In this document: positions 1 through 32,000 of the stretch, piece after piece
Position numbering within the stretch: position 1 is the stretch's first letter
Layout: the number at the start of each line of letters is the position of its first letter
Source: Xanthomonas campestris pv. campestris str. ATCC 33913
Lineage (GTDB): Bacteria; Pseudomonadota; Gammaproteobacteria; Xanthomonadales; Xanthomonadaceae
DNA length: 32,000 nucleotides
Assembly: GCF_000007145.1 (NCBI RefSeq)
Contig: NC_003902.1
Location: 3,506,497 to 3,538,496 of the forward strand
Direction: 5' to 3'
Notes under the pieces: model-generated
The model's database searches: none
The model's input: the letters and a program-made list of their open reading frames with translations, nothing else
Told to the model about the DNA's origin: nothing
Translations under genes and position numbers: made by a program

Positions 1-90
1 CAAACGGCCACGATCGCGGCTCATGGCGGCATCCACGGCGCCGCGGCGCTCACGCAACGTGGTGGCGAGGTCAGTGTCGATAGCGCTCAT
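1..90 (-). CDS. 5' end of an unidentified CDS running off the left edge (MSAIDTDLATTLRERRGAVDAAMSRDRGRL...)
   Basis: ATG at 90-88 on the minus strand. The frame stays open to position 1 and third codon positions are mostly G/C. It is absent from the ORF track because it has no stop in the window. No clear SD. Confidence 0.3.
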   Translation of the reverse strand, partial: MSAIDTDLATTLRERRGAVDAAMSRDRGRL

Positions 91-177
91 CGATGGAAAA
101 ATGTGAAAGATTGAATGACAAGTGATCCTTTAGCCTGTCTATTGTGACGCCATATCAGTTCCTAAGGAGGACCATCC

Positions 178-729
178 ATGTCCAAGAAGAAGAACGCAGC
201 AAACAAACCCGCGGCTCCCACTGACGCGTTGCCGGTCGCCGCTCCCTCGGCGCCACACATCGATATCGGGATTAAGGATGCCGATCGCAAGCAGATCTCC
301 GACGGCCTGGCCCGCTACATGGCCGACGCGTTCACGCTGTACCTGAAGACCCACAACTTCCATTGGAACGTCACCGGGTCGATGTTCAACTCGCTGCACA
401 CCATGTTCGAAACCCAGTACACCGAGCAGTGGGGCGCGCTGGACGAAGTGGCCGAGCGCATCCGCGCCCTGGGCTACAACGCACCGGGTTCGTACCGCGA
501 GTTCGTGGCGCTGACCTCGATCCCGGAAGAGCCGGGCCTGAGCGATAGCGCCGACTGGCGCGAGATGGTGCGCCAGCTGGTCAGCGGCAACGAAGCGGTC
601 TGCCGCACCGCCCGCAAGGTGCTGGGCACCGCCGACGACGCCGGCGACGACCCGACCGTGGACCTGCTGACCCAGCGTCTGCAGACCCATGAAAAATACG
701 CCTGGATGCTGCGCTCGCTGCTGCAGTAA
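178..729 (+). CDS. dps: Dps family DNA-binding ferritin-like protein
   Basis: 183 aa. Shows Dps hallmarks (YLKTHNFHWNVTG, MFETQYTEQW, ferroxidase-type H/D/E pattern). Strong SD AAGGAGG at 163-169. Confidence 0.9.
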   Translation: MSKKKNAANKPAAPTDALPVAAPSAPHIDIGIKDADRKQISDGLARYMADAFTLYLKTHNFHWNVTGSMFNSLHTMFETQYTEQWGALDEVAERIRALGYNAPGSYREFVALTSIPEEPGLSDSADWREMVRQLVSGNEAVCRTARKVLGTADDAGDDPTVDLLTQRLQTHEKYAWMLRSLLQ

Positions 730-852
730 ACCCTTCACGCGTAGCCTCCACGGGTTTGTCCAAGGTTTTGCCAAAGGCGCAACCTTGAGCCCTGCCCAAC
801 CTTGGCCCCCTGCGCAATTGCCTACCACCGGTAAGCAGTGCTAGACACTAAG

Positions 853-875
853 CCCCTCTCCCCCCGGGAGAGGGG
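853..875. repeat. REP-like GC-rich palindrome (CCCCTCTCCC-ccc-GGGAGAGGGG) followed by GTTGGGGTGAGGGT
   Basis: Perfect 10-bp inverted repeat with a 3-nt loop in the dps-recQ spacer. Its translation (PLSPRERGWGEGT) is typical of spurious ORFs produced by intergenic repeat elements in Xanthomonadaceae. Confidence 0.5.
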
Positions 876-1083
876 TTGGGGTGAGGGTACGGAGCGAAGC
901 CCTGGCCGTCGCACCCGCACCCGCTGCCTGACATCTCTTGCGCCACGCGGCCAGCGCTCAGTTGCATCCGCAGACGTCTTCGTCTACCGCATCCACCACG
1001 GCGCGGCGATCCCCGACACACCACTGCGCAACACCGCCCGCATGACACCGGCCCGGGCTTGACCCGCGCGGTATCCTAGGCGG

Positions 1084-2886
<1,803 letters not shown>

Positions 2887-3025
2887 TGCGCCAGGTGTGT
2901 GTCGGCCCGGTGCCGCGGCCGGCACAACAATCCGCGGAAGCGACAGCGCGCATTCAATCTGCCGTTGCTAGTTTCAGCGGAGCGATCTGGCGCGCGCCGC
3001 CAGTCCCTCCTTTAGAGTCCAACCG

Positions 3026-3508
3026 ATGAAACGCAGCCTGCTTCTTTTGGCCACCCTGCTCGCCACCGGCAGTGCGCTCGCCCAGACCGGCGACAGCGGC
3101 ACCGACGCGGTGACGCCCCGTTCGCTGGACTTGAGCATTCCCAAGGAGCCGGTGCAGTACCGCTCCGATCCGGAATACAGCACCGATCCGCCGGGCACCT
3201 TTTATGGCGACAAGACGGGCCCACAACCGGCACTGGCGCGTCCTTCCGCTGCCTCCATCGCCGCCGAGCGAGCCGAACAGTGTCAGGGCAAGTTGCAAGG
3301 TGCGGTCGAGACCGGCATGGGCTATTCGAACCGTGGCGGCAACAGCAACTGGCAGGCCGTCAATCTGAATTCGTGCAAGACCTATTACGACGATGACGGC
3401 AAGGCGCATCAGATCGGCGTCAGCATCAGTGTTGGTCGCGGCGAAGGCCCCATTTTCGGCCCACGCTACGCACCTGGCGGTTACGGCCCTGGCCCATTCG
3501 GTTGGTAA
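3026..3508 (+). CDS. secreted hypothetical protein
   Basis: 160 aa. Has an N-terminal signal peptide (MKRSLLLLATLLATGSALAQ) and a G/P-rich C-terminus. I recognise no family. Confidence 0.6.
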   Translation: MKRSLLLLATLLATGSALAQTGDSGTDAVTPRSLDLSIPKEPVQYRSDPEYSTDPPGTFYGDKTGPQPALARPSAASIAAERAEQCQGKLQGAVETGMGYSNRGGNSNWQAVNLNSCKTYYDDDGKAHQIGVSISVGRGEGPIFGPRYAPGGYGPGPFGW

Positions 3509-3586
3509 CACTACAGCTCGGCCTGCATTGACAAGGGGTTCACCCCTGCTTTGCGGAAAATGTGGCTTGCCTCACGAGATGTGCTC

Positions 3587-3991
3587 ATGTCACAGAACAA
3601 GGAACGACCGGTTGTCTTCGTCGTCGAAGATGGCGATGGAACACGTCAACTCAGTTGCCTTGTGCTGGAGAGCTATGGCTTCACCTGCCGCAGTGCCGGT
3701 TCGGTGGAAGAAGCGTTGGCGTTGATCGAAAGCGACCCGCGCGTCGATGTGCTGTTTTCCGACATCCATTTCCCGGGCGGCCTCACAGGCGTAGACCTCG
3801 CGCTGAAAGCAGCGCATGCGCCGTACAACCTGCCGATCCTGCTGACCTCCGGTCTAGCCGTGGAATATGTAGAAGAGATCCTTCCTGATGGTGTGGCCTT
3901 CCTCGAAAAGCCGTACACGCCCGAGCAGCTGTTGAATGCGATCCGCAGCGTCATGGCCAAGCACCGCGTGCCGTCCACACCGATGGCGTAA
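3587..3991 (+). CDS. single-domain response regulator (CheY-like receiver)
   Basis: Receiver signature is present: VVEDGDG acidic pocket, phospho-acceptor Asp in LFSDIHFPG, LLTSG, EKPY. The start is ambiguous: ATG 3587 is preferred, and TTG 3551 or ATG 3560 are possible. Confidence 0.8.
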   Translation: MSQNKERPVVFVVEDGDGTRQLSCLVLESYGFTCRSAGSVEEALALIESDPRVDVLFSDIHFPGGLTGVDLALKAAHAPYNLPILLTSGLAVEYVEEILPDGVAFLEKPYTPEQLLNAIRSVMAKHRVPSTPMA

Positions 3992-4992
3992 GCCCGGCGC
4001 AGCAGGCGTTTTGCGGCCGAGACCGCTGTCAGGAACGCCCTGACAGCCCGTCAGTTCGCCCCTGATTTTCGTGACGCACATCTCACTTGATACTGCAGCT
4101 GCCGGACGCGAGGCCTGTTGGCCGCTCAACTCGCGGGGCGCGGAGCACGCCCTCGCCGGATCATGATGGTCACTGCCTTAGGCGGAATATGCCTATCCGG
4201 CTGGCCTGTTTGCTTGACGCTGCCCTGAAATGGTTGTGCTCGCTGCCAGACGGTAGTGAAAGATACCGAGTTGCACGACCTACGTCGCTAGCTGCATGGC
4301 GTCAGTAGTGAGCACGTCTGCGATCCCGCGCAAGATCGACCGAATGCGGTCCAGGTTTCATACCCTCACTGATCAGCACATCAGCAAATCCCCTGGCCTG
4401 TGGGCACACCAGATCAAGGCATGCGCATCGCGCTTGCGATCGATGCTTTCTCAAGCTCAGCGATCAAATTCGCCGCAGCAACTGATTCTGTCGTGGTGCT
4501 CGGCGCCTGACGCTGCGTACAACAATCCCAGTTCCTCCGTGACACACGGCTGCGACCAGCGCATTTTGAATGCATCGCTGAGTACGCTTGCTGTATCCAC
4601 CTTGGTGGCTTATATCCCGGCAGCGGCCTTCCTTGGATGCACTGCATCCGCAGCCCTTGAGCGTCCTCACGCCGTTCTGTCCATCGGCGTCTATCCATGA
4701 GCGCCTGCCGACCGGTTGCACGCACCTGGTTCGAGCCTGCGACCAAGCCGGAGGAACGCTTGACACGCATGCGATGAGCTTTGCCATCAATCTTTCGATC
4801 AACGTCGCCTGACGTCGATGCGTGCGTCGTGGCAACGCCAAACGCGCAGTCGAACGCACTAGGAGAAAGGCCAGCAGCGCTGCGACCGCATGCATGCATC
4901 CGCGATTGCGTGTCCATTTCACGCTATCACCCAAGGCGCTCGCTAGGCTAAACCCAATGCAGCGCTTGGCTGTTGAATTTCAGGAGATCCAC

Positions 4993-5103
4993 ATGGGCGA
5001 TAACTCATTTCTGTCACCGGCCTTCGTCATCCTGGTGGTTGGCATCATCGCCGTGGTCGTGTGGCTGGTGACCCGCGCCAAGAAGAAGCGCAACAAGAAG
5101 TGA
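4993..5103 (+). CDS. small single-pass membrane protein (36 aa)
   Basis: An internal ATG of ORF 4822..5103 is preceded by AGGAG (4982-4986). The product has a hydrophobic helix (FVILVVGIIAVVVWLV) and a KKKRNKK tail. Confidence 0.45.
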   Translation: MGDNSFLSPAFVILVVGIIAVVVWLVTRAKKKRNKK

Positions 5104-5438
5104 TTCACACGCGGCAACTGCGGCGGAGCACGTCGGCGCGCTGAAAGGCGCGTCTCTACTCTAGCTTTGGGGGAGTTCGAAGTACCTCGCGGATCGGCAG
5201 TCTGTTTGCGGCATGTGCAATGACGAACATCGCCTAGCGCGACGAAAGCTTGCTTACTCTCGCGCCTCGATCAGCCTGCCGATTACTGCAGCGGCTCACA
5301 TCACGATCAGCCCTCGCCCATCTGCAGAGGCAGAGGCAGGCGCATCGTGATGCCCTCAGCGCAGCACATCAGGCAACGCTCGGAATTCCAACCGCTTTTT
5401 ATCACCGCACGAGTTATCGGGCGACAGACGCCACAAGA

Positions 5439-6149
5439 TCAGAAGCGCTCGCCGGTGGGCAGGTAACGCCATTCGCCTAGCGCGAGTTTGCCCAACGAAA
5501 TCCGGCCAACACGCAGGCGACGGATGGTGACCACATCCAGCCCTACCTCGTTGCACATGTAGCGTAGTTGCCCCGGCTGTACGTGCTTGATGGCAAAGCG
5601 CAGACGCTCTTCGTTCTGCCAGCTCACCTTGCAGGCCGGCAGGCTCCGTTGCTGATACACCAGGCCGCTTGCCAGCCGCGCCATGCCGTACGGGCGCAGT
5701 TCGCCGCGCACTTCCACCAGATACTCCTGCTCGATCGTGGCCGCATCGGCAGTGAGCCTGCGCAAGATCCGGCCATCCTGGCTGAGCACAAGCAGCCCGC
5801 TGGCCTCGTCGTCCAGCGGCATCGGCGCGCTCAGGCGCAGGAAGTGGCGCTTCAGCACGCGGATCTCGGTCTGATCCAGGCTGCTGCGGCTTTGCGGCGT
5901 GGCCAGCGCCACGGCGGCCTCGCAGCTCATGCCAGCCGGCTTGTTCAGCAGCAAGGTGGCGGGCTCGGCCTGCCCAAGCACCGCGTCGGCCGCCAGGCTC
6001 ACCTGCTGGCCGGTGATCGGCGCCTGCGGCTCTTCCACCACCACGCCGTCCACACTGACCCATCCCCCTTCGATGTATTGCTGCGCCTCGCCGCGCGAAC
6101 AGCCGAACACGGCAGCCACGTGCTTGTCGAGACGGATCGGATCGGACAT
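5439..6149 (-). CDS. S4-domain RNA pseudouridine synthase (RsuA/RluB/E/F family)
   Basis: 236 aa. Has an N-terminal S4-like segment (RLDKHVA...GEAQQYIEGGWVSVDG), a catalytic-Asp region (PLDDEASGLLVLSQDG) and EYLVEVRG. Confidence 0.85.
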   Translation of the reverse strand: MSDPIRLDKHVAAVFGCSRGEAQQYIEGGWVSVDGVVVEEPQAPITGQQVSLAADAVLGQAEPATLLLNKPAGMSCEAAVALATPQSRSSLDQTEIRVLKRHFLRLSAPMPLDDEASGLLVLSQDGRILRRLTADAATIEQEYLVEVRGELRPYGMARLASGLVYQQRSLPACKVSWQNEERLRFAIKHVQPGQLRYMCNEVGLDVVTIRRLRVGRISLGKLALGEWRYLPTGERF

Positions 6150-6333
6150 CGGTCATGCTCTACGTCAGGGCCGGGCAGTGTACGTGGTCGCTGCCGCCGG
6201 TACGACGCCTGAAGCCTGCGCCAAGGTGTGGCTCGCTCATCCGCATAGCGGCGCCAGCCAAGGTCTGGCAAGCGTCGTGCTTCTGCCATGCCGCACAAAG
6301 TGGGACACTCGCCACTCACACAGGAGACCACAG

Positions 6334-6540
6334 ATGTTCATCACGTTCGGCACCACCCGGGTTCGCCTCAACCATATCTCCGTCATCAGCGATCCGTTCA
6401 ATGCCGGGGAGAACTTTGGCTCGTATTGCCACACGGTCCGCATCGGCCTGATCTCTGGCGAAGATGTCGTGGCACGCTTCAACACCGAGGCAGGCGCCGA
6501 GCAGTTGCACGCTGACGTGCTTGCCGCACTGGAAGCCTGA
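6334..6540 (+). CDS. hypothetical small protein (68 aa)
   Basis: ATG at 6334 lies 7 nt after AGGAG (6322-6326), in frame with track ORF 5899..6540. No recognisable domain. Confidence 0.4.
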   Translation: MFITFGTTRVRLNHISVISDPFNAGENFGSYCHTVRIGLISGEDVVARFNTEAGAEQLHADVLAALEA

Positions 6541-7124
6541 TCACGGCCAACGTGTGCGCCCTCGCCGGCTGCGCCTGCATGTGGCGCAGCGGTGATGGTC
6601 CGCAAATAGCTTAGCTCACCGCTGCGGCGTGGCGCTTTTCAAGCTCGATAGCGGCAGTTACGCGACACAAGCGCCCGCAACACCGGGCCGGTAGCGCGGT
6701 TGACAAAAGGCACGTAAGTCCAGAATCCCGCTATAGGGATCACATCGCCGGGGCGCGGCTGCGATGTCTGAAAACGCCAACAAGAAAGGGCGTACCAACA
6801 GGCGCTCTGTTCGTATGTGCCAGCCGCAGCTGAACGCGTTTTTTCGGTCACGCATACATCGCTGGCACACGCCTGTTTGCACACAGAAACCAGTTAAAAA
6901 CAAGCACCGAACGAGGCGCGGGAGTGCTTGCGCAGATGGCGCCAGCTGGGTACGCTGCCGCGGTCGAAAGAGAGCAGGCCGGATGGTAGCCCGGCCGCCG
7001 CTAGATAGGCGGCATCTTAGCCATCAGGTACCCACGACATCCGCAGCCGGCGTTGCCAGTAACGCAGATGTGTGGGTGGGAGTGACACATCCCGCATGGC
7101 GCATCTGCTCGACCAAGGATCCCC

Positions 7125-7475
7125 GTGATGATCGTCACTGCTCCCGCTCACTCCTTCCGGATGCGCTCCGTGCGCGCTAGTGCCAACACCGGCCGTTCTG
7201 CGTCGTCCATGCGCGATCCAGGCGTGCATGCCGACGCCGACTGCACGCATCTGCATTGGCACCGCGTGTGGGTGGACGCGCTGCAAATCTGGCAACGCGA
7301 TGTCCGGCTAGCCGATGCGCGCATGTGCATGCTCGCGGTGTGGCGGTCTGCACCACATTGGGAATGGGAGGCGATCGACCCTGCGCACGATCGCCATCTG
7401 GCCGGTGGTTGTAGCGCAACCCAAGCCGACGCCCTGGCATGTGCAGAAGACTGGATGCATGCCGCGCAGAGATGA
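7125..7475 (+). CDS. hypothetical Trp-rich protein (116 aa), weak call
   Basis: AAGGA lies upstream of the ATG and G/C third positions are moderately enriched. No family recognised, and the surrounding 1.1 kb has no better ORF. Confidence 0.25.
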   Translation: MMIVTAPAHSFRMRSVRASANTGRSASSMRDPGVHADADCTHLHWHRVWVDALQIWQRDVRLADARMCMLAVWRSAPHWEWEAIDPAHDRHLAGGCSATQADALACAEDWMHAAQR

Positions 7476-7637
7476 TGGCTGCGCACGTTGCATGCTGTGT
7501 CCTCTCGCACCCGCCGCCTGCGACGGCTACGTGGTACGCCACGGCTGCACCACGCGAGTGGCGCGCATCGCGCAGGGTCACCCCCGCGCATTGCTGGCCA
7601 ACTAGCCAGCAGCAAAGCTGCAAAGCGCGCCCGGAAT

Positions 7638-8063
7638 CTAGGTCGAATACAACCCAGGAACATACCGCTCCATCAACGACTGCGGAAACAATGGCGGCGT
7701 AAACCCGTAGCGGGCGTACAGGCCATGCGCATCACTGGTGGCCAGGCTGAAGCGGCGTAGCCCCTGCAGATCGGGATGCGCCATGACCGCATCCATCAGC
7801 GCCTTGCTGTAGCCGCGGCCGCGGTGCTCCGGCAGCACGAACACATCGCCCAGGTACGCAAAGGTCGCATAGTCGGAAATCACCCTGGCGAACGCGACTT
7901 GCCGGCCATCGACAAACCCGCCGAAGCACAACGAATGATCGATCGCGCGCTGCACAAGGGCGAGGGGAATGTCCTTGGCCCAATCGGTGTCTTGTGACAG
8001 CGTGCGATGGATCAAGCCGATATCGAGCAGGGAGTTGTCGGTGCTGACGTGCACGTGCGGCAT
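7638..8063 (-). CDS. GNAT family N-acetyltransferase
   Basis: Internal ATG at 8063 (MPHVHVSTD...) with AGGA upstream. Acetyl-CoA binding motif VLPEHRGRGYSKALM is present. The upstream 39 codons of the track ORF look non-coding. Confidence 0.8.
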   Translation of the reverse strand: MPHVHVSTDNSLLDIGLIHRTLSQDTDWAKDIPLALVQRAIDHSLCFGGFVDGRQVAFARVISDYATFAYLGDVFVLPEHRGRGYSKALMDAVMAHPDLQGLRRFSLATSDAHGLYARYGFTPPLFPQSLMERYVPGLYST

Positions 8064-8228
8064 GTGAAGTGTCCTGGCAAAGGGCGTGGAGCGACGAACA
8101 AGCGACGTGCGCATCCGCCGTGTGCGTGCGGACGGTGAGCAGAATCCGGCACGGCCAGCTTGCCACTCAGGCTGCTTCAAACCATCCGCACCAACGGACG
8201 ATCGCGCACTTGCTTGCGTTCGCCGCGC

Positions 8229-8855
8229 TTAACCCGAGGTCGTATGCTGCGGCAGCAGGGGCGCTACGCACAACACCAGCATGAACACGGCGATGCAGCC
8301 ATCCAGTACGCGCCAGGCGCGCGGGTCACGGAACACCGGTTGCAGCAGACGCGCGCCATAGCCCAGCGCGCAGAACCAGGTTATGCTGGCAAGGCAGGCG
8401 CCGAGTGCAAATGCCCAGCGCAGGACGCCGGCATGGCGTGCGGAGAGGCTGCCCAGCAGCACCATGGTGTCCAGATACACGTGCGGGTTGAGGAAGGTGA
8501 AAGCCAGACAGGTCAGCGCCGCCTGCTGCCAGCGCTGATCCTCGCGTTCGGCCGGTGCCAGTGCGCCCTGCCCGCGCCAGGCGCGTTGGGCGGCCATCGC
8601 CCCGTACACCGCCAGGAACGCCGCACCCGCATAACGGAACACCTGCAGGATCTGCCGACAGTGCTGCACCACCGCGCCAATGCCGGCGACGCCGGCCAGG
8701 ATCAAGGTGATGTCACCGAAGGCGCAGATGGCCACGACCAGGCCGACATGCCGCCGCTGCAGCCCCTGGCGCAGGACGAAGGCGTTTTGCGCCCCGATGG
8801 CGATGATGAGCCCGGCGCTGGCAATGAAGCCGGAAAGTGCTGCGTTGAAGACCAT
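8229..8855 (-). CDS. argO: LysE/ArgO family basic amino acid exporter
   Basis: 208 aa from ATG 8855 (MVFNAALSG...). Carries motifs GAQNAFV and LNPHVYLDT, matching remembered E. coli ArgO. Divergent from a LysR/ArgP-type regulator. Confidence 0.85.
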   Translation of the reverse strand: MVFNAALSGFIASAGLIIAIGAQNAFVLRQGLQRRHVGLVVAICAFGDITLILAGVAGIGAVVQHCRQILQVFRYAGAAFLAVYGAMAAQRAWRGQGALAPAEREDQRWQQAALTCLAFTFLNPHVYLDTMVLLGSLSARHAGVLRWAFALGACLASITWFCALGYGARLLQPVFRDPRAWRVLDGCIAVFMLVLCVAPLLPQHTTSG

Positions 8856-8905
8856 GGCGCGGTGTCTGTTGGTTGCGTGCGGCAAGACTGCCGCCGCCCC
8901 TAGGA

Positions 8906-8918
8906 TTAGGAAACCTAA
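8906..8918. promoter_or_regulatory. LysR-type T-N11-A palindrome TTAGGAAACCTAA in the argO-argP divergent spacer
   Basis: Perfect dyad TTAGG-AAA-CCTAA. In addition GGATTAG (8903-8909) and CTAATCC (8944-8950) form a wider inverted repeat. Confidence 0.5.
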
Positions 8919-8962
8919 ATATTCTGTATGCTCCAAAGGAAATCTAATCCCACCGAGTTCGC

Positions 8963-9880
8963 ATGGAGTTGCTGCACCCCCAACTGGCCGCGTTCGCTGC
9001 CGTGCTTGATGAAGGCAGCTTCGAGTTGGCTGCACGCAGGCTGTCGGTGACCTCTTCGGCGATTTCGCAGCGGATCAAGGCACTGGAAGACCGGCTCGGC
9101 CAGGTTCTGGTGTTGCGCACAGCGCCCTGCCGCGCGACCCCGGCCGGCCAGCGTCTGCTCCGCAGGCTGCGGCCGATGCAGGTGCTACAAGCCGAGGCCA
9201 TGGCCGATTTCCTGCCTGACGCGGGAGTGGGCGGCACGCCGCGCACGCTGTCCATCGCCGTCAACGACGACTCCTTGCAGACCTGGGTGCTGTCCGCATT
9301 GGCCGAGTTGCACCAGGCGCACGGCTTGTTGTTCGACGTGCATGTGGATGACCAGGACCACACCCTGGAGCTGCTGCGCGCCGGCACGGTACTGGGTGCG
9401 GTCACCGCCGAACGCCGGCCACTGCAAGGCTGCAATGTGCAGCCGCTGGGCACCATGCGCTACCACGCCATCGCGTCGCCGGATGTTGTGGCCCGCTACT
9501 TCAGCAGCGGCCTGGACGCCGCCGGATTGAGCCGCGCACCGATGATGGTGTTCAACCGCAAGGACGCACTGCAGGCACGCTTTGCGCGACGCATCACGCG
9601 CATGCAGTTGTCGCCGCCGATCCACTACCTGCCCACATCCACCGGCTTCGTGGACGCCGCCGCGCGCGGGCTGGGCTGGTGCCTGGCGCCGGAGGCGATG
9701 GTGTTGCCGGCAGTAGAGCGCAAGACGCTGCTCATCATCGACCCGACGCGCTGGCTGGATGTGCCACTGTACTGGCAGCATGCCGCGGTGCGCTCGACGA
9801 CCTTGCAGCGCCTGGGCGATAGCTTGCGAACCGCAGCGGCGGCAAGCTTGCGCGTTGGCAAGCAGGGAGCCGCTCACTGA
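8963..9880 (+). CDS. argP: LysR family transcriptional regulator, ArgP/LysG type
   Basis: 305 aa. N-terminal wHTH (SFELAARRLSVTSSAISQRIKALE). Colinear with remembered E. coli ArgP (LSIAVNDDSLQTW, LYWQH). Divergent from argO. Confidence 0.85.
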   Translation: MELLHPQLAAFAAVLDEGSFELAARRLSVTSSAISQRIKALEDRLGQVLVLRTAPCRATPAGQRLLRRLRPMQVLQAEAMADFLPDAGVGGTPRTLSIAVNDDSLQTWVLSALAELHQAHGLLFDVHVDDQDHTLELLRAGTVLGAVTAERRPLQGCNVQPLGTMRYHAIASPDVVARYFSSGLDAAGLSRAPMMVFNRKDALQARFARRITRMQLSPPIHYLPTSTGFVDAAARGLGWCLAPEAMVLPAVERKTLLIIDPTRWLDVPLYWQHAAVRSTTLQRLGDSLRTAAAASLRVGKQGAAH

Positions 9881-9952
9881 GCGCTGCTCGAAGCGCTTCG
9901 CGTGTCGCGTTCCAGACTCCGCGCGGCCCACGCCCACGCGGCCAACCCACGC

Positions 9953-11752
9953 TCACTCCTCGCCAGTCGCCCGCTCGCCCATCAACTCGCGCTCGCGTTT
10001 CTCCAGCTCTTCGGCATACCGCTTGCGCACGAAGCCCTCCGATAACACCCCCAGCACGGTGCGCTGCTGATCGATCACCGCCAGCTCATCGGCCTGGGTG
10101 GCATCGAAGACCTTCATCACCGCCACGATATCGGTGTCTGCCAGCAACGCGGCGTCGCGGTGCTGTGCGTAGTCGCTCACCGGCGCATCCTCGCGCACGC
10201 GATCGCCATACAGGATGGCCAATGGCACCACGCCGGCGTATCGCCCCGAGGCGTCTTCCAGCACCACCCGCTGCGTGGAGCCCAGTGGAAAGCGCCGACG
10301 GAATTCGCTGACGCTGGTGTCGTCGCGGGTGTGGTTGGCATCCTTGCGCATCATCTTGCCGGCCGACAGGTGGCGCACCCAACCCACATCGCGCGCGCTA
10401 CGGATGTTCTCGCCACGCAGGTGCAGACGCCAGGTAGAGAACGAATAACCGAACACCTGACGCACCACCGTGTTGGCCACCAGCACGGCGGCCATCACAG
10501 CGCTGGCCAGCACGAAATCGTGCGTGCCCTCCAGGATCAGCATTGCCATGGTCATCGGCGCGCCCACAATCGCCGCCGCAAGCGCCGCCATGCCTACCAG
10601 CGAGGCGCTCGTGATATCCACCACTGCCGCACCCATCAGCAGATTGGTGCCCACCGCAAACAAGGCGCCCACCAACGAGCCCATGAACAGCGACGCAAAA
10701 AACAGGCCGCCGCGGAACCCGAATCCCAGCGAGATGCCCGAGGCCAGGCACTTCAATACCAGCAAGGTCAGCAGAAACTGCAGCGTGGTGGTGCTGGTCA
10801 GATCCAGATGCAAGGCGCCGTGGCCGGAGGACAGCACCTGCGGCGAATACGCGGCCAGGGGAATCAGCGACAGCCCACCGATCACTGGCCGGCCCCAGAG
10901 CGGTAGATTGATCCGCCCGACGCCACGCTCGATGCCGGCAACCAGCCGCATCACCGCAATGCCGATCACCGCACAAGCCAGGCCCAAGGCGATATAGATC
11001 GCGTAGTCGCGCGGCTGCAATTGGTAGGCCACCGCCGCCGGCAGTGCGTATGGCGTGGCACCCAAGGCGTTGGCCATGAACGCGCCAGCCAGCGCGGCTG
11101 CCGCCACCGGCGCCAGCGCCGATGGCGTATAGGCACCGATCACGATCTCGAATGCGTAGAACGCGCCGGCCAGCGGAGCACCAAACGCGGCGGCGATCGC
11201 CCCCGCGGAGCCTGCGCCGACCAGCGTGCGCATGTCTGTACGACGCACGCGCAGGACCCGTCCCAGCTGCGAGCCCGCACCGGAGCCCATTTGCGTGTAG
11301 GTCGCCTCCAGGCCCACCGATGCACCGAACCCGTTCGAGAGCAAGGTCTGCACCGCGACGATCAGGTTGTCGCGCATCGACATGCGCCCGCCGTGCAGCG
11401 CATTGGCTTCCACCGCGTCCACCAATGGCCGTTGACGGCGGCGCGCCAGCAATGCGACCAGACCCACCAGCAGGCCGCCCAGCGGCAACACCAACAATTG
11501 CTGCACGCCGATGCCGTCCGCCGTACTGAGCCGCTCGCCGGGCGCCAACCCGTACAGCCACGTTTGCAACGTGTGGGCCAGACCTGCCTGTAGCACGGTC
11601 AGCACTGCGGCGATCAAGCCCACCACGGCAGCCAGGCTGATGAACCACAGATCGTTGGCGCGAAACTGCCGGCGCAGCCAGCCCAGCAGCAGATCGAGCG
11701 GGACCCGTGCACGCTGTAGGGACCGGGAAACGCGGAGGCGTAGCGATTGCAT
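9953..11752 (-). CDS. ClC family chloride channel/transporter with C-terminal CBS pair
   Basis: ClC motifs are present (GASVGLEAT, GAPLAGAFYAFE, GGLFFASLFMG), with multiple TM helices and a CBS-like tail. Start is ATG 11752, or further upstream at 11791. Confidence 0.85.
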   Translation of the reverse strand: MQSLRLRVSRSLQRARVPLDLLLGWLRRQFRANDLWFISLAAVVGLIAAVLTVLQAGLAHTLQTWLYGLAPGERLSTADGIGVQQLLVLPLGGLLVGLVALLARRRQRPLVDAVEANALHGGRMSMRDNLIVAVQTLLSNGFGASVGLEATYTQMGSGAGSQLGRVLRVRRTDMRTLVGAGSAGAIAAAFGAPLAGAFYAFEIVIGAYTPSALAPVAAAALAGAFMANALGATPYALPAAVAYQLQPRDYAIYIALGLACAVIGIAVMRLVAGIERGVGRINLPLWGRPVIGGLSLIPLAAYSPQVLSSGHGALHLDLTSTTTLQFLLTLLVLKCLASGISLGFGFRGGLFFASLFMGSLVGALFAVGTNLLMGAAVVDITSASLVGMAALAAAIVGAPMTMAMLILEGTHDFVLASAVMAAVLVANTVVRQVFGYSFSTWRLHLRGENIRSARDVGWVRHLSAGKMMRKDANHTRDDTSVSEFRRRFPLGSTQRVVLEDASGRYAGVVPLAILYGDRVREDAPVSDYAQHRDAALLADTDIVAVMKVFDATQADELAVIDQQRTVLGVLSEGFVRKRYAEELEKRERELMGERATGEE

Positions 11753-12321
11753 GAGGGCAGATGCACGTCCTGCCCGGCAGAGCAGGATCACGCGCGCAGT
11801 GAGGATGCGTCATTGTGCAACATCGCTGCGGACGCCAACGTTGAAGCCCTGGGTATTTCATCTCGCGGCGCCCACTTCACCGGCCGCCGCGGCGCGCTCC
11901 TGAGAACAACAGACGCTCCTGCTGGTCAGCGCCACAGACAGACAACGCGCAGCCAACGCATGAGTCCTCAGGCGCACGCACTGCGGCAAAACGATAGCGC
12001 CTGTCACATTGCAGCAGTCAACGGCCAGCGGTGAAACGCAGTGCGTGCGCCGGTACGTGCCTGCCGGCTAAACCAGTGTCAGCGCAGGCCATGCCGATTC
12101 GTACGATGGCCATGTGCTTCGCCGTGCCGACTCTTCGCGGCGGTATGCAGGCACATAGTGCACGCTCTCAACGCGCTGAGCTTTGATCGATGAACACCCC
12201 CTCCTGAGTCCGCTGCAGCCTGCTTGCACGCCGGACGCGCGCACCCGGCATCACCTCGATCAGCGCACTGACCAACTCCTACTTCCGGCCCGCCCTGGGC
12301 CCTTGAAACAAGGTCACCCCC

Positions 12322-13575
12322 ATGTTTCCACGCCAACACCGCACAGCGCTCCACATCCTTGCCATCGCCGTTGCCGGCGCCTTGCTGCCCGGCATGGCGT
12401 TGGCTGCGCCTGCACTCGGCACGCTATTGAACAGCAACTTCCTGAGCAGTTACCCACGCGATGTGATCGCCGTGCTGGTCAAAGACGACCAGCCGCTTGA
12501 ACAGCCCAAATGCAATGTGCGGCTGGCCGAATTCACCTATGCCACCGTTGGTGTCAACGGCGAGCCGACCACGGCCTCCGCCGCGATGTTGGTACCGGGA
12601 GGCCCGCAATGTCAGGGGCCCTATCCCCTGCTCGGCTGGGGCGACGGCACGCAGACGCTGCGGCGCGATGAGATGGCCAAGGACATCCGCGATGCCAAGG
12701 GCAATGACCCGCTGGTAACGCACCTGGCCAGTCAGGGCTATGTGGTCGTCAGCACCGATTACCTCGGGCTCGGCAAGTCCAGCTATCCCTTCCATCCTTA
12801 TTTGCACAGCGCGACCGAAGCCAACGCGATGATCGATGCGCTGCGCGCGGCCCGCACCGTGCTGGACCGGTTGAACACGCCGTTGTCGGGCAAGGTGATG
12901 TTGTCGGGTTACTCGGTCGGCGGGCACGCGGCGATGGCCAGCCAACGCGAGATCGAAGCGCATCTGTCGAAGGAATTCAATCTGGTCGCCAGCGCACCGA
13001 TTGCCGGCCCGTACGCGCTCGAACAGACCTTTGTCGATAGCTGGAGCGGGCGTAATACGGTCGGCGAAAGCACCTTCGGCCTGGTGCTGGCGAGCTACGC
13101 CATCGTCGGCATGCAGCACGCGTATCAAAACATCTATACCGCGCCATCGCAGGTGTTCCGCGCGCCGTGGGCGGCCACCGTCGAATCACAATTCCCCGGC
13201 ACCAAGAGCCTGCTGGACCTGTTTGTCGATTTGCCGGAGATCGGCAAGGTCAAACAGTACTTCCAGGCCGATTTCTACCGCGACTTTGCCAGCAACCCGA
13301 ACAATCCCTTCCGCAAGGATTTGGCCCGCAACGACCTGCTGGACTGGCGCCCGCGGACCAAGACGCTGCTGTGCGGCTCGTCCAATGACGCCACCGTGCC
13401 GCTGAAGAATGCAACCACTGCCATCGCCGCCTTCGAGCAGCGCGGCAGCACCCAGGTGTCACTGGTGGACCTGGGCACCGGCAAGGCCAGCGACAATAGT
13501 GCCGGTGAGCATCTGGCCATCAAGGACAGCTGCATCGTGGCGGTGCGCCAGCAACTGTTGGACAAGCAGCGCTGA
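12322..13575 (+). CDS. secreted alpha/beta hydrolase (lipase/esterase-like)
   Basis: 417 aa. Signal peptide (ALLPGMALAAPA) and nucleophile elbow GYSVGGH. The overall layout resembles secretory lipase family proteins. Confidence 0.75.
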   Translation: MFPRQHRTALHILAIAVAGALLPGMALAAPALGTLLNSNFLSSYPRDVIAVLVKDDQPLEQPKCNVRLAEFTYATVGVNGEPTTASAAMLVPGGPQCQGPYPLLGWGDGTQTLRRDEMAKDIRDAKGNDPLVTHLASQGYVVVSTDYLGLGKSSYPFHPYLHSATEANAMIDALRAARTVLDRLNTPLSGKVMLSGYSVGGHAAMASQREIEAHLSKEFNLVASAPIAGPYALEQTFVDSWSGRNTVGESTFGLVLASYAIVGMQHAYQNIYTAPSQVFRAPWAATVESQFPGTKSLLDLFVDLPEIGKVKQYFQADFYRDFASNPNNPFRKDLARNDLLDWRPRTKTLLCGSSNDATVPLKNATTAIAAFEQRGSTQVSLVDLGTGKASDNSAGEHLAIKDSCIVAVRQQLLDKQR

Positions 13576-13596
13576 TCGATCCTGCACAAGGACTCC

Positions 13597-13634
13597 CCGG
13601 AACGCCGCGATCTTCGGGCGTTCCGGAGAGTTTT
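13597..13634 (+). terminator. rho-independent terminator after the hydrolase gene
   Basis: CCGGAACGCC (13597-13606) pairs with GGCGTTCCGG (13617-13626). It is followed by agagTTTTg. Confidence 0.6.
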
Positions 13635-13710
13635 GCCGTGCAGGGTGATCGCATGGACGACATAGTCGCTTCAGCGATTCGGGCGCAGTGCGTGCCAACG
13701 CTAGGCGCGA

Positions 13711-14061
13711 TCAGGCTTTCTGCAACAGCGCCAATGCGTCCTGCAGGTCGCGGAAACGAAAGGGCTTCTGCACCCCGTGCCGGTGACGGAACTTCTCTGG
13801 AATCCCGCTGGAGGCATAGCCGGTCACGAAGATATACGGCACGCCGCGCGCATCCAGTTCTTCGGCAATCGGGAAGGACATCGTGCCGCCCAGATTGACG
13901 TCCAGCACTGCCATATCCAGATTGCCCTTTTTCACCGCCTCAAGCGCGGTGCTGACATCGCCCACGGTCCCGGCCACTTCATAGCCCAGTTCGGCCAGGC
14001 AATCTTCGAGCAACATGGCCACCAGCGACTCGTCTTCTACCACCAGTACGCGCGCACTCAT
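13711..14061 (-). CDS. single-domain response regulator
   Basis: 116 aa from ATG 14061 (MSARVLVVEDE...). Receiver residues are present: VEDE, AVLDVNL, FVTGY, QKPF. Its start overlaps the kinase stop (ATGA at 14058-14061). Confidence 0.85.
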   Translation of the reverse strand: MSARVLVVEDESLVAMLLEDCLAELGYEVAGTVGDVSTALEAVKKGNLDMAVLDVNLGGTMSFPIAEELDARGVPYIFVTGYASSGIPEKFRHRHGVQKPFRFRDLQDALALLQKA

Positions 14062-15068
14062 GCTGCCAGCTCCGCGGTCGCAGCCGGCAACGCCAACGAC
14101 ACGCGGTAGGACACACCCGCCGTATCGAAGACCCAGGACACATCGCCATTGAGATCGTGCTTCAGGCCCCGCTCCAGCAATCGCGAGCCGAAGCCCTTGC
14201 GTTGCGGCGGCTGCACTTCCGGGCCACCACTTTCCTGCCACAACAACTCCAGGCGATTCTCGCCCTCGCGCATGGTGCACTCCCAGGCAATCCGTACGCG
14301 CCCTTCCGCGGACGACAGCGCACCGTGCTTCACCGCATTGGTGCACAACTCATGCAAGGCCATCGCCAGCGCCAGTGCGCGGCGCGGGTCCAGCCGGCAG
14401 GAACTGCCATGCAGCTCGAACCGCTGCCCCTGGTGTGACTCGCACAGCTCCACCGCATCGCGTGTGAGTTCGGCGATATCGGCGCTCACCCAATTCTCGC
14501 GGGTCAAGGTGTTATGCGCACTGGAGAGCGCCATGAGGCGCGCGTCGATCTTTTCATTGGCATCGTCCAGGCTTTCGGCGTTCTTCAGCGACTGCCGCGC
14601 CAGGGACTGCACCATCACCAGGGAGTTTTTCACCCGGTGATTGAGCTCATTGATCAGCAGCTGCAGATGCTGCTCATGCTGCTTGCGTTCGGTGACGTCA
14701 CGGGTGGCACCGGCGATGGCCTCAACGCGGCCATCGGGCCCGAACACCGGCGTAAAAATGTAGTCATACACCCGCACGCCCTTGCTGATGTGCGGGAACG
14801 GCACTTCGCCACGCAATGGCTGGCCGGTGGCAATGACGCGCTCGATTTCCTCATCGTGCATCGCCGCGTGCCACGGCTCGTAGCCGATCTCCAGACAGGT
14901 CTTGCCGGACGCCTGCTCCCACTCCATGCCCCACATCGCCAACAGCGCTTCATTGGCGTAGATGAAACGGTGCTGGGTATCGAACACGTACAGGAGATCG
15001 GGAGTGGCCTGCAAAAGCGCTTTGTAGATGCGCGATTTCGCGGCGTCTTCTTGCTGCTCGGCTATCAC
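14058..15068 (-). CDS. PAS-domain HWE/HisKA_2 family sensor histidine kinase
   Basis: 336 aa with a GTG start. N-terminal PAS domain (LLYVFD...DVTERK), H-box LINELNHRVKNSL and an HWE-type ATPase region (HELCTNAVKHGA, GFGSRLL). Cytoplasmic, with no TM segment. Confidence 0.85.
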   Translation of the reverse strand: MIAEQQEDAAKSRIYKALLQATPDLLYVFDTQHRFIYANEALLAMWGMEWEQASGKTCLEIGYEPWHAAMHDEEIERVIATGQPLRGEVPFPHISKGVRVYDYIFTPVFGPDGRVEAIAGATRDVTERKQHEQHLQLLINELNHRVKNSLVMVQSLARQSLKNAESLDDANEKIDARLMALSSAHNTLTRENWVSADIAELTRDAVELCESHQGQRFELHGSSCRLDPRRALALAMALHELCTNAVKHGALSSAEGRVRIAWECTMREGENRLELLWQESGGPEVQPPQRKGFGSRLLERGLKHDLNGDVSWVFDTAGVSYRVSLALPAATAELAA

Positions 15069-15900
15069 GTCATCTGGCCCCGGAATTGGCGTGCACGATA
15101 GCAGGCTGATGTGAAAGCCTCATCATGAACCACGCCCGCCAGGCGGACTGATCCATTGCGCACGCCAGGCGCACCATTGGCATCGAATCGCGTGCCATGA
15201 CCTCGACCTATTGGCGACGTGCGAGCAATCGCGCGTCACTTCGATAGGGATCTGACCGGCTTGCATCACTTCCCGCGATGCAGCGCTTTTTTGAATATTG
15301 GGAATCGATCGGAACAACCAACCGCCGGAGCGAATGCGATTTTCCAGACGAGCGACCAAATTGCGTACTGTCCGGCCAACGCGGTAATGGGCGAGGCCGA
15401 TCAATATGACCCTCTCAAGGGAAATCCCCGAAAAACTCAATAAATTCCGACAGGGCGTCATTCCTTCATTACTGGTTTTAACGGCCGCCTTCTTTCTCTA
15501 TCAAAATGAAATACATTCGCCGCATCGATATTCAAGCGGCACTGGAAACGCACCAATCGCTCCCGCGCATTCCTTCCTCACGCTACGCAGGCATTGGACA
15601 CAATGGCTGTGCCAGATCCAGGATCAGGAAAGTTTCTACAGGGTCAGCTTTGTGTCACCCGAGCAGTGCGCGCAGATCTATGGCGAGGCCGTCGACACGC
15701 CTGAAGAATGAATCGAACGCGTCCAATTCTCAGCATCCTGAGATAGGCAATCAACCATTCGCCGCAGCATGCTGAATAACGCACATCGGTAATACACAAG
15801 AGGCTGCAAGCATCATGGGATCGTCTTATCCGCGCCGTAGCCTGCGCGATGACAACGCTCCACCAGCCGCATAACTCCATTTCCTATCAAAGCGACCCTT

Positions 15901-16218
15901 ATGAACATGCACGAGCCCCTGCGTCGAAAATCGATTCAAAAGACCATTATTGCTTCCGCGATTTTTCTCTTATTTGCGGGAACCAATTTGGCCGTCGCAA
16001 AGCCTTTGAAATTCGTCTATCAAACGACTCAGATGACCTCCTTCACCGCTGGCGGGCCCGGCCGGACCGAGATCTTTAGTCAGCAATGGGCTGATGGCGC
16101 AGCGCAATGCCGCGTTGCGTTTCCGCAAACCACCGCCGTGCGGCTGGGCCGGGTCAACGCACGTGCAATCAATGCCAGGACCTACGCCGTCACCGGCAAA
16201 TGGATCTGCAAAGGCTGA
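15901..16218 (+). CDS. small secreted hypothetical protein (105 aa)
   Basis: Signal-peptide-like N-terminus (KTIIASAIFLLFAGTNLAVA) and two Cys in the mature part. Sits in a lower-GC patch. Weak SD. Confidence 0.4.
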   Translation: MNMHEPLRRKSIQKTIIASAIFLLFAGTNLAVAKPLKFVYQTTQMTSFTAGGPGRTEIFSQQWADGAAQCRVAFPQTTAVRLGRVNARAINARTYAVTGKWICKG

Positions 16219-16499
16219 TCACATCGCCACCTGACACTGGCCCCGGGCAAGACCGGGGCAGCAGCTTCGGCCGGCGTCACCGACTGACGGCATCCAGCGC
16301 TCACCGCAGACCGCCGTGCTACGCGCGCGGCATCACGGTGGCAGCCGTGACAGCCGCGACGACTGTTGCCCCAGGGGATGCATGTCGGACACGAGCTGCC
16401 ATCTTGGCCACTCGTAGACGCCTCGGAACGCAGGCCCGCTCCCTGCAACGACCGACCGGGGCCGCGGAGTGCCAGCCAGAACGGCTCGTACAGACAAAC

Positions 16500-16523
16500 A
16501 AAAGGCGCCAAAGGCGCCTTTTT
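16500..16523. terminator. bidirectional hairpin terminator (AAAAGGCGCC-aaa-GGCGCCTTTT)
   Basis: Perfect stem flanked by an A-run and a T-run. On the minus strand it lies 15 nt downstream of the tRNA-Lys CCA end and is followed by TTTTGTTTG. Confidence 0.7.
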
Positions 16524-16538
16524 GCTGACTGAATTGAA

Positions 16539-16583
16539 TGGTGGGCCGTGATGGATTCGAACCATCGACCAAAAGATTAAAAG
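16539..16583 (-). tRNA. 3' fragment only of tRNA-Lys(UUU): anticodon loop to CCA, not a complete gene; probable att remnant
   Basis: The minus strand reads CTTTTAA-TCTTT-TGGTC-GATGG-TTCGAAT-CCATC-ACGGCCC-A-CCA. This matches anticodon loop/3' stem, variable loop, T arm and acceptor 3' strand. The sequence beyond 16583 cannot form the anticodon 5' stem, D arm or acceptor 5' strand. Confidence 0.8.
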
Positions 16584-16737
16584 GCAGAGAAAGTTAGCTT
16601 TCGGATCAATGATTTGCACCGGCTAATTTTTCCGGGGGCTATCCGTGAAACCGTTGGAGCTACGTTGCTAAGCACTTAATTTTTCCGCCACTCAGGCCTG
16701 CGGAAAGGGGCGCTTGCATAGATGCATTTCAGCCTTC

Positions 16738-17073
16738 TCAGCGACAGCTTTCCGCCGCCGCCGCGGCCTTCTTGAAGACGCCTCCCTGCACAACGCTACG
16801 GATCTCGACTCTGGAACCATCGGAGTCGGGAATGATGGTCACTGTTCCAAGTACTGCGGGATCAGCAACAAACGAATAAACCTGCGCCTCGCCATCTGGC
16901 CCGCCCGTCACTCTGGGCGCTATGTCCCGGAGCTTCGGCGCCAAACAGCGTTCTACCTCCTTTGGCGACCGATCGCTTTCGAGCGTGAACCACGGCGCCT
17001 GTGCTTGCCGTTCTGAATAAGAGGCGCATCCGCATAGCAGCGACACCAGAGCCATGTACGCGATCAGTTTCAT
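16738..17073 (-). CDS. prophage-borne lipoprotein (111 aa)
   Basis: ATG 17073 lies 6 nt after GGGAG. Signal peptide with lipobox (MKLIAYMALVSLLCGC). It is the first gene inside the att junction. Confidence 0.65.
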   Translation of the reverse strand: MKLIAYMALVSLLCGCASYSERQAQAPWFTLESDRSPKEVERCLAPKLRDIAPRVTGGPDGEAQVYSFVADPAVLGTVTIIPDSDGSRVEIRSVVQGGVFKKAAAAAESCR

Positions 17074-17357
17074 TTGCAACTCCCGTTTTTTTCATCTTAA
17101 CTGCGGGAGCTGTACGGCGTGAGTTCTAGCTGCAAGTGCCGGAAAGACGCTGCTCAAGCATCTCGCGGGGTGAGCGACCAAGGGTCCCGCGTCCGGCATG
17201 GGTAGATTGCCTAGAATCGCTTGTTTGCGAACTCAGGCAAGTGCTTGTCAAAGAGTGAGCATTCTCTGGTGTCGGTGTAAGCCATGCTTTCGGCTAAGGC
17301 CATCCATCGCTTGACGGCGTACGGCTGAATGGCGTCAGCAATTTTCTGGGTCGATTT

Positions 17358-17395
17358 TTAGTAATTTTGCTAACTTGCCTGGCCGTCTCTATCTA
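17358..17395 (+). promoter_or_regulatory. candidate SOS (LexA) box overlapping a sigma70-like promoter of umuDC
   Basis: TTAGTAATTTTGCTAA (17358-17373) fits the Xanthomonas/Xylella-type TTAG-N6-TACTA motif with one mismatch. TTGCTA-N17-TATCTA (17367-17395) lies about 30 nt upstream of the umuD ATG. Confidence 0.45.
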
Positions 17396-17423
17396 TGAGA
17401 CTTTGTGCCTCGAGAGTTGCGCC

Positions 17424-17903
17424 ATGTTGGCCCTACCTCCCCCTCACACCTACGCCCGCCTGCTGGGACCGGCCTGTCTCGATCCGGTCCCGCTCTGCCT
17501 GCCCGTCAGCGCGCTCCGGATCCAGCTCGGCTTCCCTTCACCCGCCGAGGATTTCCAAGACGACGAGCTCGATCTTAACCGGGTACTGATACGCAACCCG
17601 CCAGCCACTTTTCTATACAGGGCAGAGGGTTGGAGCATGATCTTGGCCGGCGTCTGCGATGGGGACATCCTGGTTGTGGACCGCTCGGTGCGTCCGATCC
17701 AGGGCGACATGGTGCTGGCCATCTGGGATGGCAATCAGCCGGTCTGCAAGATTCTTCAGGTCGCCGTCGACCACATCGAGCTCCATAGCCGAAGCCCACA
17801 TTGCGCGCCCATCGTGCTGGCGCCAGGCACAGAGGTTGAGGTCTTCGCCGTCGTGGGCGTAGTCCGCCAAGTCACCCGCGCGCATTCCCGCGCCGGCCGC
17901 TGA
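17424..17903 (+). CDS. umuD: UmuD-like S24 peptidase (translesion polymerase V accessory subunit)
   Basis: 159 aa from ATG 17424. GFPSPAEDF cleavage-region motif, Ser nucleophile in EGWSM and Lys in VCKIL. Its stop overlaps the umuC start (TGATG). Confidence 0.85.
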   Translation: MLALPPPHTYARLLGPACLDPVPLCLPVSALRIQLGFPSPAEDFQDDELDLNRVLIRNPPATFLYRAEGWSMILAGVCDGDILVVDRSVRPIQGDMVLAIWDGNQPVCKILQVAVDHIELHSRSPHCAPIVLAPGTEVEVFAVVGVVRQVTRAHSRAGR

Positions 17904-19189
17904 TGTTCGCGCTGATCGACGGCAATAACTTCTACGCTAGCTGCGAGCGCGTGTTCCAGCCCGAGCTGCGTGGCAGGCCGTTGGTCGTGCTCAGCAACAA
18001 CGATGGCTGCGCTATTGCTCGATCGGACGAGGCCAAAGCCCTAGGTGTCACGATGGGCCAGCCGATCCACAAGGTGCCACCGCAGATCCGTCGCCGGCTA
18101 GCGCTGCGCTCCGCAAATTTCGGTCTCTACGGCGACATCGCTTCTCGCATTGGCGTCATCCTGCGTCAGGCCGCGCCACGCGTGGAGGTGTATTCGATCG
18201 ACGAGTCGTTCCTCGACCTGGCCGGCATCCGCGATTGCCGGCAGCTGGCGGTCGACCTGCGCGAGCGAGTTCACCAATGGACGGGCATCCCCAACTGCAT
18301 TGGCATCGCGCCGACCAAGACCTTGGCCAAGCTGGCCAACCGGGTCGCCAAGGATGCAGCGCGTAAGCCGGGCAGCTACCCAGCTAGTCTGGCCGGCGTC
18401 TGTGACCTGGCTGCGCTCAGCGCCAGTGAGCTCGATGCGGTGCTGCGAGCCACGGCGGTTGGCGACCTCTGGGGCGTTGGCAGGCGCTGGGGCGCGAGGC
18501 TGCAGGCACGCGGCGTCTTTACGGCAGCCGATCTGCGAGACGCCGCTGCAGACGACTTGCTAGCGGAGTTCGGTGTGGTCATGGCGCGCACGCAACGGGA
18601 GTTGCAGGGCCATGCATGCCTGCAGCTGGAGGAAGTCGAGCCCGACCGTCAGCAGATCATGGTCAGCCGGTCGTTCGGGACCTGGGTGACCGATCCACAA
18701 GATATGGCGGAGGCGCTGGCAACTTTTGCCATGCGCGCCACCGAGAAGCTGCGCGCACGCGGGCTGACCACATGCGCCATTGGCATCTTTGCCGAGACGG
18801 ATTCGTTCAAGCCCGGTGTGCCGCAGCACAACCCATCACGCACCGCGCCACTTGCCTCGGCTACATCCGACAGCCGCGTGGTGCTCACGGTTGTGCGCCG
18901 GCTGCTCCAGGGCTTCATGCGCGATGGCTTCACCTACAAGAAGGCCGGCGTGTGCCTAATGGATCTCGCCGCGCCCGAGGATCTGCAGGGCGACCTCTTC
19001 ACCCCGGCACGCATAGGCGACGACAAGCTGATGAGCACCCTGGATGCCATCAACCGGCGGTTCGGTCGCGGCACGGCCGGGCTGGGTGCAAGCGGCTGGC
19101 AGAAGTCCCCCGAATGGGCATCGCGGCAAGATCTGCTATCGGGCCGCTTCACCACATCGCTAGCTGACCTCCCTCGCGCCTCCTGCTAG
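17903..19189 (+). CDS. umuC: UmuC-like Y-family DNA polymerase
   Basis: 428 aa. N-terminus MFALIDGNNFYASCERVF, plus LSNNDGC and YSIDESFLDL, typical of UmuC/ImpB. Confidence 0.9.
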   Translation: MFALIDGNNFYASCERVFQPELRGRPLVVLSNNDGCAIARSDEAKALGVTMGQPIHKVPPQIRRRLALRSANFGLYGDIASRIGVILRQAAPRVEVYSIDESFLDLAGIRDCRQLAVDLRERVHQWTGIPNCIGIAPTKTLAKLANRVAKDAARKPGSYPASLAGVCDLAALSASELDAVLRATAVGDLWGVGRRWGARLQARGVFTAADLRDAAADDLLAEFGVVMARTQRELQGHACLQLEEVEPDRQQIMVSRSFGTWVTDPQDMAEALATFAMRATEKLRARGLTTCAIGIFAETDSFKPGVPQHNPSRTAPLASATSDSRVVLTVVRRLLQGFMRDGFTYKKAGVCLMDLAAPEDLQGDLFTPARIGDDKLMSTLDAINRRFGRGTAGLGASGWQKSPEWASRQDLLSGRFTTSLADLPRASC

Positions 19190-19361
19190 CTGGCAGCCCT
19201 CGCGGGCAGCAGTACACGATCTGCGGATGACTTCTTGCAACTTTCAGCCATGGAGCGGCGTCGACACGCGGCCGAAGTTGTGAGCAAGCAATAACGAGCT
19301 GAACCATGAAGCGCCTAATCGCAGCCCTATATGGCAATTTTCGATGTGCCCATCGGGCCAA

Positions 19362-19635
19362 GGTAATCCAGGTAATCAAACTCTGAAGAAGCAAAATTAT
19401 TTATATTTTTCAATAATTTAGAGGATTTTTCAAAAGGTAATAAAAAGGTGATGAGGGGGTAATCTGATTACCTTTCCAGCAGGTAATCTTGAATCCTATA
19501 AAAACCCTTATAGATCAATGGCATTACCTTTCAGGATCCGCCGGGTTACCAAAAATCACCCTGCAAGGTAATCCAGGCTTTGCTATATCATTCAATGACT
19601 TGGGAGCACCTCAAAGGCAAGAATTACCGATTACC
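19362..19635. repeat. array of about 11 GGTAATC/GATTACC heptamers flanking a very AT-rich stretch
   Basis: Exact copies lie at 19362, 19371, 19458, 19482 and 19567 (+) and at 19466 and 19629 (-). One-mismatch copies lie at 19436, 19522, 19544 and 19622. There is a perfect palindrome GGTAATC-T-GATTACC at 19458-19472. The 13-mer AAGGTAATCCAGG is repeated at 19360 and 19565. Confidence 0.8.
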
Positions 19636-19741
19636 CGATCCCGGTGGTCACATGAAAAATTTGGCGGTCTGTGGCCATCGCGCGAACGCGAGCAAGGGCG
19701 CGCTGCTGCCCCGTGACGGCGCGGAATTCCGCAGGGTCTAG
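19595..19741 (+). CDS. short HNH-endonuclease-like ORF (48 aa from ATG; possibly degenerate)
   Basis: Not in the ORF track (<60 aa). Translation is MTWEHLKGKNYRLPDPGGHMKNLAVCGHRANASKGALLPRDGAEFRRV. It shows the pattern EH...GG...NL..C....N..KG, reminiscent of the HNH core. No good SD, and it overlaps the heptamer array. Confidence 0.25.
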   Translation: MTWEHLKGKNYRLPDPGGHMKNLAVCGHRANASKGALLPRDGAEFRRV

Positions 19742-19830
19742 CAAGGGACCAGAACCCCCCATGACGCTAGGACTGGCGCCCGTTTCGGGGGCATGCAGCA
19801 GTGCATCGAAATGGCCCTATGAAGACCGCA

Positions 19831-19849
19831 GGCGTGGCGGGGCGACGAT
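19831..19849 (+). other. candidate cos (cohesive end) site of the P2-family prophage
   Basis: GGCGTGGCGGGGCGACGAT followed by TGCGCGC. As I remember them, the P2 left end is GGCGAGGCGGGGAAAGCAC-TGCGCGC and the 186 end is GGCGTGGCGGGGAAAGCAT. The first 12 nt are identical to 186, and the orientation points toward Q as in P2. Confidence 0.5.
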
Positions 19850-19955
19850 TGCGCGCGCGCAGCAGCCTGAGTGCCTCCTCCCGGCTGTCGCAGCCGGCTA
19901 GACTGGAATGGGAGACGCTTGCAGGCGATACTTCCCTCATGGAGAGAAAGAGCCA

Positions 19956-21134
19956 ATGAAGGGCGAACAAGTTGTAGGTGTACAACCCTCAGTGATGCGT
20001 TGGGCACGCGAAAGCATCGGCATGTCGATAGCCGATGTCGCAGCACGCCTTAAGAAAGGTGAGGGGGAAGTTGCAGCATGGGAATCCGGGGCGGAGGCCC
20101 CCACCTACCCACAGCTAGAAAGGCTCGCGTACGAGGTCTATAAACGGCCGCTAGCTGTGTTCTTTCTCCCGGCGCCGCCCGCTGAAGCTTCTCCTCGTCA
20201 AGAGTTCCGTACGCTCCCAGCGGAAGAGCTCGCAAATTTGTCCCGCGATACCTACCTACATCTTCGAAAAGCCCGCGCGTATCAGCTAGGCCTCGAAGAG
20301 CTGTACGCAGGCGTAAACCCTGCTGCAATAAAGGCGTGGCGTGCTGTTCAACTCAGCACTGGCGATGACGTCGTACGCAAAGCAGCCGCTATCCGCCTTA
20401 TGTTGGGCATCACCTCAGAGGTCCAGGCTGGCTGGGGAACTGATGATGAGGCGCTACGCTCATGGAGGGCAGCCGTCGAACGCGTCGGCCCATTCGTTTT
20501 CAAAGAAAGCTTTAAGCAGGAAACCATCTCTGGATTTTGCCTAAGAGATAGCGAATTCCCTGTTATTTACCTCAACAACAGCACCACGAAGACCCGACAG
20601 ATCTTCTCGCTGTTGCATGAGTTCGCGCATGTGCTATTCGATGTCAACGGAATTTCTAAGTTCGACATTAGCTATGCGAATGAGCTCCCTCAACGCGAAC
20701 GTGCCATCGAAATTTTTTGCAATGCGATCGCGGCCGAGGTTTTAATACCGGGTGCAGAATTTGATGCAGCCACGACTGACCTCGCAATCATTGCGGATTA
20801 TGCGCCTGACATATATTTCTCTCGACTCGCCCGACGCTTTGGGGTGAGTCGGGAAGTGGTGCTGCGTCGCTTTCTGGATAGAGGACGTGCTACGCGTCAG
20901 TTCTATGAGGAAAAAGCTGACGAATGGAATCAGCAACGTCAAAAAGAATCTAGTGGCGGCGGGAGTTGGTACGCAAATCAAGGCTCATACTTGAGCGATG
21001 GGATGCTCAGAGAGGTGTTTGGCCGCCGTCTACGCGGCCAAATTTCGCCAGAAAAGGCTGCTGATTACCTTGGAGTAAAGCCTGGCACATTGCCTGGTCT
21101 GGAGGAATTGGTCCTGCATAGGAAGCGCAACTGA
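19956..21134 (+). CDS. XRE-family HTH fused to an ImmA/IrrE (COG2856, M78-like) zinc metallopeptidase domain
   Basis: 392 aa from ATG 19956, with GGAGA upstream. N-terminal HTH (IGMSIADVAARLKKGEGEVAAWESG), HExxH motif HEFAH (nt 20616-20630) and a downstream AAEVLIP. GC is lower than the flanks (hand counts of 55% and 45% in two 60-nt samples). Confidence 0.8.
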   Translation: MKGEQVVGVQPSVMRWARESIGMSIADVAARLKKGEGEVAAWESGAEAPTYPQLERLAYEVYKRPLAVFFLPAPPAEASPRQEFRTLPAEELANLSRDTYLHLRKARAYQLGLEELYAGVNPAAIKAWRAVQLSTGDDVVRKAAAIRLMLGITSEVQAGWGTDDEALRSWRAAVERVGPFVFKESFKQETISGFCLRDSEFPVIYLNNSTTKTRQIFSLLHEFAHVLFDVNGISKFDISYANELPQRERAIEIFCNAIAAEVLIPGAEFDAATTDLAIIADYAPDIYFSRLARRFGVSREVVLRRFLDRGRATRQFYEEKADEWNQQRQKESSGGGSWYANQGSYLSDGMLREVFGRRLRGQISPEKAADYLGVKPGTLPGLEELVLHRKRN

Positions 21135-21601
21135 TGTACGTGTTCGACACTGGGCCGTTTAGCCGTCTTAAGCATTACTATCCCGCTGTTTTTCATAGCT
21201 TCTGGGCACACATGGATGCCCTCGTTCACGGTGGCTACCTTCTATCCACGCGGGAGGTTAAGCGTGAGCTAGACAACGGCGAGCCGAATGCGGTGGTTAG
21301 TGCCTGGATAGGTCAGCATGCCGGACTTTTCAGCATGCCTAGTGCAGGAGAGATGCAGCTGGTTGCGCAGATACTGGCGATACCGCACTTTCAGTCGATC
21401 ATCGGCGAACGTCAGCGCCTGAAAGGAACCCCAGTCGCCGATCCATTTGTGATTGCTGCCGCTCAAGTAAGAGGCTTCGCTGTAGTCACGACCGAGGTGT
21501 ACAAGCCACAGGCGGCAAAAGTTCCCATCATCTGCCAACACTTCAATGTGCGATGTATTGACCTTGAGCAGTTCATGGCCGAACAGAAGATGACCTACTA
21601 G
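21134..21601 (+). CDS. DUF4411-like PIN-fold protein (putative nuclease/toxin partner)
   Basis: 155 aa. Its start overlaps the upstream stop (TGATG). The pattern MYVFD...FW...S..EVKREL...VADPFVIAAA...VVTTEV...KVPIICQHF..RCI matches my memory of DUF4411/PIN-like proteins, including the conserved acidic residues. Confidence 0.7.
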   Translation: MYVFDTGPFSRLKHYYPAVFHSFWAHMDALVHGGYLLSTREVKRELDNGEPNAVVSAWIGQHAGLFSMPSAGEMQLVAQILAIPHFQSIIGERQRLKGTPVADPFVIAAAQVRGFAVVTTEVYKPQAAKVPIICQHFNVRCIDLEQFMAEQKMTY

Positions 21602-21632
21602 GACGGCATCGCGTCCCAGTAGGTGAATTTTC

Positions 21633-22337
21633 CTAAGCCAATCGGGTCCGTGCGACATCTGAGTAGTGACTGGTCAACTCGACCCCAGTCCATCCGTACC
21701 CTTCAAGCTCAGCAGCGACCAGAGTCGTACCGCTGCCAGCAAACGGGTCAAGGATCCGGCCACCTGCTTCACAGATCCGCACCAGCTGCCTCATCAACTC
21801 GGTAGGTTTGCCAGTCAGGTGATGTTTGTCTGCCTTGCGCACCGACTCGCGGATAACACCAGGCAGCACCGGCGCACGACGATCCAGCGGCATGTTGCCC
21901 TTGCTGCCCCACACGATGTATTCGGCCTGGTTGCGGAACCTGCCCAACTGCGGCCGCACGCCCTCGGTCTTGTCCCAGACAGTGATGCCGCGCCAGGTGA
22001 AGCCGGCGATCTGCAGCGCGTCAGTGGTCAGCGGCAGCTGCCGCCAGTCGGTAAACAGCAGCACCGGCGCGCCGTCCTTGAGCACGCGCGCGCACTCGGA
22101 TAACCACAGGTGCATCCACTTCAAGTGTGAGCGTTGGTCGCGCTCGTCGCCGACAAAGTCGGCGTGCAGTTGTGCGCCGCCGCCCTGGACGTATTTCTGC
22201 GACGGTGGCTTGGCCCGCGCGGCCGCATGCAGGCCACCGCTGGCATACGGCGGATCAGTGATCAGCGCGTCGAACGAATTCGCTTCGAGCGTGGGCAGGA
22301 TGGTCAGGGCGTCGCCCTGCAGGAGCTGGTTTTTCAT
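21633..22337 (-). CDS. DNA methyltransferase, N6-adenine/N4-cytosine type (beta class)
   Basis: 234 aa. Motif IV DPPY (LITDPPYASGG) lies N-terminal to motif I (LDPFAGSGTT). No cognate nuclease gene is adjacent. Confidence 0.85.
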   Translation of the reverse strand: MKNQLLQGDALTILPTLEANSFDALITDPPYASGGLHAAARAKPPSQKYVQGGGAQLHADFVGDERDQRSHLKWMHLWLSECARVLKDGAPVLLFTDWRQLPLTTDALQIAGFTWRGITVWDKTEGVRPQLGRFRNQAEYIVWGSKGNMPLDRRAPVLPGVIRESVRKADKHHLTGKPTELMRQLVRICEAGGRILDPFAGSGTTLVAAELEGYGWTGVELTSHYSDVARTRLA

Positions 22338-22500
22338 GGTGAGAGCCTTCTTGGATTCGCTCGCGGCGATCGGAGGTGAGGCTCTCGGCCTTCAGGTGAT
22401 TGAGCGTGCCGCAACGCGGGCACTTGATCTGGATTTCATCGAAGGCGCCGGCCTTGCACAGCAGGCGGGCGCATTCGCCACAACGGAGGTTCTTGAGCAT
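22255..22500 (-). CDS. Mu Com-like zinc-finger protein
   Basis: N-terminus MLKNLRCGECARLLCKAGAFDEIQIKCPRCGTLNH matches the Com pattern (CxxC...CPRC). The ORF overlaps the methyltransferase start by 83 nt in another frame. The functional C-terminus is uncertain. Confidence 0.65.
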   Translation of the reverse strand: MLKNLRCGECARLLCKAGAFDEIQIKCPRCGTLNHLKAESLTSDRRERIQEGSHHEKPAPAGRRPDHPAHARSEFVRRADH

Positions 22501-22525
22501 TGCGTGGTCTTGCAGTGGGAAAGGA

Positions 22526-23557
22526 TTACGCGGCCGCTGGCGGCGCGTACGGGGTGAACGAGATCACCTCATCGCCCACCCAGTCGTTGATCTTCAGCAT
22601 GCGCGCCTGCAGCGGTTCGAGTTCGTTGGCGGCCCAGACGGCAGCGGCCTCACGGATCGAGCCGAAGCCGCCTGCGTTCTGCGGCACGATGCCCATGAGT
22701 TGCGGCGGGATGCGCAGCGCTGCCAGCATGTCGTCGCGGGTGATGCCCTTGATGCCGCTGAACTCATCCTTGGCCGCCACTTCGCTGACCGGGATCAGCT
22801 TCAGCCCGTCCTTGTTGCCGCCTGGCGAGTACAAGAACAGGTTGCGGAAGTTGCCCGGCCCCTTGGCGCCCTTCATGGCGTTGCGCAACGCGTCGACGTC
22901 TTCCTGGCTCTGCTGCGGGTCGGTCAGGTACAAGATGAAACCGGCGTGCGAGCCATTGTTGTAGTACTTGCGGCGAAACAGCGTGGCCGACTCGTTGAGC
23001 AGCGCCGACTGCATCGCCGGCATCCATTCGGGCAGACCGTAGAGTTCCTGATCGACATCGGCTTCGCGCAGCTGGAACACGCTGCCCGGCTCGAACACGT
23101 GTTCGTCGTGCCAGGTGCGCACTTGGAAGTACTCGCCCTCGGTGATGCCACGCCGCATGTACTTCGACAGCGGCGCAGTCAGCGACAGCGCACCGCCCAT
23201 GCGATTGCGGCGGCGCTCAAGGTAGCCATTGCCCAGCGTGATCCAGTCCAGCGACAGCTGCTCGAAGGCCTCGCGCGTCAGCAGCCGGTGCGGCTTGAAG
23301 GTGCGCGCCAGCATGTTGCGCTTGAAGATCAGCCCGGACTGCAGAAACGGATTGCTGCGCGTGGTCTTGGACAGGCCATCCAGCGCCACCGGCGGCTCGT
23401 ACCAGCGCCCGTTCTGCCAGCACTCCAGATAGTCCAACACGCCGCGCCCATCGAGCACCGGCGTCGGATCGCCAAAGGTGAACGCCTCGCTGCGTGCGGG
23501 CACTGCTGGCGCTGCAGGCGCTGCAGGCGCGGTGGCGGGCAGCTGGTCGGTCAACAT
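22526..23557 (-). CDS. Q: phage portal protein (P2 gpQ family)
   Basis: 343 aa from ATG 23557 (MLTDQLPAT...), similar in length to P2 gpQ. Its start overlaps the terminase stop (TGATG). The upstream part of track ORF 22526..24496 is a spurious extension. Confidence 0.9.
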   Translation of the reverse strand: MLTDQLPATAPAAPAAPAVPARSEAFTFGDPTPVLDGRGVLDYLECWQNGRWYEPPVALDGLSKTTRSNPFLQSGLIFKRNMLARTFKPHRLLTREAFEQLSLDWITLGNGYLERRRNRMGGALSLTAPLSKYMRRGITEGEYFQVRTWHDEHVFEPGSVFQLREADVDQELYGLPEWMPAMQSALLNESATLFRRKYYNNGSHAGFILYLTDPQQSQEDVDALRNAMKGAKGPGNFRNLFLYSPGGNKDGLKLIPVSEVAAKDEFSGIKGITRDDMLAALRIPPQLMGIVPQNAGGFGSIREAAAVWAANELEPLQARMLKINDWVGDEVISFTPYAPPAAA

Positions 23558-25320
23558 CAAGAGATCTCCATGAAGCCGGAGTTGCGCGCGGTGCGTCCTT
23601 CCAGCGGTTCGTTCTGCAGCGCGTGGAACAGTGCCCACGCCAGGTCCGCATGGCCGGTCTCTTCCGAGCGGCCAGCGGTGAAGGTGGACTGGCGGCCGCT
23701 GGCCGTCATGGTCTTGCGGATAGCCATCAACGACTGCGCCACGTCGGTCCAGCCGGCGTCGAACTCTAGCCGCCCGTTGTGGATCACATCGAACGCCTTG
23801 AGCACCAGGCGGGTCTTGACCTCGGGCGAGTAGCTGAAGGTGACCAGATTCGGGAAGAACTGCTTCACCAGCTGCGCCACGCCACTGCCCATGCCTGTGG
23901 TGTCGATGCCGATGTAGGTCACCCAGTAGCGGCGCGTGATGCGCTCGATCTCGGCCGCCTGCTTGGCGAAGTCCATGCCCCGGAACTGGATCCGCTCCAG
24001 CAGCCGGAACTTGCCGCCGGGTTGCTGCGGTGGTGCCAGCACGACCAGACCGGCGGTGTCGCCCGTCTCGGCCGGGTCGTAGCCGATCCACACCGCGCGA
24101 TCGCCGTAGGGGCGCGCGGCGAACGGCTTGTAGTCCTGGCCCCACTCGACCCAGCTGTCGACCATGCACGGCTGCAGCATCGCCAGCGGGAAGATGCTGG
24201 CGCCGTCGTCGACGAACTCGCACATCAACAAGTTGGCGAACGCGTCCGGGCTGTATTCCTCGCGCAGCTCGTCGATGTCGAACAGGTCGCAGCCACGGCG
24301 CTGGGCGTCGAGGATGTTGACGATCTGCCGCCAGGCGCGGTCCTGGCAGCGGCGCCCGCCGGCCAGTGCATCGTGCGAGACATCGACCTGGATCCGCTGC
24401 GCGGCCGGCTTGCCCTTGTTGCGGCGCTCGCCGGTCCAGAACGTGTAGGCCTCGTGCGCCATGCTCGATGGCGTACTGAAGTAGGTCTTGCGCCACTTCT
24501 TGTGCATCGCCATGCCGCTGGCGACCTTGTTCAATTCGTTGAACCCGTAGGTCCAGAAGAACTCATCGAAATAGAAATTGCCGTGGTAGCCCTGCGCGGT
24601 GCGCGCATTGGTGCCCAGGAAGAACAGCTCGGCGCCGTTAGGGAACACGATGCTATCGCCGCCGGAGAGCGTCTCGTCGATCGTCTCGCGCACGAACTGC
24701 TGCATGTAGCCGCGAAACAGATGCGCCTGCGCCTTGGAGGCGCTCAGGAAAATCTGATTGCGCCCGGTGGTGAGTGCATCGATCAGCGCCTCACGGGCGA
24801 AGTAAAACGTTGCACCGACCTGGCGCGACTTGAGGATGATGCGGGTGCGCTCATTGCTGGCCCGGTACCAGTCGCGCTGGTAATCGAAGCAGCCGTCGAT
24901 GAACGCCGTGGTCAGCTGCTCGACCTGTTCCTCAGTGAAGTCGTTGCGCTTGGGCTTCTTCTTCGGCGCGGCATTGCGATTCGCCACAGCCGGATTCAGA
25001 TCGGCCTCGTTGCCGCCGCCTTGGTAGCGCTGGATGCGCGCCTGGCGCTCCAACTGCCGATGCAGCAGATCGATTTCTTTGAAGTCGCCGCCGGACTTTT
25101 CCGGCTTCATGATCAGCACGACCAGGCGCGCTTCCAGTGCACCACCGATGCGCTCAACATTGTCTGCGCGATCCCACTCGTCACGCGACTTCCAGCTGTG
25201 TACAGTCTTCTCGTTCTCGCCGATGGCCTGCGCAATTTCGGTCACGCGCCATCCCATCCAGTACAGGAACTTGGCCTGTCTGCGGGTATCCATCGGGAGC
25301 TGGGTGGCAACGCTTTGCAT
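23557..25320 (-). CDS. P: terminase large (ATPase) subunit (P2 gpP family)
   Basis: About 587 aa. The N-terminus RRQAKFLYWMGWRVTEIAQAIGENEKTVHSWKSRDEWD parallels P2 gpP. The start is ambiguous (GTG 25341, ATG 25320 or ATG 25293). Confidence 0.9.
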   Translation of the reverse strand: MQSVATQLPMDTRRQAKFLYWMGWRVTEIAQAIGENEKTVHSWKSRDEWDRADNVERIGGALEARLVVLIMKPEKSGGDFKEIDLLHRQLERQARIQRYQGGGNEADLNPAVANRNAAPKKKPKRNDFTEEQVEQLTTAFIDGCFDYQRDWYRASNERTRIILKSRQVGATFYFAREALIDALTTGRNQIFLSASKAQAHLFRGYMQQFVRETIDETLSGGDSIVFPNGAELFFLGTNARTAQGYHGNFYFDEFFWTYGFNELNKVASGMAMHKKWRKTYFSTPSSMAHEAYTFWTGERRNKGKPAAQRIQVDVSHDALAGGRRCQDRAWRQIVNILDAQRRGCDLFDIDELREEYSPDAFANLLMCEFVDDGASIFPLAMLQPCMVDSWVEWGQDYKPFAARPYGDRAVWIGYDPAETGDTAGLVVLAPPQQPGGKFRLLERIQFRGMDFAKQAAEIERITRRYWVTYIGIDTTGMGSGVAQLVKQFFPNLVTFSYSPEVKTRLVLKAFDVIHNGRLEFDAGWTDVAQSLMAIRKTMTASGRQSTFTAGRSEETGHADLAWALFHALQNEPLEGRTARNSGFMEIS

Positions 25321-25462
25321 GCCGACCAGGGTGCAGCCCACCTCTTAATCCCGACAGTTCAATGACGCGTAATCGCCTGGTTTACACGGTGATTGCGTTG
25401 CTGCGTTGTGCGTCGCGTTTGACCATGGGTCATCGCAAACGCATCCAGCGCAGAGGACACCC

Positions 25463-26305
25463 ATGTCGGCCAAGGCCAAGAAGTTCCGTTCCAACTGGTT
25501 CCGCGTGGCCGTCGAAGGCGCCACCACCGATGGCCGCACGATTCAGCGCAGCTGGATCGACGACATGGCCGCCACCTACAACCGCGAGACCTACGGTGCG
25601 CGCATCTGGATCGAGCACATGCGCAGCCTGCTGCCGGACTCGCCGTTCCGCGCGTATGGCGATGTCACCGCCGTCAAAGCCGAAGAGGTCGAGATCGACG
25701 GAACCAAGCGCCTGGCGCTGTTTGCACAGATCGAGCCGACCGCCGACCTGATAACCATCAATAAGTCCAAGCAGAAGCTCTACACCAGCATCGAGGTGCA
25801 GGAGAAGTTCGCCAATACCGGCAAGGCGTATCTGGTCGGCCTGGCCGTGACCGATTCACCGGCCAGCCTGGGCACCTCCATGCTCAGCTTCGCTAGCCAA
25901 AACCCCGACGCCAATCCGCTGGCCGATCGTAAGCAGTCACCGGGCAACCTGTTCACCGTCGCCGAAGAAACCGCGCTGGAATTTAGCGAAGTCAGCGAAG
26001 GTCCGGTCGCCAACCTGCTGAGCCGGATCCGCACCGCGCTCAAGAGCGAGGACGCCACCAGCATCACCGCCGAGCAGTTCGCAGAGCTTGGCGAAGGCGT
26101 CGAAGAGATCGCCGAGCACGTGCGCGGCCAGGACGAACGCTTCAACCGCCTGCAGGCCGAACACGCCGAGCAGAAGACCAAGCACGAACAGCTGGCAAAC
26201 GACCTGGCACAGCTGCGCGAGTCGCTCTCGCAGCAGCCCGACCCCGCACAGCCCGCACGCCCGGTGGTCACCGGCGGCGGCGTGGCCGTGCTGACCGACT
26301 GCTGA
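25463..26305 (+). CDS. O: capsid scaffolding protein (P2 gpO family)
   Basis: 280 aa from ATG 25463, with AGAGGA upstream. FRVAVEGATTDGRTI, YTSIEVQEKFANTGKAYLVGLAVTDSPASLGT are colinear with remembered P2 gpO. Confidence 0.9.
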   Translation: MSAKAKKFRSNWFRVAVEGATTDGRTIQRSWIDDMAATYNRETYGARIWIEHMRSLLPDSPFRAYGDVTAVKAEEVEIDGTKRLALFAQIEPTADLITINKSKQKLYTSIEVQEKFANTGKAYLVGLAVTDSPASLGTSMLSFASQNPDANPLADRKQSPGNLFTVAEETALEFSEVSEGPVANLLSRIRTALKSEDATSITAEQFAELGEGVEEIAEHVRGQDERFNRLQAEHAEQKTKHEQLANDLAQLRESLSQQPDPAQPARPVVTGGGVAVLTDC

Positions 26306-26353
26306 TCCCACACCACACACACACGCCGCCAGCGCCCCACCTTCGGAGCCACC

Positions 26354-27370
26354 ATGCAAAACGCCACCCGCCTGCAGTTCAATCAGTTCGCCGAGCAGAT
26401 CGCCAAGCTCAATGGCATCACTTCCGCGTTCCATTCCTTCGCCGTCGATCCGACCGTGCAGCAGAAGCTGGAAACGCGCATGCAGGAATCCAGCGAGTTC
26501 CTGTCCAAGATCAACATCATCCCGGTGGACGAATTGTCCGGCCAAAAGGTGGGCATCGGCGTCACTGGCAGCATTGCCAGCCGCACCGACACCGGCGCCG
26601 GCAAGACCCGCACCCCGCGCAACGTCGCCGCGCTCGACAAGAACGAATACGTCGCCAAGAAGACCGACTTCGATACCGCGATTCCGTATGCGCTGCTCGA
26701 TGCGTGGGCCAAATTCCCGGACTTCCAGGCGCGCCTGCGCGATGCGATCGTCAAGCGTCAGGCACTGGACCGTCTGCAGATTGGCTTCAACGGCACGCAC
26801 GCCGCCGCCGACACCGACCGCGCCGCGTTCCCGTTGCTGGAAGACGTCAACATCGGTTGGATGCAGCAGTACCGCACCAACGCTGCCCAGCGCGTGCTGG
26901 CCAGCGGCAAGACGGCAGGCAAGATGGTCATCGGCGCCGGCGATGGTGCGGACTACCGCAACCTCGACGCACTGGTGTTCGATGTGGTGAGCAACCTGCT
27001 GGATCCGTGGCACCGCAAGGATCCGAGCCTGGTCGTGGTGCTCGGCCGCGACCTGATGCACGACAAGTATTTCCCGATGGTCAATAAGGACCAGGCGGCC
27101 AGCGAGAAGATCGCCACCGACCTGATTCTGAGCCAGCGCCGCGTCGGCGGCCTGCAGGTGGCCGAGGTGCCGTACCTGCCGGACGGCGCGCTGATGGTCA
27201 CCTCGCTGGCGAACCTGTCGATCTACTACCAGACCGGCGGCCGTCGTCGTTACATCCAGGAAGTGCCCGCCCGCGATCGCATCGAGAACTACGAGTCCTC
27301 CAACGATGCCTACGTGGTCGAAGACTACGGCCTGGGCTGCGTGGTCGAGCACATCGAGATCGAGGCCTAA
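26354..27370 (+). CDS. N: major capsid protein (P2 gpN family)
   Basis: 338 aa. MQESSEFLSKINIIPV, GIGVTGSIASRTDT, LSIYYQ and ENYESSNDAYVVEDY parallel P2 gpN. Confidence 0.92.
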   Translation: MQNATRLQFNQFAEQIAKLNGITSAFHSFAVDPTVQQKLETRMQESSEFLSKINIIPVDELSGQKVGIGVTGSIASRTDTGAGKTRTPRNVAALDKNEYVAKKTDFDTAIPYALLDAWAKFPDFQARLRDAIVKRQALDRLQIGFNGTHAAADTDRAAFPLLEDVNIGWMQQYRTNAAQRVLASGKTAGKMVIGAGDGADYRNLDALVFDVVSNLLDPWHRKDPSLVVVLGRDLMHDKYFPMVNKDQAASEKIATDLILSQRRVGGLQVAEVPYLPDGALMVTSLANLSIYYQTGGRRRYIQEVPARDRIENYESSNDAYVVEDYGLGCVVEHIEIEA

Positions 27371-27373
27371 GCC

Positions 27374-28093
27374 ATGGCTGACAGTCCCGCCAAGCGCCAC
27401 CACAGCCGCGTGCTCGCCGAGCTGGAAGCCGCCCAGCGCGCACCGCACCAGCTGATGGCCGGTGCAACGGCCTACGAGCAGCACATGGCGCAGCTGCAGA
27501 GCGATCGCCTGCGGCTGAAGCAGATCCAGTCCACCCAAGGCAAGGCTGCGCTCAAGGTGCAGCTGCTGCCGACCTACGTGCCGTATCTGGCCGGCGTGCT
27601 GGCCGGCGGCCAGGGCGCGCAGGACGAGATCGTCATGACCTGCATGGTGTGGCGCATTGATGCCGGCGACTATGCCGGCGCGCTGGAGCTGGGCGCCTAT
27701 GTGCTCAAGCACAACCTGCAGATGCCCGACCGCTTCTCCCGCACGGTCGGCTGCGTGTTGGCCGAAGAGATTGCCGAGGCGGCGCTGTCTGCACAGAAGA
27801 CCGGCCAACCGTTCGACGCGGCCGTCTTGGCCGACACAGCCACGCTGACCGCCGAGCAGGACATGCCCGACGAGGTGCGCGCCAAGCTGCACCTGGCACT
27901 GGCACGCGCATCGCTGGCGGGCATCACCGATGAGACGCCTGCCGACCAGGCGCAGCCCATCGCCGCTGCCGCTGTGGCCGACCTGCAGCGCGCCATCGCA
28001 CTGCACGGCAGCTGCGGCGGCAAGAAGGATCTGGAGCGCGCCGAGCGCCTCTTGAAGAAGTTCAGCGTTGAGCCTGCAGGCACCAACGCATAA
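27374..28093 (+). CDS. M: terminase small (endonuclease) subunit (P2 gpM family)
   Basis: 239 aa. GAQDEIVMTCMVWRIDAGDYAGALELGAYVLKH and DMPDEVRAKLH parallel P2 gpM. Confidence 0.88.
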   Translation: MADSPAKRHHSRVLAELEAAQRAPHQLMAGATAYEQHMAQLQSDRLRLKQIQSTQGKAALKVQLLPTYVPYLAGVLAGGQGAQDEIVMTCMVWRIDAGDYAGALELGAYVLKHNLQMPDRFSRTVGCVLAEEIAEAALSAQKTGQPFDAAVLADTATLTAEQDMPDEVRAKLHLALARASLAGITDETPADQAQPIAAAAVADLQRAIALHGSCGGKKDLERAERLLKKFSVEPAGTNA

Positions 28094-28152
28094 CCGAGCG
28101 TCCCCGCAACCCTCGCCGGCTCGGGGCCGATCCACAGCACACCATCGCTGCG

Positions 28153-28659
28153 GTGACGCCCCGACCACCGGCGATCTCTTCCGAGCCATCCATGAGCGGA
28201 TTCACTGCCACCGGCACCACCAGCGCCACGCCTGATGCGATCGCCAATGCAACGTTTTGGCCCGCGATCGCACCGGCGACTGTGCGGGCGAGCATGCGCC
28301 TGGATGGCACCGTGACCGATGCGCGTCTGCGCCACGCCATCGTCGCCGCAATGCTCGCGGTCAACGATGCGCTGCAGACGTGGGCAGACGCGCAACAGGC
28401 CGCCGGCTACGCGGTATTGGCCGACGTGCCCAGCACGACCGTCGATGGAATCTCGCGCCGCGTACAGCTTTACCTACGCGCCGTTGCGTGTGCCACCGCC
28501 GTTGAGGTGACAGAGCGTTACCGCAGCTTCGATGCCACCGACAGCGCAAATCAGCGCGCCGATGACCTGTCACCGAGCATCACCGAGCTACGCCGCGACC
28601 AGCGCTGGGCCGTGCGCGATCTGCAGAACCTACCGCGCAGCACGGTGGAGCTCATCTGA
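28153..28659 (+). CDS. L: head completion/stabilisation protein (P2 gpL family)
   Basis: 168 aa from GTG 28153, where the position of ATFWPAI...RASMRLDGTV lines up with P2 gpL. ATG 28192 is an alternative start. Confidence 0.8.
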   Translation: MTPRPPAISSEPSMSGFTATGTTSATPDAIANATFWPAIAPATVRASMRLDGTVTDARLRHAIVAAMLAVNDALQTWADAQQAAGYAVLADVPSTTVDGISRRVQLYLRAVACATAVEVTERYRSFDATDSANQRADDLSPSITELRRDQRWAVRDLQNLPRSTVELI

Positions 28660-28868
28660 TGCGCGTGCACGCCATGCAAGGCGACACCGTCGACCTGCTG
28701 TGCTGGCGCCACCTGGGCAGCACGGCCGGCCTGGTCGAGCGCACCTATCTCCTCAATCCCGGCCTGGCCGAACTGGGCGCCGTGCTCCCGCACGGCACGC
28801 CGGTGGAGTTGCCCGAGGTAACCACCACCACAGCGGCGATGACGCCGCTTGTGCAGCTATGGGACTGA
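28659..28868 (+). CDS. X: tail protein X (P2 gpX family, LysM-like)
   Basis: 69 aa. GDTVDLLCWRHLG...NPGLA matches gpX. Its start overlaps the L stop. Confidence 0.85.
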   Translation: MRVHAMQGDTVDLLCWRHLGSTAGLVERTYLLNPGLAELGAVLPHGTPVELPEVTTTTAAMTPLVQLWD

Positions 28869-28872
28869 TCCG

Positions 28873-29229
28873 ATGACCGAACCCACCTCCGTATCGAGCG
28901 GCTTTTTGATCGCCACCGGTGTGGGCCTTGCCTCCGTGCTGCCTGGCATCGACGGCGATGCGCTGATCGGCGCCTTCGCCGGCGGCGCGCTGTTCGTGGT
29001 GTCCGCCGCCAAGCAACCGCTGTTGGCGCGGCTGATCTATTTCCCGGTGAGCGTGATCGCCGGCTACCAGCTGGCGCCGGAAATCCTGCGCTGGTTGCCG
29101 ATCAAGTCCAGTGGCGTGGCCGCCTTCGCCAGCGCGGCGTGCGCGATCACCGTCACGCTGGGCCTGATCGAAAAGAGCAAGTCCTTCGACTTTTCCTTCC
29201 TACGTCGTGGAGGTCCGCCCAGTGCATAG
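28873..29229 (+). CDS. holin-like membrane protein
   Basis: 118 aa with 3-4 hydrophobic segments. Sits in the position of P2 gene Y, between X and the endolysin. Confidence 0.65.
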   Translation: MTEPTSVSSGFLIATGVGLASVLPGIDGDALIGAFAGGALFVVSAAKQPLLARLIYFPVSVIAGYQLAPEILRWLPIKSSGVAAFASAACAITVTLGLIEKSKSFDFSFLRRGGPPSA

Positions 29230-29497
29230 CCTGGTCACCGTCCTGACGTTGATGGCCTCGCTCGCCATCTGCGTCCGCCTGCTTACCTACCACCGGCCCG
29301 TCGATGCGCGCCATCGACGCGGCGCGGGCTGGTGCGCGTGGTTGCTGATCGCCAGCACCGGCGGCCAGGCGCTGCACATCCTGCTGGCCGGCGCCGGCTC
29401 GCAAGTCAGTCTCTGGCACCTGGGCACGTTGATCGTGCTGGCGGTGCTCACCTACCGCGCCCAGGGCAATGTGGCGCGCATCCTGAAGGTCGATTGA
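29222..29497 (+). CDS. second small membrane protein (holin/antiholin candidate)
   Basis: GTG 29222 lies 8 nt after GGAGG (GTG 29207 is an alternative). Has three hydrophobic segments. Its stop overlaps the endolysin start. Confidence 0.6.
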   Translation: MHSLVTVLTLMASLAICVRLLTYHRPVDARHRRGAGWCAWLLIASTGGQALHILLAGAGSQVSLWHLGTLIVLAVLTYRAQGNVARILKVD

Positions 29498-30135
29498 TGT
29501 TCACCGATACCCAGCTCGCCTCGATCATGCAGTGTTCGCCGCAACGCGCTCAGCGCTGGCACGGCCCACTGCTCGCCGCCGCCAACCGCTTTGGCATCAC
29601 CACCAAGCGCCGCGCTGCGCACTGGCTCGGTCAGGTCGGCCACGAAAGCCTGAGCCTGTCGCGCATGGAAGAAGGGCTGACCTACACCACCAGCGCTCGG
29701 CTGTTGGAAGTGTTCGGCACGCGCATCACACCGGCCCAGGCGCCCAAGTTCCTGCGCAATCCGGTCGGCCTGGCCAACTTCGTCTACGCCGACCGCCTGG
29801 GCAACGGCAACACCGCCAGCGGCGACGGTCACCGCTACCGGGGCCGTGGCCCGATGCAGCACACGTTCCGTGGCAACTACCGCCGCATCGGTGAGCTGAT
29901 TGGCCTGCCGGTGGAAGAACAGCCGGATCTGCTGCTGCAGGTTGAGCCAAGCGCACTGGGAGCGGCGGCGTACTGGCACGACAACGGCCTCAACGTGCTG
30001 GCCGATACGGGCGACGTGCTTGGCCTGGGCCGCAAGATCAACTTGGGCAACGTGCGTGCCAAGCGCTTGCCCGAAGGCCACAGCGATCGCGTCACGCGCA
30101 CGCAGCGCGCCCTGCAGATCCTGGGCGTGAGCTGA
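29497..30135 (+). CDS. endolysin, glycoside hydrolase family 19 (chitinase-like) type
   Basis: 212 aa. HWLGQVGHESLSL, YRGRGPMQHTFRGNY and AAAYWHDNGLN are typical of GH19 phage lysins. Confidence 0.8.
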   Translation: MFTDTQLASIMQCSPQRAQRWHGPLLAAANRFGITTKRRAAHWLGQVGHESLSLSRMEEGLTYTTSARLLEVFGTRITPAQAPKFLRNPVGLANFVYADRLGNGNTASGDGHRYRGRGPMQHTFRGNYRRIGELIGLPVEEQPDLLLQVEPSALGAAAYWHDNGLNVLADTGDVLGLGRKINLGNVRAKRLPEGHSDRVTRTQRALQILGVS

Positions 30136-30623
30136 TGGTCACGCGCCTGATCATCCTGCTGGCGCTGATTGCAGCGCTCGTCGGTAGCTGCGTGTGGCAG
30201 GAGCAGCGCGTCAGCGCCGCGCAGAAAGACCGCGATGCGGCGCTGCAGGCCAAGCGCCTGGCCGAAGCTCAACGCGACAGCGCCAAAGGCTCCACCACCG
30301 TCGTGACGCAGTACGTCGACCGCGTGCAGATCGTGCGCGAAGCCGGCGCCACTATCACCCGTGAGATCCCGATCTATGTCACCCAGAAAGCCGATGCTGC
30401 TTGCGCTATCCCTGCTGGTTTTGTGCGGCTGCATGACGCCGCCGCCACGGGCAACCCTGCCGGGCCGCCCACCGGAGATCCTGATGCGCCGACCGCCGGC
30501 ATTACGCTCTCTGCCATCGCTGGCACCGTCGCAGACAACTACACCAGCTGCCATGCAACCGCCGCGCAGCTGAGCGCGCTGCAGGACTGGATCGACCTGC
30601 AGGTACCGGAGCCGGCGCCATGA
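30135..30623 (+). CDS. i-spanin (Rz/LysB-like)
   Basis: 162 aa. N-terminal TM anchor (LIILLALIAALVGSCVW) followed by a charged coiled-coil-like periplasmic region. Lies immediately after the endolysin gene. Confidence 0.75.
   Translation: MVTRLIILLALIAALVGSCVWQEQRVSAAQKDRDAALQAKRLAEAQRDSAKGSTTVVTQYVDRVQIVREAGATITREIPIYVTQKADAACAIPAGFVRLHDAAATGNPAGPPTGDPDAPTAGITLSAIAGTVADNYTSCHATAAQLSALQDWIDLQVPEPAP
30394..30573 (+). CDS. o-spanin (Rz1/LysC-like) lipoprotein embedded in the +1 frame of the i-spanin gene
   Basis: 59 aa from ATG 30394. Lipobox MLLALSLLVLCGC followed by a Pro-rich mature part. Entirely inside 30135..30623. Confidence 0.7.
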   Translation: MLLALSLLVLCGCMTPPPRATLPGRPPEILMRRPPALRSLPSLAPSQTTTPAAMQPPRS

Positions 30624-31039
30624 TCAAGCCCGCCAGCCTGCGCGCGCATCTGGTCGCGGCCTTGCCGGATCTGGCACGCGATGCCGACCGGCTGCTGGTG
30701 TTTATCGACGCCGGTAGCCTGGTCAGCACTTTCCAGCCGGGACTGTCGTTCGAGTACCAGTACACGCTCAATCTGATCTTGACCGACTACGCCGGCCACC
30801 CGGACAGCGTGATGCTGCCGCTGCTGGAATGGGTGCAGGTCAATCAGTCCGAGCTGCTGTCCAATCCCGCGCGCCGTGGCGACATCGCCTTCGAGGCTGA
30901 CATCCTCGCCAACGATGCCGTGGATCTGTCGATCAAGTTGCCGCTGACCGAGCGCGTTGTCGTGACTGCGAAGGATGGCGTCGGCTACGACATCACGCAT
31001 GCGCCCGAGCCAGTGATCGATACGACATGGATGAGCTGA
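30620..31039 (+). CDS. R: tail completion protein (P2 gpR family)
   Basis: 139 aa. MIKPASLRAHL..., LSFEYQYTLNLILTDYAG and LPLTERV parallel P2 gpR. ATGA overlap with the Rz stop. Confidence 0.85.
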   Translation: MIKPASLRAHLVAALPDLARDADRLLVFIDAGSLVSTFQPGLSFEYQYTLNLILTDYAGHPDSVMLPLLEWVQVNQSELLSNPARRGDIAFEADILANDAVDLSIKLPLTERVVVTAKDGVGYDITHAPEPVIDTTWMS

Positions 31040-31485
31040 CCGCACTGGAGAACTGGGCCGCACCGCTGCTTGCGCGCCTGCAGCCCGGTGAACGCCGCAC
31101 GCTGGCACGCAAGATCGGAACGGAACTGCGGCGCTCGCAGAGCCAACGTATCGGCAAGCAGCAAGCGCCTGATGGCACGCCATACGCACCGCGCAAGCAG
31201 CAGCTGCGACAGAAATCCGGGCGCGTCAAACGCGCGAAGATGTTTGCCAAGCTGCGGCAAGCCAAGTTCTTCAAGGTCAGCGCAACTCCCAACGCTGTGA
31301 GCGTAGGATTCGTGGGGCGCGTGTCCCGCATTGCCCGTGTGCATCAAGAGGGGCTAACGGAACGTATCCGGGCGGGCGGACCCAAAGCGCGCTATGCCAA
31401 ACGTGGATTGATTGGAATAAGCAAGCACGACAGTAAAGAAATTGGAAATCTAATAATTTCAGCTCTTGGTGATTATCGTCTATGA
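31027..31485 (+). CDS. S: tail completion / virion morphogenesis protein (P2 gpS family)
   Basis: 152 aa. Overlaps the end of R as in P2. The last 25-30 codons are AT-rich, unlike the rest of the gene. Confidence 0.75.
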   Translation: MDELTALENWAAPLLARLQPGERRTLARKIGTELRRSQSQRIGKQQAPDGTPYAPRKQQLRQKSGRVKRAKMFAKLRQAKFFKVSATPNAVSVGFVGRVSRIARVHQEGLTERIRAGGPKARYAKRGLIGISKHDSKEIGNLIISALGDYRL

Positions 31486-31524
31486 TCGGGGTGCATACTT
31501 CACCACTCACGCAAAGGAATAGAA

Positions 31525-31737
31525 ATGAGTCTCGAATTCAAGACGGCGATGATCTACGGGGATCTAAGTTCAGATAGCGCCTCCGAGCAATATCCGGAAG
31601 TCACGGCTTGCACAGATTGTATCGAAAAAGATAGCAAGCGCGCCGAGGATCAAGAAATCGTTCAAATCACTGGCGATTACGACTCTTCGTATGGTGAGGA
31701 ATGCCATTTTTGCGATACACCCGCCGAGCCAGATTAA
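31525..31737 (+). CDS. small, highly acidic CxxC...CxxC (zinc-ribbon-like) protein, function unknown
   Basis: 70 aa. AAGGAA lies 5 nt before the ATG. Cys at 29, 32, 60 and 63. By my count 18 D/E versus 4 K/R. Sits in the AT-rich segment. Confidence 0.6.
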   Translation: MSLEFKTAMIYGDLSSDSASEQYPEVTACTDCIEKDSKRAEDQEIVQITGDYDSSYGEECHFCDTPAEPD

Positions 31738-31771
31738 TTCATTTTCAATAACTTAATGAAATTGAATTAAA

Positions 31772-32000
31772 ATGCCAAGCAAAGAAGAGACCCCGCAACC
31801 TAAACAAGGCGCGCATAATGCGGTGCCTTGGTATAGACAAAAAATAACTTTCTTGTCATTGCTTGCCCCGGTTTTTATTTTCCTCGGCTGGATCCTCCTA
31901 AGTGGACCAACTGCGCTTCAGAACTCGCGAATACTTCCAGATGAAGTAAATAAAACATGGCATGCTTTCAGTAGCTGGCTTCACGAGGATGAGGAATGGA
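31772..32000 (+). CDS. 5' part of an unknown membrane-protein gene, truncated by the window edge
   Basis: ATG 31772, open to position 32000 (MPSKEETPQPKQGAHNAVPWYRQKITFLSLLAPVFIFLGWILLSG...). One predicted TM helix. AT-rich. Not in the ORF track because it has no stop. Confidence 0.45.
   Translation, partial: MPSKEETPQPKQGAHNAVPWYRQKITFLSLLAPVFIFLGWILLSGPTALQNSRILPDEVNKTWHAFSSWLHEDEEW

Follow-up and report, generated by a model that had tools for sequence, protein, structure and literature searches.

The window analysed here is a 32,000-nt stretch of DNA from Xanthomonas campestris pv. campestris, in which ORF calling identified a two-gene operon on the + strand (19956-21601). Gene 1 (19956..21134, 392 aa) was assigned as a VapB52-type antitoxin, and gene 2 (21134..21601, 155 aa) as a VapC52-type DUF4411 PIN toxin. 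The open reading frame of gene 1 offers two starts, 19908 and 19956, and we adopted 19956 because the homologues are 390-392 aa long and their consensus N-terminus, MKxEPVxGIQP, fits this position. The ATG at 19956 is preceded by a purine-rich stretch on the same strand, GGAGAGAAAGAG (19941..19952), as the putative ribosome-binding region. At the gene 1/gene 2 junction, AACTGATGTAC, a single base is common to the TGA stop and the ATG start, in agreement with the TGATG overlap described in the initial annotation.

The base composition sets the pair apart from the phage genes, as had also been noted. The GC content is 0.539 for gene 1 and 0.536 for gene 2 (GC3 of 0.53 and 0.60, respectively), against 0.63-0.68 (GC3 of 0.83-0.87) for the phage genes Q, P, O, N and M, that is, 0.54 for the pair versus about 0.64 overall. 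Between the cos site and gene 1 we could read from the sequence a perfect 7-bp inverted repeat, CCGGCTG-TCG-CAGCCGG (19881..19897, + strand), which is a candidate operator for the HTH antitoxin, while a consensus scan of this region upstream of gene 1 found no consensus sigma-70 promoter on the + strand. At the other end, the final codons of gene 2 overlap with a hairpin, ACCTACTAGGACGGCATCGCGTCCCAGTAGGT (21593..21624), that has a 13-bp stem and GAATTTT after it on the + strand. It lies between gene 2 and the convergent methylase gene, where it probably serves as a bidirectional terminator.

The cos site of this P2-family prophage, with the cohesive-end sequence AGGCGTGGCGGGGCGACGATT (19830..19850), is located 105 nt upstream of gene 1. 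It has 19 of 21 bases in common with the annotated cosL of phiCTX, and also fits the first bases of the Smp131 record together with its left flank. An identical cos 24-mer is present in the related loci L012, L092 and L093. On the umuC side of cos, GGTAAT/ATTACC motifs form an AT-rich array that includes nested inverted repeats (19336..19661). This array corresponds to the R-repeat/IHF region found in phiCTX and is also present in Smp131; in L092, L093 and L094 such motifs number 10-11 per 400 nt. The SOS genes umuDC are found on the far side of cos from the pair.

Downstream of the pair, on the − strand, are the genes for an N6/N4 DNA methyltransferase (21633-22337) and a Com-type zinc-ribbon translational regulator (22255-22500), both belonging to the phage backbone and conserved in Smp131. 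Together (21633..22500) they bound the slot in which the pair is carried. They are followed by the portal gene Q (22526..23560, −; PHROGs phrog_68, 1.9e-147) and the terminase gene P (23557-25341, −; PHROGs, 1.7e-137), and after P by the late genes O, N, M and L on the + strand. This part of the phage has about 72-74% nucleotide identity to both phiCTX and Smp131. The pair is on the strand opposite to Q-P, as previously stated. ARAGORN detected no tRNA in the window, and therefore the prophage attachment site was not located.

Domains and conserved residues of the two proteins

At its N-terminus the product of gene 1 has an XRE HTH domain (residues about 9-80, nt 19980-20195, +), in which Pfam recognises HTH_3 (residues 15-58, 1.2e-7), followed by a Peptidase_M78 domain (residues 175-306, nt 20478-20873, +; 2.1e-26), with about 86 residues beyond it. 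The peptidase includes the HEFAH motif (residues 221-225, nt 20616-20630, +) and the third zinc ligand, E252 (nt 20709-20711, +). The linker after the HTH domain carries the FR motif, F84-R85 (nt 20205-20210, +), and a second, flexible linker with GGG connects the peptidase part to the helical C-terminal domain (residues about 335-392, nt 20958-21131, +). H221, E222, H225, E252, F84 and R85 are invariant in 120 close homologues and near-invariant in 132 diverse representatives, where the FR columns hold F in 118/132 and R in 127/132. The AF2 model has a pLDDT of 84, with dips at residues 71-90 (FR linker) and 332-339 (GGG linker), and its Foldseek matches are IrrE, PprI-ssDNA, CapP and PrpR. 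A sub-threshold match to 'spr1629 antitoxin' was the only one obtained with NCBIfam. Judged from these domains and alignments, the gene 1 protein is built of three parts in the same order as VapB52, namely the XRE HTH, the M78 zinc peptidase and the helical C-terminal domain, which agrees with the XRE-HTH/ImmA-IrrE peptidase with a C-terminal extension described initially.

Gene 2 matches DUF4411 (PF14367) over its full length (1.4e-38), so that the profile searches proposed in the initial annotation returned the expected family for both genes. Like the sequence agreement at cos, these matches are far better than chance would give. Five acidic residues of its product, D5 (nt 21146-21148), E41 (21254-21256), E45 (21266-21268), D103 (21440-21442) and E121 (21494-21496, all +), are invariant in 120 close homologues and align with those of VapC52, including D6 of VapC52. 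The AF2 model has a pLDDT of 87.7 and its top Foldseek matches are VapC PIN toxins. The PDB copy used by Foldseek ends on 2026-04-08 and is without 9VZY, so for both proteins the fold searches confirm only the general PIN and IrrE/CapP folds. Two positions depart from the family consensus, T120 (E in 117/120) and I132 (N in 118/120). NCBIfam gave no match for gene 2, and no PADLOC model matched it at E<=0.01. As read from its residues, the protein is a PIN nuclease of the DUF4411 family whose acidic active site is complete, in line with the PIN-like pattern first recognised.

Relation to VapBC52 and to other peptidase-linked systems

Both proteins have structurally characterised relatives. Gene 1 aligns with chain 9vzy_A from residue 9 to 385 (chain residues 2-386; phmmer, 7.7e-45) with 34% identity (BLASTP), and gene 2 with 9vzy_D (2.5e-11) and 9vzz_A (1.6e-10) with 31% identity. 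The PDB entries 9VZY and 9VZZ correspond to VapB52/VapC52 (Rv2515c/Rv2514c) of Mycobacterium tuberculosis (Singh et al., NAR 2026, PMC13273310), which had been validated as a toxin-antitoxin (TA) pair in 2019 (PMC6504116). The VapBC52 complex contains a single antitoxin bound to a dimer of the toxin. In response to ssDNA the antitoxin cleaves off its own N-terminal domain, and the PIN toxin released in this way cuts tRNAs (PMC13273310). Self-cleavage is proposed to occur at the FR motif, where the N-terminal domain joins the peptidase, and C229 is proposed as a 'cysteine switch', a fourth zinc ligand gating the peptidase (PMC13273310).

The two pairs consist of the same two families in the same order, an antitoxin followed by a DUF4411 PIN toxin, and their alignments are full-length and co-linear. 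Both antitoxins are long proteins of about 390-415 aa, in which an HTH domain at the N-terminus is followed by an M78 peptidase (HEXXH plus Glu) and, after a GGG-W/Y motif, by a helical domain at the C-terminus. In both cases the antitoxin gene comes first in a bicistronic operon of tightly coupled genes, here with the TGATG overlap. The FR motif and the PIN acidic residues are kept in the window pair. We conclude that the pair is a VapBC52-type TA module, of a kind already characterised in M. tuberculosis. The classification of these genes as an HTH-peptidase and PIN pair of TA type, based on the Pfam domains and the full-length matches, is therefore upheld, whereas the accompanying statement that the DUF4411 pairing has no defined function or trigger is out of date (PMC13273310; earlier PMC6504116).

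There are also differences. VapBC52 is encoded on a mycobacterial chromosome, whereas the window pair, known from its sequence, is carried beside cos by a P2-family prophage of a gammaproteobacterium, and the 23-residue disordered N-terminus of VapB52 is missing from the gene 1 protein. Furthermore, C229 of VapB52 aligns with Ser234 of gene 1, and in this alignment the gene 1 loop (residues 226-251) contains no Cys. In 132 diverse representatives the switch column holds D in 47, T in 41, S in 12, F in 9, C in 7 and E in 6. By this alignment, cysteine is not family-wide at the switch position, and the VapBC52 family as a whole cannot be gated by the proposed 'cysteine switch'. Its replacement by Ser234 in gene 1 means that trigger and gating may differ from those of VapB52.

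The pairing of HTH-DUF955 with DUF4411 was described computationally in 2009 and 2017 (Makarova et al., PMC2701414; Matelska et al., PMC5499597). The 'three-component' TA prediction of these authors covers the exact arrangement seen here, in which a fused HTH-COG2856 gene precedes DUF4411.1 in phyla outside the actinobacteria, but it is purely computational and does not address cos-proximal carriage by prophages (PMC5499597, PMC2701414).

Other known systems fit less well. In the regulators CapP/CapH (of CBASS), IrrE/PprI-DdrO and ImmA/ImmR, an M78 peptidase fold is likewise associated with an HTH, and ssDNA or DNA damage activates cutting of an XRE-type HTH domain. However, protease and substrate are separate proteins there and the output is transcriptional de-repression, whereas gene 1, like VapB52, holds substrate and protease in one chain, with toxin release as the proposed output. 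We rejected a regulator pair of the ImmA/ImmR, CapP/CapH or IrrE/DdrO type, as HTH and peptidase are fused in one ORF and the sole partner gene codes for a PIN protein. A canonical VapBC, in which VapB is an 8-13 kDa protein with an RHH, AbrB or PHD domain, was also rejected; the antitoxin here is a 392-aa HTH-peptidase and only the PIN fold of the toxin fits.

The initial annotation had compared the pair to RosmerTA, which by definition combines a Zn-peptidase/HTH antitoxin and a toxin that varies from system to system (Millman et al. 2022; Ernits et al. 2023). Of this, the architectural resemblance stands: RosmerTA too has a large antitoxin, with HTH and Zn-peptidase, by which an exchangeable toxin is neutralised, and some of these systems are phage-encoded and defensive (Gordonia phage Kita). 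The PADLOC search proposed at the time gave a mixed outcome. Eleven RmrA models match gene 1 (2.4e-14 to 1.3e-3), but weakly (16-51 bits), mostly with partial coverage and with scores similar to that of the capP model (46 bits), and neither the RmrT profile nor any other PADLOC model matches gene 2 (E<=0.01), the DUF4411 toxin not being among the RmrT models. Moreover, the validated RmrT toxin of Kita depolarises the membrane and is not a PIN nuclease.

Linkage, mobility and the cos-proximal slot

With about 1,079 clusters at 50% identity (E<=1e-30), VapBC52 forms a large family, and the synteny comparison called for at the outset showed its two genes to be firmly linked. In 85/85 related loci from many phyla, a full-length gene 1 homologue ends <=33 nt upstream of the DUF4411 start, with gene order and adjacency always the same and mostly without phage genes nearby. 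The reverse linkage, from gene 1 homologue to DUF4411 partner, held in three further loci inspected. In X. albilineans the pair is an isolated insertion among housekeeping genes, and at another locus it is found beside other TA genes, HipBA and SymE. The whole pair is present in 1/50,697 phage records and 11/72,556 plasmid records; megablast of 19300-22400 against the 50,697 phage records gave no match, and tblastn of each protein against the phage records gave only 1 and 3 distant matches, in unannotated gut contigs. So few and distant matches imply that the pair is not a common phage gene.

At other loci the pair often has neighbours of the defence-island kind, type III restriction-like genes: a type III Mod methylase gene in 9/38 species, and SNF2/DEAD/ResIII helicase domains in 7-10 of 125 flanking ORFs. 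In view of the Mod adjacency in 9/38 other loci we considered a functional link between the pair and the neighbouring phage methylase, but judged the adjacency in this prophage coincidental, because Smp131 keeps the com-methylase genes without the pair.

The pair recurs beside cos in related P2-like prophages. In L093 the phage backbone is 93-97% identical to that of the window while the pair is only roughly 60% identical, so this locus holds a diverged allele in a near-identical backbone, and alleles are swapped between phages. In a satellite-like element of Stenotrophomonas, a pair with 69% identity follows cos at a distance of about 220 nt. Allele swapping is also typical of immunity regions, and we thus considered gene 1 as a phage immunity repressor, an identity that had been named as one that would overturn the initial proposal. 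We ruled it out because related phages lack the gene (neither Smp131 nor phiCTX has the pair, and their regulatory genes are located elsewhere) and because the pair is self-contained in many non-phage loci.

The slot between cos and com/methylase/Q that the pair occupies holds ctx in phiCTX and three small unrelated ORFs in Smp131, which bears out the earlier comparison of the cos-portal gap with the site of ctx. In P2-like phages the cos-proximal gpA-gpQ region has been documented as a hotspot for defence genes (PMC9122126, PMC13586616), with old and tin in P2, ctx in phiCTX and many defence systems in P2-like phages of E. coli (Rousset et al. 2022) as cargo. The slot of this prophage resembles that hotspot in its position between cos and the portal gene Q, in content that varies among related phages, in low GC and in transcription independent of the late operons, and differs from it in that the backbone com and methylase genes stand between cargo and Q in this phage group. 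In term searches of PMC9122126 and PMC13586616 the VapBC52-type family was not named among the hotspot systems.

Proposed role and alternatives

Taken together, we consider the pair to be a type II TA module of the VapBC52 kind, which a phiCTX/Smp131-like P2-family prophage has acquired horizontally and carries as cargo in its variable slot near cos, and which most likely protects the lysogen against competing phages; as a whole, we hold this explanation with moderate confidence. With the TGATG overlap the two genes are translationally coupled, and with linkage in 85/85 loci they are strictly co-inherited. By analogy with VapBC52 (31-34% identity), one gene 1 antitoxin would bind a toxin dimer, with the HTH domain gripping the outside of the dimer and the C-terminal domain plugging the active site, and the HTH would probably also repress the operon. 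A nucleic-acid cue, which is ssDNA in VapB52, CapP and PprI and could arise from phage replication or DNA damage, would then activate the peptidase, which would cut its own chain at the F84-R85 linker and release the N-terminal domain. The freed PIN toxin would cleave tRNA or other RNA, stopping translation, so that the infection is aborted or growth arrested. That tRNA is the target of gene 2 is a guess by analogy, because the targets of PIN toxins vary. From its context, the pair is most likely a prophage-carried abortive-infection or exclusion module, protecting both prophage and host. Points against this reading are the low identity to VapBC52, Ser234 in place of the switch cysteine, the consensus departures at T120 and I132 of gene 2, the negative promoter scan, and the rarity of the pair among phage and plasmid records. 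For the family, Mycobacterium smegmatis was protected from phage D29 only by over-expression of the toxin alone and not by toxin-antitoxin co-expression (PMC13273310), and hence defence by an intact VapBC52-type module is unproven.

The same D29 result would also be consistent with a purely selfish addiction or stabilisation module, by which losing the prophage or its cos-proximal segment would be lethal or costly and which would have no anti-phage role. The bona fide TA architecture, the isolated insertion in X. albilineans and the copy beside HipBA and SymE agree with this reading, but a location in a documented defence hotspot, the allele swap between near-identical phages, the recurrent adjacency to cos in phages and in a satellite-like element, and the type III restriction-like genes adjoining about a quarter of the other loci do not, and a built-in nucleic-acid-sensing protease exceeds what stabilisation needs. 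We regard selfish addiction as unlikely.

Less probable still is a role in the phage life cycle or stress response, in which gene 1 would be an IrrE/ImmA/CapP-like damage-sensing protease-repressor switching on other genes, for instance in prophage induction or in umuDC, and the PIN nuclease would act in host shut-off or RNA processing during lytic growth. The resemblance of the M78 domain to the DNA-damage sensors IrrE, PprI and CapP, the presence of umuDC across cos and the contribution of VapBC52 to copper tolerance and virulence in M. tuberculosis (PMC13273310) could be taken in its favour. However, the life cycles of Smp131 and phiCTX run to completion in the absence of the pair and with regulators encoded elsewhere, the pair is self-contained and mobile in the 85/85 loci, and, as in VapB52, the substrate (HTH domain plus FR site) is in the same chain as the protease, with no separate repressor. 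That the pair is simply a RosmerTA system is very improbable, even though its architecture resembles the one by which RosmerTA is defined, RmrA models match gene 1 and NetFlax noted PIN-like partners for the ImmA antitoxin node, given the weak RmrA matches, the lack of any PADLOC match for gene 2, and the much closer, full-length relationship to VapBC52.

The hotspot location, the allele replacement between near-identical phages and the cos-adjacent copy in a satellite-like element form the kind of context expected of a weapon in inter-phage competition. A more specific possibility, which we put forward tentatively and think less likely than not to hold in full, is a mobile, cos-linked system for abortive infection that P2-like helper phages and P4-like satellites of Xanthomonadaceae would exchange through recombination at their shared cos flank. 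Its protease-antitoxin would sense infection via a gate other than cysteine (the switch position holds Ser/Thr or Asp/Glu in most of the family), and perhaps in response to a cue other than free ssDNA.

The only studied member of the VapBC52 family is that of M. tuberculosis, where anti-phage activity appeared only on toxin over-expression, and with the present locus a member of the family is seen in a known hotspot of phage defence. In annotations, VapBC52-like or DUF4411-PIN TA would be the proper name for such pairs, rather than 'Zn peptidase' plus 'hypothetical protein'. Lysogens of Xanthomonas offer a tractable Gram-negative system for testing defence by the intact module. If the cos-linked mobile system is true, it raises the question of how the carrier phage avoids triggering it during its own replication and cos cutting, and it would be the first natural-context evidence of phage defence by intact VapBC52-type modules.

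Domain organization of the gene pair and its relation to VapBC52

Gene 1 (19956-21134, + strand, 392 aa) and gene 2 (21134-21601, + strand, 155 aa) are ORFs of the same strand in which the stop codon of the first and the start codon of the second share one base (AACTGATGTAC), in agreement with the overlapping two-gene operon proposed in the initial annotation. Gene 1 carries an HTH_3 domain (residues 15-58, 1.2e-7 in Pfam) and a Peptidase_M78 domain (residues 175-306, 2.1e-26) with the HEFAH motif at residues 221-225, followed by about 86 residues, which are the XRE HTH, HExxH peptidase and C-terminal extension described earlier. We place its start at 19956, and not at the ATG at 19908, in agreement with the length (390-392 aa) and common N-terminus of its homologues; a purine-rich ribosome-binding site lies directly ahead. 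Gene 2, previously assigned to DUF4411 by its residue pattern, is matched end to end by PF14367 (1.4e-38). The GC content is 0.54 for each gene (GC3 of 0.53 and 0.60, respectively), lower than in the adjoining phage genes (GC 0.63-0.68, GC3 0.83-0.87), as had been noted. The earlier description is therefore present in the sequence, element by element, and the pair is real and was correctly described. The gene 2 protein is 100% identical to one protein of X. campestris pv. campestris and 63% identical to its next relative.

Gene 1 matches chain 9vzy_A ('HTH cro/C1-type domain-containing protein', 393 aa; 7.7e-45, 34% identity, query residues 9-385 against chain residues 2-386), and gene 2 matches 9vzy_D (2.5e-11) and 9vzz_A (1.6e-10), both 'DUF4411 family protein', with 31% identity. 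These entries, 9VZY and 9VZZ, are VapBC52 (Rv2515c/Rv2514c) of M. tuberculosis, a 1:2 antitoxin:toxin complex in which the N-terminal HTH domain of VapB52 binds the PIN dimer on its exterior, while its C-terminal domain blocks the active site (PMC13273310). Self-cleavage of VapB52, which requires ssDNA and the HEXXH motif, removes the N-terminal domain, with the conserved FR motif proposed as the cleavage site and a CapP-like cysteine switch proposed as the gate; VapC52 cuts tRNAs in the anticodon or variable loop (PMC13273310). The HTH-DUF955/DUF4411 arrangement was predicted by Makarova 2009 (PMC2701414) and Matelska 2017 (PMC5499597), and a 2019 study validated Rv2515c/Rv2514c as a TA pair (PMC6504116). 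The statement that neither a function nor a trigger is defined for this pairing is contradicted by both the VapBC52 study (PMC13273310) and the 2019 validation (PMC6504116), and is therefore outdated. As regards family membership alone, the pair is very probably a VapBC52-type HTH-peptidase/DUF4411-PIN TA module.

Residues H221, E222, H225, E252 and F84-R85 of gene 1 are invariant in 120 close homologues and VapB52. Among 132 full-length representatives of a diverse set (clusters at 50% identity), H221 is found in 129, E222 in 131, H225 in all 132, E252 in 131, F84 in 118 and R85 in 127. Gene 2 retains the PIN acidic residues D5, E41, E45, D103 and E121. Judged from sequence, the pair has a complete PIN active site, a complete M78 zinc site and a conserved FR linker. 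The X. campestris toxin has P8 and I132 at near-invariant positions (S in 115/120 and N in 118/120, respectively), and T120, beside the catalytic E121, is E in 117/120 homologues.

The AlphaFold models are of good confidence (pLDDT 87.7 for gene 2 and 84.4 for gene 1), the latter with dips in the FR linker (residues 71-90) and in the GGG linker that leads into the C-terminal domain (332-339). In Foldseek, gene 2 matches VapC PIN toxins and gene 1 matches IrrE, ssDNA-bound PprI, CapP and PrpR, the same relatives that are named in the VapBC52 paper (PMC13273310). The cysteine-switch residue of VapB52 corresponds to Ser234, and in the alignment with VapB52 there is no Cys in the 226-251 loop of gene 1. 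Among the 132 representatives this column holds D (47), T (41), S (12), F (9), C (7) and E (6), and the cysteine gate is therefore an exception in the family.

The cos-proximal slot of the prophage

Among sequenced phages, phiCTX and Stenotrophomonas phage Smp131 come nearest (~72-74% nucleotide identity). We located cos at 19830-19850 (AGGCGTGGCGGGGCGACGATT), which equals 19/21 bases of the annotated phiCTX cosL and also the initial bases of Smp131 plus its upstream flank. An AT-rich GGTAAT/ATTACC array (19336-19661) is the counterpart of the pre-cos repeat/IHF region of both phages. To the right, family matches identify an N6/N4 DNA methyltransferase (21633-22337), a Com-type zinc-ribbon gene (22255-22500), portal Q (22526-23560) and terminase P (23557-25341), all on the - strand, beyond which O, N, M, L and more late genes lie on the + strand. 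The pair thus falls precisely in the interval that separates cos from the com-methylase-Q block, a slot that holds ctx in phiCTX and three small unrelated ORFs in Smp131. The position of cos bears out the proposed P2-family cargo site akin to that of ctx, and the pair (+) is indeed on the strand opposite to Q and P (-). From this arrangement we regard the pair as evident cargo of a variable cos-proximal slot. The cos-proximal gpA-gpQ region of P2-like phages is a known defence hotspot (PMC9122126, PMC13586616).

The array, with dense motifs and nested inverted repeats just ahead of cos, is conserved as a motif array in Smp131, in phiCTX, where R repeats and IHF sites are annotated, and in three comparison contigs (L092, L093 and L094), and is presumably packaging- or integration-related. 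The Com-type gene overlaps the start of the methyltransferase gene, a layout shared with Smp131 (gp05 'translational regulator', gp04), and resembles the way in which translation of a DNA-modification gene is controlled in the com/mom system of phage Mu.

On the far side of cos are umuD (17367-17903) and umuC (17903-19189). Three observations make this operon for an error-prone polymerase, despite a GC of 0.63-0.66 that looks native, a further probable piece of prophage cargo: Smp131 has DUF4238 and an SOS-response-associated peptidase at this site, between attP and cos; every contig on which the exact UmuC protein was found also bears the pair; and L093, with a diverged pair, has a 94% identical UmuC. 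Between the host HWE histidine kinase and umuD, a stretch of lower GC (15100-17300, 0.51-0.59) holds three small ORFs without family matches (15406-15711, 15901-16218 and 16738-17079) and may contain the prophage end (attL); there are no tRNA genes within the window. At the right edge (31501-32000) the GC falls to 0.45 directly past tail gene S, which may reflect another inserted cargo gene in the late region.

Genomic contexts of the pair

The same P2-like slot is occupied by the pair in L092 (toxin 93% identical) and in the X. bromi locus L012. In L093 the backbone right of ~21800 is 93-97% identical to the window in nucleotides (Q 97% and P 98% in amino acids) and the pair ~60% (67% and 59% in amino acids), which by sequence comparison amounts to allele replacement within the same slot. 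In L094, a more distant P2-like contig, the pair is on the opposite side of the cos repeats. It is also found inside an integrase island in S. lactitubi, adjoining HipBA and SymE in another Xanthomonas, and as an isolated insertion in X. albilineans. In S. maltophilia (L103-L106, 1-10646) it terminates a ~10-kb element with the order int-alpA-ogr/delta-Toprim/DUF927 primase-portal homologue, cos and pair, in which we saw neither capsid nor tail genes. The portal homologue is 69% identical to Q of the window. A cos sequence of the Smp131 type lies at 8779, ~220 nt ahead of gene 1 and in the same orientation to it as in the window. The element looks like a P4-like satellite with its own portal gene and the pair in the cos-adjacent slot.

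A toxin profile search retrieved 85 loci (80 in 80 species of Proteobacteria, Acidobacteriota, Planctomycetota, Chloroflexota, one cyanobacterium, one archaeal MAG and others, plus 5 viral contigs). The co-occurrence and synteny that the initial annotation had named as a check held at 85/85 loci, each with a full-length gene 1 homologue on the same strand ending ≤33 nt upstream of the toxin, and reverse look-up from three gene 1 homologues found a DUF4411 gene next in every place. By their arrangement, the two genes are translationally coupled and strictly co-inherited. In the flanks of loci L016-L090, a type III Mod methylase is present in 9/38 species, and SNF2/DEAD/ResIII helicase domains occur in 7-10 of the 125 flanking ORFs scanned; SNF2 helicase models (DrmD/BrxH-like) match 8-9 of these 125 ORFs. 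The Mod and SNF2 matches point to a recurring link between the pair and a restriction- or DISARM-like cluster. Further neighbours in the 38 species are DUF2130, YhcG nuclease, AAA_13, Schlafen, KilA-N and integrases. According to searches of phage and plasmid records, isolated phages and plasmids seldom carry the pair.

Proposed mechanism and alternatives

By analogy with VapBC52, one antitoxin would keep the toxin dimer inactive and its HTH would probably repress the operon. Infection or DNA damage would provide a nucleic-acid cue that activates the peptidase, which would cut at F84-R85 and free the N-terminal domain, and the released PIN toxin would degrade tRNA or other RNA, leading to a growth stop. 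From its context, the module would exclude competing phages in a lysogen. We consider the whole chain, from TA complex and cue to self-cleavage, RNA degradation and phage exclusion, reasonably likely; it is weakest as regards the trigger (no cysteine switch), the RNA that is cut and a defensive role of the intact module. Protection of M. smegmatis from phage D29 was obtained on over-expression of the VapC52 toxin alone, and defence by the intact module was not demonstrated in that study (PMC13273310).

There is a smaller chance that the pair is a purely selfish stabilization module, and a lower one still that it acts, like IrrE, ImmA or CapP, in inducing the phage itself or in a stress response of the host. 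The RosmerTA-type architecture suggested initially finds an echo in PADLOC RmrA matches to gene 1, but these are weak and partial and gene 2 has no match to the RmrT models, so that a simple RosmerTA member is very improbable. We rejected gene 1 as the phage immunity repressor because it is absent from Smp131 and phiCTX, Smp131 has its regulatory genes between D and the primase, and at other loci the pair is autonomous.

For the VapBC52-type module, the added value is modest: the proposed cysteine gate is absent, alleles are swapped inside a near-identical phage backbone, and the pair has a phage and satellite-like cos-proximal context.

Follow-up and report, generated by a model that had tools for sequence, protein, structure and literature searches.

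[quoted passage not shown]

The window analysed here, a stretch of 32,000 nt, carries a P2-like prophage of Xanthomonas. Its GC content falls abruptly inside tail completion gene S, and the AT-rich DNA that follows is cut by the window edge. The questions raised by this locus are whether such DNA is a foreign insertion, where it begins and ends, and what its genes may do. The features first needed are listed below, in window coordinates.

30620..31039, + strand: tail completion gene R, high-GC backbone, conserved left anchor of the locus (Pfam P2_Phage_GpR, E = 7e-48)
31027..31485, + strand: tail completion gene S, whole (Pfam Phage_tail_S)
31027..31356, + strand: S codons 1-110, backbone part, GC 0.64, GC3 0.72 (Pfam Phage_tail_S)
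31357..31393, + strand: left recombination junction zone, S codons ~111-123 (sliding identity, change point, codon positions)
31357..31485, + strand: S codons 111-152 and stop, cargo-linked low-GC C-terminus, still S-like (Pfam match to residue 147)
31525..31737, + strand: cargo gene 1, acidic, zinc-ribbon-like protein of 70 aa carrying two CxxC pairs (ORF)
31772..32000, + strand: cargo gene 2, first 76 of 228 codons in the window (translation; ORF complete in contig L001)

The GC content was recomputed over the four intervals counted by hand in the original prediction, and the same figures were obtained (65.0% for 31321-31380, 46.7% for 31381-31440, 36.7% for 31441-31500 and 33.3% for 31741-31800); the drop is real. 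Positions 1-31394 contain 63.1% GC, positions 31395-32000 43.9%. The window was extended rightward by using contig L001, identical to it over 10,974 nt. Within the extended region, the block 31381-32700 has a GC content of 0.445 and is the stretch of lowest GC, about 5 SD under the mean of 1300-nt windows taken elsewhere (0.631 +/- 0.038, minimum 0.525). The maximum-likelihood change point falls at 31393, as compared with the 31395 originally proposed. It corresponds to S codon 123, 30 codons ahead of the S stop, and the reading frame is unbroken, as had been claimed.

The low-GC block is about 1.15-1.3 kb long and, according to L001, ends about 460-700 nt beyond the window edge. It contains two genes, coding for proteins of 70 and 228 aa, and is directly followed by baseplate gene J. 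What had been taken for an incomplete system, and possibly for the larger novelty, thus consists only of the two ORFs already seen in the window. An immediate return to baseplate genes, with the ORFs being conserved tail components, had been named as the finding that would speak against an insertion: baseplate genes do return at once, but the two ORFs are not conserved tail components.

A recombination junction within S

The S protein matches the Phage_tail_S profile over its full length (residues 3-147 to profile positions 2-147 of 148, E = 2.5e-44). Its gene was compared with those of 11 Xanthomonas relatives, in which gene R is 93-98% identical. Codons 1-110 of S retain 85-98% amino-acid identity across relatives. 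DNA identity is 80-95% at first, falls to about 55% around window position 31357 (S nt ~330), and reaches chance level by nt ~400; GC3 decreases from 0.72 in codons 1-110 to 0.33 in codons 111-152. Identities of 83-88% over the C-terminal 42 residues are confined to prophages with the same cargo; they are 48-50% where the cargo is itself about 50% identical, whatever other cargo types there are giving 25-43%. The dN/dS of this segment, relative to close copies, is 0.5-0.8. As the last ~42 codons of S change along with the cargo, the recombination junction does lie inside S. The idea that the foreign segment had brought its own S C-terminus is borne out by the collapse of identity and by a C-terminus which tracks the cargo.

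Prophage type and comparison with Smp131

The P2-type Pfam families found on L001 and L008 include Phage_portal, Terminase_6, Phage_GPO_N, Phage_cap_P2, Phage_term_smal, Phage_GPL, Phage_tail_X, P2_Phage_GpR, Phage_tail_S, Baseplate_J, Tail_P2_I, Phage_base_V, GPW_gp25, sheath, tube, GpE and GpU. The gene order on L001 is S, 70-aa gene, 228-aa gene, and then J-I-fibre-V-W-sheath. The location of J-I-fibre straight after S, with V-W moved downstream, is the rearrangement described for phage Smp131 (PMC3931495). Accordingly, orf30 and then V, the neighbours originally expected from P2, are not the ones to look for in this lineage. Gene content and order together indicate a P2-like (Peduoviridae) prophage of Smp131-like gene order.

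Smp131 (Simpcentumvirus, NC_023588) shares with this prophage the late order R-S-J-I-fibre-x-V-W-FI-FII (PMC3931495), a dyad upstream of J, and R, S, J and I proteins 47-55% identical in amino acids. In contrast, its S-J gap is empty, being 86 nt long with a GC content of 0.63. The two DNAs are about 67% identical over 37% of the R-to-J stretch compared, where membership of Simpcentumvirus calls for about 70% or more nucleotide identity over the genome. Over this stretch the two phages look related, but probably do not belong to the same genus.

Cargo of the S-J slot

In the 11 Xanthomonas relatives, where J is 91-95% identical, the S-J gap ranges between 643 and 2173 nt, with a GC content of 0.43-0.54, and each contains a different cargo, on either strand. 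Cargo genes include a YopJ acetyltransferase (E = 2e-51, L014), Amidase_3, T5orf172 and a retron RT-Toprim I-C (E = 4e-217); in L049 the slot also contains a PDC-S15 gene (E = 3e-81), and secreted DPBB-like proteins, below the Pfam cut-off, are found in L015, L018 and L023. The slot also carries virulence-type cargo (YopJ/xopJ4), so that a defence role does not follow from location alone.

Even in copies of only 48-50% identity, the S tail and the genes for the 70-aa and 228-aa proteins keep their collinear arrangement, as they do in all others. The cassette, made of the 3' end of S (~42 codons) and of the two genes, travels and diverges as a unit, and occupies a slot bounded on the left by the final gene of the late operon O-to-S and on the right by the late promoter of J-I-fibre, which the dyad marks. 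Its absence from Smp131, its replacement by other cargo in the 11 relatives and its distinct base composition (0.445 against 0.631 +/- 0.038) are those of a moron, as the original prediction had it. Very probably, therefore, the block is a low-GC moron cassette in the S-J cargo slot of a Smp131-like Peduoviridae prophage of Xanthomonas.

The alternative that low GC is intrinsic to conserved phage genes, for example accessory tail genes or a regulatory region rich in AT, and that nothing foreign is involved, draws on a slightly reduced GC, common to all relatives, of the J promoter region and of the first ~40 J codons. It has to face a Smp131 lacking the block, near-identical flanks enclosing unrelated genes on either strand, and the lack of a PHROGs family for either cargo protein. 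The S-J comparisons with Smp131 and the relatives effectively refute it, and its probability is considered negligible.

The original prediction also stated that an insertion at this position is not one of the described P2 hotspots. This is incorrect, as variable, horizontally acquired content directly after S is on record. A passage of PMC3091744, citing Nilsson & Haggard-Ljungquist, names three regions of P2-like phages that commonly contain horizontally acquired genes, the TO region, the Z/fun region and orf30, the last being the locus after S. Moreover, xopJ4 has been located in the gpS-gpJ interval of a P2-like prophage of X. euvesicatoria pv. perforans (PMC11573517, PMC12864420).

Like the P2 orf30 region, the slot described here is located directly after S, where the late operon O-to-S ends, and holds non-essential genes which differ between related phages. 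It differs in having J rather than V as next neighbour, since V-W have moved in the Smp131 lineage, in a junction involving the last ~42 codons of S, and in a cargo unrelated to orf30. The xopJ4 prophage uses the same gpS-gpJ slot of a Xanthomonas P2-like prophage, with the same lysogenic-conversion logic; here, however, two uncharacterised small proteins are found and no type III effector, and the published xopJ4 work describes one cargo, not a multi-cargo hotspot in which a retron and PDC-S15 are found as well. In E. coli P2-like prophages, the defence hotspots are similarly fixed slots between core genes, with fast-swapped, low-GC defence cargo (PMC9122126; bioRxiv 10.64898/2026.02.27.708500), and defence-type cargo (retron RT-Toprim, PDC-S15) is also present in the Xanthomonas S-J slot. 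Those studies concern Enterobacteria, with gpA-portal and Z/fun slots and one for which only a position among the late genes, downstream of gpL, is reported; the bioRxiv study does not mention Xanthomonas. Unlike those hotspots, the Xanthomonas S-J slot mixes defence and virulence cargo.

Right boundary and regulatory signals

Three further sequence elements are listed below.

25368..25386, + strand: dyad CGTA-N11-TACA in the divergent P/O promoter gap (motif search)
31479..31495, + strand: short block TCTATGATCGGGGTGCA over the S stop codon, with TATGAT at 31481-31486 (alignment of diverged copies)
31734..31770, no strand: AT-rich palindrome, 18+18 nt, between the two cargo genes (repeat search)

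The right boundary of the block is not as sharp as the left, because GC is lowish for about 80 nt into J in all relatives. An ungapped comparison had placed it at the J start codon; this was discarded, as gapped alignment shows a conserved dyad 81-86 nt upstream, and the late promoter of J is the boundary which the alignments support. The dyad, GTA-N11-(T/G)AC, is found at this distance from J in 12 of 15 relatives; in the prophage it lies to the right of the cargo, at extended coordinates ~32530-32546, beyond the window. The motif also occurs 64 nt upstream of V, and only four matches are present on the + strand of the 20.5-kb L001, three of them upstream of O, J and V. It is a putative binding site of the late-promoter activator, marking operon boundaries.

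A search for direct or inverted repeats flanking the junctions, as in site-specific or transposon insertion, returned only short, chance-like matches. The cassette is inferred to have arrived by homologous or illegitimate recombination with a lower-GC P2-like element, with crossovers inside S on the left and just upstream of the J late promoter on the right.

The TCTATGATCGGGGTGCA block is conserved in all three diverged cassette copies, and its TATGAT could, speculatively, provide the cargo genes with a -10 element; a promoter scan with an E. coli-type consensus made no call at this position. Morons typically have a promoter and a terminator of their own and are thereby expressed from the repressed prophage. 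Scanned for promoters and terminators, again with E. coli-type consensus, the low-GC block gave nothing above shuffled sequence, and it gave no match to Rfam. The palindrome between the cargo genes was rejected as a functional element, being absent from the copies of 87% and 50% identity (L054, L049), and is probably incidental.

The 70-aa protein

The product of cargo gene 1 has a pI of 4.05, with 18 D+E residues against 4 K+R, and cysteines at positions 29, 32, 60 and 63, and is therefore the acidic Cys4 protein described in the original prediction. A dN/dS of 0.04-0.05 indicates a real gene under purifying selection. Homologs occur in Xanthomonas only, in copies of the same cassette, and the gene is always beside the 228-aa gene in the data collected. 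No match was found in Pfam, PHROGs, PADLOC, NCBIfam or PDB sequences. Ogr, the Cys4 late activator, is a basic protein; an Ogr/Delta-type activator was rejected for the 70-aa protein, which is acidic and has no Pfam, NCBIfam or PHROG match up to E = 1.

The 70-aa protein might itself be the payload, an anti-defence or host-takeover factor produced by late read-through from the O-to-S operon, with the membrane protein as a passenger. Its pI and Cys4 motif and its very strong purifying selection are in line with such a role, for which a nucleic-acid mimic, or an inhibitor binding RNA polymerase or a nuclease, would be examples. The gene is also co-oriented with the late operon and directly downstream of it, with no terminator detected between them. 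The lack of homology to any known anti-defence protein, and the constant company of the 228-aa gene in the data collected, make this explanation improbable. On the reading tentatively preferred below, the 70-aa protein would be a cytoplasmic zinc-ribbon protein acting as a lineage-specific accessory or regulator.

The 228-aa protein

Cargo gene 2 is the membrane-protein ORF which had been seen to continue past 32000; it is complete in L001, ending at extended coordinate 32458 (L001 position 11432). The protein has one hydrophobic, transmembrane segment at residues ~25-45; a basic N-terminus is common to the family, and two cysteines in the C-terminal domain are invariant. An AF2 model (pLDDT 88.9) consists of a TM helix, a beta-meander domain and a C-terminal helix, so that a single-pass membrane protein with a periplasmic beta-barrel domain is predicted, the topology being deduced from the positive-inside rule. 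When this model was compared with the PDB by Foldseek, the top matches were all calycin-type (FABP, RBP, avidin, PvdP barrel) and not significant, with a best E of 0.013 and TM-scores mostly between 0.2 and 0.45; they are a lead on the fold class only. A mediocre model, run by Foldseek against PDB and BFVD, gave no significant match. At the sequence level, the protein has no match in Pfam, PHROGs, PADLOC or NCBIfam, and PDB sequence searches with the cargo proteins reached chance level only (Lon-like protease, E = 1.2; ovomucoid and nibrin, E = 0.1-1).

The family includes at least 202 representatives (50% clustering), without a Pfam match among the 38 diverse members scanned. Most members come from environmental metagenomes and from non-Xanthomonas contigs of about 50% GC. 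The gene is real and under purifying selection, with a dN/dS of 0.30. The loci of distant relatives were searched for by using a 9-sequence alignment as query. Outside Xanthomonas, homologs are found alone, without the Cys4 partner, and several family members have plain housekeeping neighbourhoods. One homolog adjoins portal and terminase genes, which is the position of the P2 TO hotspot (L064); another lies within an island of BrxC/PglY-like, DUF4007 and PAPS-reductase genes (L074), and AbiTii and NACHT genes are neighbours in L052.

One explanation considered is a toxin-antitoxin or abortive-infection pair, in which the membrane protein would be the effector and the 70-aa zinc-ribbon protein its antitoxin or sensor. 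The two genes are small, co-directional, 34 nt apart and linked in all Xanthomonas copies, and the small one is far more constrained (dN/dS 0.05 vs 0.30). Nevertheless, homologs living alone outside Xanthomonas imply that no antidote is needed, and the obligate co-occurrence expected of a type II system was not observed. As there is also no PADLOC match, and the small upstream gene has no similarity to known antitoxins, such a pair is hardly likely.

A further explanation is a moron for lysogenic conversion or virulence, in which a periplasmic calycin-like barrel binds a hydrophobic ligand of the host or the plant, or modifies the envelope, and helps the lysogen in planta. The weak fold matches are all to ligand-binding calycins, VtrC included, and neighbours in the slot fit as well: the YopJ-family effector of L014, xopJ4 in X. 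euvesicatoria pv. perforans (PMC11573517) and the secreted DPBB-like proteins mentioned above. This role is nonetheless judged unlikely, as the family, mostly environmental and non-Xanthomonas, is not specific to plant pathogens, no evidence of secretion or of a type III signal was found, and the fold matches are not significant.

Possible role of the cassette

The reading preferred, and held tentatively, is that the 228-aa protein is an inner-membrane-anchored periplasmic barrel serving as a superinfection-exclusion or defence factor at the envelope, with the 70-aa protein as its accessory. The N-terminus of the anchored protein would face the cytoplasm, and a calycin-like beta-barrel, which a disulfide may stabilise, would be exposed to the periplasm. 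The defence-like gene contexts seen in L049, L052, L064 and L074 speak for this role; the housekeeping neighbourhoods of several family members and the virulence-type cargo of the slot speak against it. Neither cargo protein matched a defence-system model of PADLOC-DB v2 up to E = 1. Membrane-anchored superinfection-exclusion proteins include T4 Imm/Sp, P22 SieA and lactococcal Sie2009. The 228-aa protein resembles these in being a small prophage moron protein with an N-terminal TM anchor and a predicted extracytoplasmic domain; it differs in showing no sequence similarity or significant fold similarity to them.

A broader form of this reading, somewhat doubtful, is that the 228-aa family, fairly widespread, comprises single-gene inner-membrane periplasmic barrels which block phage at the envelope, that Xanthomonas has added an acidic zinc-ribbon partner, and that the S-J slot swaps anti-phage genes (retron, PDC-S15 and the present pair) and plant-virulence effectors (YopJ/xopJ4) as cassettes with a replaceable S C-terminus.

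At the level of the locus, a textbook moron in an already published slot changes little, although its two small proteins are uncharacterised. The 228-aa family, with over 200 clusters and a confidently predicted fold but no annotation, is a cheap candidate for phage-exclusion assays. The exchange unit takes in part of an essential tail-completion gene, namely its last ~42 codons, which shows that the S C-terminus tolerates wholesale replacement. Beyond xopJ4, the S-J slot is a multi-cargo hotspot of defence (retron I-C, PDC-S15) and virulence genes, and such a mixed slot is relevant to the co-evolution of plant-pathogen races and phage resistance.

The low-GC block and its left boundary

GC content is 63.1% over positions 1-31394 of the window and 43.9% over 31395-32000. 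In fine-scale profiles the fall lies between 31360 and 31420, and a two-state maximum-likelihood fit places the change point at 31393, in codon 123 of the ORF 31027-31485 (gene S), 30 codons ahead of its stop. The four hand counts behind the original prediction were exact on recount (65.0, 46.7, 36.7 and 33.3%), and the shift that they indicated inside S is confirmed by the recomputed profiles and the change point. The block has a GC of 0.445 and is the most extreme of the region, where other 1300-nt windows average 0.631 +/- 0.038, with a minimum of 0.525. Values rise again about 80 nt inside baseplate gene J, at ~32696 (window numbering extended past 32000). Within S, GC3 changes from 0.72 for codons 1-110 to 0.33 for codons 111-152.

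Genes at the left edge of the block
30620-31039: R, tail completion (P2_Phage_GpR, E = 7e-48)
31027-31485: S, tail completion, overlapping R (Pfam Phage_tail_S end to end, E = 2.5e-44)

Ungapped comparisons of S with its relatives show 80-95% identity up to nt ~330 of the gene (window ~31357), ~55% over the following 60 nt and chance level past nt ~400. All relatives keep 85-98% identity over residues 1-110, and the last ~42 residues resemble those of the window only where the downstream cargo does too: the S tail is 83-88% identical in X. fragariae-type copies (cargo 81-87%), 48-50% in X. cannabis-type copies (cargo ~50%), and 25-43% where the cargo is a different one. A "backbone-type" tail (…RVLLGL…DR…LLNHLG), of higher GC3, is common to five prophages with other cargo. 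Since tail identity tracks the cargo, the 3' end of S belongs to the exchanged unit, which bears out the proposed recombination junction within S and foreign C-terminus.

In two relatives S is lengthened, to 177 aa (L024, 6408-6941) and 155 aa (L021, 1325-1792), because the junction took away the usual stop; the S C-terminus thus accepts added residues. The S/cargo junction of another relative (L023, ~6980-7090) coincides with a tandem hexanucleotide repeat, which its ORFs translate as KYKYKY… or IFIFIF….

Gene order past the window edge

A contig retrieved by exact-protein look-up (L001, GCA_040192675.1) is identical to the window at each of the 10,974 bases that overlap; its coordinates plus 21026 give those of the window. 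S is followed by a 70-aa gene and by a 228-aa gene (31772 to extended coordinate 32458), and a full J begins 158 nt past the latter. The order then continues with I, a Gly-rich fibre protein, a 75-aa protein, V, W, sheath, tube, E, tape measure and U. Both the acidic Cys4 ORF of 70 aa and the ORF leaving the window edge match their earlier description. The block had also been thought to hold an incomplete system, possibly the larger novelty; extension to the first baseplate gene adds nothing to these two ORFs and, as the block is short with J next, the supposed system amounts to them.

The nearest relatives of R are found in Xanthomonas (X. hortorum at 97-98%), and among described phages the nearest is Stenotrophomonas phage Smp131 (Simpcentumvirus, Peduoviridae), annotated as R-S-J-I-fibre-hyp-V-W-FI-FII, with an S-J gap of only 86 nt. 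The rearrangement of J,I and V,W relative to P2 was already noted for Smp131 (PMC3931495), so the apt comparison for the window is "S then J", not the P2 order of S, orf30 and V that had been expected; in the Smp131-type order J normally follows S. In Pseudomonas and other relatives V-W still come after S, at backbone GC.

The cargo proteins

Against diverged copies, dN/dS is 0.04-0.05 for the 70-aa gene, a constraint equal to that of core S, and 0.30 for the 228-aa gene; judging from these ratios, both are real genes. The 70-aa protein (pI 4.05) carries two CxxC pairs, 27 residues apart. Its homologs are confined to Xanthomonas copies of the cassette, and no match was found in Pfam, PHROGs, PADLOC, NCBIfam or PDB sequences; an anti-defence role for it is improbable.

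For the 228-aa protein, a word-indexed search returned only 9 clusters, all source-named ones from Xanthomonas, and a full profile search 202 representatives at E <= 1e-3. The architecture is uniform: the N-terminus is basic and bears a "PWYKK-W" motif, there is a single TM helix, and the beta-rich domain has two invariant cysteines; the motifs "NGPTxLxN…LP" and "SWYYED…W-G-WS…PEGY" are shared as well. None of 38 diverse members (0/38) matched any Pfam model. The AlphaFold2 model, built from a 38-sequence alignment, is confident (pLDDT 88.9, pTM 0.75): the TM helix has a helical extension, residues ~78-190 form an up-and-down beta domain, and a further helix stands at the C-terminus. Foldseek returned nothing significant for this model (best E 0.013) or for a weaker one, the top matches, all below significance, being calycin-type barrels (FABP, RBP, avidin, PvdP barrel). 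From the positive-inside rule and the conserved Cys pair, the predicted topology is N-in, with a periplasmic barrel.

All Xanthomonas copies keep the S tail, the 70-aa gene and the 228-aa gene collinear in the interval between S and J (the S-J slot), which in the X. cannabis type also holds a gene with a strong match to PDC-S15, a candidate defence family of PADLOC (E = 3e-81). Beyond Xanthomonas, the 228-aa homolog occurs without its partner; the contigs concerned have ~49-59% GC, as would fit a lower-GC donor. The neighbours of the homolog there are AbiTii, NACHT, transposase and integrase genes (L052), portal and terminase genes, i.e. the P2 TO-hotspot position (viral contig L064), a BrxC/PglY-like, DUF4007 and PAPS-reductase island (L074), or ordinary housekeeping genes (L072, L073, L075). 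With neighbours so varied, and some of them housekeeping, the association with defence is suggestive, not strong. Of the roles considered for the cassette, envelope-level phage exclusion or defence by the membrane protein is favoured, though tentatively; that the two genes form a toxin-antitoxin or abortive-infection pair is improbable.

The homolog in L052 (P0009, 5545-6100) does not align with the family over its first ~45 residues; its N-terminal TM segment appears to have been lost to the insertion of an adjacent rve-family transposase.

The right boundary

Upstream of J nothing is alignable except a dyad, GTA-N11-(T/G)AC; 12 of 15 relatives, Smp131 among them, have it at a distance of 81-86 nt from the J start. 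Across the 20.5 kb of L001 the + strand has just four matches to the pattern, of which three precede O, J and V.

Dyads (C/T)GTA-N11-TAC(A)
Window 25368-25386: upstream of O/P
L001 11504-11520: upstream of J
L001 14474-14490: upstream of V

P2 late promoters carry dyad-symmetric Ogr/Delta sites, of the form TGT-N12-ACA; compared with these, the half-sites of the Xanthomonas/Smp131 dyad are one base wider apart. By this analogy, the dyad is probably where the late-gene activator of this lineage binds. The cargo slot would then be a gap between operons, from the end of the O-to-S operon to the J promoter, a position that would account for the toleration of insertions in both orientations. No flanking repeats suggestive of a transposon or integrase were found at the cassette edges, so the cassette most likely arrived by recombination between P2-like elements.

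Other genes of the window

Further features
14058-15068, - strand: PAS-HWE histidine kinase
17367-19189, + strand: umuD-like (Peptidase_S24) and umuC-like (IMS/IMS_C/DUF4113) translesion-polymerase pair
Within 19908-21601: 408-aa gene, HTH_3 + Peptidase_M78 (ImmA/IrrE-like)
Within 19908-21601, directly after the former: 155-aa DUF4411 gene
21633-22337, - strand: N6_N4 DNA methyltransferase, between the DUF4411 and portal genes
L001 1229-1438: Zn_ribbon_Com gene, overlapping the methyltransferase
30135-30623: Rz-like spanin gene (phrog_4952, E = 5e-71)
30361-30573, +1 frame, nested in the Rz-like gene: ORF with a lipoprotein-like signal sequence (…LLVLCGC…)

The stretch 19908-21601 (GC ~0.52-0.58) is low in GC as well and forms a second cargo block, immediately left of the portal gene, in the position of the P2 "TO region"; its two genes form a module of a type frequent in defence or toxin-antitoxin contexts. 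The methyltransferase and the overlapping Zn_ribbon_Com gene are arranged like Mu mom/com, the umuD-like/umuC-like pair sits upstream of the prophage late region, and the spanin genes have the typical Rz/Rz1 nested layout.

Diversity of cargo in the S-J slot

R and J of 11 Xanthomonas relatives are 93-98% and 91-95% identical, respectively, to those of the window; their S-J interval spans 643-2173 nt, at a GC of 0.43-0.54, with differing ORFs on either strand, and is a cargo hotspot. The description of the block as a moron was right. Cargo was identified by family scans (Pfam; PADLOC for the retron).

Cargo of the S-J slot in relatives
L014 (X. hortorum NBC5721), 6865-7977, - strand: YopJ-family acetyltransferase (Pfam E = 2e-51)
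L016, L022: Amidase_3 proteins
L017: T5orf172 protein
L015, L018, L023, - strand: ~147-aa secreted Cys-rich, DPBB-like protein
L019 (X. bromi LMG947), 7085-8845: complete retron type I-C RT-Toprim gene (PADLOC E = 4e-217)

The YopJ-family gene, on the opposite strand, parallels the published location of xopJ4 (PMC11573517). The DPBB-like proteins, whose match to DPBB_1 (RlpA/expansin/PNP-like) is under the Pfam cut-off (E = 2e-5), could be plant-interaction factors. For the cassette of the window, a virulence or conversion factor is an unlikely identity.

Surveys of enterobacterial P2-like hotspots stress the gpA-portal and Z/fun slots and mention one further slot among the late genes, placed no more precisely than downstream of gpL (bioRxiv 10.1101/2024.10.15.618418; 10.64898/2026.02.27.708500). 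According to PMC3091744, which cites Nilsson & Haggard-Ljungquist, the horizontally acquired genes of P2-like phages commonly lie in three places: the TO region, the Z region and, immediately 3' of S, the orf30 locus; as the orf30 locus is among them, the original prediction was mistaken in placing the insertion outside the described hotspots. The locus is likely a moron cassette of two genes, inserted in an Smp131-like prophage of Xanthomonas at its already known cargo slot between S and J. Two aspects may be new: how wide a range of cargo this slot takes up in Xanthomonas, and the exchange of the S C-terminus together with it.
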